A DNA stretch of 45,006 nt from a virus (UHGV-0282798); one strand, 5' to 3'. Numbered from the stretch's first letter, positions 1 through 45,006 are shown. The notes: a model not told the origin generated them from the sequence alone. Translations and numbers: made by a program.

Positions 1-919
1 CATTAGTGTGGCCCGAGCGACCAGAGGCGTCAGGGTAAACCGTAACCGTATGGCCCGGATACCGTATCCTGACATTATTGACGAAGTCGTCGGTATTATG
101 GCTGACAAACTCATCAACAACCGTCGGGTTGCCGTCTTCAATAACGCTCACGGTGGCGCAACAGCCGCCGATGTTAAAGTCCAACCCTATGTGCAGAGCG
201 TCTCCATTCTGCAAGGTGCGGGTGGAGTCATGTGTGCTTCGTTTGAAATAGTGATACACCTTATTGGCCGTCAAACTGACAAATTCACCGTTGATATACA
301 TATCGGCCAAAGCCGCGTCGTAGTTCCTTCGTATCTGCTCGACGTAGCCTTCAGGTAAATATGGGTTCGACAATGTAGATGCCTTAATCAGTTCCGTAGA
401 ACTGTCGGCGTTAGTAACCCAATAGTCATACACAAATCCGGAGAATCCCTGGTCAGGTGTAGTCACGGCGGCAATACTGTTCCCGCCCCTACACGGTTGT
501 CGGGTACGCTCTGAAATCTTACGCCACACCAGAGACGCCTGTTCTTTAGTAAGCACGTCAAGTTCGTCTGCGACAGAATGCGCCACCTCAAAAGCGATTA
601 GACGGTTCGGGTTGTCGTATGACCTGAAAAACATAGTACCGTAACCTTTAACATGGATACTGTATTCTGATTTGTTGAGGTCATACTTAAGCCCCATCAT
701 ATTCAGGTCATCAACCACACCGGGAATGGCACGCAGCTTCAACAGGTCATACGTGGGCATGGTGTACAGGGTGTTTATCCCTCGCTCTCGCAACATGAGA
801 TACAGGAGACGCATCGTGGCCGCGCGGGACTTGCCTGCCCCCAGTCCAGCGACAATAGCTGGATGTGTCTTTGTACTGAATACAAAGTCCTGTTGGGGTT
901 CTGTTAATGGGATATCCAT
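1..919 (-). CDS. terL: Terminase large subunit, N-terminal ~306 codons (continues in frame at 44690-45006)
   Basis: Own minus-strand translation from ATG 917-919: MDIPLTEPQQDFVFSTKTHPAIVAGLGAGKS (Walker A) ... AFEVAHSVADELD (Walker B-like). Open to position 1, so absent from ORF track. ATG overlaps terS stop. Confidence 0.8.
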   Translation of the reverse strand, partial: MDIPLTEPQQDFVFSTKTHPAIVAGLGAGKSRAATMRLLYLMLRERGINTLYTMPTYDLLKLRAIPGVVDDLNMMGLKYDLNKSEYSIHVKGYGTMFFRSYDNPNRLIAFEVAHSVADELDVLTKEQASLVWRKISERTRQPCRGGNSIAAVTTPDQGFSGFVYDYWVTNADSSTELIKASTLSNPYLPEGYVEQIRRNYDAALADMYINGEFVSLTANKVYHYFKRSTHDSTRTLQNGDALHIGLDFNIGGCCATVSVIEDGNPTVVDEFVSHNTDDFVNNVRIRYPGHTVTVYPDASGRSGHTN

Positions 920-1470
920 TACTCGCCCCCCGGTTTAACAGCCTTAACGAAACGAATCTCGATAGGTTCAGAACCCTCGCCAGTCGATTCTTCTTTCTTA
1001 TTCAGCCCCAGCTTCGCAGCGGCAAACGTAGCAGAGATGCCAGCAGCCCCTGTCTCAGTGAAATACGCCTCTTCCAGCGCCTGTGCTGTTTCATAGGCTT
1101 CTGCAAACGCGGGTATCTCACGCAGCCACAGCTTGATAATCGGGATAGTGACGCCGATGTGTAGGGCAAAGCGGGCCAGTGACGGGGGTTTATCCTGAAT
1201 AAGCGGGCGTTCGTCACCCTTAGACGTAGGTACGAGTTCCCACGACGTGCGGTCGAAGAACTCGATTAACTCGTCGCAATAGTCCGGGTCCCACAACGCG
1301 GCGGAATTACGGGATGATTGATAAAGGCTCTGTTTACCGCGCGGTCGTTTACGGCGACGGTTTGCGCTAACAGCTTCTTCATGTGCAGCTTGCACCACCT
1401 CTGGCGATGGCTGCTTAAGTTTCAGCTTCATAGAATCCCCTTGCATATGCGTCTGACCATCAGAGCGCAC
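919..1470 (-). CDS. terS: Terminase small subunit (putative)
   Basis: 183-aa ORF immediately upstream of and overlapping terL; basic N-terminus, region DPDYCDELIEFF...AKLGLNKK resembles small-terminase DNA-binding proteins. Start may be internal (MKLKLKQ). Confidence 0.5.
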   Translation of the reverse strand: MRSDGQTHMQGDSMKLKLKQPSPEVVQAAHEEAVSANRRRKRPRGKQSLYQSSRNSAALWDPDYCDELIEFFDRTSWELVPTSKGDERPLIQDKPPSLARFALHIGVTIPIIKLWLREIPAFAEAYETAQALEEAYFTETGAAGISATFAAAKLGLNKKEESTGEGSEPIEIRFVKAVKPGGE

Positions 1471-1650
1471 CAGACGCGCCCTGCGCGTCTAAAGGGATTA
1501 TATAAGGGGATTGGGCGGGATGTACAGAAAAGCCCTCCGTAGAGGACTTGTATCAGTTATATAGGCCGTGTCGTGGTGCTCTTTTACCATCGCCGCCGTA
1601 ATGGTCGTTAGCTACGGCGATAGCCCATGCGTTAGGCATGATTAACAGTT

Positions 1651-1830
1651 TCATTTTAAGAATCTCAGCGCGGCGTCCGCGATACCGGACACCACTAGCC
1701 CGAAAAACATAGGCCACCAGATATATCTTGGCAGATTGGTAAATGTTTCGGGCTTAGTCCAGAAAGCCATTAAAAACGCGAGCCAAAACACCATATAACT
1801 AATGTTGCTAAGTAATTCTAAAATATTCAT
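1651..1830 (-). CDS. Small membrane protein (59 aa)
   Basis: Own translation MNILELLSNISYMVFWLAFLMAFWTKPETFTNLPRYIWWPMFFGLVVSGIADAALRFLK; two hydrophobic segments; ATGA overlap with upstream gene; below ORF-track size cutoff. Confidence 0.3.
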   Translation of the reverse strand: MNILELLSNISYMVFWLAFLMAFWTKPETFTNLPRYIWWPMFFGLVVSGIADAALRFLK

Positions 1831-2063
1831 TCCCCGCTCTCCCCTTTAGCAATGCGTTGCTCAGTTTTAGTGATACCCCGGCGCGTGAATAACACCGGGC
1901 TGGTCTTAACGTGCGTCATCAGACGGTTGTTATAAATTACGTGGCGCTCGCAATCAACGTCTTTGCTGTACTTCGCAATCGTCATTTCGTTTATGCCAGT
2001 TTGCCGGCATGTCTCGGCCATCGTGCCGAATTCTTTAATCAGGTTCGGAATGCTGGTAATCAA
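1827..2063 (-). CDS. Small helix-turn-helix-like protein
   Basis: ORF track; segment MAETCRQTGINEMTIAKYSK looks like an HTH; start may be the internal Met. Confidence 0.4.
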   Translation of the reverse strand: MITSIPNLIKEFGTMAETCRQTGINEMTIAKYSKDVDCERHVIYNNRLMTHVKTSPVLFTRRGITKTEQRIAKGESGE

Positions 2064-2341
2064 TTTGTCTCTCCTTTAGTGACAGTAATGTCTTTCTTAT
2101 CCAGGTCTACAAAAATCGTATGTGCACCGCTTGTGTAAACGTGGCACCGCGGGACTAGGCTTTCTGTGGTCCATAAAAACTCTTGCGGACGACCGGCACG
2201 CACTCTCCTAATTTCAAACTTGCCGTATTTAATGACAACCCCGTAGTTATGTGTTGCAGATGGGTTGCAGAATTTACTATAAACGGCTTCTTCTATCGCA
2301 GATTCAATATCAGTGAATCTCGAAGCAACAGTACGTGCCAT
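2060..2341 (-). CDS. Hypothetical protein
   Basis: ORF track; stop/start overlap with neighbours in a co-directional gene chain. Confidence 0.4.
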   Translation of the reverse strand: MARTVASRFTDIESAIEEAVYSKFCNPSATHNYGVVIKYGKFEIRRVRAGRPQEFLWTTESLVPRCHVYTSGAHTIFVDLDKKDITVTKGETN

Positions 2342-2344
2342 TAT

Positions 2345-2614
2345 TTACAACTCCACATACCCAACACCCCACATAACTAACATCCCGACCGCTACTCCAA
2401 TCAGAATAGATACTGTCGTATTTGCCCATGTCCGCTGGCTACGCAAAGTCTCGGCGTTCTCCAGAATGTTGCGAACACGCGTTAAGTGTTCAATCTCCAG
2501 TTTCGCGGCTATCAGTTCCTGGGATGCTTTTGAATACTTGCCGTTAATCTTGTCCAACGCTTTTTTAAGGTCTTTGTTGTTCTTCTTGAGTTGCTCAATC
2601 TGTTCCATACTCAC
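2345..2614 (-). CDS. Coiled-coil protein with C-terminal transmembrane anchor
   Basis: ORF track; N-terminal heptad-like EQIEQLKKNNKDLKKALDK, C-terminal hydrophobic stretch VSILIGVAVGMLVMWGVGYV. Confidence 0.45.
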   Translation of the reverse strand: MSMEQIEQLKKNNKDLKKALDKINGKYSKASQELIAAKLEIEHLTRVRNILENAETLRSQRTWANTTVSILIGVAVGMLVMWGVGYVEL

Positions 2615-2817
2615 CCCACTATCTCATCGCCAAGCCACGCCGTTTCTCGTATATCGTCGACCACACACGCGGCGTGCTCACGGCTAATTGCAAAAATGTA
2701 GAAGCTGAACTTCTTCCCGTCGGCGTCGATGTGGTTAACCGCGTAAGGTTTCCACAGGACGCCATCAATCACTACTGGCTCAGGCGCTTTCATCTTCTTG
2801 CCCGACAAAATTGTCAT
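2611..2817 (-). CDS. Hypothetical protein
   Basis: ORF track; overlapping stop/start with flanking genes. Confidence 0.4.
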   Translation of the reverse strand: MTILSGKKMKAPEPVVIDGVLWKPYAVNHIDADGKKFSFYIFAISREHAACVVDDIRETAWLGDEIVG

Positions 2818-3079
2818 ACAGCGGGATTATTACGTCAGCCCCGTCCTTTGAAGCTGCGGTTGCCGTGTTGTAATAAGCCAGAGAAGAACTGTCGTCACCG
2901 ACGAACAACCCAGCATACACGTTCGGTTCTTGCGTCTTAATAGCCAGTAGCTCTTTAAACGCCTTCAGCTGAAACTCACCGTTAATTGACAGTTGCCCGC
3001 CTAACGTCTGTTTCTCCGACTCTAGCACCAGAATACGGCGCTCAAGTGATGCGATTGTAATTTTAGGCATTGGTGTCAC
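2780..3079 (-). CDS. Hypothetical protein
   Basis: ORF track; start probably at a later Met to relieve overlap. Confidence 0.4.
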   Translation of the reverse strand: MTPMPKITIASLERRILVLESEKQTLGGQLSINGEFQLKAFKELLAIKTQEPNVYAGLFVGDDSSSLAYYNTATAASKDGADVIIPLYDNFVGQEDESA

Positions 3080-3248
3080 CTTTGTTCAGATTGAAGCGGT
3101 TAATCAGTTCACGGCGTGTCTCGTAAAGCGACTCAACCATTTGCTCGGCTACAGCGATTTTGGTATTCAGGACGTGCATCACGTGGCCGATGTCTACGCC
3201 GCCGTTAACAGCCTCTACCATCATCTTTTCGTATTCACGGTCGGTCAT
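3063..3248 (-). CDS. Hypothetical protein
   Basis: ORF track. Confidence 0.4.
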   Translation of the reverse strand: MTDREYEKMMVEAVNGGVDIGHVMHVLNTKIAVAEQMVESLYETRRELINRFNLNKGDTNA

Positions 3249-3403
3249 TCTTTACGCTCTCCCCACATGCGATTGAGATACTTGTTCTTGTCCGGCCCAG
3301 GGAAACTGTTACGTTTCATCAGTTCCTCGCGTGTAGGGAACGGGGTGTTACTTACTTTACTGCCTACTCGTAATGGTTGGCTTACTTGACCTTGTTCGCT
3401 CAT
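3245..3403 (-). CDS. Small ORF (52 aa)
   Basis: Own translation MSEQGQVSQPLRVGSKVSNTPFPTREELMKRNSFPGPDKNKYLNRMWGERKE; RBS AGGAGAGAAGAA before ATG 3401-3403; ATGA coupling with next gene. Confidence 0.3.
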   Translation of the reverse strand: MSEQGQVSQPLRVGSKVSNTPFPTREELMKRNSFPGPDKNKYLNRMWGERKE

Positions 3404-3549
3404 TTCTTCTCTCCTGCGTAAGCTGCTTTCAGTGTTTGCATCGCAGCGAACCAGAACGCGTCAGCGGGGATACTGCTACTAAGGTTACTAACGGCGATAC
3501 GTGCCATCAGTTGTGCGTCTTTGAATGCTTCGATATCTGTGATTTTCAT
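3400..3549 (-). CDS. Small ORF (49 aa)
   Basis: Own translation MKITDIEAFKDAQLMARIAVSNLSSSIPADAFWFAAMQTLKAAYAGEKK; RBS GAGTAGAGAAG; first gene after promoter at 3589-3617. Confidence 0.3.
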   Translation of the reverse strand: MKITDIEAFKDAQLMARIAVSNLSSSIPADAFWFAAMQTLKAAYAGEKK

Positions 3550-3588
3550 CTTCTCTACTCCGTTCTCGTTCTCGTTGTCGATGAAGTA

Positions 3589-3617
3589 AATATAATAGGG
3601 TCTACGGTAATAGTCAA
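3589..3617 (-). promoter_or_regulatory. Sigma70-type promoter (minus strand): TTGACT-17-TATATT
   Basis: Reverse complement of 3589-3617 reads TTGACT attaccgtagaccctat TATATT; sits between tandem terminators and the next minus-strand gene. Confidence 0.35.
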
Positions 3618-3639
3618 CTAGTCATTACAGAAAATAGAT

Positions 3640-3671
3640 AAAAAAAATCCCGGCTGGGTCAGGGCCGGGAT
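3640..3671 (-). terminator. Intrinsic terminator (minus strand)
   Basis: Stem ATCCCGGC (3647-3654) / GCCGGGAT (3664-3671), 9-nt loop; on the minus strand the hairpin is followed by an 8-U run (plus-strand A-run 3640-3647). Downstream of the endolysin gene. Confidence 0.6.
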
Positions 3672-3740
3672 AAAACTGGAGAGTAGAGGGATGAAGCAGG
3701 AGGTGATTTAAGTATCGTCGGATTAGTCTTAGGTGTCAAT

Positions 3741-3774
3741 TGGTAAAATAAAACCCGGATTCGCGGTCCGGGTT
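3741..3774 (-). terminator. Intrinsic terminator (minus strand)
   Basis: Stem AACCCGGA (3752-3759) / TCCGGGTT (3767-3774), loop ttcgcgg; minus-strand RNA continues UUUUAUUUUACC. First of two tandem terminators after the lysis operon. Confidence 0.55.
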
Positions 3775-3902
3775 TCGGTCATAAGCCCCTGAACCCTACG
3801 CAGTCTCCACCGCTTGGGCTGCTGCTTCAGGTTTACCAGGGCTTAGTATGCAAGCACAAGCAGCGTGGAAGTAATTTTACTAAATGCCTTCGTATTCGTC
3901 CA

Positions 3903-4439
3903 TCATTTAACGGCTCTCCCAATAGCCTCAGCCTCTTGCCACGGTTTACCGTCGAACAGCGCCAGACGCCCGGCTGCACGGCGACGCAGGCCGAGTAATG
4001 GTTTGCCGTTCTGGTTGATGAACAGCGCCAGCTTGGCACGCAGTGTTGCAATATCACCTGAGCGCAGCGCCTTACCCGTGCCAGTAGTAGCCGCAATCAC
4101 ACCAGCACCCGCGTTGTAGACCAGGTCACACACAGCGTCGAACTGCGCCTGTGTCAGTGAATGGTGCGCCACCGAATCCACCGCAGCTACGGCCTTAGCC
4201 ATATCGCGATTAAGTAACAGGAGGCCTTGTCCCGGTGTGATGGTCTTGCCTGGAGTCACGTCCGGCCCGTAGTGGCCGTAGCCAATAGTAAGGTACTTCT
4301 CATTCGGCGTAGCACGATACGCAGTTCCGCGGAATCCCTCGAACGCAGCACAGAAATGCAATCCATTATCTGAAATATTTCGAGACACGCTTATGTCCTC
4401 CGTATGACAGCCACGCCTGACGAATCTGGCGCAGCGCAA
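3903..4439 (-). CDS. Endolysin, phage lysozyme (GH24) family
   Basis: EGFRGTAYRATPNEKYLTIGYGH and LTQAQFDAVCDLVYNAGAG match T4-lysozyme-type motifs. Likely true start is GTG at 4386-4388 preceded by GGAGG (ACGGAGGACATAAGC GTG), giving about 162 aa. Confidence 0.8.
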   Translation of the reverse strand: MRCARFVRRGCHTEDISVSRNISDNGLHFCAAFEGFRGTAYRATPNEKYLTIGYGHYGPDVTPGKTITPGQGLLLLNRDMAKAVAAVDSVAHHSLTQAQFDAVCDLVYNAGAGVIAATTGTGKALRSGDIATLRAKLALFINQNGKPLLGLRRRAAGRLALFDGKPWQEAEAIGRAVK

Positions 4440-4638
4440 CTAATGTGATTAATGTCTCAGGCAGCGTAGGTGACATGCTGCCCTGTAACAGGTGGATGCA
4501 TCCGGCGGCGCAGACGATAGCAGTCAGGATATAGAGCACCCGGCCAAATAATCCGTCGTCCACGCTGGGGTGATACACATTAAACAGCGATGCGCCCCCG
4601 ATGGCCAGCATACCGCCGAACCAGAATAACTCATTCAT
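4366..4638 (-). CDS. Holin or antiholin-like membrane protein (2 TM)
   Basis: Hydrophobic segments FWFGGMLAIGGASLF and LYILTAIVCAAGCIHLL; immediately upstream of endolysin. Confidence 0.5.
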   Translation of the reverse strand: MNELFWFGGMLAIGGASLFNVYHPSVDDGLFGRVLYILTAIVCAAGCIHLLQGSMSPTLPETLITLVALRQIRQAWLSYGGHKRVSKYFR

Positions 4639-4939
4639 CCGGGCCTCCTCGACGTGAGATGTATTCCCCGGCGACGATACCGGAGAGGCGGGAATAGATG
4701 GGCATCCAGAGAATGGCGATGATGAATCCGAGGCCAGCTATCTCTCGCTCCCCAGTAATGCCAAACCATTGCGCGGCAAGAGGTGCACCAAACACGGCAC
4801 AGGTGAAGCCGGTTGCAATAAAGCAGAAGCCGTCAATGGGGCCAGAAATAACGGACTTATGTTGTCGTAGTCCGATTACCCCTCCGGCTAGCGCGGCAGC
4901 GAGAAGCCAGCCCGTCACTGTTTCAGTAAATTTATCCAA
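4631..4939 (-). CDS. Holin-like membrane protein (3 predicted TM)
   Basis: Three hydrophobic segments with a charged C-terminal tail RRGGPDE; position in lysis cassette. Confidence 0.55.
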   Translation of the reverse strand: MDKFTETVTGWLLAAALAGGVIGLRQHKSVISGPIDGFCFIATGFTCAVFGAPLAAQWFGITGEREIAGLGFIIAILWMPIYSRLSGIVAGEYISRRGGPDE

Positions 4940-4998
4940 GATGAATCCTCCAGGTGCGTATTAAGTATGCAGTAACTGGAGGATACCACGGGTAGGAA

Positions 4999-5439
4999 TT
5001 ATCCTAATAGTTGTTTGGTAATAATCTTGCCGCCGGTGTTGGTGTCGAACTTCGATGCAACAGCTACGCCGCCATGTGCTGAATAACCACATTCCATAGC
5101 CGCCAGTGCATAAGGAGAGCCGGACCCAACGGCGGCAAAACCGTCTGCAATAGGGATAACAGAGCTTAGTGCACAATCCCATGATTTATAGAACGCGACT
5201 TTATACACCTTTTCTGTGTCTTTCACGAACACAAGGGCTTCGAAATCGAAGTCGTATGATTTTGGATTAAGTACGCCATTATCACGGATTAGCATAACCC
5301 CAACTCCTGCGTCCCCGGCTACCCCAATTATGAAATGGTCATTCTCGTATATCTTTGTGTCTGTGTTGTAACAGTTACTCCCGCACACAACACAGGTGTC
5401 ACAGGCCATTGTCTTTCCGTCAAACGCGATAGTCGTCAT
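4999..5439 (-). CDS. HslV/proteasome-beta-like Ntn-hydrolase with Cys4 insertion
   Basis: N-terminus MTTIAFDG (Thr directly after initiator Met); KIYENDHFIIGVAGD parallels HslV RLYNDKVIAGFAGG; AAVGSGSPYALAA parallels HslV IAIGSGGPYAQAA; inserted CDTCVVCGSNC cluster. Confidence 0.6.
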   Translation of the reverse strand: MTTIAFDGKTMACDTCVVCGSNCYNTDTKIYENDHFIIGVAGDAGVGVMLIRDNGVLNPKSYDFDFEALVFVKDTEKVYKVAFYKSWDCALSSVIPIADGFAAVGSGSPYALAAMECGYSAHGGVAVASKFDTNTGGKIITKQLLG

Positions 5440-5786
5440 TTATGTCTCCAGATGTATTGTCGTCTCTGTGGTTTCGTCGGGATATCTTCATACCCCAGCG
5501 ATTTCCAGTAATTAAATAACCGGTTAGCGATTGCTGCGCGTTCCTGTGTTTTAAACTCACCCAGGTTAACTGCCTTCCCGTTCTGGAACCCACAGGCGCG
5601 GATAGCTTTGCGCCTGGCCTGAATCTCCGGGTACAGCGCGTTACGGCGGCGCTTGTGTATTCGGGCGGTTGCTCTCGGTGACAGCGGCACGAGGCCGCTT
5701 CGTTTCAGGATGTCAGTTGCCCGGCTCATGCCATCCTCCCACATTTCGAGCATGTCTGGAAGTCGTCCACATCGTGCATAACCCAC
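5436..5786 (-). CDS. Small AP2-like DNA-binding protein
   Basis: NGKAVNLGEFKTQERAAIANRLF resembles the AP2 core (LGxFxTxEEAAxAY). Probable start is ATG at 5727-5729 (MSRATD..., ATGA overlap with upstream stop). Confidence 0.4.
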   Translation of the reverse strand: MGYARCGRLPDMLEMWEDGMSRATDILKRSGLVPLSPRATARIHKRRRNALYPEIQARRKAIRACGFQNGKAVNLGEFKTQERAAIANRLFNYWKSLGYEDIPTKPQRRQYIWRHK

Positions 5787-6055
5787 TCATGCTTGCATAC
5801 CTGCGCATCCTCTTTACGGCAACCGGACTGCCCCGTAACATCTTCAACCCCTTCCACGTGTGTAACGGCCCCACAGTTCACGCACTCGACATAATCCGGG
5901 AACTGGTCTTTGTATTTCTGTAACTCGGCTTCGAGCGCCATTAAATCAGAGTACCGCACGCGCACATACTCGCCGCTATATTGGGCCTCCGGCGACAGTG
6001 TACGCCAGTCGAATAGTTTAATCATCACCGCGCCTCCGTAAATCGCGAAGCGCAA
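5726..6055 (-). CDS. Zn-ribbon protein, paralog A
   Basis: C-terminal SGCRKEDAQVCKHEWVMHDVDDFQTCSKCGRMA, paralogous to the C-terminus of 6465-7034. Probable start ATG 6023-6025 (MIKLFDW) preceded by GGAGG. Confidence 0.5.
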   Translation of the reverse strand: MRFAIYGGAVMIKLFDWRTLSPEAQYSGEYVRVRYSDLMALEAELQKYKDQFPDYVECVNCGAVTHVEGVEDVTGQSGCRKEDAQVCKHEWVMHDVDDFQTCSKCGRMA

Positions 6056-6335
6056 TAATCCCGTCTAACATTCCGATGGCGTGGTCGACTGTGAAATCCT
6101 CATCCTCACAAAGATTCCGCAGATGTAATACGGCCTTGACCAATTTATGGTAATCCTCTGTGTAACAAAGCTCGCCCTCTTCCGCGCGCTGTTCGTTTAA
6201 CTGAAATAGCGTTGCGCCAGGTACAGTACCAAGCGGAACAGCATTAAAAGTACGAATAGTCATGTTATTTCTCCTGTTTACCAAGTCGCTTAGGTGAGCA
6301 AATAGCGCGTACCTCTGAATCGTTGGGCTTGTCAC
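6018..6335 (-). CDS. Hypothetical protein
   Basis: ORF track; likely start at internal ATG 6261-6263 (MTIRTFNAV...). Confidence 0.4.
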   Translation of the reverse strand: MTSPTIQRYALFAHLSDLVNRRNNMTIRTFNAVPLGTVPGATLFQLNEQRAEEGELCYTEDYHKLVKAVLHLRNLCEDEDFTVDHAIGMLDGIIALRDLRRRGDD

Positions 6336-6468
6336 CCTGGAACAGGAAGTGCGCGTTCTCTGCGGCGCGTGCCGCTGACTGGCACGCCTCCATCGAGTAA
6401 AACGTTTCCGATGTCGCCAGGTGCATCTGGCCTGCGGACAGTACCCATATAAATAAGATGCTGGTCAT
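6265..6468 (-). CDS. Small protein with N-terminal hydrophobic segment
   Basis: MTSILFIWVLSAGQMHLA looks like a signal or TM segment. Confidence 0.4.
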   Translation of the reverse strand: MTSILFIWVLSAGQMHLATSETFYSMEACQSAARAAENAHFLFQGDKPNDSEVRAICSPKRLGKQEK

Positions 6469-7034
6469 TTCAGTTTAGCCCCGCAATCAAGACACTTTTT
6501 AGTAAAACCCGGCGCAAAGCCTTTGCGCAAACCGACGGTATTAGCGTGTTGGCAATCGCTCGATTCCGATTCTTGCTTACCGCATTTAGCGCAAATGAAG
6601 TAGTCCCCTTTTTCATCTAGCACCCAATCATGCTCGCATTCCTGAGTATCTTCCTTACGGCAATCAGATTGCTCAGGTTCATGCGGAAACTTATTAGCTA
6701 GAACGGATACCTGCCTACCGAGTAAATTAAGCGCTTTCTGCAGCTCTGTCTCCCGCGCCGACGCATCGCGTAACTGATTCTTAAGTGACTGCAACTCATG
6801 CGCCAGGTCTTCGCACTGGTTGTTATTTACCTGCTGACGTAAACTGTCTTTCAGCGCTCGTATTTCGTCGTCCTTACCGGCGATATGCTGCTGTAGGTTG
6901 TGAATTACCTGCTTGACCTCATCAAGGTCGGATATCCGCACAGACACATCGAAAGATGTGACATCTTTCTTATTTACCTGCTGCCGTAGCTGGTCAATCA
7001 GGTACTCGAATACTACATCATTTGCGTTCTGCAT
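6465..7034 (-). CDS. Coiled-coil protein with C-terminal Zn-ribbon, paralog B
   Basis: Long heptad-like region then SDCRKEDTQECEHDWVLDEKGDYFICAKCGKQ plus a second CxxC (CLDCG). Confidence 0.55.
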   Translation of the reverse strand: MQNANDVVFEYLIDQLRQQVNKKDVTSFDVSVRISDLDEVKQVIHNLQQHIAGKDDEIRALKDSLRQQVNNNQCEDLAHELQSLKNQLRDASARETELQKALNLLGRQVSVLANKFPHEPEQSDCRKEDTQECEHDWVLDEKGDYFICAKCGKQESESSDCQHANTVGLRKGFAPGFTKKCLDCGAKLK

Positions 7035-7161
7035 TTTTAGCCTCTCTGTTCATAAGTTCCAGTAATAACCTAGCTGTTTGGCGCTCACGGGTGTTTCTCG
7101 GTGACGAGGCGTAGAACTCTAGCACCTCGCGTGATGGTTCTTGTGCGGTTTTACTGTTCAC
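7018..7161 (-). CDS. Small basic ORF (47 aa, GTG start)
   Basis: Own translation (M)NSKTAQEPSREVLEFYASSPRNTRERQTARLLLELMNREAKNAERK; RBS GGAGAG before GTG 7159-7161; just downstream of promoter 7191-7219. Weak. Confidence 0.25.
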   Translation of the reverse strand: MNSKTAQEPSREVLEFYASSPRNTRERQTARLLLELMNREAKNAERK

Positions 7162-7190
7162 TCTGTCTCTCCACTCGTTGGTGTAAATGA

Positions 7191-7219
7191 ATAGTAGCCT
7201 ATTCTATCTCAGTGTGCAA
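7191..7219 (-). promoter_or_regulatory. Sigma70-type promoter (minus strand) TTGCAC-17-TACTAT with AATAG-N4-CTATT dyad
   Basis: Reverse complement: TTGCAC (7214-7219), 17-bp spacer, TACTAT (7191-7196); dyad AATAGTAGCCTATT at 7190-7203. Confidence 0.45.
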
Positions 7220-7525
7220 GTAAATTTTATTGGCGTGTTATAGAATCTATGAACGACAGTAACGCGCGCTCCGCTTCTGCTTCTCTTTCTTCAAGCGACC
7301 AGGTAGCGGATTCCTCTGTTGCCGTTGCTATATCTGTTTTCACATCAATCATCGTGTTGATTAACGCGATTAGTCGTTCGGCCTGTTCTTTAGTAATCAT
7401 TGTTGCATCTCCTGCAATAGTCGCTTCTATTGTTGCGTTTGGTGAAATAGAACAAAAATGAGAAAAATGATACGCTGCTGTGTAGCAGCGTAAGTCACAA
7501 AGCCAAATAGTAACCTATTGACCTG

Positions 7526-7735
7526 TTACACCAGCGATGGTGGCTCGGGTAACGGCATCCGGTGAGTTACATTAGCTTCATCGTAATAGGATGAGTCATA
7601 CGAATGAATCTCCCAACTAACATAATCTCCATATCGGAGATAGTACCCCTCGTGGACTTGTCTTAAGTCGTCGTAAACAAGTACGTCCTCGCCTTCTTCC
7701 GGCATCCGCTCACTACACTTAATCCACTCACCCAT
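7526..7735 (-). CDS. DUF551-like small protein
   Basis: WIKCSERMPEEGEDVLVYDD ... VTHRMPLPEPP matches the pattern I recall for the DUF551 family. Confidence 0.45.
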   Translation of the reverse strand: MGEWIKCSERMPEEGEDVLVYDDLRQVHEGYYLRYGDYVSWEIHSYDSSYYDEANVTHRMPLPEPPSLV

Positions 7736-7885
7736 ATCTCACCTCGGATTTGCAACAGACAACACACCAGCTTTCCACGCCCGCCACGCGAGACGAGTCT
7801 TAACGTTCAGGTACTCTTTCTTCGAACCCTTATTAACCGGCAGACCCTCGACGACGGCCCACCGTTCGAATGCTTCTCTCATAAC

Positions 7886-8131
7886 TTAGTCCTCATCATC
7901 TTCTAAGTCGGGGTACACTATGAAATCGCCAAGCCTTTGCAACTCTGCACCTGCCATAAAATAACCAAGTGCTTCGGCTCTTTCGGAATCTGTTTTAAAC
8001 TCAGACAGAGGATATCTTTCGTAGAACTTGTTAATTAATAGCGCATGGTCAAACTTAGTTGCATCATAATTTTTCATAACTAATAACTCCGATAACTTTA
8101 GATTTCTCGCGCCGGGTGCAACCATGCTCAA
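7886..8131 (-). CDS. Small protein with acidic C-terminal tail (PDLEDDED)
   Basis: ORF track; C-terminus repeats the DLEDD motif found in the SSB tail and the primase linker; start may be internal (MKNYDATK). Confidence 0.4.
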   Translation of the reverse strand: MSMVAPGARNLKLSELLVMKNYDATKFDHALLINKFYERYPLSEFKTDSERAEALGYFMAGAELQRLGDFIVYPDLEDDED

Positions 8132-8315
8132 TGTAGTAGCGCGCCTGCTTGACGCTTTCGCAACGCGTCAACGTAACCCACCAGAACAACCCGACCCTCA
8201 CCTGCACGGCGGGTGTAATTCGTTTCTCACCGAAGGCGGTAACCCACTCTTCGCTAACTATGCGGTATTTACTTAACACGGCAACCTCCCTCAGAGTCGT
8301 CGGCACGAGCATCAT
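8064..8315 (-). CDS. Hypothetical protein
   Basis: ORF track; co-directional early gene chain. Confidence 0.4.
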   Translation of the reverse strand: MMLVPTTLREVAVLSKYRIVSEEWVTAFGEKRITPAVQVRVGLFWWVTLTRCESVKQARYYIEHGCTRREKSKVIGVISYEKL

Positions 8316-8478
8316 GATTCGATGCCGTTCGGATAGAACGCAAACTATGTAGCATTCTCCCGGCGGAAGCTGTGATAATCGTTACCCCATCTAAAATAAC
8401 AACCTCGTACCTGTTTACCCGGAAATGCACTTTCTCCAGTTTATGATGTTTCAGCTCTTCAAATAATTCTTCCATCAC
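8269..8478 (-). CDS. Hypothetical protein
   Basis: ORF track (GTG start in track; ATG at 8473-8475 is more likely). Confidence 0.4.
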   Translation of the reverse strand: MMEELFEELKHHKLEKVHFRVNRYEVVILDGVTIITASAGRMLHSLRSIRTASNHDARADDSEGGCRVK

Positions 8479-8672
8479 TTCACCCCTTTGAATTTAAAAT
8501 TGTTGCCGATGAGTTCTAAATACTCCGCGCTTACAGTTGCATGGCCGCCAGTAAATACATTGCGAAGTTTACAAATGGCAGCACTGCCTCTGTTGTTGGT
8601 GGAAAATACGGAGTACAAACATCCCGACTTTTTACTACGGACCAACTGACCCTTCTTAAACATAACCCTCAC
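8475..8672 (-). CDS. Hypothetical protein
   Basis: ORF track; likely start ATG 8661-8663 (MFKKGQLV) with GAGG RBS. Confidence 0.4.
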   Translation of the reverse strand: MRVMFKKGQLVRSKKSGCLYSVFSTNNRGSAAICKLRNVFTGGHATVSAEYLELIGNNFKFKGVK

Positions 8673-8697
8673 CCCTCTGTCTCGTTTCGATAAGTGA

Positions 8698-8726
8698 ATA
8701 GTATCCTATTATGTTTGGGTGTGCAA
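8698..8726 (-). promoter_or_regulatory. Sigma70-type promoter (minus strand) TTGCAC-17-TACTAT with dyad
   Basis: Reverse complement: TTGCAC (8721-8726), 17 bp, TACTAT (8698-8703); dyad AATAGTATCCTATT at 8697-8710; about 30 bp upstream of the first minus-strand early gene. Confidence 0.45.
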
Positions 8727-8899
8727 GAGAATAGTTACGTTGCCGTTGTGATTCTTTCGTTTCTTAAAAGAGTACGCAACGCAGGGGGTGGGCATTAGCC
8801 CACCCCAGCGGAGTGAAGTACTCTCTACCTTGCTCACGGCAACTATAGAAACTTTTAATTATCAGTGACTTGGGTATTTAGGCGGGATTAACAATAGAC

Positions 8900-9000
8900 T
8901 ATGGCCCTTCCGAATGCGGGCAGCGACACTACACTCAGTGCTAACGCACCGCTCCGTTCTCCTGCCGCACCGCGGTCGCTTGTTCATACTTCACAAGCTC
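8900..9000 (-). ncRNA. Conserved structured 5-prime leader RNA or small RNA (putative), copy 1
   Basis: About 100 nt downstream of the repeat promoter are conserved between copies with compensatory changes in two hairpins; the only ORF through it is not conserved in copy 2. Confidence 0.35.
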
Positions 9001-9006
9001 AGGTGG

Positions 9007-9035
9007 AGCTTAGCATATTTTTAGTGAAAAGTCAA
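9007..9035 (-). promoter_or_regulatory. Sigma70 promoter inside repeat copy 1 (minus strand): TTGACT-17-TGcTAAGCT
   Basis: Reverse complement: -35 TTGACT (9030-9035), 17-bp spacer, extended -10 TGC TAAGCT (9007-9015); identical in copy 2. Confidence 0.5.
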
Positions 9036-9083
9036 TATCAGTAGCATCTTTTGTATCTTAGTAACTTTGTTGTTGCTTTTTGC

Positions 9084-9112
9084 TTGAAGTACCATTATCT
9101 TAGGTACTTCAA
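9084..9112. promoter_or_regulatory. Perfect 10-bp inverted repeat (TTGAAGTACC / GGTACTTCAA)
   Basis: 9084-9093 and 9103-9112 with a 9-nt loop, about 20 bp upstream of the ATG of the first plus-strand replication-block gene. Confidence 0.4.
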
Positions 9113-9130
9113 CAACTGAGGGGTATTTAG

Positions 9131-9274
9131 ATGAAGATTTGCCAGATGTGTAGGAAAGAAAAAGAAGAAGGTGCATTCCTTAAACGTTATGACAGAAAAG
9201 GAACGCGTAGTTATTGCCGTGAATGTTTCAATGCATACCGCAAACAATTAAGAGAGGCTAAGAAGAATGCATAA
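9131..9274 (+). CDS. Small Zn-ribbon protein (47 aa)
   Basis: Own translation MKICQMCRKEKEEGAFLKRYDRKGTRSYCRECFNAYRKQLREAKKNA (CxxC ... CxxC); GAGGGG RBS; below ORF-track cutoff. Confidence 0.4.
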   Translation: MKICQMCRKEKEEGAFLKRYDRKGTRSYCRECFNAYRKQLREAKKNA

Positions 9275-9716
9275 ATACTTAGATGAGTTTCTGAAATCGT
9301 TAAACCTGATATTAGCCGAGAACCCGGGAGCGTCACTGCATGACATTAAATCGGCAATAGAACTCGACGGGCCAATTAGTGCCGTGATTTCATTGCTTGG
9401 GTATTTCGGGGAGATAGACCGTGTTTATGATGGTAGTAAATATCTGTATTGGGTTAAAGGCGGTAAGCCATCCAATGTTATATCAGTTCCTTTTCCCGAG
9501 AAGGGCCAACTTACGGAGTTACAAAAACTAGTCTATGGAAAATGTCTTGAACAGCAAGGCCGACGCATCACCCCTAGTGCGGTATACGCCCTGGTAAAAG
9601 ATGACGTCACCAATCTTGGTGCTGTCTGTACCGCTATGCGCGGACTTTCTAAAAAAGGTTTGTTGATTAAGGTGTGTGATGGCGTGTATGCTCTTGCAGT
9701 ACCAAACGCCAAATAA
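9267..9716 (+). CDS. Winged-helix-like DNA-binding protein
   Basis: ORF track; two similar half-sequences (LHDIKSAIELDG... and SAVYALVKDDVTNLGAVCTAMRGLSKKGLL) suggest tandem winged-helix folds. Confidence 0.45.
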   Translation: MHKYLDEFLKSLNLILAENPGASLHDIKSAIELDGPISAVISLLGYFGEIDRVYDGSKYLYWVKGGKPSNVISVPFPEKGQLTELQKLVYGKCLEQQGRRITPSAVYALVKDDVTNLGAVCTAMRGLSKKGLLIKVCDGVYALAVPNAK

Positions 9717-9774
9717 AAGAAAGCCCCGACGCGGTGAACGCCGAGGCCAAATTACTTGCTGAAGGAAATACAAC

Positions 9775-12042
9775 ATGTCCGATGTAATTTTATCCTACTC
9801 GTGGTCCCGTCGCAACGCGCGGGCAGAGAAAAAGGATATAAACGTCAGAACTACACACACGGCAACACTGGACGACCTGAAAGAGTTAATCCAGCCGCTC
9901 GATGCTGTTCGTGACGGAATTAACCCTAAGACAGCACCTGGCTATATTACTGCCGCGTGCGACTCAACGCACAGCACCGTAAAAGACCCGGAAACCGGTG
10001 ACTTTAAGCAAGCGCGTAAGGGTTTTTTCTATCGTTGCGACGCATCTGTAAGCAAATCGTCACTGGCGTATCTGGACTTCGACAGCGCAACACCGGAAGA
10101 GTATCAGGAAGCGGTGCGCCTGGTTAAGCGCAGCCGCCAGGCTATGTGCCTCTACACCACGGCATCGCATACCGATGAGTCTCCTCGCTTTCGCGTCGTC
10201 ATGCCGCTGGGACGCCCGGTCGAAGGTGGCGACATCATCCGCGTTCGTCATGGATTGCTCGGGCACTTCTTCAAAGGCATGGGTGCTGACCGCAGCGGGT
10301 TCACTCTGTCACAGCCGATGTACCTGCCGCCGGTTGGCGCTACCGTTATCTGGTCACGCCGCAATGACCTGATTGACCCGGACGAGTTACTGGAGGGTAT
10401 CCCCGCCGTTGACGTCAGCAGCGCATCGGATTACCAGATTCCGGAAGAACTGCGCACCGCGTTTACTGATGCGTTCGAGGTACTGGCGTTTGAGTACGGC
10501 GGCATCATGACGCCACGCGGCCTTAAGATGCCAGCTACACCGGAACACGCAGAAAACTACAGCGATCCAACACCGCGCCTGGACGACTTCCTATTGTGCT
10601 TTCCGCGCGAAGGGTACGAAGCGCCTAACGTAACCATGATTCACGACACCGACATTACCGCAACCGAAGGCATGTCGCCGAAGGAGGTGTGGAAGTATGC
10701 GTGTGATGCGACCGGGTTGCCGTTCAGTGAAGTCGCTGAGGCAATCGGCTGGGGTGCGCGTGAATCAGTTTCATGCAGCCTGGACGACCTGGAAGACGAT
10801 GAGGACTCAGAGGAGGACGAGTTACCAGAACCGGTAAAGGCTGATTTCGTCGTTGAAGGGTACATGCCGTCAGATTGTATCTGGGATATTGTCGGGGAAT
10901 CTGGCACGTACAAATCATTCTATACGCTGGGTATGATGTATCTCAGCGCCGCTGGTTACCGGTTTGCGGGGGCGGATACCCAGCGTTGTCACCATTTCTA
11001 TATCGATGGTGAGGGTGGTGCAGCCACACGTACACGTATCGATGCCCTCGCGGCTAAATATGGCGAGGAAGGTAAAGATTACGTACATGTCATCGATATG
11101 GGCGAAGTCGGCAAACTGAAAAGCCTGATTAAGTTAATGCGCGAAACCGCTGGCGATGAGCCAATAGGCATGGTTGCATTCGACACCCTTAACCAGACGC
11201 TGGCCCTGACAATCGATAAGTTCGACGAGAACAGTTCATCGACGGCAATCGGCATGGGTAAAGTTATCGCCATCCTGAAAGAAGTACGCGACGCAACTAA
11301 AGCCGCAGTAGGCGTTGTTCACCATACGCCGAAAGGCGGGAAGAAAGCACGTGGTAGCGGGGCACTGTATGCGGGTGTTGACGTGGAACTGACAATTGAG
11401 CGTGCAACCGACCGTCAGATAAACGTATATCACTCGAAATTTAAGCACGGGCCTCAACAGAAGACTGTTGGCATGGTTCTGGAGTCCGTACAGTTCCGTG
11501 AAGCCCCGCCGCCGAAACAGTACCGCGCGGTTGAGTTCCTGGGTAGCACAGAGGAATACGGCACAATCGTTAACCTCGACCTGCCGGAGCCGCACAAGGC
11601 GCTTGTGTTGATGCCGTGGGGCTTTGAACCGTTCAAGACCGACGAGGAGAAAGAGCGGGAAGAAGGGCTGACAAAGGAAGGTAAAGAAAACGTACGTAAA
11701 ACCGTAGAGAACGCCGTCAACAGCTCAGAAGCCACAATACTGGCAGCGTTTGAACTGGCGGAAGGAACCTACAACGGAAACGAAGGTATCACAGTAGCCG
11801 CAGCGAATAAGCTGGCACAGTCCGACCCCAACGCAAAGGCGTTTAACTCCAAAGAAGCCATAGAACGCGGGAAGATTAAGAAAATGGTTGAGGCCGGGTA
11901 TCTTGTACCGGGGACTGACGAAAACAATCAGATAATACCGGGCCGTTACAGACTTAACACCAGGATAACAGATAACAAGATTCCGAAGACAATATACGAA
12001 CCGAATGAAATGCTGACAGTGACCGAGGAGGATTTGGAATAG
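9775..12042 (+). CDS. Primase-polymerase (AEP) fused to RepA/DnaB-like helicase
   Basis: N-terminal AEP-like motifs (LDFDS, TTASHT); C-terminal P-loop GESGTYKS and Walker-B-like VAFDTLNQ; acidic linker DDLEDDEDSEEDE; C-terminus TVTEEDLE. Confidence 0.7.
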   Translation: MSDVILSYSWSRRNARAEKKDINVRTTHTATLDDLKELIQPLDAVRDGINPKTAPGYITAACDSTHSTVKDPETGDFKQARKGFFYRCDASVSKSSLAYLDFDSATPEEYQEAVRLVKRSRQAMCLYTTASHTDESPRFRVVMPLGRPVEGGDIIRVRHGLLGHFFKGMGADRSGFTLSQPMYLPPVGATVIWSRRNDLIDPDELLEGIPAVDVSSASDYQIPEELRTAFTDAFEVLAFEYGGIMTPRGLKMPATPEHAENYSDPTPRLDDFLLCFPREGYEAPNVTMIHDTDITATEGMSPKEVWKYACDATGLPFSEVAEAIGWGARESVSCSLDDLEDDEDSEEDELPEPVKADFVVEGYMPSDCIWDIVGESGTYKSFYTLGMMYLSAAGYRFAGADTQRCHHFYIDGEGGAATRTRIDALAAKYGEEGKDYVHVIDMGEVGKLKSLIKLMRETAGDEPIGMVAFDTLNQTLALTIDKFDENSSSTAIGMGKVIAILKEVRDATKAAVGVVHHTPKGGKKARGSGALYAGVDVELTIERATDRQINVYHSKFKHGPQQKTVGMVLESVQFREAPPPKQYRAVEFLGSTEEYGTIVNLDLPEPHKALVLMPWGFEPFKTDEEKEREEGLTKEGKENVRKTVENAVNSSEATILAAFELAEGTYNGNEGITVAAANKLAQSDPNAKAFNSKEAIERGKIKKMVEAGYLVPGTDENNQIIPGRYRLNTRITDNKIPKTIYEPNEMLTVTEEDLE

Positions 12043-12070
12043 GTAAAAAGAAAGGGGCGTTAAGCCCCTT
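12041..12070 (-). terminator. Intrinsic terminator for the repressor gene
   Basis: Stem AAGGGGC (12052-12058) / GCCCCTT (12064-12070); on the minus strand it is followed by UCUUUUUACC. Lies between the convergent primase and repressor genes. Confidence 0.5.
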
Positions 12071-12275
12071 CACCCAACGCCAGCCACTTGGCGTCTACTT
12101 GCAGCACTTCCGCCAGTTTAAACAGCGTTGCCGGGCGGACGTCCTGAGTTACCCCGAGTGCAAGCTGGTTAATCGCGCCCTGGGAAACGCCCGCAAGGAC
12201 CGCCAGACGGCGCTGGGAGATACCGAGTTCTTTACGGCGTTGCTCTACACGGATGCCTAGTTCAGATGGTTGCAT
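12060..12275 (-). CDS. XRE-family HTH transcriptional regulator (Cro/CI-like)
   Basis: 71 aa; QRRKELGISQRRLAVLAGVSQGAINQLALG is a classic XRE HTH. Confidence 0.75.
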   Translation of the reverse strand: MQPSELGIRVEQRRKELGISQRRLAVLAGVSQGAINQLALGVTQDVRPATLFKLAEVLQVDAKWLALGEGA

Positions 12276-12305
12276 GTCAATTACTCCTTAGTCAGTTGAT
12301 ATGTG

Positions 12306-12368
12306 AATAGTACCATATTAATTATTTTAGAAAAGCCCATTGACACGTGAATAGTTCGCTATTATAGT
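12306..12368 (+). promoter_or_regulatory. Promoter TTGACA-17-TATAGT with two AATAG-N4-CTATT dyads
   Basis: -35 TTGACA 12340-12345, -10 TATAGT 12363-12368; dyads AATAGTACCATATT (12306-12319) and AATAGTTCGCTATT (12350-12363); divergent from the repressor start at 12275. Confidence 0.5.
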
Positions 12369-12400
12369 TAGCCTATACCAAACGAGAGGAGAGAAACAAA

Positions 12401-12550
12401 ATGATTAACAACCGCAAAGCAAAGGTTCTGTTGGGCCTTGATATCGCATTTGGAACTAAAGAAACCGCACGCTATCGCGTAAGCAACAATCGTGTTGGCT
12501 TCTTCGACAAAGCTACAGGCCAGTTAGTTAAAACCGTTAAATATAAATAA
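12401..12550 (+). CDS. Small ORF (49 aa)
   Basis: Own translation MINNRKAKVLLGLDIAFGTKETARYRVSNNRVGFFDKATGQLVKTVKYK; RBS GAGAGGAGAGAAACAAA; first gene after the promoter. Confidence 0.4.
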   Translation: MINNRKAKVLLGLDIAFGTKETARYRVSNNRVGFFDKATGQLVKTVKYK

Positions 12551-12565
12551 ACAGGAGAGAAACAA

Positions 12566-13066
12566 ATGTTAGACCAATTCTTAAAATTACTGGAACGTTT
12601 CGTAGTTGCACATGAACTGATTGCTGCGAACAGCGCGAAAGAACCTGTGATTGGCTCCCCGGAACATTTTGCTGAGTTTTGTAAGTTGCAGGGTGTAAGT
12701 GTAAAAGAGGCTTTAACTAAACCTTCAAAAGAAATCCCGGTCGAAGGTGAAGACATCGTCGACACTAAACCGGCAGAAGAAGAGAAGCCAAAACGTAAGA
12801 CGCGTAAAGCTAAAGTAGAGGAACCAACGCCAGAACCGGAAGAAGAGAAAGAAGAAGTCGATTACCAGTCTCTTCGTGACCAGATTCAGGCTATCGATGA
12901 TGCAATTAACGAAGGTCCGAGTGATGCTGCGTGTGACGATTCTGATGAACTGCTGGAAGAGTTCACCGGTAAGAAGATGAAGATTGCCGCGATTAAAGAC
13001 GAAGACCTGGCCGAGTACCTGGAACGCCTCACGGCAATCAAGAACAAGTATTTCGAAGAAGAATAA
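12566..13066 (+). CDS. Acidic hypothetical protein
   Basis: ORF track; RBS AGGAGAGAAACAA nearly identical to that of the preceding small ORF; Glu/Asp-rich with a K/R patch. Confidence 0.5.
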   Translation: MLDQFLKLLERFVVAHELIAANSAKEPVIGSPEHFAEFCKLQGVSVKEALTKPSKEIPVEGEDIVDTKPAEEEKPKRKTRKAKVEEPTPEPEEEKEEVDYQSLRDQIQAIDDAINEGPSDAACDDSDELLEEFTGKKMKIAAIKDEDLAEYLERLTAIKNKYFEEE

Positions 13067-13121
13067 CTACTTAACTTATGGTGCCATCATACGTGAGGGC
13101 ACCAAACTGAGGGTCGGAATT

Positions 13122-13610
13122 ATGGATTGGCATGAGATATTCGACTATGACCGCGCCACAGGAAAATTGTATTGGAAAATACAGCCATCTCATGCGGTTA
13201 AGCCGGGTGAAGAGGCTGGAAGTGTGGGAACTGAGGGTTATGTAGATGTTGGTTTTGCAGGCCGTTTATATAAGGCGCATCGCATTATATGGGATATGAT
13301 GAACACTGACGATAAACTAACGCCGAACCACCAAATAGACCACATAAACCATATCAGAACGGATAATAGGATAGAAAATTTAAGGAAGGTACACCACTGT
13401 GACAACGCCAAAAATCAAAGCATGCGCGTAGACAATACCTCAGGTGTCGCGGGAGTATACTTCGACCGAACTAATAGAAAATGGAGGGCCCGCATTAGGG
13501 CGAGTGGCACGACCATTTGTTTGGGGAGATACGATAGTTTAGAAGAAGCCGCATGCGCACGCCAGAAAGCAGAAGAGATTTACGGGTTTCACAAAAATCA
13601 TGGGGGGTAA
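13122..13610 (+). CDS. HNH-AP2 homing-type endonuclease
   Basis: HQIDHINHIRTDNRIENLR (HNH) followed by AGVYFDRTNRKWRARIRASGTTICLGRYDSLEEAACARQKAEEIYG (AP2). ORF track starts at 12984; ATG 13122 (MDWHEIF) with RBS avoids overlap. Confidence 0.75.
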   Translation: MDWHEIFDYDRATGKLYWKIQPSHAVKPGEEAGSVGTEGYVDVGFAGRLYKAHRIIWDMMNTDDKLTPNHQIDHINHIRTDNRIENLRKVHHCDNAKNQSMRVDNTSGVAGVYFDRTNRKWRARIRASGTTICLGRYDSLEEAACARQKAEEIYGFHKNHGG

Positions 13611-13613
13611 AAG

Positions 13614-14855
13614 ATGATTTTAAAAGAACGCGGCGGCAATAACGACGTACATGCCTTACTGTCGCCGTCAGGGGCTAAAAAGTGGCTAAGTTGCGCTGCA
13701 TCACTGGCATGTGAAAAAGATATTCCCAACACGTCTGGTAAAGCTGCCGTTACAGGGACCGCGTGTCACACCATAGCGGAGATGCACCTTAACCAGTACA
13801 TCAAAGGCCCTGCGTTGCCGTTAGAGCGTGAAGTTGGTGCTTATGTTCTGGACGAGGGTAAGGGCCAGATTAAGGCGCTAATCAGCCCGATGAAAGGCGC
13901 GGTACTGATTACGGCGGACATGATTGAGCAGGTGCGCAAGTACACCGACTACTGCAAAGCGATTATCGACGTTGCCACTTACGCCAAGCTGGAGATGCGC
14001 GTCAATCTTACTGAGGTATTGCATCCGGGATATGAAGGCGTTGAGACGTTCGGAACCGCCGACCTTGTTGCCGTGCAGGAACTGGCAAACACTGACGAGC
14101 ACATGTTAATTATCGGCGACCTGAAAACAGGACGGCATCGTGTCGAAGCGAAAGAAAACAAGCAGCTTATGCTTTACGCTCTAGGCGTTTATCGCCGACT
14201 CAAGAGACGCTATAACATCACAGTTGTGCGCCTGGTCATCTTCCAGCCGTACGCTGGCGGGGCGTCGGAGTGGGACATCTTGGTTGAAGGTCTGGAACTG
14301 TTCGCTAAGTTTGCACAGAAACGTGCGCTGTTAGCCCTTGATGCGTATTTCCGTGGCAAGAAGAATCTGAAAGCGTCGGACTTCAGGCCGTCGGTCGATG
14401 GTTGTCAGTGGTGCCGGTTCTCTGAACAATGCGCCGCTCGTACAAAGACGGTTAATTCTGTACTGGCGGAAGAACTGGAAGACGACTTTGCGCTGGAACT
14501 TACGCCGGAGCAACTCGTCGCCGAGTATGAGAAGTTGCCGCTGTTGCGCCAGCACATCGACAAGGTTGAGAAAGCGATGGTCGCCGCATTGCATTCTGGT
14601 AAGAAAGTTCCTGGGTACAAGCTGGTTGAAGGTAAGATGGGCAATCGTGCGTGGAAAGACGCGGAGAAAGTAACAGAACTCTACGGCGACAAGCTGACTA
14701 AAGAAGTGCTCATGACGCCAACCGAAGCTGTTAAAGTGCTACCGGAAGAAGAACTGAAAGACTTCATCACACGTAAGCCCGGTGCCCCATGCGTCACAAC
14801 GGCAGACGACAAACGTCCTGAGTGGAATCAGGTAACAGAGGAGGATTTAGAATGA
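13614..14855 (+). CDS. PD-(D/E)XK exonuclease, Cas4/RecB-like
   Basis: Motifs GTADLVAV, IGDLKTG, QLMLYALG and the Cys cluster DGCQWCRFSEQC (C-x2-C-x5-C) plus an N-terminal Cys; C-terminus ends TEEDLE. Confidence 0.7.
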   Translation: MILKERGGNNDVHALLSPSGAKKWLSCAASLACEKDIPNTSGKAAVTGTACHTIAEMHLNQYIKGPALPLEREVGAYVLDEGKGQIKALISPMKGAVLITADMIEQVRKYTDYCKAIIDVATYAKLEMRVNLTEVLHPGYEGVETFGTADLVAVQELANTDEHMLIIGDLKTGRHRVEAKENKQLMLYALGVYRRLKRRYNITVVRLVIFQPYAGGASEWDILVEGLELFAKFAQKRALLALDAYFRGKKNLKASDFRPSVDGCQWCRFSEQCAARTKTVNSVLAEELEDDFALELTPEQLVAEYEKLPLLRQHIDKVEKAMVAALHSGKKVPGYKLVEGKMGNRAWKDAEKVTELYGDKLTKEVLMTPTEAVKVLPEEELKDFITRKPGAPCVTTADDKRPEWNQVTEEDLE

Positions 14856-15088
14856 TTCGTAAAATGTTCGGAGTAATTGGCGGTTTTGTAGCGTTTTTAA
14901 CCTATCACGCTCTAATACTGCCGCTGGTTATAATGCTTCTTCCGTTTTTCGTGTATACCGCCTTTAAGTGCAGGAAAATAGAACTAGAGGATTTGGTGTA
15001 CGCCAAAGAAGTTGAGTGGGTGCGTAATTTGAAGTGGCCCAACGTATACCTAACTATAGTTGAGAAAATAACTGGCTGGAAGGGTTGA
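14852..15088 (+). CDS. Small membrane protein
   Basis: ORF track begins at 14822; ATG 14852 has RBS GAGGAGG. Hydrophobic segments FGVIGGFVAFLTYHALILPLVIMLLPFFVYTAF. Confidence 0.4.
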   Translation: MIRKMFGVIGGFVAFLTYHALILPLVIMLLPFFVYTAFKCRKIELEDLVYAKEVEWVRNLKWPNVYLTIVEKITGWKG

Positions 15089-15113
15089 CACCTGAATAGC
15101 AAGCTATTATAGT
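15085..15113 (+). promoter_or_regulatory. Promoter TTGACA-17-TATAGT with perfect dyad
   Basis: -35 15085-15090, -10 15108-15113; dyad AATAGCAAGCTATT 15095-15108; about 55 bp upstream of the SSB gene. Confidence 0.5.
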
Positions 15114-15167
15114 TCTAATCACTGGCCGGGCAGCTTCCCGGAGTAAACTGAAAAGCGAGAAATCAAG

Positions 15168-15794
15168 ATGGGCATTAAACTGAATCTGCGTAAAGTAAAC
15201 ACTGCATGGGTTAACGTATTCGAACGCGAAAAAGACCGTGAAAACGATGATGGCTCAATCACTAAAGGCCAGTACAGCGCGACTATTATCCTGCCGTCTG
15301 ACCATGCTCAAATCGACGCACTCTACGACACTGTTTACGCGGTAGTTGAGGAAGCGTTAGGTGCAGCGGCTGCCGAGAAGTGGATGAAGTCCAACTACGG
15401 CGAGGGTAAGCACATGGATAAATGCGCGATTAAAGACATTGCTGAGCGTGACAATCCGTTTGAAGACTTCCCGGAAGGCTTCTACTTCAAAGCGAAGGCA
15501 CAGAAACAGCCGCTGATTGTGACCTCTAAAAAAGGTGAGACTCAGGTAGAGCAGGACTTCAACGTAGACGGCGAACAGATTGAAGGCGAACAGGTTTACA
15601 GCGGCTGCGTTGCTAACGTAAGCGTTGAAATCTGGTTCAGCCAGAAATATAAAGTCCTCGGCGTTAACCTGCTGGCAATTAAATACGTCGGTGAAGGTAA
15701 AGCGTTCGGTGGTTCTAAAGTCGCCGCGAGCGTCGATGACCTGGAAGACGACGATGAAGATGAAGCACCACGCCGCGAACGTCGTCGTCGCTAA
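15168..15794 (+). CDS. ssDNA-binding protein, T7 gp2.5-like (putative)
   Basis: N-terminal pattern KLNLRKVNTAWVNVFE ... YSATIILPSDHAQIDAL resembles the gp2.5-like (DUF2815) family as I recall it; acidic tail VDDLEDDDEDE. Confidence 0.5.
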   Translation: MGIKLNLRKVNTAWVNVFEREKDRENDDGSITKGQYSATIILPSDHAQIDALYDTVYAVVEEALGAAAAEKWMKSNYGEGKHMDKCAIKDIAERDNPFEDFPEGFYFKAKAQKQPLIVTSKKGETQVEQDFNVDGEQIEGEQVYSGCVANVSVEIWFSQKYKVLGVNLLAIKYVGEGKAFGGSKVAASVDDLEDDDEDEAPRRERRRR

Positions 15795-15814
15795 TATCTG
15801 AATCAATTTAACTA

Positions 15815-15839
15815 AGGCCCTTCATTGGGCCTTTTTATT
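15815..15839 (+). terminator. Intrinsic terminator
   Basis: Stem AGGCCC (15815-15820) / GGGCCT (15827-15832), loop ttcatt, then TTTTATT. Confidence 0.6.
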
Positions 15840-15853
15840 AAGGGTACAAAATA

Positions 15854-16009
15854 ATGTTTTTCTGTAAGCACGTTTATCGCTATATGAAACCACTTCCGTG
15901 GTATGCAGATGAGTACCGGGCCGGGTACAGACATGTGTGGATTTGCCGTGATTGTATGAAAATAAGATTAAGCGAAACGAAGGCACTGGATTTAAGGAAA
16001 AAGAAATGA
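15854..16009 (+). CDS. Small Cys/His-containing ORF (51 aa)
   Basis: Own translation MFFCKHVYRYMKPLPWYADEYRAGYRHVWICRDCMKIRLSETKALDLRKKK; stop overlaps the polymerase ATG (ATGA). Confidence 0.3.
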   Translation: MFFCKHVYRYMKPLPWYADEYRAGYRHVWICRDCMKIRLSETKALDLRKKK

Positions 16010-18255
16010 GTTACCTGTTCTTAGACTTTGAAACATTCTCCGAAGCCGATTTGAAGAAAGTCGGTTCCTACGCTTACGCCGAACATCCGTCAACCGAAGT
16101 GCTTATCTGTACATACGCTTTTGACGACGCGCCGGTGCAGGTATGGGATTGCACAGACGGCAGCGACATGCCTGGGGATTTGCATCGCGCGTTACGCCGT
16201 CTGGTGAAGCCAAACAGTCGCATCAAGATGGTGTGGCATAACGGTGGACTTTTCGATAGGCTCATCATGAAGCACTGCTGGGGCTTTGATATTCCGGTAA
16301 GCAACACCATTGATACGATGATTTGGGCGTTTCGTCACGCGTTGCCGGGTTCTCTTGATGCACTGTGCGAAGTGTTGGGCGTATCTGCGGACAACGCAAA
16401 AGACAAACGCGGCAAGGCGCTGATTCAGCGTTTCTCTAAACCGACGCCGAAGAACTACAAAATCCGCCGTTACACCGCAGAAACACACCCGGACGAGTGG
16501 GCACTGTTCATCAAGTACGCCGTTAGCGACATCACTGCGATGCGTGAAGTATTCCATAAGCTGCCGCGGTGGGGTAACTCCGAGTTCGAGGACCGCGTAC
16601 TGGAACTGGACCAGTTAATCAATGACCGGGGGTTTAAGGTTGACGTAGCGCTGGCGGAAGCCGCGATTGCAGCCGTGGAGAAACACAAAGCGCAGTTACA
16701 AGAAGAAGCCCAACGCAAATACGGCGGCTCGCTTACGGGTAAAGACTTTCTGCCTATTCTGCGCGAACTAGCTCCTGCGCACCGCATCCACAACGCACAG
16801 AAGTCTACGCTTAACGACCTGCTGGCGGACGATGATTTACCGGACGACGCACGCACGATTATCGAAATGCGCCTCGGGGCCGCGTCCACAGCGTCAACGA
16901 AATATAACCCGCTACTGTTGGGCCGCTCTTCTGACGACCGACGTCGCGGTTGTATCCAGTACGGCGGGGCCAAGCGTACGTTACGGTTTGCGGGTAAAGG
17001 CTTCCAGCCGCAGAACCTGGCGCGCGGGTACTATCACGACGACCCGAAGAATAAAAAGAAGAAAGTACGTTATGACTGGATGTCAGAGAAGGACTGGTGG
17101 AGAGTAACACACCCATTGTCCTACGGAATCGACCTGTTGTTTAAAGGCCGTGCACACCGCCGTTTTGATGTAGCCAAACTAACGGCATCGACGGTGCGTA
17201 GCTGCATCATACCGGAAGCAGGACATAAGTTTGTCGTCGCCGATTACTCTAACGTTGAAGGCCGTGGTTTGGCGTGGCTGGCTGGAGAAGAAACCGCGCT
17301 CGATACGTTCCGCGCCGGGCTGGATATTTACTGCGTAACCGCGGGTAAGATGTTCGGAATGGACCCTGATTACATTCTCGAAAGCCGTAGTGACCTACGC
17401 CAGATTGGTAAAGCCTGCGAACTGGGTCTCGGCTACGCAGGCGGCGTAGGTGCTTTCGTTCAGTTTGCTAAGAACCTCGGCTTAAACCTTGTTGATATGG
17501 CAAAAACAATGGACGGGACATTCCCCGACCATATATGGGCCGCTACTGCACGCGGCTATGAATGGGCACGTATTCAGGAAGCCAAGCGACCTCCGCGGCC
17601 AGGTGAAAAGGATGACCGACCATCGTATATTCTTGATAAGAAAGTGTGGCGTACCTGCGACGCTATCAAGCGCATGTGGCGTGAGTCACACCCGGAAACA
17701 GTAGCTTTCTGGCGTGATATTGAAGACGCGGCTATGGCGGCTATCCGCAACCCTGGCAAAGAGTTCACCGCAGGCCCGCGCGGCGTTAAGTTTTCGCGTA
17801 ACGTGGAGACAGACAACAACGGCAACAAAGTCGCTGGTTGGTGGTTGCGCATGACGTTGCCGTCAGGTCGCGTTATGTCCTACCCGGGCGTCGGGTTAAG
17901 CGTGTCGAAAGAAACAGACGAAGATGGAAAAGTGTCTACTAACGTGCGCATCAAGTACCAGGGCGAGAACCAGCTAACCCGTCAGTGGGGTTTCCAATAC
18001 ACCTACTCTGGTAAACTGGTGGAAAACTGCACTCAGGCGCTATGCCGTGATTTGCTGGCTAATGCGCTGCTGAACGTCGAAGCAAACGGCTATCCAATTG
18101 TACTTCATGTCCACGATGAGATTATCTGCGAGACACCAGACACTCCCGAGTACACGGTGGCTGAACTTGAGCGGTTGATGTGCGAATTACCGGAATGGGC
18201 CGAGGGGTTCCCTCTTGTAGCGGAAGGTCAGGAGTTAAAACGTTATGCTAAGTAA
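16006..18255 (+). CDS. DNA polymerase, family A, with 3-5 exonuclease domain
   Basis: Exo motif FLDFETFS; Pol A motif A DYSNVEGR, motif B RQIGKACELGLGYAGG, motif C VLHVHDEI. Track ORF begins at an in-frame TTG (15952); ATG 16006 has an AAGGA RBS. Confidence 0.85.
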   Translation: MSYLFLDFETFSEADLKKVGSYAYAEHPSTEVLICTYAFDDAPVQVWDCTDGSDMPGDLHRALRRLVKPNSRIKMVWHNGGLFDRLIMKHCWGFDIPVSNTIDTMIWAFRHALPGSLDALCEVLGVSADNAKDKRGKALIQRFSKPTPKNYKIRRYTAETHPDEWALFIKYAVSDITAMREVFHKLPRWGNSEFEDRVLELDQLINDRGFKVDVALAEAAIAAVEKHKAQLQEEAQRKYGGSLTGKDFLPILRELAPAHRIHNAQKSTLNDLLADDDLPDDARTIIEMRLGAASTASTKYNPLLLGRSSDDRRRGCIQYGGAKRTLRFAGKGFQPQNLARGYYHDDPKNKKKKVRYDWMSEKDWWRVTHPLSYGIDLLFKGRAHRRFDVAKLTASTVRSCIIPEAGHKFVVADYSNVEGRGLAWLAGEETALDTFRAGLDIYCVTAGKMFGMDPDYILESRSDLRQIGKACELGLGYAGGVGAFVQFAKNLGLNLVDMAKTMDGTFPDHIWAATARGYEWARIQEAKRPPRPGEKDDRPSYILDKKVWRTCDAIKRMWRESHPETVAFWRDIEDAAMAAIRNPGKEFTAGPRGVKFSRNVETDNNGNKVAGWWLRMTLPSGRVMSYPGVGLSVSKETDEDGKVSTNVRIKYQGENQLTRQWGFQYTYSGKLVENCTQALCRDLLANALLNVEANGYPIVLHVHDEIICETPDTPEYTVAELERLMCELPEWAEGFPLVAEGQELKRYAK

Positions 18256-18376
18256 ACTGATTATCGCGGTACTGGCGGGATTTGCCGCCGGTGTCTACTG
18301 TCACGAGGGCCAATACGGCATGATTGTCGCCGTAGTGGGCATGTTCATCGCAATTTATCTGTGGGTGCTGGAATGA
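18245..18376 (+). CDS. Tiny membrane ORF (43 aa)
   Basis: Own translation MLSKLIIAVLAGFAAGVYCHEGQYGMIVAVVGMFIAIYLWVLE; overlaps the polymerase stop. Confidence 0.25.
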   Translation: MLSKLIIAVLAGFAAGVYCHEGQYGMIVAVVGMFIAIYLWVLE

Positions 18377-18462
18377 AAATTTACTGGTTCTATGAAGAAG
18401 ACCGTCGAATCTGCCCGCGCTGCGGTATTGAGCATACAAAACGCGAGGGGTGCGTATTATGA
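18373..18462 (+). CDS. Tiny Zn-ribbon-like ORF (29 aa)
   Basis: Own translation MKIYWFYEEDRRICPRCGIEHTKREGCVL; ATGA coupling on both sides. Confidence 0.2.
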   Translation: MKIYWFYEEDRRICPRCGIEHTKREGCVL

Positions 18463-18611
18463 CAATGTTTGTATTTTGGACGATGGTAACCCTGCTCGCA
18501 CTGCTACTCGGCGCAGGAATAGCCGCGATGTTCTGTTATAGCCTGTTCTTTAAGTTTGTTGGCGTTGCCGTCCTCGGTGGAGCTTTCCTTACATGGGTTC
18601 TGCGCGCATGA
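18459..18611 (+). CDS. Tiny membrane ORF (50 aa)
   Basis: Own translation MTMFVFWTMVTLLALLLGAGIAAMFCYSLFFKFVGVAVLGGAFLTWVLRA; ATGA coupling to the VRR-NUC gene. Confidence 0.25.
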   Translation: MTMFVFWTMVTLLALLLGAGIAAMFCYSLFFKFVGVAVLGGAFLTWVLRA

Positions 18612-18892
18612 CCCCGGAAGGCAAGATTCAGAAATACGCAAAAGAGAGGTTCGAGGCCCTGGGCGGCCTCGTTAGAAAATTGTCGTACGAAAATAGAGTA
18701 GGCGCTCCTGACCTGCTGGTGATTCTCCCCTGGAGCATCGTCTGGTTCGTCGAGGTGAAGAAAGACGAAAACACGAAGCCAGACCCGCACCAGCTACGTG
18801 AGCACGAGCGGATGCGCAAACGCGGTGCAAATGTTTTTGTCGTTGGTTCGTTTAAACAGGTTGACGACCTAATAGCGAACTATTATAGTTAG
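18608..18892 (+). CDS. VRR-NUC domain nuclease
   Basis: GAPDLLVIL ... FVEVKK ... Q pattern typical of VRR-NUC. Track ORF 18593; ATG 18608 (MTPEGKIQ). Confidence 0.55.
   Translation: MTPEGKIQKYAKERFEALGGLVRKLSYENRVGAPDLLVILPWSIVWFVEVKKDENTKPDPHQLREHERMRKRGANVFVVGSFKQVDDLIANYYS
18861..18889 (+). promoter_or_regulatory. Promoter TTGACG-17-TATAGT with dyad
   Basis: -35 18861-18866, -10 18884-18889; dyad AATAGCGAACTATT 18871-18884; lies inside the 3-prime end of the VRR-NUC gene. Confidence 0.45.
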
Positions 18893-18922
18893 GCACACAC
18901 CAACAATATAAGGAATTGAGAA

Positions 18923-19114
18923 ATGAAACACGAATATGACCGCAAACCCGCACGTGACATCGTACCTGGTGACATGATTTTCAACGTTAAGACCCGTCGT
19001 CCTGTTGCCGTTGATACGGTGTACGTCGAGTCGAATGGTAAACTGGTTATCGAAGATGTAACTGGTAACGTTACGGCGTTCGGGCGTAAAGAGTTAGTTC
19101 TGGTGGCGAAATGA
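18923..19114 (+). CDS. Hypothetical small protein
   Basis: ORF track; ATGA coupling to the next gene. Confidence 0.4.
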   Translation: MKHEYDRKPARDIVPGDMIFNVKTRRPVAVDTVYVESNGKLVIEDVTGNVTAFGRKELVLVAK

Positions 19115-19794
19115 TTGTCTGGTCATTGTTTGACGGTTCGGGCCTTATGGCCCAACCGTGGGCAGAAGCAGGCCATACTTGCTATTGTTTCAACTACGAC
19201 GGTGCCGACCACGGCGACTACGCACGATTGGGCGCAAAAGTTGAACACGAGAACATCCACTATATAAACGCGTGGATTGATAATAAGTTCGACTTCGAGG
19301 TTGCGCCAGATATTATTTTTTCGTTCCCTCCGTGCACAGATTTAGCCGTTAGTGGCGCTGCGCATTTCGAAACCAAGCGGAAGAAGAACCCAACGTTTCA
19401 GGTAGGGGCCGTTATCACATGTAAAGTGGCTGCGCGTCTGGCTAAAAAGTACAACGTACCCTATATGATTGAGAACCCGGTTAGCGTTCTTTCGTCTTTA
19501 TGGCGTAAACCCGATTACGTGTTCAATCCTTACGACTACGGAGGTTATCTACCGGAAAACGACACACATCCAATGTTCCCAGAGTACATAAAACCGAGGG
19601 ACGCGTACCCTAAAAAGACATGTCTTTGGGTGGGTAATGGTTTCGTAATGCCGGTTAAGTCGGGTGTTGCCGTGGGTGATGGGTATTCTGACCAGCACAA
19701 CAAACTTGGCGGTAAATCAGTGCGGACAAAAACAATCCGCAGCCTCACCCCGCGGGGTTTTGCAAAAGCAGTTTACGAGGCTAATCATGTCTAA
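19111..19794 (+). CDS. Compact C5-cytosine-methyltransferase-like protein (~227 aa)
   Basis: Motif I SLFDGSG; motif IV DIIFSFPPCT (PC, but T replaces the usual Q); motif VI MIENP (ENV-like); RSLTPRGFAKAV resembles motif IX; no room for a normal target-recognition domain. Confidence 0.5.
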   Translation: MIVWSLFDGSGLMAQPWAEAGHTCYCFNYDGADHGDYARLGAKVEHENIHYINAWIDNKFDFEVAPDIIFSFPPCTDLAVSGAAHFETKRKKNPTFQVGAVITCKVAARLAKKYNVPYMIENPVSVLSSLWRKPDYVFNPYDYGGYLPENDTHPMFPEYIKPRDAYPKKTCLWVGNGFVMPVKSGVAVGDGYSDQHNKLGGKSVRTKTIRSLTPRGFAKAVYEANHV

Positions 19795-21211
19795 GTTTCA
19801 AAGGCGCGAGTACCAGAAACTCATGACTTCGTTCATGTTGCGGCACCATCGCTGTAACATATGGGCGAGCATGGGCGCCGGGAAGACTGGCAGCGTACTG
19901 TGGGCATTAAACCGACTGTTCCGCAACGGTCAAATTAACGATGACGACCGCGTGTTAATCCTTGCCCCGTTGCGCGTTGCGTCCGGCACATGGCCAGCAG
20001 AACAAGAAAAATGGCAATTCCCGTGTCTACGTGTCGTCGATGCAACTGGTTCGGAGAAGCGCCGCATCGCGGCGCTGGAGTCTGACGCTAACGTGGTGTG
20101 CACGAACTACGAAGTTATCGAGTGGCTGATTGACTACTACGGCAAAGACGACTGGCCTTTTACGGTTATCGTTGCCGATGAGAGCACGAAACTGAAGTCA
20201 TTCCGCAGCCGTTCTGGAGGTAGCAAGCGGGCAAAGGCGCTCAGCAAAGTGGCGTTCGGTAAAGTTAAGCGTTTTATCAACCTGACTGGTACGCCGTCGC
20301 CGAACGGCCTCAAAGACTTGTGGGGTCAGAACTGGTTTATCGACGCTGGCGAGCGCCTGGGGTCGTCGTACACGGCATTCACCGACCGATGGTTTAACTC
20401 TGTACAGAAAGGCAAATCCGCGATGGCGCGTGAGTATCATGCGCGCCCTGGCGCGGATAATGAAATTCACCAGAAGATGAAGGACATCAGTCTTACGATT
20501 GATGCCGCTGAGTGGTTCGGTTGTGAAGCGCCGATTATTGTTCCAGTTGAAATCGACCTGCCGAAGAAAGCACGTCAGGCGTACATCGATATGGAGGAAA
20601 AGTTATTCGCGGAACTGGAGAGCGGGGAAGTTGAAGCGGCTAACGCGGCGGCGAAGACGTCGAAGTGTTTGCAGATTGCATCCGGTGCCGTATATGTATC
20701 CGGGCCAGACGGCGACGCAACCAAAGACTGGGAGAAAGTGCACGACACGAAACTTGATGCTCTTGAGTCAATTGTTGAGGAGTTACAGGGTTCGCCGCTA
20801 TTGGTGGCCTATCAGTTCAAGCACGAACTGGAGCGTATCCTTAAGCGATTCCCGCAGGCGCAGGCGTTTTCTAAAGGTGCGAAGGGTAATAAGCAGATGG
20901 AAGCGTGGAACCGAGGAGAGATACCTATGCTATTGATACACCCAGCCTCCGCAGGCCACGGGCTGTCGCTACAACACGGCGGGCATCACATGGCTTTTAT
21001 GAGTCAGGGATGGAACCTGGAACACTATTTGCAGGTTATCGAGCGAATAGGTCCGGTAAGGCAGATGCAGTCTGGGTACAAACGGTCGGTATTCATTTAT
21101 CAAATAATAGCCCGAGATACTCTTGATGAAGTTGTCTCCGCTCGTACAGACGAGAAAAGGTCTGTACAGGACGAACTACTTAACTATATGAAGAGAAGGA
21201 GTAAGAAATGA
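19787..21211 (+). CDS. SNF2-family helicase
   Basis: GAGKTG (Walker A), ADESTK (DExx), LTGTPSPN, HPASAGHGLSLQ. Track ORF 19664; ATG 19787 (MSKFQRREYQ) overlaps the upstream stop. Confidence 0.75.
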   Translation: MSKFQRREYQKLMTSFMLRHHRCNIWASMGAGKTGSVLWALNRLFRNGQINDDDRVLILAPLRVASGTWPAEQEKWQFPCLRVVDATGSEKRRIAALESDANVVCTNYEVIEWLIDYYGKDDWPFTVIVADESTKLKSFRSRSGGSKRAKALSKVAFGKVKRFINLTGTPSPNGLKDLWGQNWFIDAGERLGSSYTAFTDRWFNSVQKGKSAMAREYHARPGADNEIHQKMKDISLTIDAAEWFGCEAPIIVPVEIDLPKKARQAYIDMEEKLFAELESGEVEAANAAAKTSKCLQIASGAVYVSGPDGDATKDWEKVHDTKLDALESIVEELQGSPLLVAYQFKHELERILKRFPQAQAFSKGAKGNKQMEAWNRGEIPMLLIHPASAGHGLSLQHGGHHMAFMSQGWNLEHYLQVIERIGPVRQMQSGYKRSVFIYQIIARDTLDEVVSARTDEKRSVQDELLNYMKRRSKK

Positions 21212-21396
21212 AATTGTTTTGTGTTAGCTCAAACGTACCTGAGTTCAAAGAGGGTGAAGAATATCTGGCCTACTATAACGGCATTGAGTACCGCGTAATT
21301 TATGATGACTCGGGCTACATAATCGCCGATTACGATGATGACTCGGGCTACATAATCGCCGAGTTCTTTAACGACGGTTTGGTGGAGTTCGAATGA
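21208..21396 (+). CDS. Small protein with internal tandem duplication
   Basis: ORF track; protein contains DDSGYIIA twice. Confidence 0.4.
   Translation: MKLFCVSSNVPEFKEGEEYLAYYNGIEYRVIYDDSGYIIADYDDDSGYIIAEFFNDGLVEFE
21304..21360 (+). repeat. Perfect 24-bp direct repeat separated by 9 bp
   Basis: gatgactcgggctacataatcgcc at 21304-21327 and 21337-21360. Confidence 0.8.
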
Positions 21397-21533
21397 TGAA
21401 CATCATAGCCCCGATTCCGGCATTGCAAAAACGTATCAAGGAACTTGAGGAGGAGGTTCTACGACTACGGCAGCAAAGAGATGCCGCTAATGCGCAACTG
21501 GCGTTTGTACTGGAGAAGTTATCAGAAGAGTAG
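21393..21533 (+). CDS. Small coiled-coil ORF (46 aa)
   Basis: Own translation MMNIIAPIPALQKRIKELEEEVLRLRQQRDAANAQLAFVLEKLSEE; overlaps the upstream stop; last plus-strand gene before the terminator. Confidence 0.3.
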   Translation: MMNIIAPIPALQKRIKELEEEVLRLRQQRDAANAQLAFVLEKLSEE

Positions 21534-21538
21534 AGAAA

Positions 21539-21568
21539 AGGCCCCAAACGGGGCCTTAGTTTTAGATA
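21539..21568. terminator. Bidirectional terminator hairpin between convergent blocks
   Basis: Stem AGGCCCC (21539-21545) / GGGGCCT (21550-21556), loop aaac, then TAGTTTTA; near-identical to the hairpin at 34422-34441. Confidence 0.6.
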
Positions 21569-23400
21569 GATACATTACCAGCAACCTTCCACACACCAGA
21601 GCCAACATGAACCCATTTATAAGGTTGCCCTGCAATCGGCGTAATAAGCTCCCATCGTGCCCCGTTTCCGAATTGTGTAACCGACACGTCAGGCGGAACG
21701 CTCCCGTATACGTGTGCAATGCCATTAATGAGGTACCCGGTAGCAGTCCAGGATGAAGTACCCCAAACGGTGTAATTACCATTATAGTGTGAGTAGTTTA
21801 GCCATGATGTTGAAGCCCCCCACAGGACTCTGGAAGCCTCCGGTGCAACAGTGTTATCAATGTTAAGAGTAGTGTCATTAACTTGCCAGTATTTGCTAGT
21901 ATGTGAGCCAGAGAACTCTGGTAAGTAACTTGCTGTAATCGTCACACCGCATTGTGTAAATATGCATGCAACCACACCTGTATCCACAAGGTTAACACCA
22001 CGGAACCCATTAATAACCATTCTTGACTGATTACACTCAAAGAAACTTCCGTGTATTTCTTCGGCCCCACAGCCATCCATCACTACACTAGTACACCCTA
22101 AGAATACATAAGCGGAACCAGTTACATAATCCGCGGCACAACCTTTAAGATTGGAATAAGTAATGTTAGTAAACTTATATGCCCAACGGGATACATTCCT
22201 GACATAAACATTATTTAAGTTAAAGGTCGTACCACCAGTATCTACAGAAATACCATCTTGAACATCTTTAATGAGAAGTGAATCAAACACCTGAAGCCAG
22301 CTATCACTTGTTCGGTACCCTGTCATCACGTTTTCTATATACAGGTCTTCTAATCGAACCATGTAACTAATCGCGCTATAGATGCCATAGGCATTTTTGG
22401 CGGGAGCAGCTCCAATTAAGCTCATCCCAGTTATTCCTCCGGAACGACTAAAGTTACCGGTTAAATCACCAGCCTCACTGGAATCCATATCTATAGCGGC
22501 GATAAAATCAAGCGAAAAGCTATGCGGCGCACCCTGCCATATACGATCAGGAACTGTTTTAATATCGTTGCCTGTTTTGCGTAGGCCGCAGGAGTCTCTG
22601 CCAATCCCCTCCCACATGACGCGGGGAGGGCGTATAGCTCCATACTTAATATCATAAAAATCTGAGAATCTTAACTTACCTCCAGTCTGTGGAAGGCAAG
22701 AATGAATACGCTCAAGAGCTTCACTGTTTTGCTCAGCTGTACGAGATGCCATCATGCCGCCGTTCTCTACCGGAATATCGATGTGGCTTCCTGCTCTCTT
22801 CCAGCGCTTACCTCCGGGGGTAACAAAAATATTCACACCATCATCAGCTTCAGAACTGGAAAAGGCTATAAATGTTCCTCCCCCAAGCCCGGGTGTGTCA
22901 GAGTAGTAGCCGCGTACCGTGATAACTTGGTTAGATACGGTTGGTTCTATCGTCCGCAGAGTAGCCACATCGGGGCAAGTTCCTACTAATTTTTCTCCGT
23001 CGATTTCGGATAATTCTTCGCGTAAATTCGGGTCGGTCTGCGGCTTCCAGTTAAAGTTACCAACCGGGTTAAATGATGCGGGGACAACAACCGGCAACGT
23101 ACCCGCATACGAGTACCACGTCTTGCTTACAGGGTCATACACCACTTTGTCGCGGTCATTAACTGTTAACGTACCGCCGGTGGAAAAGTCCCACGATACA
23201 GGAGAAAAACCTGCATCGCGCAACACGGCCGGAAGCGTCTTCTGTGTCTGCCCGGTAACCTGATTTGTCGCGTAATCGATATCAGCGCCACCAGCAACAC
23301 CACCGGATTTACCGGTGATAACTTCGGCTTCGAAAATCTGGTGCTTCTTGGCGGTTTGCAAATCCGCCAGGCTTAGAACGTCACCGCATCCGCTTGACAT
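21562..23400 (-). CDS. Tailspike / receptor-binding depolymerase (putative beta-helix)
   Basis: 612 aa; last gene of the tail module; Gly/Ser/Asn/Thr-rich repetitive core; distinct N-terminal ~120-aa module MSSGCGDVLSLADLQTAKKHQIFEAEV. Confidence 0.6.
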   Translation of the reverse strand: MSSGCGDVLSLADLQTAKKHQIFEAEVITGKSGGVAGGADIDYATNQVTGQTQKTLPAVLRDAGFSPVSWDFSTGGTLTVNDRDKVVYDPVSKTWYSYAGTLPVVVPASFNPVGNFNWKPQTDPNLREELSEIDGEKLVGTCPDVATLRTIEPTVSNQVITVRGYYSDTPGLGGGTFIAFSSSEADDGVNIFVTPGGKRWKRAGSHIDIPVENGGMMASRTAEQNSEALERIHSCLPQTGGKLRFSDFYDIKYGAIRPPRVMWEGIGRDSCGLRKTGNDIKTVPDRIWQGAPHSFSLDFIAAIDMDSSEAGDLTGNFSRSGGITGMSLIGAAPAKNAYGIYSAISYMVRLEDLYIENVMTGYRTSDSWLQVFDSLLIKDVQDGISVDTGGTTFNLNNVYVRNVSRWAYKFTNITYSNLKGCAADYVTGSAYVFLGCTSVVMDGCGAEEIHGSFFECNQSRMVINGFRGVNLVDTGVVACIFTQCGVTITASYLPEFSGSHTSKYWQVNDTTLNIDNTVAPEASRVLWGASTSWLNYSHYNGNYTVWGTSSWTATGYLINGIAHVYGSVPPDVSVTQFGNGARWELITPIAGQPYKWVHVGSGVWKVAGNVSI

Positions 23401-23412
23401 ATAGAGTCCTCT

Positions 23413-25980
23413 TTAACTAAAACCGTTGCTGAATCCGTCGGAGAAACCGCGACCGAAAGGCGCGACGCCGTCGTATTTGTAGAAGTCCGCTTCGTAGTTA
23501 ATCCCGGTAATCTTAACTGTTCTGTCGTCTCCCGGGTCAACTGTAGAAACAAGAATCATCTGAGCATTATGCCTTGCTTCGTTGCCGAATGAAAACTCAG
23601 TTTTTAGCGCACTATTACCCGCGTAAATTGCTTCTTGAGGTGCGGATAACATAATCACCTCGCGATCGTGACTTCCAGGAACCACCGCGACGCTCTGAAC
23701 TCCGCCATCTCGCCTCTTAAGAATCAATGAGTGGTCGTCTCCGGGGGTAAACGTAACAGGTTGTGATAGCGTCAGCGCAAGCCCATTAATGGCAACAACA
23801 TAGCCATCTTGCGGGGCCATACGCGAACCTTTTACCACACTTACCGCACGCCCAGGCATTGCAAAAACCCCTTCTTCTGTCGCCGTGAATGATACTGTTA
23901 CCTTCTTCAACAGGTTTTTCTGGTATCGACGATATGCGGACCAGTACGCCTGTCGATAATTACGGATACCTTTAGAGTCATACGTTTCTGTGTTGACTCC
24001 ACCTTCCGCTGGAATACTAATAGTCTCTTTGACGTTAGTATCTGGGTCGATGTAGGAGAATTTGAGACTATCGTATACCTGAGCGTCGTTAAACGTGCGT
24101 GTCCACTTCTCCGTAGCGGTAGTTTTGCTGCGGTGGGTGAACACCATTTCAGGCCCCATTCGAGGGCGTTCGAAATCCAGAAGAATATCGGCACCTCTAC
24201 GGTATGGGGTGCAGAAAATTGCTTCCGCTATCGTAGTTACTATGTCCTGCATAGTAGTTTTGTAATCATCGAATGTGTAGCAGAATTGCCCTGCCTCGGC
24301 GTTCCCGAAATAACTTTCAATCTCAGCCTGCGTGGCCAGCAACTTATCCATGTTAGCCGTGGTGAGATTGAGGTTTCCTACAACTGGGTCGCGAGCAAGC
24401 CGTATCAGGGACTGCACTGCCTGTGTGTTAGGTGTCATAACTGTATCAAAAACACCGTTGCCCAGGTACTTGTACACCATCTCGGTAGCTACCATGCGCA
24501 ATTGAGGCTGTTTAACCTCTGCGGCGCGGGGTGTCTGCTTACGCGCAGAATGTACCGTTGTACGGTTGCCATAGTGAGGGGTGCGGTCTATTGACTGCCC
24601 GTAGAGGTTTACATAAGTAACTTCGTCGACAACTGTACCTTCGAAATCAAGGTCCAGATTGGTAACACGGCGCATACGAACCCGAACTTTAGACGGCGAG
24701 GGGAGGTCGGCGTATATTGTAACGCCAGTGTAATCCTGGCTACGGCCTGTAACTGTTCCTTGTTTTGTGTACACCGGGCCATACGGTTGCCCGTCAACAT
24801 CCAGTAACTGGTACTGCATTTCAACGACAACAGATGCCCGTGTTTTATTCTCACCGTTGTCCTTGTACATGCCGTTTGCCGCAGCAACGTTAGTTACCAC
24901 TCGTTCTACGTTTATGCGGTTGATATAAGCCCAGTCTGTAAGGCTGGCGGTATAGGTATCCTGCGGCCCGATCAGATGTTTACCCTGAACGTTATCTATG
25001 GGGTACGCCGTTGTCCCTATTAAATTCCATTGTGACTGGTTGTTAGAAATATCAACTACCAGGGTAGTGTCACTAACAGAAATAACTGGGTAATAACCGG
25101 AAAGATTTACCTCACCGCCAAGGCCGCCAGGAGTAGTATCTGCAAACACTCCATCAAAGAATGCTATTTGACCAACAGAAAGAACATCATAGAATCCTGC
25201 GTCCGGTCCGGTAACTGTGCCAGTTGAGCCAGAGCGCTGTACGGTGAACAACCCAACATTAACCTGTACGTCATTCTGGGCTTTAAGTACTACGCCATCT
25301 ACTTCGTTTGACGCTACGGTGATGTAAAGCCCCTGATCGATAGGGTCTCCGATGCGTAATTGTGGTGTGCTAGTGTTATTTGGCGACGTGAACGGTGTGT
25401 ATATTTCTACCGAAGTGCCCGTGATTTCTTGTACTCGCGTATCACCGTCTGTTACATCTTCCGGTTTAATATCCAGATACCCACGCCCGGCGTCATAGTA
25501 GCCGTATTCAACGACCGTACCAGATGCATTGAACACCTTGTAAGTGGTCATAAGGTCGTTAGGGATGGTCTGAACCCTGCCGCAGATGTCATAAGTTCGC
25601 TCGTATGGGCGAGCTTTGTTGTTGCGGTCGGTCAGACTATTGTTAGGGGAGTCGGCTTGCTGGTTAGCAAGATTGTTAGACACGCCCTTCGTTGACGGTG
25701 TGAGTAATTTAGCTAGCGGTTTAAGGATGATGCTGAATACTTTCATCACGCCTTTGACTACCCCGCCGCCAGCACCTTCCAGGACGTGAAAAACGGCATC
25801 CTGTTTTAATGCGTCAAAATCTTCTGTTACGTCGTTATCCTCTCCTATTTCTTCGAGGAAAACGCGAAACGGCACACCATCAGGGATATGGTTTACGACG
25901 AAATTCAGCGGCGAGTCGTTATGCCGTTTTTGCGTAAACGTCCCGTCTTCGTTACGGGTGTAGTGGATGACTATCGCCAA
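23413..25980 (-). CDS. Tail tip / central fibre protein (gpJ-like, putative)
   Basis: 855 aa, position after the K/L-like genes; call is by size and position only. Confidence 0.5.
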   Translation of the reverse strand: MAIVIHYTRNEDGTFTQKRHNDSPLNFVVNHIPDGVPFRVFLEEIGEDNDVTEDFDALKQDAVFHVLEGAGGGVVKGVMKVFSIILKPLAKLLTPSTKGVSNNLANQQADSPNNSLTDRNNKARPYERTYDICGRVQTIPNDLMTTYKVFNASGTVVEYGYYDAGRGYLDIKPEDVTDGDTRVQEITGTSVEIYTPFTSPNNTSTPQLRIGDPIDQGLYITVASNEVDGVVLKAQNDVQVNVGLFTVQRSGSTGTVTGPDAGFYDVLSVGQIAFFDGVFADTTPGGLGGEVNLSGYYPVISVSDTTLVVDISNNQSQWNLIGTTAYPIDNVQGKHLIGPQDTYTASLTDWAYINRINVERVVTNVAAANGMYKDNGENKTRASVVVEMQYQLLDVDGQPYGPVYTKQGTVTGRSQDYTGVTIYADLPSPSKVRVRMRRVTNLDLDFEGTVVDEVTYVNLYGQSIDRTPHYGNRTTVHSARKQTPRAAEVKQPQLRMVATEMVYKYLGNGVFDTVMTPNTQAVQSLIRLARDPVVGNLNLTTANMDKLLATQAEIESYFGNAEAGQFCYTFDDYKTTMQDIVTTIAEAIFCTPYRRGADILLDFERPRMGPEMVFTHRSKTTATEKWTRTFNDAQVYDSLKFSYIDPDTNVKETISIPAEGGVNTETYDSKGIRNYRQAYWSAYRRYQKNLLKKVTVSFTATEEGVFAMPGRAVSVVKGSRMAPQDGYVVAINGLALTLSQPVTFTPGDDHSLILKRRDGGVQSVAVVPGSHDREVIMLSAPQEAIYAGNSALKTEFSFGNEARHNAQMILVSTVDPGDDRTVKITGINYEADFYKYDGVAPFGRGFSDGFSNGFS

Positions 25981-26336
25981 AATTCAATCTCCTGATATGT
26001 GTCGCGTAAATCGTCCAGACGGTCGAGACGCACTTGTCTGGACGCTAACTCGCAGTGGCTTACCATTCCATCATAATACACGCCCGCATGCCACACTACA
26101 CGCCCTCGGTGATAAGTACCAAGCAACACGGCGTCATAATTCTGCGGACTGGCAGCGCGTTCCAGACCTTTCGGGTCGGAGTGCCCTGCATCAAACGCCG
26201 AGTCTATCGCAGTTGGTGATGTTACGTCGAAAGCTGGCGTAGATAGCCCAGCATCACCGCGCACCCTGCGTACGTGATGCCAACAATTGTAGCGACGAAA
26301 GTCATAAGGGAGGCCCGTATAGGCAGTGATACTCAT
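25971..26336 (-). CDS. NlpC/P60-like tail assembly protein (gpK-like)
   Basis: YDFRRYNCWHHV has the Cys-Trp-His signature of NlpC/P60 peptidases. Track ORF extends to 26489; ATG 26334-26336 (MSITAYTG) overlaps the upstream stop. Confidence 0.5.
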   Translation of the reverse strand: MSITAYTGLPYDFRRYNCWHHVRRVRGDAGLSTPAFDVTSPTAIDSAFDAGHSDPKGLERAASPQNYDAVLLGTYHRGRVVWHAGVYYDGMVSHCELASRQVRLDRLDDLRDTYQEIEFWR

Positions 26337-26848
26337 GACAAAAGTACCCCACGCAACAGCGGTATTTCTTCCGGTGTCATCAGGATTCCTGTCTGCCGTT
26401 GGTTGAGCATAGGCGTTCCGGTCTCTGCGGTGAACACGCCTTTTTCTTGCGTCAACGTCTGCAACTCGTACACTACAGGGCCGTCGCACGGGTACGACAG
26501 GTCTGTGCTTACGTATCTTCGAAATATGAATTTAGGTAACTCTGTATTGCTATACGGGATGCGGTCCATCTCTTCATCGAGAATGTTAAGAACATCTGGC
26601 AGTGAGAACGAGGCCGTCTGGTCCATATCATTATTGTTCGCGGCGTTCTTGGCGTCCATCGGCGTGGCCTCGAACGTAACAGTTTCGCCAGTTTCAAGAG
26701 TGGCGGTAAGGTCAGACGTCCCGCGCACAAGCAACCACCGCTTCGAGAGAAGCGGGTGCGTTATTTCAAGAGTAATGTAATCCAGTTCGCCGTCTGGGTT
26801 TGATGCCAGCTTACGGCGATAGGCTGCTTCTACTGATTCCTGACTCAT
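26333..26848 (-). CDS. Minor tail protein (gpL-like, putative)
   Basis: Position between M-like and K-like genes; no decisive motif. Confidence 0.4.
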   Translation of the reverse strand: MSQESVEAAYRRKLASNPDGELDYITLEITHPLLSKRWLLVRGTSDLTATLETGETVTFEATPMDAKNAANNNDMDQTASFSLPDVLNILDEEMDRIPYSNTELPKFIFRRYVSTDLSYPCDGPVVYELQTLTQEKGVFTAETGTPMLNQRQTGILMTPEEIPLLRGVLLS

Positions 26849-26851
26849 AAG

Positions 26852-28237
26852 TTAACCGTCCACATTAAAATCAATACGGGTTATATATTTACTACCCCAC
26901 GCAGAATCCGCTTGGGGGATGGTGGCGTAGTTATCTACTGCGGGCACGTTTACGGTAGAACCATCAGAGTATGTAATGTCGATGCTTGTCGCACCATTCA
27001 TGGCTACTTTTGCCGATGCCATAGGTCTTGCTACCGGTGATGCATCGGTTACTATTGGCGATGTGGAGAACTCGCCTTTTTCTATTTGAGGCGAGGACAC
27101 GATGATGCCACTGACACCATCGCCAGCAAACGATGATACGGTCGCTGTTTGGTAAACCCCTACCGCCAGATTTAAGCCGCTGAACCCACCCGACGGACCA
27201 GTTACTGTTTCAGTAGCCCGATACCATCCGCCTCCTATAGATGTTATTGTGGAGTATGCTTCGCCATCTACAATGGCCCCGGATGTAAGGTTTACTATCG
27301 CGGAAGAGATGTGCGTAGTGTCCTGATTTGCCGCGCGGAGTCTGGCGAAATCATACCCATTCGCCTTAAAAAATACACTGAATGTGTATTTTTCACCTTC
27401 TAAAATCTGTGCGGAAACGGTCTGGTTAACTGTGTGAACACCTGTGTCCCCATTTGGGGTAATAGCGAAAGATGAAGCCAAGCTCCCGTCGTAACTGGAT
27501 GTTGTCCTCTGCTTGAACCACGCCGAGTTGCCGAAATTATTGCTAAAAGTAAGTATGTTTTCCGCTGCGGTTTCAGGGGGGACGCGCCCGGCGGCAACAC
27601 CACCGATAAACGTAAGAGGCCATTCATTGGTGGTGGACTGCACAAGATTGCCGTTCCGGTTGATATAATAAACCCGCGGCCCGTCATACACAACGCGGCT
27701 ATCAAGAGTCGACGCCAGAAGGTTAATCGGTGGGTATCCTGCAGGCCCTTCATTGCTCCAGATGCGCGGGAACGTCGTTTCGTAGTTAGCATATATTTTC
27801 ATGAAACTGCCCAGACGATCCCCGTAACAGCCGTACAAATCCGGAAGATTCTTCGTAAGGCATGTATCTTCCTGAATAGCTGTTCTCTCTGCCGTGGCGG
27901 TGAACGTAATTACCCAGTTCTTACCGTCGTCGGTGCTATCACTAATCGTCGATGTGATGAGTATCTGGTGGTCCTCGATGCCCATACCTGTATCATGCGG
28001 CATGATAAACGAGGACGCACCGCCGTCGATGTTGTTCAGGAAGCTATAAAACGCCTGGCGCCCGAGAGAAGACACTACTAGCGTTACGCTAATTGGTACC
28101 GGTTCAAAGTACGTGTCTCTCCCCTGGCGGGGTAAGCCGCCCTGAACCTCTGTGCGCCAGATATTACTCCCCCTTGTCTGAGAGTACCCCTTCGACACTA
28201 TAGGCTTTAAACTTGTTGGAAATCTTAAAGAAGACAT
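26852..28237 (-). CDS. Minor/distal tail protein with long C-terminal extension
   Basis: 461 aa; first gene after the tape measure; Gly/Ser/Thr/Asn-rich C-terminal ~300 aa suggests a carbohydrate-binding or fibre-like module. Confidence 0.45.
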   Translation of the reverse strand: MSSLRFPTSLKPIVSKGYSQTRGSNIWRTEVQGGLPRQGRDTYFEPVPISVTLVVSSLGRQAFYSFLNNIDGGASSFIMPHDTGMGIEDHQILITSTISDSTDDGKNWVITFTATAERTAIQEDTCLTKNLPDLYGCYGDRLGSFMKIYANYETTFPRIWSNEGPAGYPPINLLASTLDSRVVYDGPRVYYINRNGNLVQSTTNEWPLTFIGGVAAGRVPPETAAENILTFSNNFGNSAWFKQRTTSSYDGSLASSFAITPNGDTGVHTVNQTVSAQILEGEKYTFSVFFKANGYDFARLRAANQDTTHISSAIVNLTSGAIVDGEAYSTITSIGGGWYRATETVTGPSGGFSGLNLAVGVYQTATVSSFAGDGVSGIIVSSPQIEKGEFSTSPIVTDASPVARPMASAKVAMNGATSIDITYSDGSTVNVPAVDNYATIPQADSAWGSKYITRIDFNVDG

Positions 28238-28272
28238 AGTAAGATACTCCTATTATTTTAGGAGATACTAAC

Positions 28273-28923
28273 ATGATACCCACAGAAAAAGTAGCTAAGA
28301 GTATGTGGCTGCGCGCGAATTATCCCGCGAACAAAAGCAGCAAAACTAGGCGTGCAACTATATGCGATTTTGGCATAAATGATGCCGATTATGTGGTTAG
28401 TCCTAAGATAAACGGCAACCGTGAGCCGTGTCCTGCGTACGCTACGTGGCGAGGGATGATCCAACGTTGCATAGACGTCGAGTATAAAAACAAAAGACCT
28501 GCATACAAGGATGTAACTGTGTGGCATGGGTGGCAAAGGTTTATGTCCTTCCGTAGATGGTGGCTTTGTAATTACGTAGAAGGATGGGAACTAGATAAGG
28601 ACTTATTCTCTGGTATTAATAAGATATACAGCCCCACCACTTGCATTTTTATTCCGCAATGGTTGAATGTTTTTCTACTGGAAAGGAAAAATAGTGGGTC
28701 ACCTACAGGTGTTTTTTATGAAGAATCAAGAGGTAAATTTAAAGCCTCAGTGAAATATGAGAAAAAAACTATTAATCTAGGACGTTTTGAAACTCAGGAA
28801 GAAGCGCTAGATGCCTACATCGCTGAAAAGATAAGGATAGCAGAATCAAGAAGATGCGAGATAGAGGCGATAAGAGAAGGTATGTTCGCCCGCGTTATCG
28901 CCTTGATAAAAGAGGGGCGTTAG
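28273..28923 (+). CDS. AP2-domain protein, putative free-standing endonuclease with atypical N-terminal domain
   Basis: C-terminal AP2-like GVFYEESRGKFKASVKYEKKTINLGRFETQEEALDAYIAEK; Trp-rich N-terminal domain (YATWRGMIQRC ... VWHGWQRF) with no HNH motif visible; opposite strand to flanking tail genes. Confidence 0.5.
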   Translation: MIPTEKVAKSMWLRANYPANKSSKTRRATICDFGINDADYVVSPKINGNREPCPAYATWRGMIQRCIDVEYKNKRPAYKDVTVWHGWQRFMSFRRWWLCNYVEGWELDKDLFSGINKIYSPTTCIFIPQWLNVFLLERKNSGSPTGVFYEESRGKFKASVKYEKKTINLGRFETQEEALDAYIAEKIRIAESRRCEIEAIREGMFARVIALIKEGR

Positions 28924-28932
28924 CCCCTACCT

Positions 28933-31257
28933 TTAATACCCCGGCTGACCGCGAGTAGAGCGGCGAGCTTTAGAAATCGGTGAGTTGTTATCCTGTAACT
29001 GCGACGCTACTGTTTCACTGATTATAATACGTAAACGCCCTTCGTCATCACGTTCTGTTACAGCAGAATCTACGCGCCCCGTAGTGTTATTAACTATAGT
29101 GACGTTATCACCGCCGGACTGGCCACCGTTTTGCCCCATAATCTCTTTCATCTGCTGCGCAGTTCGTACGCGCGATGCGCCAGCAGGCATGATAACTTCC
29201 GGTTTGCCGCGTTCTGCGATGGTAGACATCTGCCCCGCTGATAACTGACCGCCCTGCTCACGTGCCGAGCGGATTTTGGCGATATTAGCCAGCCCCGCGG
29301 CAACGGCAGTACCTGCGGCAACCGGTGCCAGGAATGGGCCGACAACCGGTATCGCTGCGGTAGACTTATATGCTTCGATAGCCGAGGTGTATGTTGCGAT
29401 AGTGGCCTGGGCAATAGCAAACGCTTTATACGCGGTGGACGCCTCGCCAAATGCCGTTTTAGCATTAGCTGCCATGTCACCGAAAGAACTACCTAAAGCC
29501 TCGGCGCGCTTCGTAGCATACTGCTCATTGATAGCGTTAAGCGCCGCCTGATACTGTTCCTCGTTAATAAGCCCCTGTTCTCGATACTTATCAGCGACAG
29601 CCAGTTTCTGCTGTTCCTGGATGTCGAGGAGCTCAAGCTCAGCGGCGTTCTGCCCCATAATCTGGGCCATGAAGTCATCGCCTTTCTGCTGCTTTTCCTG
29701 CTGCTCTTTTCTTTTCTTATCCAGTTCTTCCTGTCTGGCCTGCTCGGCTGTGAGCATAATTTGAGTTTTGGCGTTTTCGTATTGCTGCTGGCTTATCGTT
29801 CCTGCGCGGTTGAACTCTTCAAGTTTTGCCAGTTTCTGCTCTTCGGCCGCCGTGATGCGAGAAATTTCATCTCCGGTTGTACGGTCAACCGTAGCAAGGA
29901 AATCTTCCGCGGCTTTCTTCTGGCGTTGTGCCGCCGTTTCTTCACGTTTGGCCTGCGCCGCCAGACGTTTCTCGTTCGATTTAGCCTCGCGGTCTGCCTT
30001 CTCTTTCTCGGTCTTGTCAATGCGGGCGATGTCTTGCTGTGCTTCCGTGTCACGAGCAGCATTATACGCGGCGATCTGTTCTTTGGTTACAGCTTCACGT
30101 TTAGCAAACGCCTGCTTATCCAGTTCAGCTTGCGCCCGGATGCGCTCACGGTCGCTTAAGATGGCGATTTGCTGATTCTTGACGATAGCTTCGTTCTGCT
30201 CCTGGAACCTCTGCGTGGTTGAGTTAACGTTACGACCGAGATTCTTTTGGGCTTCCGCCGCTGCGTTTGCGGACTTCTCCGCGTTCTCCAGTGCTGTGGC
30301 GTTCTTGTTGGCGTTGTCTGTCAGGCGGATAAGTTCCGGATTCAACTGTTTTGTGTTACCGAGCCAGTCGGTAAACACATCGGCGATGCGGCGGGCATTC
30401 TCGGCGGTTGGCTCTTTGTTAAACGCGCTCTGCGCCGCTATCATCTCCAGCGCCTGGTCACGGTTAACCCCGAACTTACTGCTAAGCTCCGCTATATTCT
30501 GCGCCAGCATGTTGACGCCTACGATGTTACCCTCGTAAGTGCCGCCAAGTTTTTCTAACGTGTCGCCTACATCCGCACCCTTAGAGACCAATGCATCGTA
30601 CTGGCTAATAGCGGATGCCGTGGAGGCTTTCCATGTCTCCCATGACTCGGCGTCCTCGCGGACAGCTTTAGCTGTTTGCTGCGCGATAAGGTCTGCGTTA
30701 GCCTTAGCCAGAGCAAGCTGAGTCTCCGCCGCTTCTCTGCTGATTTGGGTAAGCTGGATAAGGCCGTCTGTCAGTTCGAGGGAGCCAGATGCCGTTTGCT
30801 GGAAGGTGTCTTTTAACTGTTTCTGCGCGGCTTCCAGGTCTTTTGAACTGCCTTCTGCTTCGGTTAGCGATTTGTACAGGACACCGCCGATTGCCGAAGC
30901 AAGAGCAATCACAGCCCCGAGCACCGCGCCACCAGGTCCGAAAGCACCAGCAAGCTGCGAACCTTGTTGCCCGATTGCTACGAATGCAGACGTGCCGGAT
31001 TGCAACTGGACTACCATGTCCTGCACCTGGAAGCCAACCTGCCCTGCAGCGTTACGGAACTTAGCGAAACCGTCGGAGGCCGCTTTAGACGTAGCGGAGT
31101 TTACTTTATTAACGTCCGGCGTTAGTTTGTTTACGGATGTGTCCGCCCGGTCTGCGGATGCCGCCATAGCGTCAAGCTGTTTAGCGGCCGCATCAGCGCC
31201 TTCTGTTTTTACTCTGGCAATTAGGGAAGCCGTATCAGCCATCTTCTCTGCCCTCAA
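28933..31257 (-). CDS. Tail tape measure protein
   Basis: 774 aa, Ala/Gln/Glu/Lys-rich coiled-coil composition; between chaperones and distal tail genes. Track start is TTG; ATG at 31240-31242 with GAGGG RBS. Confidence 0.8.
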   Translation of the reverse strand: MRAEKMADTASLIARVKTEGADAAAKQLDAMAASADRADTSVNKLTPDVNKVNSATSKAASDGFAKFRNAAGQVGFQVQDMVVQLQSGTSAFVAIGQQGSQLAGAFGPGGAVLGAVIALASAIGGVLYKSLTEAEGSSKDLEAAQKQLKDTFQQTASGSLELTDGLIQLTQISREAAETQLALAKANADLIAQQTAKAVREDAESWETWKASTASAISQYDALVSKGADVGDTLEKLGGTYEGNIVGVNMLAQNIAELSSKFGVNRDQALEMIAAQSAFNKEPTAENARRIADVFTDWLGNTKQLNPELIRLTDNANKNATALENAEKSANAAAEAQKNLGRNVNSTTQRFQEQNEAIVKNQQIAILSDRERIRAQAELDKQAFAKREAVTKEQIAAYNAARDTEAQQDIARIDKTEKEKADREAKSNEKRLAAQAKREETAAQRQKKAAEDFLATVDRTTGDEISRITAAEEQKLAKLEEFNRAGTISQQQYENAKTQIMLTAEQARQEELDKKRKEQQEKQQKGDDFMAQIMGQNAAELELLDIQEQQKLAVADKYREQGLINEEQYQAALNAINEQYATKRAEALGSSFGDMAANAKTAFGEASTAYKAFAIAQATIATYTSAIEAYKSTAAIPVVGPFLAPVAAGTAVAAGLANIAKIRSAREQGGQLSAGQMSTIAERGKPEVIMPAGASRVRTAQQMKEIMGQNGGQSGGDNVTIVNNTTGRVDSAVTERDDEGRLRIIISETVASQLQDNNSPISKARRSTRGQPGY

Positions 31258-31507
31258 ATATTCCGTCTAAGCCCATGATAACCTCGGCTTCGAACAAACT
31301 TATGCCGTAACCGGCGACATCACGAAACGCTACCAAATCTTGCCATTTGAGCGCATCGCGCGGGATTATAACGATAGTATCATCTGTTTCGCGCTGTAGG
31401 AATTTAATGGCACGGTATTTCTCGAACACGTCGATAAGAGAAACGGGGCATTCTGGCCCCGTCGCTTCTTTCATCTGCGGTTCTTTAATCACACCCATTG
31501 CGATCAA
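31235..31507 (-). CDS. Tail assembly protein (gpT-position ORF)
   Basis: 90 aa between chaperone and tape measure; track start is TTG; its frame is -1 relative to 31597-32013 but is closed by a stop at 31544-31546. Confidence 0.35.
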   Translation of the reverse strand: MIAMGVIKEPQMKEATGPECPVSLIDVFEKYRAIKFLQRETDDTIVIIPRDALKWQDLVAFRDVAGYGISLFEAEVIMGLDGIFEGREDG

Positions 31508-31596
31508 AGCTGCTTGATGCCCCGCCGCGATGTCGTCGAATTGCTTACGTTTCTGGCGGTCGACAAAGCACCATTGCGCAAATTCATACAGCGCTT

Positions 31597-32013
31597 TTAC
31601 TTTTCCGAGAGTTTCTCGCGGCTATCGGTGTGGTGTTTAACTACGGCTTCTGCCAGTCCGCTGTACTGGTCTAACAGGTTAGCCAGCGCCTCTTTGCTGA
31701 ACGGCTCGTCGAATGACCAACCGGTGACGATGTCGACAGCGAGCTGCTTGTTCAGGTCCATCACCCGCCAGCCCTTCTCATCGTTATAGCGCGCCCAGTT
31801 ATTCAGCGCCTCGCACTCTTTATCTAATGGCGCAAGTTCTTCCGTAAGGCGTCGAATTGCCGTTGTGTAGGCGCGGCCTGCACGAACACCCGCATCACAA
31901 TCGGGGCCAATGACCTGCAGCCATTCGCCGGAGTCTTTACCGCTCGGCAGGAGGATAGGCATTTTAGTACCAGTAGCGTGGCGGTCGGCAAAATAAAAAT
32001 CAGAAAGTTTCAT
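31597..32013 (-). CDS. Tail assembly chaperone (gpG-like)
   Basis: 138 aa; position upstream of the tape measure; acidic C-terminal half. Confidence 0.5.
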   Translation of the reverse strand: MKLSDFYFADRHATGTKMPILLPSGKDSGEWLQVIGPDCDAGVRAGRAYTTAIRRLTEELAPLDKECEALNNWARYNDEKGWRVMDLNKQLAVDIVTGWSFDEPFSKEALANLLDQYSGLAEAVVKHHTDSREKLSEK

Positions 32014-32120
32014 TCTTTGATCCTTTGGTTAAGAGGTTACAGGTTAAGGTTGACGCGCCAGACGGGAACCACCCGCTTTTCGTGTGCGACACTAGGCGCA
32101 AACTTATTCTAGCACACTAC

Positions 32121-32149
32121 TTGCACACCCCAATATAATAGGGTACTAT
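32121..32149 (+). promoter_or_regulatory. Promoter TTGCAC-17-TACTAT with dyad (island promoter)
   Basis: -35 32121-32126, -10 32144-32149; dyad AATAGGGTACTATT 32137-32150; same TTGCAC/TACTAT class as 7191 and 8698. Confidence 0.5.
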
Positions 32150-32179
32150 TCACCTACACCAACAATGGAGGGATTTAAA

Positions 32180-32371
32180 ATGTCAAGTTTACCAGTTTCC
32201 TTAATTCTGTTTGCACTTCTCGCTTATTTCGCGCCTTTCCTGGTTGCGTACTTCCGTAATCATAAAGCGAAGTTGGCAATATTCATGGCTAACCTGTTTC
32301 TTGGCTGGGTTCTGCTGCCGTGGGTATTTATTTTAATATGGGCTTGCAACTCGAACGTGAAAGAGAAGTAG
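32180..32371 (+). CDS. Imm-like small membrane protein (superinfection-immunity-type, putative)
   Basis: AYFAPFLVAYFRNHKAKLAIFMANLFLGWVLLPWVFILIWA fits the pattern I recall for the superinfection-immunity family. Track ORF 32165; ATG 32180 has a GGAGGG RBS. Confidence 0.45.
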   Translation: MSSLPVSLILFALLAYFAPFLVAYFRNHKAKLAIFMANLFLGWVLLPWVFILIWACNSNVKEK

Positions 32372-32409
32372 GCTACTATAAGACAAATCCTAAACACGAG
32401 GAAGTAAGC

Positions 32410-33540
32410 ATGGCCCATAAGAAAATAACCGACGAACAGTTACAGGAAGAATTGAACGCCGGAATGAAGAATGCAGACATCGCCCGTAAATACGGCATCT
32501 CAGACCGCGTAATTCGTATCCGTAAAGCGAAGCTGGCTAAGAAAGGCGTAGGCCACGGGCGTGACGTTAGTCACCTTGTCCCGGACGGCTACAAAATTAA
32601 AGGGACCTCGTCACTGGTGGACGAGTTCGGCAACACTAAACTTCAATGGGTTAAGACCGACACCGATGCCGAACGTCAGGTCGAGTTGATGAAAGCCGTA
32701 ATCGAAGGCATGAAGTCGGAGATTACTCCAGTTGCACCAGTTAAAGCCGTTCGCGCCAAACGTGACGATAAACTACTCAATCTTTACACGGTATCTGATT
32801 TCCATCTCGGTATGCTGGCCTGGGCCGACGAGAGCGGCGACGACTGGGATATGAAGATTGCGGAAGACCTGTTCTCTCGCTGGTTCGATGCTGCGTTCCA
32901 GAAAGCGCCAGATGCAGGAACAGGAGTTATTAACCTGCTTGGCGACCTTGCGCACTTCGATAGTCTGGATGCCGTTACACCTGCAAGCGGCCATGTTCTT
33001 GACGCGGACACGCGCTATCAGAAACTGGTCCGCTACATGATTCGTATGGTTCGCCGTGTTATTGATATGGCGCTGGTTAAGCATAAAAATGTTCGCTTGC
33101 TTATCGTGCAAGGGAACCACGACGAAAGTGGAATGATTTGGTTAGCTGAGATGTTCAGTACGCTGTACGACAATGAGCCGCGTGTGTTTGTCGATACTTC
33201 ACCAGATGTTTACAAGATGGTGCAACACGGCAAAACGACGCTGTTCTTTACACACGGGCATAAATGCCGGTTTGAGGTTGTCGAACCAATTATGATAGCT
33301 AAGTTCAGAAAAGCATTTGGAGAAAGCGAGTACAGTTACGCGCATGTAGGGCATCTCCACCATCAAAAGATTGTAGAAAGTAGGAATATGGTAGTGGAGC
33401 AACATCGCACTCTCGCGGCGAAAGATGCATATGCTTCCCGCGGCGGGTGGATGTCTAAGAGGTCCGCTAATGTCATAACCTATAGTTCAGAGTTCGGGGA
33501 AGTAGGTAGGCTTTCAATCTCACCGGAGATGCTAAGATGA
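32410..33540 (+). CDS. HTH domain fused to calcineurin-like metallophosphoesterase
   Basis: N-terminal HTH (MKNADIARKYGISDRVIRIRKAKL); phosphoesterase motifs SDFHLG, LGDLAHFD, VQGNHDE, FTHGH, HVGHLHH. Track ORF 32320; ATG 32410 (MAHKKITDEQ) preceded by GAGGAAG. Confidence 0.65.
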   Translation: MAHKKITDEQLQEELNAGMKNADIARKYGISDRVIRIRKAKLAKKGVGHGRDVSHLVPDGYKIKGTSSLVDEFGNTKLQWVKTDTDAERQVELMKAVIEGMKSEITPVAPVKAVRAKRDDKLLNLYTVSDFHLGMLAWADESGDDWDMKIAEDLFSRWFDAAFQKAPDAGTGVINLLGDLAHFDSLDAVTPASGHVLDADTRYQKLVRYMIRMVRRVIDMALVKHKNVRLLIVQGNHDESGMIWLAEMFSTLYDNEPRVFVDTSPDVYKMVQHGKTTLFFTHGHKCRFEVVEPIMIAKFRKAFGESEYSYAHVGHLHHQKIVESRNMVVEQHRTLAAKDAYASRGGWMSKRSANVITYSSEFGEVGRLSISPEMLR

Positions 33541-34007
33541 AGTACCTTGATGTTTCAAAACAATTTAAATACTGCCCTGATACGGGGCAGGTTACCAGGA
33601 TATCTACTGGTGCTGAGGTTGGTACGGTTGGTGTAAGAGGATATCTGTGCTGCGGTATGGGTGGTAAAACAGTATATGTCCACCGCGTAGCATGGTGTCT
33701 TTATAATAAATGTGACTTAGACAGGAAAACACAAATAGACCACATAAACCATAACAGGCTAGACAATAGAATAGAAAATCTACGCGCCACCGACAATACA
33801 GGGAACAGTAAAAATAAAACTATGAGAAAGATAAATAAATCCGGGGCTACAGGTGTAAGTTTCCACAAAGCCGCGGGTAAGTGGCGCGCGTTTATAAAAG
33901 TTAACTACAAACAAGTGCATTTAGGGCTTTACGACGATTTTGATGTAGCGGTTGCCGCGCGTAAAGCCGCTGAGAGTAAATACGGTTTTCATGAAAACCA
34001 TGAGTAG
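33537..34007 (+). CDS. HNH-AP2 homing-type endonuclease
   Basis: HRVAWCLYN ... QIDHINHNRLDNRIENLR (HNH) and GVSFHKAAGKWRAFIKVNYKQVHLGLYDDFDVAVAARKAAESKYG (AP2); paralog of 13122-13610. Confidence 0.75.
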   Translation: MKYLDVSKQFKYCPDTGQVTRISTGAEVGTVGVRGYLCCGMGGKTVYVHRVAWCLYNKCDLDRKTQIDHINHNRLDNRIENLRATDNTGNSKNKTMRKINKSGATGVSFHKAAGKWRAFIKVNYKQVHLGLYDDFDVAVAARKAAESKYGFHENHE

Positions 34008-34018
34008 GAGAGCTATTT

Positions 34019-34249
34019 ATGACTTCAAAATATAACCGCACAATGACAAATACCCACGGCAGCACTATGACAGTAGACGTTTATGATGTGCTGCGGGCCT
34101 TCGACATCCGCGACCCAGCACTGCAACACGCTTTGAAGAAATTATTGTGCATGGGCTTGCGTGGACACAAAGACACCGGGACGGACTTAGCGGAAGCAAT
34201 TGAAAGTCTGGAGAAGTTACGAGAGTACCGGAGTAATATTGATGAGTGA
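34019..34249 (+). CDS. Hypothetical small protein
   Basis: ORF track. Confidence 0.4.
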   Translation: MTSKYNRTMTNTHGSTMTVDVYDVLRAFDIRDPALQHALKKLLCMGLRGHKDTGTDLAEAIESLEKLREYRSNIDE

Positions 34250-34418
34250 AAATATTATGAAAACGATATATGTAATCCGTGTATACGACGAAGAATGGGA
34301 CGAGTGGGTTGATATTTACGCTGTAGGTAGTAAGGAAGAGGCCTCTAAAGAGATGGCAGAACGGAGTGACCGAGGTCAGTTAACTAACTTCTACGAAATG
34401 CCATTCAAAAGTGAGTAA
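34200..34418 (+). CDS. Hypothetical small protein
   Basis: ORF track; true start probably an internal ATG (MSENIMKT or MKTIYVIRV). Confidence 0.35.
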   Translation: MKVWRSYESTGVILMSENIMKTIYVIRVYDEEWDEWVDIYAVGSKEEASKEMAERSDRGQLTNFYEMPFKSE

Positions 34419-34421
34419 GAA

Positions 34422-34448
34422 AAGGCCCCGAAAGGGGCCTTAGTTTTA
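34422..34448. terminator. Terminator hairpin closing the plus-strand island
   Basis: Stem AAGGCCCC (34422-34429) / GGGGCCTT (34434-34441), loop gaaa, then AGTTTTA; sits between the island and the convergent major tail gene. Confidence 0.6.
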
Positions 34449-35618
34449 TGCGTAGGTGATACGCTGGATAACAATAGACGACTGGTACTGATTGCCGGTA
34501 GCCTGGCCTTCGATGGACTGAGTGATTGACTCTGGTCCGCCAATCTCTGGCGTAACCGCCGTAAGTTCTGCGCGTTTCAGGCTGAAAGACATAGCCCCGT
34601 TTACCCCCGCCAGAATAGAGTTAATCTCTACCTGCTGTTCGTTGATAAACTTCTGAATCATCGCCATGTCGTACAGCTTACCGGAGATAGAGAAGGTGTT
34701 AGCCGCGCGACCACGTTCCACGAACGCAACGCTACTGTTGCCGAGTTCGAACTGCGCAGAAGCACCGTTGTCGTTTGTGATGGTCAGAGTATCGCAACGC
34801 AACGGCGTAGAACCGTCGAACACGGACACATCTACGGATGAGAACGGCTCATCGGTAAACGTCACCTGAGAGAAATCAGAACCTGCTGGCGGTGCAGAAA
34901 GAATCTCCTGACTTAGACCGATGAACGGGAAGCTGCCTGTCACCATCGCGTTTACGGCCTGTTCAATGGTGAATCCGGAGATTTCCACGCCTTTGGTCAA
35001 CATGTACGCGTCCGGGTTCCCGCACTGTCCTTTGAACCATGTCAGGATGGAGAACGTCTTACATGCGTTACTGGTTTCCAGTTTGTCGCCGGTTTTAGCG
35101 TCGGTGGTTACAGTCTCTGCTGTCAGCGTGTGCTGAATGCCCGCACCCGTAACTACAAGAGCAGAAACCGCGGTCACGATAAACGGTTTTGCGTTGTCGC
35201 CGGTTAAGTCGGTGAACGCAATCAGGTCGCCAACTTCTACACCGTCAGTAATGAAGCTACCGGCAGCGCGGGTGAATGTTTTACCTGCTGGGGCGACCGT
35301 AATTTCAGCACCCGTAATCTCCACCCCATCCTGCCACGTAGAAGTCATCGCGCCCGCGAGGAAATCATCCTGGCTACGCGAGCTAAGTTCGATGGCGTAC
35401 TCCCCGCTAACCTGCTTATTACCAGTGCGGATGGATGTAGTTTCACGGCTGCCGTCGAGTTCGTTGGAAGTCAGCGCATCGCGGGTTACGGCTGGAACGC
35501 CGCCCGTGTTACGCAACGGCGACCAGACCGGGTTAGTCGGTGTTACGCCCGGGGTATTTTCCACCACATAGAATTGCGCGGTATTCGCGCCCTTAAAAGG
35601 AGTTGTAGCCATATTCAC
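34446..35618 (-). CDS. Major tail protein (putative)
   Basis: 390 aa, Thr/Ser/Gly/Ala-rich; follows tail-completion genes. Positional call. Confidence 0.55.
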   Translation of the reverse strand: MNMATTPFKGANTAQFYVVENTPGVTPTNPVWSPLRNTGGVPAVTRDALTSNELDGSRETTSIRTGNKQVSGEYAIELSSRSQDDFLAGAMTSTWQDGVEITGAEITVAPAGKTFTRAAGSFITDGVEVGDLIAFTDLTGDNAKPFIVTAVSALVVTGAGIQHTLTAETVTTDAKTGDKLETSNACKTFSILTWFKGQCGNPDAYMLTKGVEISGFTIEQAVNAMVTGSFPFIGLSQEILSAPPAGSDFSQVTFTDEPFSSVDVSVFDGSTPLRCDTLTITNDNGASAQFELGNSSVAFVERGRAANTFSISGKLYDMAMIQKFINEQQVEINSILAGVNGAMSFSLKRAELTAVTPEIGGPESITQSIEGQATGNQYQSSIVIQRITYA

Positions 35619-36031
35619 AGCCTCTTGGTGAATGCAATAAAGTTAATTGACAATGGTCGTTTGGCCCATCCGTTTTCTACAATCAGCGGCCCCAGGCTAA
35701 CCGATTGAACCTCGGCGCAGATGTCGTTACGTGAAAATGACTTACCTGCCTTAAACGCCGTGTTAAGTAAGTCTGCCATTTTATTGATTGGCGCGCTACC
35801 TTTCACCGATGCGTAGTTAATGTCCACCTGATAAATACCAGAGCGTTGTTCTGTGAAGAACAAATCCGCCTGTTCTGTATCCGCAAGTAACATGTAACTC
35901 GCCAGATACGGCGTATCGGTTGATGTCGGCGCGTCGATGTTTTCAAGTGCTACCTTGATGCCGTTGGCGGTTCCGAAGGCTACCAGCGGCACATCAAACG
36001 CTTTTGTTAAGTCCTCAAAGTAGCCCATCAT
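35615..36031 (-). CDS. Tail completion / terminator protein (putative)
   Basis: 138 aa between head-tail joining genes and the major tail protein; positional call. Confidence 0.4.
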   Translation of the reverse strand: MMGYFEDLTKAFDVPLVAFGTANGIKVALENIDAPTSTDTPYLASYMLLADTEQADLFFTEQRSGIYQVDINYASVKGSAPINKMADLLNTAFKAGKSFSRNDICAEVQSVSLGPLIVENGWAKRPLSINFIAFTKRL

Positions 36032-36426
36032 TTCACCTTGTTGGCTTCTTCGTTAATGAGTTGCTGGAATCGGGACACATTTATCCTGACCATGCCTTGT
36101 GGGGCCTGTTTCGACCAATGGCCGTACTCCAACCGTTGCGCATACGGCAGATTATTTGTCAGCGTGAACTCGTGCCAGTCTGTAGCTTTCAGAACGAAAC
36201 TCGTAGCGTTTCCGGTTGCCGTGTTTCCTGATTTATCCGTAGCGTCTGTAATTCCGGAAGCGGGGGTACCGCCAGACGCCATCCAGTTCATACGAAAGCG
36301 GCCTGTATCTACCGGACTCGCCTTTATGATAGCGGAAAACAACTTGACAGACACCTGACGCATCACCTTCTCAGGATTCTTCTTCGCCTTTTCCACGAAC
36401 TTAGAGACATCAAGCGCGAAACTCAT
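36028..36426 (-). CDS. HK97 gp10-like head-tail joining protein (putative)
   Basis: RFRMNWM ... LTNNLPYAQRLEYGHWSKQAPQGM resembles gp10-family signatures as I recall them. Confidence 0.45.
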   Translation of the reverse strand: MSFALDVSKFVEKAKKNPEKVMRQVSVKLFSAIIKASPVDTGRFRMNWMASGGTPASGITDATDKSGNTATGNATSFVLKATDWHEFTLTNNLPYAQRLEYGHWSKQAPQGMVRINVSRFQQLINEEANKVK

Positions 36427-36863
36427 TTTCTCACCTGAATAAAATACGCCACGACATCATCGTTAACCATCTTCTTCTCGATACCTACGACAGACCATTG
36501 CTCGCCGCCGGATTGCACCTTGTCTTCCATTTTCGGGACGACACTGCAATCCGCTTTAACAATCATGTCGCCCGCCTGAATCGTCGTACCGTTCACCAGT
36601 CCTGCGTTAACAGGAACCGGAACAGCTTTCAACGGCAGCACTTCATCCGCGGACCGGACATACTCACCGAGAACTTCATCCCACACTTTCGAGCCAGCGC
36701 GAACAAGAGATACCGTGCTACCGAATTTGGTTAGCAGGCGTGTACCGACGCCTTGCATACGTTTACTGAAAGCGGTGCTCATTTTAGCACCTCTTGCAGC
36801 GTCAAAAGAACACCGTAACTGTGCAAGACTGCTGCGGTAAGAAAACCAAAAACTACACCACAT
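36423..36863 (-). CDS. Head-tail adaptor-like protein
   Basis: Position only; start may be an internal Met (MSTAFSKRMQ). Confidence 0.35.
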   Translation of the reverse strand: MWCSFWFSYRSSLAQLRCSFDAARGAKMSTAFSKRMQGVGTRLLTKFGSTVSLVRAGSKVWDEVLGEYVRSADEVLPLKAVPVPVNAGLVNGTTIQAGDMIVKADCSVVPKMEDKVQSGGEQWSVVGIEKKMVNDDVVAYFIQVRK

Positions 36864-36876
36864 GTGAACTTATTCA

Positions 36877-37491
36877 TCAGGCGGCCTCCAGTCTCGAGAT
36901 AACCAGTAATGCGGATGGTGCTGTTCCCCATGCGGTTACGGTAGCCGCTTGTGGATATACGCCGCCGAAGTTGCTTCCGGCGCTATCCCGCATAATCTGA
37001 ACGGCAAACGTCTGGCCTGCGGTTGTGTTAATAACGACGCGAGATTCAATCGGGATTGTAGTATCAGCACTTACCAGTTTAGTAGCTGCTGGCGAGCCGT
37101 ACTGTGCGCCGTTAAGAAGAGTGCGCGATAACAGAATAGACGTCCCGCTAGCACCGGAGCGCCCTGCCTGTAACTTGATGCGAACGGCGTAGTTACCCGC
37201 AATGTTGAACGTAACCAGTCCCGCAGCATTAATCATTACCGGGTCTGAGGCGCTACCCTGCGCGGGACCGAAAGTTAACTGCAATGCCGTATCTACCGCG
37301 GTAGGCGCTTGTGTTACGGTAGACGCGGCACGGAGAACTTCAACCTCTTTAACACCGGGAGTGGCGTAAATAGGTGAGTCCGCCATCTGTGTCATTACTT
37401 CGCGTAACTTCTCGGGTGTGATAAGCCCGGTGGTGTTATCGGGAAGGTTCGCTCCGATAAGGGCGAACATCTCTGTTTTAGTCTTCGCCAT
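36877..37491 (-). CDS. Structural protein of unknown role
   Basis: 204 aa, Ala/Thr/Gly-rich; between connector and joining genes. Confidence 0.4.
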   Translation of the reverse strand: MAKTKTEMFALIGANLPDNTTGLITPEKLREVMTQMADSPIYATPGVKEVEVLRAASTVTQAPTAVDTALQLTFGPAQGSASDPVMINAAGLVTFNIAGNYAVRIKLQAGRSGASGTSILLSRTLLNGAQYGSPAATKLVSADTTIPIESRVVINTTAGQTFAVQIMRDSAGSNFGGVYPQAATVTAWGTAPSALLVISRLEAA

Positions 37492-37493
37492 TT

Positions 37494-38006
37494 TTAGCCC
37501 CGGTACACGTTAAAAGAGAAGCCATTGTTAAGACCACCACACAGTAACGGGCGCAAGGCGTCGTCGGCGGCAGTAATAGCGGTAGTAGCCCCACTGCTGC
37601 CGTTGTTGAAGTATGTCACGGTAACTGCACCTTCCACGCGCTCAGTCTGCACGGAGCGACCGTCCGAGTTAGCACGCACTTCTGTGCCCGCCCCATACGT
37701 GGCGGACGCGATTACCTGCGCAAGAATTACCTGTTTCGGAATGGCATTGTTAGCTACCGGGAATCCGTTTAACGTTACCCCCGTGCGAGGGTACGCCAGA
37801 GGCTGTTCGGCGGATACGCGGCGACCGCACATCTGCGGTTCTGCAAGCCCTACGTAAGTAGCGCCGTTGCGCAGAGCTACTTCGGCGGCGGTATCGTCTT
37901 CCGGTAGCTCAAGGCCATAATTAGCCGCTAACGCGCGGGCGTCAACCAGACTAATGTAACTGTCGGCGTTAGGTACTATCGACCCATCTTCCACGATTAG
38001 CGGCAT
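37494..38006 (-). CDS. Head-tail connector / head completion protein (putative)
   Basis: N-terminus MPLIVEDGSIVPNADSYISLVDA is typical of connector-type proteins; position downstream of capsid genes. Confidence 0.4.
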   Translation of the reverse strand: MPLIVEDGSIVPNADSYISLVDARALAANYGLELPEDDTAAEVALRNGATYVGLAEPQMCGRRVSAEQPLAYPRTGVTLNGFPVANNAIPKQVILAQVIASATYGAGTEVRANSDGRSVQTERVEGAVTVTYFNNGSSGATTAITAADDALRPLLCGGLNNGFSFNVYRG

Positions 38007-38009
38007 AAA

Positions 38010-38189
38010 TTATTCCTCTGACTTACGGCGACGACGCTTAGTACCACCGCCGTTGTTGTGCGCTTCTTCGTTGTCCGGTTGGGTTGCAACCAGTTCATCA
38101 GCCTCTACCACACCGCGAACGGGCATCACCTGACCGTCAACAACGTCAACGTGGGTGTACTTTTCGCGGATTACATAATTATCTGCCAT
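38010..38189 (-). CDS. Small ORF (59 aa) with basic tail
   Basis: Own translation MADNYVIREKYTHVDVVDGQVMPVRGVVEADELVATQPDNEEAHNNGGGTKRRRRKSEE; fills an otherwise empty gap; below track cutoff. Confidence 0.3.
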   Translation of the reverse strand: MADNYVIREKYTHVDVVDGQVMPVRGVVEADELVATQPDNEEAHNNGGGTKRRRRKSEE

Positions 38190-38225
38190 GACCTTTCCTT
38201 ATTACGGCCCCGAAGGGCCGTTGTA

Positions 38226-38576
38226 TTAAGACACAGTTGCTACAGTGCTGCTGGAGATAATATTACCATACACATCGTGAACAACCACTTTATACGTGCC
38301 TGAATCTGCGGTAGTAGTGGACGCCTTCGCATAGGTAGCAGCGTTTGCCCCGGCGATCGCGTTGTTGTTCTTGTACCACTGGTAGGAATATGGCTCCAGA
38401 CCGCCGGTTACCGCGACGGTCAGGGTCATAGTCTGCCCCGCCGTAACTGCGGTGGTAGCCGCGAGCGCGGTAGAAAAAGATGCTGGTGAGATATTCGCCA
38501 TGTCGATTTCAACCTGACCGTCGGCAGGAGAATCGTCAGAAACACCGGTAATACGACGTTTAATTACATCAACCAT
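38226..38576 (-). CDS. Ig-like domain protein (head decoration?)
   Basis: GGLEPYSYQWYKNNNAIAGANAATY ... DSGTYKVVV looks like an immunoglobulin-type domain. Confidence 0.45.
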   Translation of the reverse strand: MVDVIKRRITGVSDDSPADGQVEIDMANISPASFSTALAATTAVTAGQTMTLTVAVTGGLEPYSYQWYKNNNAIAGANAATYAKASTTTADSGTYKVVVHDVYGNIISSSTVATVS

Positions 38577-38588
38577 TTTTAAGCTCCT

Positions 38589-38888
38589 TTAGCTTACAGT
38601 TCCTGCGTTTTTAAGCGCGGTTAACAGGTTCGCTACGGTAGTGCGCAGCGCGGTAACATCGGTTCGGAGTTTATTGTACTCCGCTACAAGCGCATCAAAC
38701 TCTGCCTTAGTCGGGTCTGCGGCGGCCTGAACTCCGGCAGCGGCAGTAATGGCCGCGGGTGCAGCTACAGTAGCTGACTTTTTAACCCCACCAACTACGC
38801 TGGTAGTAGCAGGCGTCACTGGGATATCTAGGTCGCTAAAGTCAACGTTCTGAAGGCTGCGCGGTAAGCCTTTTCCGGTCTTAGCCAT
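38589..38888 (-). CDS. Ala-rich small structural protein
   Basis: 99 aa immediately after the major capsid gene; positional call. Confidence 0.4.
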   Translation of the reverse strand: MAKTGKGLPRSLQNVDFSDLDIPVTPATTSVVGGVKKSATVAAPAAITAAAGVQAAADPTKAEFDALVAEYNKLRTDVTALRTTVANLLTALKNAGTVS

Positions 38889-38947
38889 AATTTACCTCTT
38901 AGTAAATGAAAAGAGGGACCGAAGTCCCTCTCGATTATAGCTTAACC

Positions 38948-39997
38948 TTAAGCACCGACACCAGTTACCAGGAAGGCAATCGGTACATGCTTACGCTCAA
39001 CAACGCGGTTCCAGTTGGAGGCGTTCGCCAGGTCCTGCCAGGAAGCAGAGCGTGCGACAGTCTCGGTGCCGTTGCCGGTGATTACCGCGCTGGTGAAGCT
39101 GTAGCCCAGTGGGTGCAGCAACCAGGTCTTACGGGTCCACAGGGTTTCAACGCCGCCGCCGTTACCGCGAGACGCTTCACGCTCGTATTCCAGCGGGTTT
39201 GACGGATTACCTTCACCGTAACCGATAGCGCCGTTACCGAAGATGGTGGAGATGAACTTACGGCTAGGACCAGTACCGACTACGGTCATGCTGTCGTCAA
39301 CAATCACGCGGTAGCCCTGGTAGGTGGCGAACATGGTGTTGTTGTCAGCGTCTTTGATGAAGTCAATAAGCTGCTGCTTACGGGCCTGCGCATAAACGAA
39401 ACTGTGCATCGCGATAGCACCCAGTACTTCACCACCGTTACCCATCAGAGCATCGCCCATGGTCTGGGTAGCGTCGATGAATGCGCCCGCGTCGAAGCCC
39501 AGAGTCGCGGACACGTCTACTACCATGTCGTTCTGCTCGTGGTAAGCATCGGTCGCGGCAACGTTGTCGTTGTACAGGCCGAGCGCAGTGGCAATCAGAC
39601 GGCGTTGTGCCTGACGCTGCCAGAAGTTATCCAGACGGGACGCTACAGATTGCAGCGGGTTCTGGCTGGTCAGTTCGACAGTCAGGTCAGCCTGGCCAAA
39701 ACCTTCGTTCAGGTACGCAACGCGCGCCATCATCTCACCGGTCTGCACGTTACGCGGGGTTGCGATGTCCTGGTATACGTCGTTCGAGTAGTTTGGCTCG
39801 ATAGAGGTATCAATCGCTTTCCAGAAAGGAATATTAGCGACGTTGGACGGGCCACGAGCAATCTCGGCAGCGTACGGGGTCGGGGTAAGGATACCGGACT
39901 GGAAGAACGCGGTTTTTTCTACCGGGTCTTCTGTCATGTAAGACGCCAGGACCGGGATGTTGCCAGTTACGATATCGCCGATAGTGGTAATTGCCAT
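38948..39997 (-). CDS. Major capsid protein (putative)
   Basis: 349 aa directly downstream of scaffold; strong RBS GAGGAAATAATA before the ATG; positional call. Confidence 0.6.
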   Translation of the reverse strand: MAITTIGDIVTGNIPVLASYMTEDPVEKTAFFQSGILTPTPYAAEIARGPSNVANIPFWKAIDTSIEPNYSNDVYQDIATPRNVQTGEMMARVAYLNEGFGQADLTVELTSQNPLQSVASRLDNFWQRQAQRRLIATALGLYNDNVAATDAYHEQNDMVVDVSATLGFDAGAFIDATQTMGDALMGNGGEVLGAIAMHSFVYAQARKQQLIDFIKDADNNTMFATYQGYRVIVDDSMTVVGTGPSRKFISTIFGNGAIGYGEGNPSNPLEYEREASRGNGGGVETLWTRKTWLLHPLGYSFTSAVITGNGTETVARSASWQDLANASNWNRVVERKHVPIAFLVTGVGA

Positions 39998-39999
39998 TA

Positions 40000-40755
40000 T
40001 TATTTCCTCAGGGCTTTAAGTTGCCGTTCAAATTCGGCAGGGTTCGATTTATACAGAGCTAAACGCTCCGCTTCACTCATGTCTTTAAACGCTGGTGCGG
40101 CCCCGCCGCCTTTGCTACCGGAAGCCCCGCCGCCGGAAGCTGCATTTGCTTTAATCAAATGCGAAAACGCTTTGTGTTCACGCAGGTATTTGCGGAACTG
40201 TTCCGGGTCAGTCGTGATTACGTTGCCGTCTGCTCCGACAAACTTAGTAACCACGTCATCGCCTTCAAACTCGGTCTTAACGAACGGAGCCAGGATGTCC
40301 ACTGCTTCCGGGGTGATAAAGTCACCCGCGAAAGAGCCTAACACCGCTTTACGTTCGCTGCCGAGGATACGCTCCGCCATTCTGGAGATGCGGCCGTCTT
40401 TCTCGGCTAACACCGGGTCATACTGGCTACGAATCGTCTTTTCAAACTCGTCCATCTTACCAGCGGCTTTTAACGCCTCCTGGTGTGCGCGCTGCCGTTC
40501 TTCTTCGGCCTCTTTTGCTTTGCGAGCGGCTTCTTTCTTCTCCGCCAGCAATGCTTCCTGATTAGCCTTAAGCCCGGCTACTTCTTTCTCAATCAGCGCC
40601 TGAACTTCTTCAGCGGTGAACATTTTCGGCGCATCACCGCCGCCAGATTTATCTTCTGTCCCAGCTTCTTCCTGGAACGGATAACGTAAAAAACGATTCA
40701 TAGTCAGTATGTCCCCTGGACGTTGGAATCCGGGCCACCCGGATTTACATGTCAA
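40000..40755 (-). CDS. Capsid scaffolding protein (putative)
   Basis: Charged helical protein (EEVQALIEKEVAGLKANQEALLAEKKEAARKAKEAEEERQRAHQEALKAAGK) immediately upstream of the capsid gene; likely start ATG 40699-40701 (track start is TTG). Confidence 0.55.
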   Translation of the reverse strand: MTCKSGWPGFQRPGDILTMNRFLRYPFQEEAGTEDKSGGGDAPKMFTAEEVQALIEKEVAGLKANQEALLAEKKEAARKAKEAEEERQRAHQEALKAAGKMDEFEKTIRSQYDPVLAEKDGRISRMAERILGSERKAVLGSFAGDFITPEAVDILAPFVKTEFEGDDVVTKFVGADGNVITTDPEQFRKYLREHKAFSHLIKANAASGGGASGSKGGGAAPAFKDMSEAERLALYKSNPAEFERQLKALRK

Positions 40756-40783
40756 GAATAAATTATTCCAACATGCAAGGCAA

Positions 40784-41047
40784 CTATTCCAGAATATTCC
40801 TCACGTAATCCTGCAACATGAACACTTTCAGCCTCAGTTGCCGTACACATTCAGCGTTCTGAACGTCGATAGCCAAATCCTCGTCAGCATCACTACTTGG
40901 CGGTGCCAGCTTGCACGGCGGCTGCATCATTGTCGTATCCGGGGATGGAATTGGCGTTTGCGACGGCGCGGGACTTGAGTTGCACGCGCTCAGGGTCAAA
41001 AGTGCACACGCTGCGGCTAGGCGTTTTAATGTACTTAACGACTTCAC
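40784..41047 (-). CDS. o-spanin (Rz1-like lipoprotein)
   Basis: Signal peptide with lipobox LTLSAC, Pro-rich mature part; +1-frame gene overlapping the 3-prime half of the Rz-like gene. Confidence 0.6.
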   Translation of the reverse strand: MKSLSTLKRLAAACALLTLSACNSSPAPSQTPIPSPDTTMMQPPCKLAPPSSDADEDLAIDVQNAECVRQLRLKVFMLQDYVRNILE

Positions 41048-41279
41048 GGGTAATCACCTCTGATTTCGTCTTGCCTTCGTTGTCGGCGGCTGCGGCCTTT
41101 GACTCATCCTGCTGCTGCCGTTGTGTCTTCTTAGCTAACTCAGCCTTCGCTTTTTGGGTTTGTTCGGTAACGAGGTCAAGCCGTCCCGCATCCCAGCCGC
41201 GGTTGTATTGGTACCCCCCGTACAGCCATACCGTAAGCAAGCCTGCCGCCGTTAGTGTTGCTGTGTTGCTTAGATTCAT
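40893..41279 (-). CDS. i-spanin (Rz-like)
   Basis: N-terminal TM (TATLTAAGLLTVWLYGGY) then a charged helical periplasmic region; overlaps the Rz1-like ORF. Confidence 0.55.
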   Translation of the reverse strand: MNLSNTATLTAAGLLTVWLYGGYQYNRGWDAGRLDLVTEQTQKAKAELAKKTQRQQQDESKAAAADNEGKTKSEVITREVVKYIKTPSRSVCTFDPERVQLKSRAVANANSIPGYDNDAAAVQAGTAK

Positions 41280-41397
41280 GTTTCCCCTTTCTCGATAAGT
41301 AAAGCCCCGCCTTAAAGCGGGGCGCTAGTCCTTATCATTTAAACATAGAAACGGCGTAATCTCAGTAAACCAGTTACTCTTTACACAAGCAAAAGAG

Positions 41398-41532
41398 TAT
41401 GGCCCTTCCGAACGCGTCAGCGTAACTACACTCAGGACTTACGTCCCGCTCCGTTACCTGCCCGCGCCGCGGTCGCTCGTTCATACTTCACAAGCTCAGG
41501 TGGAGCTTATCATATTTTTAGTGAAAAGTCAA
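41398..41532. repeat. Repeat copy 2 of the ~135-bp promoter-plus-leader element
   Basis: Aligns with 8900-9035; lies between the terminator at 41591-41617 and the Rz start at 41279. Confidence 0.85.
41504..41532 (-). promoter_or_regulatory. Sigma70 promoter inside repeat copy 2 (minus strand): TTGACT-17-TGaTAAGCT
   Basis: Reverse complement: -35 41527-41532, -10 41504-41509 with upstream TG. Confidence 0.5.
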
Positions 41533-41590
41533 CTATTCGAATAGTTTATTCCAACATTTACAATTGATTGGAATAACTGGAATAATTACG

Positions 41591-41617
41591 AGCCATAAAA
41601 AGCCCCTTTCGGGGCTT
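41591..41617 (-). terminator. Intrinsic terminator (mainly minus strand)
   Basis: Stem AAGCCCC (41600-41606) / GGGGCTT (41611-41617), loop tttc; on the minus strand it is followed by UUUUAUGG. Confidence 0.55.
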
Positions 41618-41621
41618 CAGT

Positions 41622-42083
41622 TTATTCTGGCTTAGTCACCTTCGCCGCTTTGCTTACACCCTCTACACCATCGGCATCGGTAACTTTAACGAAGTATTCA
41701 CCGACCACATTAACCGTCAGAGACAGAGCTTCTTCTGGGGCGTTGACTACTTCCTTACCGTCTTTGTACCAGGTCAGCACATACGGCGCTTTGCCCGCCT
41801 TAACTTCGACAGTGATAGTTGCGCTGCCGTCTGCCAGTTCCGCATCCTGCGGTTGCACAGAGAAATACACGTCGCCAGCGTCCGCCAGATACGGAATCTC
41901 ATAAAGCATACCCGCCGCGGGCAGCGCGATGCCTGTTTTATCCGCAAACGGCATATCGTCTACCGGTGTACCGAGTACACTTTCGTCTTCAATAAACACC
42001 ACGTTCTCACCAGAGCCGGATACACGGGCGTACTGGACTACGCGGCGCGCGGGTACATCGGTTACTTTGAAAAAGCCCATCAT
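41622..42083 (-). CDS. Ig-like domain protein
   Basis: GKAPYVLTWYKDGKEV ... GEYFVKVTD looks like an I-set/Big-type domain; position after the Mu-F-like gene. Confidence 0.45.
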   Translation of the reverse strand: MMGFFKVTDVPARRVVQYARVSGSGENVVFIEDESVLGTPVDDMPFADKTGIALPAAGMLYEIPYLADAGDVYFSVQPQDAELADGSATITVEVKAGKAPYVLTWYKDGKEVVNAPEEALSLTVNVVGEYFVKVTDADGVEGVSKAAKVTKPE

Positions 42084-43159
42084 TATTCCCCTTTCAGATA
42101 ATCAGCAACACGTTTATCGAGTTCCGCCATCTGCTTAAGCGTGAGCGGATTCCCGAAACCATCTACAGATATTACGCGAAACTCTTCCGGCGATATACCG
42201 CTGTTACGGAAAATCTTACCGCGAACAGGGCCGAGTGCTTCATCCACGAACCATGCCGGTTGTTGTTTAAGGAACTCGTAGTAAGTAGTGTCCGCGCTTA
42301 CCTGAGTACCCCCGTCGGCACCCTTAGCTGCACGTTTTGCACCTTTATCCAAGAAGTCGAACTCAGAGCTGATTACTGGCGCAGTGGTACTCCGGCAATT
42401 CGGATGTGCTGGCGGCATCGGCCCCTTACCGATTTCCCACGTCATTCCGTCTCTGGCCCTACAAATCGTACTGGTACGGCTGTCCAGCGTCGACACCCAC
42501 TCGTACTTCTCGATGATGTCGTCGTTCTGGCGGTACGTCTCGTTACGGGCTTCGTTGGATATGTGAGACAGCGCGGTGCGGATTACCGTAGCCGCGTTGC
42601 GCTCAGAGATGTCGGCCAGGCCACCAGCGCCAACAACATTCTTAACAATCTGCCGTGTTGTCTGGCCTTGTACAAAGCCCATCTTAACGCCGGTTACCAG
42701 GCGCGCGACTTCTGTTTCACCCCAGCCTGACATCAGCTTAGTGAAATCAACAGGCTTGTCGCTTAACGATAGCGGCTGAAACTCGGCAGCGGCCCACACC
42801 TGTTCAGCAGTGGGTGTAACAAATTCCGCGTCTACGTTAGCCGTCAGCGTTTTTACATTCCACTCCGCTTCATACGCCGCCAGTTCTTTAAGGTCTTCTG
42901 TCAGCTTTGTTTGCCAGTCGCCTGTAAGTCCGCTCAGTGCTTCTTCCAGGTCGCGTAACAATTTATTCAGTCGCGCAGTGCTGCGACCGTCGTCGCCGAA
43001 TAACAGCACCTGCCGTTTGATTTCGTCTCGCATTTCCTGAAGAAACGGCGCAAGGTCTTTCACTTCACCGGATGCGGTGCGTTGCAGCCATATCTGGTGG
43101 CTGATTAGGGATGTAAGTAAGCTCATAGTTAAATCCTGTGGCGCTAAAGTTAATAGCAT
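42083..43159 (-). CDS. Head morphogenesis protein (Mu F / SPP1 gp7-like, putative)
   Basis: PAHPNCRSTTAPV resembles the conserved motif of this family; position after portal. Confidence 0.55.
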   Translation of the reverse strand: MLLTLAPQDLTMSLLTSLISHQIWLQRTASGEVKDLAPFLQEMRDEIKRQVLLFGDDGRSTARLNKLLRDLEEALSGLTGDWQTKLTEDLKELAAYEAEWNVKTLTANVDAEFVTPTAEQVWAAAEFQPLSLSDKPVDFTKLMSGWGETEVARLVTGVKMGFVQGQTTRQIVKNVVGAGGLADISERNAATVIRTALSHISNEARNETYRQNDDIIEKYEWVSTLDSRTSTICRARDGMTWEIGKGPMPPAHPNCRSTTAPVISSEFDFLDKGAKRAAKGADGGTQVSADTTYYEFLKQQPAWFVDEALGPVRGKIFRNSGISPEEFRVISVDGFGNPLTLKQMAELDKRVADYLKGE

Positions 43160-43195
43160 ACTATAAGAAAGCCCCTTTCGGGGCTATATGCGAAC

Positions 43196-44677
43196 TTACT
43201 GCTGGGCGGTGTCTTGTTGCTGCGCCGACTGCGGAATCTCCCCCGCTACCGGAGTAGCAGCACCCAACGGCAGCGGCGCATCCTCAATAGCGTTCTGAAT
43301 GTCCTCGTCGGTCCAGTCGGTTACCCCCGCCTTACGCAACGCAGCATAATAAGCGGTAGCTGGTAGTAGGCCTGCGTTAATATCCACCATCCACTGTGCA
43401 CGGTCCTGAGCGGTCATCGGCTGCAGGAAGAACTCCATATTCAGCTTGAACTCAATCTCTGTGCCTTCACGCAGCCCTAGCATCGCGGCTACCCAGCGCA
43501 ACGCATCGGTATACGCCATGCTTACATTACGCGCGATTGTCGCCATAACAGACGTATCAGCGCCACGTTGCAGGCGGGCCGATTCTGCAGTGATTTGCTG
43601 CGTCGGGGTAATAAGCTGCGCACCAATCTGAATGGCCTGATTCTCTTTATCCAGCATGTTCTGCTTGGCGAGATTGTTCTCTCCGGCCTGAACCAGAAAC
43701 GCATTACCGCCGTAGCCAATGTTGTGGCCTGAACGCGACCCCATGCGCACGCCGTGAGGGTTGGCTTCGGTCCACTGTTCCATGCTCATATTCTCACCAG
43801 GGGCGATGAACAGAGTGGGCTGGCCCACGACGAAGCTGGATTCCTCATTATCGGCGCTGTTGCGGAAATGCCCGATATTAAGCTCAGCTAACGGTAGCAA
43901 AGGTGCGTCGTCAATGGTGGCATCGTTGTTGCTCGCCCCGATGAACGTGAACGGGATTTTGCCGCGTAACTGTCCGCCAAGTTCCGGGAAGATTTCTTTT
44001 ACTTCACCCTGAGCGCCACCTTCGGCATCGAAGCGGTAAATACGCTGGCGGTAGCGCCCGTCAATCAAATCGAGAACGCGGTATTGCTCACCGAACTTTG
44101 TTTCGAACTCCGCGCCCGGTTCCGAGTATTCCCACACCTCGCGCAACACGACCATCGTCACCCGGTTAACAGAACCGATGCGTGTCAGTCGCCAGTTGAT
44201 GATGTTCTCTGCGGTGTAGAATGCGATGACCGGGTTTAATAATCCCGCGTTCTGTTCGGCTGCCGTTGCCGCAGCAGTCTCCGGCGCGTCCACCAGCAAC
44301 CCACCACGGCCTACCGAGTCAATCTCCATTAGCGTATCCTGCGCGTGCTGCCACAGTCCGACACCGGAACCGTCGGCATTGCGTAACAGGTACTCAAGCT
44401 CAGGCGGGATAATCTGCTCAGGGTCTTTGCGCATCACTGACCCCACCATCCCAGCCAGGGTACGTTTAGTGAAGTTGTAGCAGATAGCGCCGTTCTCGTA
44501 TTCTTCCTGTCGCTGTGCCGCGTAGGTCGGGTCAGGCTCGTTCTTCCCGACGTTGCGCAGGTAGCGGATAAGGTCGCCCTCCAGCGCGTGGCGTACCTTC
44601 TGCCATTTATCGAAGTGGTGCAGCCATTCCCGGTGTTTTGTCTTAACACCCTGATTCTGACCGTTCATAGTTAACAT
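43196..44677 (-). CDS. Portal protein (putative)
   Basis: 493 aa directly downstream of terL and upstream of the Mu-F-like gene; positional call. Confidence 0.6.
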   Translation of the reverse strand: MLTMNGQNQGVKTKHREWLHHFDKWQKVRHALEGDLIRYLRNVGKNEPDPTYAAQRQEEYENGAICYNFTKRTLAGMVGSVMRKDPEQIIPPELEYLLRNADGSGVGLWQHAQDTLMEIDSVGRGGLLVDAPETAAATAAEQNAGLLNPVIAFYTAENIINWRLTRIGSVNRVTMVVLREVWEYSEPGAEFETKFGEQYRVLDLIDGRYRQRIYRFDAEGGAQGEVKEIFPELGGQLRGKIPFTFIGASNNDATIDDAPLLPLAELNIGHFRNSADNEESSFVVGQPTLFIAPGENMSMEQWTEANPHGVRMGSRSGHNIGYGGNAFLVQAGENNLAKQNMLDKENQAIQIGAQLITPTQQITAESARLQRGADTSVMATIARNVSMAYTDALRWVAAMLGLREGTEIEFKLNMEFFLQPMTAQDRAQWMVDINAGLLPATAYYAALRKAGVTDWTDEDIQNAIEDAPLPLGAATPVAGEIPQSAQQQDTAQQ

Positions 44678-44689
44678 TTAATAATCCTC

Positions 44690-45006
44690 TTAAAGTGCGA
44701 AACGAACTGGGGTATTGATAACAGGGCGGACAACAGGGAACAACCTATGCATACAATAGCCTAAACTGTCATTCCAGTCGTCGATAGCTGGGTGAGTTTT
44801 AAACTTCTCCGGTTCACCATTATCGTTATACCCCTGCGTCTCTAGTGACTGCGTTAATTTAGGGCATTTTGAAGTGTTAATCCTCAAACGGCTATGTGAC
44901 AAAAGCGCGTTAACCGCGTTTATTCTGTCTTTAACGAATGGGTTCTTACTTGGAGCGTTAACACGTAAGCCGGCCTTTTCGATGATACCTATGTCGGATA
45001 ATGATG
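44690..45006 (-). CDS. terL: Terminase large subunit, C-terminal ~105 codons (continuation of 1-919)
   Basis: Minus-strand frame is open from 45006 to the stop at 44690-44692 (...SLSDIGIIEKAGLRVNAPSKNPFVKDRINAVN...). Position 1 plus 45006-45005 form one codon (GCA), so the junction is in frame. Confidence 0.75.
   Translation of the reverse strand, partial: SLSDIGIIEKAGLRVNAPSKNPFVKDRINAVNALLSHSRLRINTSKCPKLTQSLETQGYNDNGEPEKFKTHPAIDDWNDSLGYCMHRLFPVVRPVINTPVRFAL

What the first reader, a model, noticed from the sequence alone, without database searches (positions are those of the whole stretch)
41533..41587. TTATTCCAACAT / GGAATAA repeat cluster upstream of late-gene starts
Immediately upstream of copy 2 of the repeat there is a CTATTCGAATAG palindrome (41533-41544) and a 9-bp inverted repeat TTATTCCAA / TTGGAATAA (41546-41554 and 41568-41576), followed by another GGAATAA (41579-41585). 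The 12-mer TTATTCCAACAT recurs at 40763-40774 just upstream of the scaffold start, again next to GGAATA-type repeats. A 12-bp exact match is unlikely by chance in 45 kb, so this looks like a binding motif for a late regulator acting on the capsid and spanin operons.
Basis: seen in the sequence. Interest (0 to 1): 0.5.

Follow-up and report, generated by a model that had tools for sequence, protein, structure and literature searches.

The report
Conserved regulator sites at two late promoters
The repeated GGAATA/TATTCC words are real, evolutionarily conserved protein-binding-type sites next to the promoters of the phage's spanin (lysis) and scaffold/capsid genes, and they occur only in relatives that also encode a small NinH-like DNA-binding protein, which makes that protein the likely regulator.

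Summary
The window is a Kagunavirus-like (Guernseyvirinae) phage genome whose late genes lie on the minus strand. Every word sits at the stated coordinates. The statistical argument fails: about 62 exact 12-mer pairs are expected by chance in 45 kb, and TTATTCC is not enriched genome-wide. The clustering is still non-random, with two clusters of three TATTCC/GGAATA hexamers within 45 nt (0 of 500 simulations).

Read on the minus strand, the finding is two direct TATTCCA half-sites, about 17 AT-rich bases, then a dyad TGGAATA-N3-TATTC. It lies upstream of a conserved extended -10 promoter (TTGACT, 17 nt, TGnTAAGCT). That promoter drives a structured leader of about 200 nt and the spanin genes. 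A second dyad overlaps the -10 of the scaffold/capsid promoter.

Across three genera only these words and the promoter hexamers are conserved. The CTATTCGAATAG palindrome and the ATGT of the 12-mer are not. Relatives lacking the words carry other repeats at the same place, and they also lack the NinH-like HTH gene (window 1827-2063).

Best reading: an operator/activator-site array for a phage-encoded regulator, probably the NinH-like protein. The direction of regulation is unresolved and nothing has been tested experimentally. It is a new member of a known kind, of moderate interest.

The parts
41578..41584 (-). Direct half-site 1, TATTCCA, about -84 relative to the predicted start
   Evidence: Conserved in all three groups as TATTCCARTTATTCC.
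41569..41575 (-). Direct half-site 2, TATTCCA, 9 nt after half-site 1, about -75
41554..41568 (-). AT-rich spacer between the direct pair and the dyad. Its sequence is not conserved between groups. On the + strand it holds TTTACA, a -35-like hexamer for a possible divergent promoter.
41537..41553 (-). Dyad TGGAATA-AAC-TATTCGA, centre 41545, about -48
   Evidence: One mismatch to TGGAATANNNTATTCCA. Only two sites in the window have 2 mismatches or fewer. GGAATA and TATTC are conserved in all three groups.
41533..41544 (.). Palindrome CTATTCGAATAG. It overlaps the right half of the dyad and occurs only in the Kagunavirus group.
   Evidence: The other groups read TTATTCAAAAAG and TTATTCCAAAAG here.
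41527..41532 (-). Promoter P_A -35 hexamer TTGACT
   Evidence: Read. The other groups have TAGACT and TGGACT at the same place.
41504..41512 (-). Promoter P_A extended -10, TGA-TAAGCT, after a 17-nt spacer. Predicted start is about 41497.
   Evidence: TG and TA..CT are invariant while the n of TGn varies (A/C/G) among 46 sequences. It falls below the threshold of the consensus scanner. No start-site data exist.
41280..41497 (-). Structured leader of about 200 nt ahead of the spanin genes. It contains CGGAAGGGCC and overlaps the annotated 36-aa ORF 41374-41484.
   Evidence: Minus-strand fold -73 kcal/mol, z = -2.8, against -50 for the plus strand. Compensatory changes occur in 4 pairs. 1-nt indels in the ORF appear among relatives. 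No Rfam family matches.
41304..41323 (-). GC-rich hairpin at the end of the leader, terminator-like in this group only
   Evidence: In the other two groups no U tract follows the hairpin.
40784..41279 (-). i-spanin (40893-41279) and overlapping o-spanin (40784-41047)
40784..40800 (-). GGAATAT and TGGAATAG words just upstream of the P_B -35. They partly encode the o-spanin C-terminus.
   Evidence: GGAATAGTTGCCTT is also conserved where no spanin gene precedes it.
40778..40783 (-). Promoter P_B -35 hexamer TTGCCT
   Evidence: Conserved in all groups. It is kept as TTGCAT in Pantoea phage AH01.
40754..40770 (-). Dyad TGGAATA-ATT-TATTCTT. Its right half is the P_B -10 (TATTCT, 40755-40760).
   Evidence: In AH01 the -35, the 17-nt spacing and the -10 are kept, but the TGGAATA half is absent.
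40728..40744 (-). Hairpin ATCCGGGTGGCCCGGAT at the 5' end of the scaffold mRNA leader
   Evidence: Invariant core with covarying flanking pairs (AT..AT, G..C, ACAC..GTGT) across relatives.
40000..40701 (-). Scaffolding protein gene, followed by the major capsid gene at 38948-39997
1827..2063 (-). NinH-like HTH protein, 78 aa; candidate binder of the dyads
   Evidence: Pfam Phage_NinH E = 5e-5, below the curated cut-off. ORF. Co-occurrence with the dyad.
8892..9035 (-). Second copy of the P_A core promoter plus the first ~120 nt of the leader. It has no GGAATA array and sits upstream of the leftward early/lysis operon.

Best explanation
The cluster is a cis-regulatory array of binding sites for a dimeric, phage-encoded DNA-binding protein. 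The most likely binder is the NinH-like (Fis-like HTH) protein encoded at 1827-2063.

Read on the minus strand, which is the direction of the late genes, the array is:
- two direct TATTCCA half-sites at about -84 and -75;
- an AT-rich spacer;
- a 15-17 bp dyad (T)GGAATA-N3-TATTC(C) centred at about -48.

It lies upstream of a sigma-70 extended -10 promoter, P_A: -35 TTGACT at 41532-41527, a 17-nt spacer, and TGnTAAGCT at 41512-41504. P_A transcribes a structured leader of about 200 nt and then the i-/o-spanin genes.

A second copy of the dyad (40754-40770) lies inside the scaffold/major-capsid promoter P_B: -35 TTGCCT at 40783-40778, 17 nt, -10 TATTCT at 40760-40755. It overlaps the -10.

Shown by sequence comparison: the sites, their conservation, their restriction to these two promoters, and their co-occurrence with the NinH-like gene.

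Inferred: that a protein binds them, that it is the NinH-like protein, and that the promoters start where predicted.

The direction of regulation is not resolved. Geometry suggests occlusion (repression) at P_B and upstream modulation at P_A. At P_A this may be activation, because the -10 is weak there and the -35 is also poor in two of the three genera.
For: 1. Identity and context. The window is about 90% identical to Kagunaviruses. The order on the minus strand is Ig-like head gene, terminator, cluster, leader, spanins, scaffold, capsid.

2. Conservation. In 46 distinct sequences from three diverged groups, the only columns whose group consensus agrees are TATTCCA(R)TTATTCC, GGAATA, TATTC, the -35 core, TG and TA..CT. 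The DNA on both sides differs between groups.

3. P_B block. The block GGAATAGTTGCCTT-N6-(G)TGGAATAATTTATTCT, together with the leader hairpin, stays about 90% identical where the neighbouring spanin gene is about 70% identical or is replaced.

4. Restriction. The dyad (2 mismatches or fewer) occurs only at these two places in the window, in phage Sciku and in Cornellvirus SP-031. The direct pair occurs once per genome.

5. Need for a promoter. In SP-031, Golestan and phiEap-2 the genes just upstream lie on the opposite strand. The spanin unit therefore needs its own promoter.

6. Flexible arrangement. In Hafnia phage TS33 the whole array is inverted relative to the promoter. phiEap-2 carries extra copies. 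This is expected of protein-binding sites rather than core promoter elements.

7. Lineage-specific replacement. Klebsiella phage VLCpiS11a, the L056 group and Pantoea phage AH01 carry other repeated words at the same position: TTGCGAGT, TTTGCGAAA and TTGATAG. AH01 keeps the P_B -35, spacing and -10 but lacks the TGGAATA half.

8. Candidate binder. Of 34 small proteins tested, only the NinH-like one is present wherever the dyad is and absent where it is not. All 41 near-complete IMG/VR contigs with the gene carry the P_B dyad. The 4 contigs without the gene, from two lineages, lack it.

9. Published binding signature. Lambda NinH is a homodimer that prefers a 15-bp G-N13-C pseudo-palindrome (PMC7166090). 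The consensus dyad GGAATAWWTTATTCC is 15 bp with G and C at its ends.

10. Clustering statistics.
Against: - No experimental data exist on binding, transcription start sites or timing. The one Kagunavirus transcriptome found is too coarse.
- Both promoters fall below the threshold of the consensus scanner and rest on conservation alone.
- The NinH link rests on only two independent lineages that lack both features. In VLCpiS11a the whole small-gene block is swapped, so relatedness is a confounder.
- The Pfam NinH match is below the curated cut-off.
- The dyad does not carry the pyrimidine-purine steps at positions -4/-3 and +3/+4 described for NinH and Fis sites. In this window the right-hand end base is G (P_A) or T (P_B), not C.
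- Two of the three half-sites of the scaffold cluster lie in o-spanin coding sequence.
- The same P_A core promoter works, presumably, without the array at 8892-9035, so the array is not essential for the core promoter.
Confidence: 0.55

Rival explanations
1. The sites are real regulatory sites but are bound by a host (Enterobacterales) transcription factor or nucleoid protein such as Fis, not by a phage protein.
For: The half-sites are identical in phages of Escherichia, Salmonella, Enterobacter and Hafnia, although the phage early-promoter operators differ between genera. The dyad has the overall shape of a Fis-type site: 15 bp, G/C ends and an AT-rich core.
Against: phiEap-2 (host Klebsiella/Enterobacter aerogenes) has the array, while VLCpiS11a (host K. 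pneumoniae) has a different word at the same place. That is hard to explain with conserved host factors. Presence tracks a phage gene. I could not match the dyad to any E. coli factor consensus I know (my own recall, not a database test). The Fis-type YR steps are absent.
Confidence: 0.13
2. The words are promoter elements themselves rather than operator sites. TGGAATAAT reads as an extended -10 (TGnAATAAT). With TTTACA it forms a divergent plus-strand promoter in the cluster. In the scaffold promoter it is an alternative -10. No dedicated regulator is involved.
For: The scanner's best promoter-like site in the 6.5-kb region is the plus-strand TTTACA-18-AATAAT with TG, at 41557-41586. The same arrangement is present in the Jersey-type group. 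Many relatives have opposite-strand genes directly upstream that would need a promoter.
Against: In this window and in the Jersey-type group the plus-strand promoter would fire straight into a terminator about 10 nt away, yet the array is fully conserved. This reading does not explain the first direct repeat or the dyad at -48. In Golestan-type phages the -10-like T is lost while the array is kept. AH01 keeps P_B without TGGAATA.
Confidence: 0.12
3. The array is mainly a recombination boundary: a conserved linker at which gene cassettes are exchanged or inserted. Any regulatory role is secondary.
For: The DNA immediately upstream of the array is mosaic: a terminator, an early-type promoter plus opposite-strand genes, or a PAPS reductase gene. 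In phiEap-2 an opposite-strand gene plus terminator is flanked by inverted copies GGAATAACTGGAATAA / TTATTCCAGTTATTCC. In TS33 the array is inverted.
Against: This does not explain the fixed relation to the promoters, the second dyad inside the scaffold promoter, or the co-occurrence with a DNA-binding protein. No recombinase is associated with the sites.
Confidence: 0.08
4. The array is the DNA loading site of a Q/AlpA-type antiterminator. RNA polymerase starting at P_A would make a short ~200-nt RNA ending at the 41304-41323 hairpin, unless the factor lets it read into the spanin and head genes, as at lambda P_R'-6S RNA-tR'.
For: The layout resembles it: promoter, untranslated RNA of about 200 nt, terminator-like hairpin, then lysis genes. 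A -10-like repeat sits at about -3..+5 (TGAGCT here, TACGCT in the Jersey-type group). The core promoter plus the start of the leader is duplicated ahead of the holin/endolysin operon. The Q and AlpA requirements were taken from PMC9371919.
Against: The array is upstream of the -35, not between -35 and -10. It is absent from the duplicated copy. The leader hairpin lacks a U tract in the two other genera. The window's -10-like repeat lacks the essential A at position 2. No Q- or AlpA-like protein was found among the small proteins examined.
Confidence: 0.07

Closest known systems
Fis sites upstream of and within promoters, and the lambda NinH 'Fis mimic' (PMC7166090)
   Same: A small dimeric HTH protein and a 15-bp AT-rich pseudo-palindrome with G/C at its ends. 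Sites can lie upstream of a promoter (activation, as at rrnB P1; my own knowledge) or over the core promoter (repression). The phage encodes a NinH-like protein whose presence tracks the sites.
   Different: No physiological targets are reported for NinH in the paper read. The half-site here is much better defined (GGAATA) than the degenerate NinH/Fis consensus. It lacks their YR steps at -4/-3 and +3/+4. It is accompanied by two direct half-sites. Binding is untested.
Phage phi29 protein p4 and similar dual-function phage regulators (lambda CI, Mu Mor/C, P2 Ogr) - from my own knowledge
   Same: A small phage protein binds inverted repeats upstream of one promoter and over another. This coordinates a switch between transcription units transcribed by the host sigma-70 polymerase.
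   Different: There is no sequence or family relationship. Site positions (-48, -75, -84 and -14) differ from the classical ones: p4 at -82, Ogr at -55, Mor/C at about -43. The direction of regulation here is unknown.
Lambdoid Cro/CI operators
   Same: A 15-17 bp dyad overlaps the -10 of a promoter (P_B).
   Different: The phage's Cro-like HTH_3 protein (12063-12275) is also present in genomes that lack the dyad. It more plausibly belongs with the separate early-promoter palindrome TGAATAG-N4-CTATTA.
Lambda P_R'-qut-6S RNA-tR' and P. aeruginosa AlpA/PalpB antitermination modules (PMC9371919)
   Same: A promoter, then a short non-coding RNA, then a hairpin, then lysis genes.
   Different: Position of the binding element, U tract of the terminator, pause element and Q-like protein were not met or were inconclusive (see the membership test).

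Membership tests
Sigma-70 extended -10 promoter (P_A) | TG one base upstream of the -10 hexamer | tested here: met
   TGA-TAAGCT at 41512-41504. TG is invariant and the n varies among 46 relatives.
Sigma-70 extended -10 promoter (P_A) | -10 hexamer with A at position 2 and T at position 6 | tested here: met
   TAAGCT, TACGCT and TAACCT in the three groups. Only 3 of 6 match the consensus, so the scanner did not list it.
Sigma-70 extended -10 promoter (P_A) | Mapped transcription start | not testable with these tools
   No 5'-end data. The published Kagunavirus RNA-seq gives gene-level timing only.
Fis/NinH-type binding site | 15-bp pseudo-palindrome with G at -7 and C at +7 (G-N13-C) | tested here: inconclusive
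   Met by the family consensus and by the SP-031-type group (L043/L046/L049), TS33 and phiEap-2 copies (GGAATAAATTATTCC, GGAATAATTTATTCC). In this window the right end is G (P_A) or T (P_B).
Fis/NinH-type binding site | Pyrimidine-purine steps at -4/-3 and +3/+4 | tested here: not met
   The dyad has A-T at these positions. The criterion comes from PMC7166090.
Fis/NinH-type binding site | Bound by the NinH-like protein | not testable with these tools
   Only co-occurrence is available.
NinH protein family (Pfam PF06322) for the candidate binder | Score above the curated Pfam cut-off | tested here: not met
   23.5 bits against a cut-off of 29.8, E = 5e-5, covering profile positions 7-56 of 60. 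RefSeq and other annotators call relatives NinH.
Q/AlpA-type antitermination module | Binding element between the -35 and -10 of the regulated promoter | tested here: not met
   At P_A the array lies at -41 to -87, upstream of the -35.
Q/AlpA-type antitermination module | -10-like pause element in the initially transcribed region | tested here: inconclusive
   TGAGCT at about -1..+5 lacks the A at position 2. The Jersey-type group has TACGCT at about -3..+3. The third group has none.
Q/AlpA-type antitermination module | Intrinsic terminator between the promoter and the regulated genes | tested here: inconclusive
   A hairpin plus a short U tract is present here. The hairpin has no U tract in the other two groups.
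Cro/CI-type operator | Site co-varies with the phage HTH_3 (Cro-like) protein | tested here: not met
   The Cro-like protein is present in AH01 and VLCpiS11a, which lack the dyad.
Any Rfam RNA family (for the leader downstream of P_A) | Match at or near the gathering score | tested here: not met
   No match at the gathering threshold over the window. Only chance-level hits appeared at E up to 10.

The most novel reading that the evidence does not exclude
The NinH-like 'Fis mimic' is the dedicated regulator of the spanin and scaffold/capsid promoters in Guernseyvirinae, acting through the GGAATA-N3-TATTC dyads and the direct half-sites. Regulator and operator words travel together as an exchangeable pair, so other lineages have swapped in different words (TTGCGAGT, TTGATAG) with different, still unknown, regulators. 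This would give the NinH family its first physiological targets and function, and would define how late and lysis genes are timed in a large group of therapeutic-candidate phages that lack their own RNA polymerase.
Probability: 0.35. Interest if true: 0.6.

Novelty: new member of a known kind. Interest (0 to 1): 0.4.

Why it matters
Guernseyvirinae (Kagunavirus, Jerseyvirus, Cornellvirus) are among the most often isolated E. coli and Salmonella phages proposed for therapy and biocontrol. In the literature I could search, nothing describes how they control late and lysis gene expression.

The analysis defines two concrete promoters and a short, testable operator motif. It names a candidate regulator from a protein family (NinH) that has a known DNA-binding activity but no known biological role.

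If confirmed, it would give a simple handle for engineering the timing of lysis and capsid production. It would also be an example of regulator/operator pairs being exchanged between phage lineages. If the sites turn out to be bound by a host factor, or to be only promoter elements, the finding is an ordinary piece of promoter architecture.

Tried and rejected
- Rfam, at the gathering threshold on the whole window and at E up to 10 on 40600-41700: nothing credible, so the leader is not a described RNA family.
Fourteen specified bases are too few for that collection.
- Consensus promoter scan: lists neither P_A nor P_B, because both fall below 9 of 12 matches. It lists only a plus-strand site in the cluster.
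- The 36-aa ORF 41374-41484, annotated 'hypothetical protein' in relatives, as the thing being regulated: rejected as coding. The reasons are 1-nt indels among close relatives, a frameshifted second copy, and a different sequence in other genera.
- Reading TTGACA (40750-40755) as the scaffold -35: rejected. The -10 would then fall in the invariant GC hairpin and has no A2/T6 in any group. TTGCCT-17-TATTCT is conserved everywhere, including in AH01.
- HTH_17 protein of Sciku (gene 052) as the binder: absent from this window and from other genera. Proteins 066/067/068: present in AH01, which lacks the sites. AP2-like 061: absent from TS33, which has them.
- A distant NinH-like protein in Klebsiella phage EKq1: no dyads in the 22 kb examined, but its recognition helix differs, so this is uninformative.
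- The apparent exception L051 (sites present, NinH-like not found by the pattern scan): a false negative, since tblastn finds the gene at 59% identity in L267.
- The TerL-anchored locus set: most loci without the NinH-like gene do not reach the spanin region, so they were not counted as evidence.
- The Kagunavirus K1B4 time-course RNA-seq paper: three coarse classes only, with NinH and capsid both 'middle'.
- Matching the dyad to E. coli factor consensus sequences (ArgR, Fur, CpxR, TyrR, RcsB, DnaA, IHF) from memory: none fits. This was not a database test.

Full report
**What the window is.** The 1.1 kb around the finding is 89-91% identical to Kagunaviruses (K1G, K1ind1-3, Sciku, Golestan) and 80-90% identical to many Salmonella Jersey-type phages; 214 phage records match. 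In the annotated relative Sciku the local order, read in the direction of the genes (the window's minus strand), is:
- portal, head morphogenesis protein, Ig/Hoc-like protein, terminator;
- a 36-aa 'hypothetical protein';
- i-spanin and o-spanin;
- scaffolding protein, major capsid protein, terminator.

Everything must therefore be read on the minus strand. The finding lies between the terminator of the Ig-like gene (41600-41617) and the spanin genes.

**Checking the observation.** All words are at the stated coordinates.

- The window contains 220 exact direct 12-mer pairs, and shuffles give about 62.
- TTATTCC occurs 9 times against 5.2 expected, and 10 of 100 shuffles reach 9.
- The 12-mer with up to two mismatches occurs 6 times against 3.85 expected.

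Clustering is what stands out. Six of the 27 TATTCC/GGAATA hexamers lie in two stretches of under 50 nt. Of 500 first-order Markov simulations, one had one such cluster and none had two. Even with the local 28-33% G+C composition, P is about 5e-6 or lower for each stretch.

**Anatomy on the minus strand.** Cluster A reads:

cgtaat TATTCCA gt TATTCCA atcaattgtaaatgt TGGAATA aac TATTCGA atag TTGACT tttcactaaaaatatga TAAGCT ccacctGagc

That is:
- two direct half-sites (41584-41578 and 41575-41569);
- a 15-nt AT-rich spacer;
- a 7-3-7 dyad (41553-41537);
- a -35-like TTGACT (41532-41527);
- a 17-nt spacer ending in TGn;
- TAAGCT (41509-41504).

With a start near 41497, the dyad is centred at about -48 and the direct half-sites at about -75 and -84.

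Cluster B reads:

GGAATAT tc TGGAATAG TTGCCT tgcatgt TGGAATA att TATTCT TGACATGtaaATCCGGGTGGCCCGGATtccaacgtccaGGGGAcatactgactATG

The best promoter reading is -35 TTGCCT (40783-40778), 17 nt, and -10 TATTCT (40760-40755). The dyad TGGAATA-ATT-TATTCTT (40770-40754) therefore overlaps the spacer and the -10. The transcript would begin a few bases before an invariant hairpin (40744-40728) and the scaffold ribosome-binding site.

In the window the dyad pattern, with two mismatches or fewer, occurs only at these two places. The direct pair occurs once.

**Comparison with relatives.** I fetched 58 IMG/VR loci through the scaffold protein and several annotated genomes. Three diverged groups carry cluster A:
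- Kagunavirus-type;
- Jersey-type;
- Cornellvirus-type, which includes Salmonella phage FSL SP-031.

Comparing the three group consensus sequences, the conserved columns are TATTCCA(R)TTATTCC, GGAATA, TATTC, the GACT of the -35, TG and TA..CT. The spacer, the DNA upstream and the transcribed DNA downstream differ. Within the Kagunavirus group the n of TGn varies (A, C or G) while TG and TAAGCT never do. That is the signature of an extended -10 promoter.

The CTATTCGAATAG palindrome is specific to one group; the others read TTATTCAAAAAG and TTATTCCAAAAG.

Cluster B, from GGAATAG through the hairpin to the start codon, stays about 90% identical where the adjacent spanin gene is about 70% identical or is replaced by an opposite-strand gene. 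The pairs flanking the hairpin covary: AT..AT, G..C, ACAC..GTGT.

In Sciku and SP-031 the dyad again occurs only at these two promoters. The extra weak hits there are a ribosome-binding site plus start codon, and the AT-rich codons of the o-spanin signal peptide.

**The units need their own promoters.** In SP-031 a PAPS-reductase gene precedes cluster A on the opposite strand, and a small opposite-strand gene precedes cluster B. In Golestan, whose arrangement most Kagunavirus-type loci share, two opposite-strand ORFs precede cluster A. phiEap-2 has an opposite-strand gene there too. The array always stays with the promoter, whatever lies upstream.

**What P_A transcribes.** Downstream of P_A lie about 200-240 nt with no conserved ORF. 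They are followed by a GC-rich hairpin, a ribosome-binding site and the i-spanin start in all three groups.
- The annotated 36-aa ORF has 1-nt indels among close relatives and is frameshifted in the second copy.
- The minus strand folds much better than the plus strand: -73 against -50 kcal/mol, z = -2.8.
- The three groups share the motif CGGAAGGGYC.
- On a 12-sequence alignment of the first 100 nt, the hairpins I proposed are 96.5% paired, with changes on both sides in 4 pairs. No shuffle of 500 reaches the observed count of such cells, and the slid controls collapse to 25-42% paired. The structure was derived from one of these sequences, so this is supportive rather than decisive.
- The hairpin before the spanin genes is terminator-like only in the Kagunavirus group.

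I therefore read the RNA as a long structured 5' leader rather than a free-standing small RNA. Rfam has no matching family.

The core promoter plus the first 78-145 nt of the leader is duplicated, without the GGAATA array, at 8892-9035. In Sciku the copy lies at 37503-37579. It sits ahead of the leftward operon that contains the holin and endolysin genes.

**Lineage-specific words and a candidate binder.** Some Guernseyvirinae lack the words altogether.
- Klebsiella phage VLCpiS11a and its IMG/VR relatives carry, at the same position, a perfect palindrome ACTCGCAAAATTTTGCGAGT plus further TTGCGAGT copies.
- The L056/L057 lineage carries three TTTGCGAAA words.
- Pantoea phage AH01 carries four TTGATAG words.

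AH01 is especially informative at the scaffold promoter. Its -35 (TTGCAT), the 17-nt spacing, the -10 (TATTCT) and everything downstream are kept. The spacer reads CGATATT instead of TGGAATA. This supports both the promoter assignment and the view that the left half-site is an add-on.

Salmonella phage TS6 has replaced cluster A with a consensus-like TTGACAC...TGTATAAT cassette but keeps the scaffold dyad. Hafnia phage TS33 has the whole array inverted relative to the promoter. phiEap-2 has two dyads at the scaffold promoter and a second, inverted array beside a terminator.

I compared 34 small non-structural proteins of Sciku with these genomes. Only the NinH-like HTH protein (window 1827-2063, 78 aa) matches the pattern.
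- It is present in SP-031, TS33, phiEap-2 and TS6 at 62-69% identity.
- It is absent from AH01 and VLCpiS11a.
- The Cro-like HTH_3 protein is present in every complete genome compared.
- Proteins 066-068 are present in AH01.

Among near-complete IMG/VR contigs, all 41 with the gene carry the scaffold dyad, and 40 of them also carry the direct pair with at most one mismatch. The 4 contigs without the gene lack both. One apparent exception was a false negative of the pattern scan.

Lambda NinH is a homodimer that bends DNA and prefers a 15-bp G-N13-C pseudo-palindrome (PMC7166090). The consensus dyad GGAATAWWTTATTCC has that length and those end bases. It lacks the described YR steps, and in this window its right end is imperfect. 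The Pfam NinH match of the window's protein is below the curated cut-off. Only two independent lineages lack both features. I therefore treat the link as a good lead, not a result.

**Mechanism.** I commit to a cis-regulatory array bound by a phage-encoded dimeric protein, most likely the NinH-like one, acting on P_A (leader and spanins) and P_B (scaffold and capsid).

The position at P_B, centred at about -14, is that of a repressor site. The positions at P_A (-48, -75, -84) combine with a weak -10, and in two genera a poor -35. Phages that lack the array have a near-consensus promoter at that place. Together these point to upstream activation or architectural bending at P_A. One protein that activates one promoter and represses another is familiar from phi29 p4 and lambda CI (my own knowledge). 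The direction at each promoter is inference only.

**Rivals.** The rivals are a host factor, promoter elements of a divergent promoter without a regulator, a recombination boundary, and a Q/AlpA-type loading site. The evidence for and against each is set out in the structured fields. The Q/AlpA analogy was tested feature by feature against PMC9371919 and mostly fails.

**Novelty.** Literature searches found no description of late or lysis gene regulation in this subfamily. One Kagunavirus paper lists a different repeat, tgAATAGTa-ccTATTat-T, as 'phage promoters' (PMC9825357). That repeat is the early-promoter palindrome family I also saw, not the GGAATA array.

The finding is a new member of a familiar kind, promoter-proximal operator or activator sites. 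It comes with a specific and testable candidate regulator.

Noticed in passing
window 8892-9035 and 41390-41532 (weaker similarity from about 8846 and 41347): A 143-190 nt repeat at 87-89% identity in the same orientation. It is a duplicated core promoter (TTGACT-17-TGnTAAGCT) plus the start of the structured leader. One copy precedes the spanins; the other precedes the leftward operon that contains holin and endolysin. In one relative (L012) the spanin copy carries the sequence variant of the other copy, which suggests exchange between the copies.
   Followed up: partly
window 41280-41497, minus strand; loci L026-L051: A structured untranslated leader of about 200 nt ahead of the spanin genes. 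It carries the motif CGGAAGGGYC, conserved across three genera, and compensatory base changes. It matches no Rfam family. Its first 95 nt are nearly invariant among Kagunavirus-type phages, more conserved than the flanking genes.
   Followed up: partly
window 7177-7222, 8687-8716, 12296-12325, 12340-12369, 15085-15114, 18861-18890, 32118-32163: A family of early-type promoters with an embedded palindrome, TGAATAG-N4-CTATTAT. There are two sub-classes: TTGACA-17-TATAGT, and a form followed by GGGGTGTGC whose orientation is ambiguous. The same repeat was reported as 'phage promoters' in fBC-Eco01 (PMC9825357). It is absent from Cornellvirus SP-031, which has a different spacer element. It may be the operator of the Cro-like protein at 12063-12275.
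   Followed up: partly
window 40728-40744, minus strand: A hairpin ATCCGGGTGGCCCGGAT a few bases after the predicted scaffold mRNA start. The core is invariant across genera, the loop base varies and the flanking pairs covary. It is probably a 5' stabilising or processing stem-loop.
   Followed up: partly
L062 35700-35935; L053 1620-1900; L056 1840-1900; L187 12040-12180: Relatives without the GGAATA words carry other repeated words at the same position upstream of the spanin leader: the ACTCGCAAAATTTTGCGAGT palindrome plus TTGCGAGT copies, TTTGCGAAA three times, and TTGATAG four times. This suggests exchangeable regulator/operator sets.
   Followed up: partly
L185 2500-2545 and 2838-2890 (Enterobacter phage phiEap-2): An opposite-strand 71-aa gene with a bidirectional terminator is flanked by two copies of the array in inverted orientation. 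The inner ends, GGAATAACTGGAATAA and TTATTCCAGTTATTCC, are exact inverted repeats. This looks like a cassette insertion or inversion at the array.
   Followed up: no
L184 22640-22720 (Hafnia phage TS33): The whole array is inverted relative to the promoter: the dyad comes first, then two GGAATAA repeats next to a new -35, TTTACT.
   Followed up: partly
window 41374-41484, minus strand: The 36-aa ORF annotated as a hypothetical protein in many relatives is probably not a gene. It has indels among close relatives, is frameshifted in the second copy, and has no counterpart in other genera.
   Followed up: partly
window 41557-41586, plus strand: The best promoter-like site in the region (TTTACA-18-AATAAT with TG) points away from the spanins, straight into the terminator at 41600-41617. 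It is conserved in the Jersey-type group. It might drive the opposite-strand genes that other relatives carry here.
   Followed up: partly
window 9131-9274, plus strand: A 47-aa ORF with two CxxC pairs (a possible zinc ribbon) directly after the first copy of the repeat. It has no Pfam match.
   Followed up: no
window 13332-13382 and 33732-33782: A 51-nt direct repeat at 84% identity (CAAATAGACCACATAAACCATA...). Not examined.
   Followed up: no
window 21302-21367: A tandem duplication of a 33-nt unit at 91% identity. Not examined.
   Followed up: no
window 21534-21564, 34418-34448, 41595-41625: Three closely related terminator hairpins (AAAAGGCCCCnAAnGGGGCCTTAGTTTTA type) at the ends of late transcription units.
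   Followed up: no
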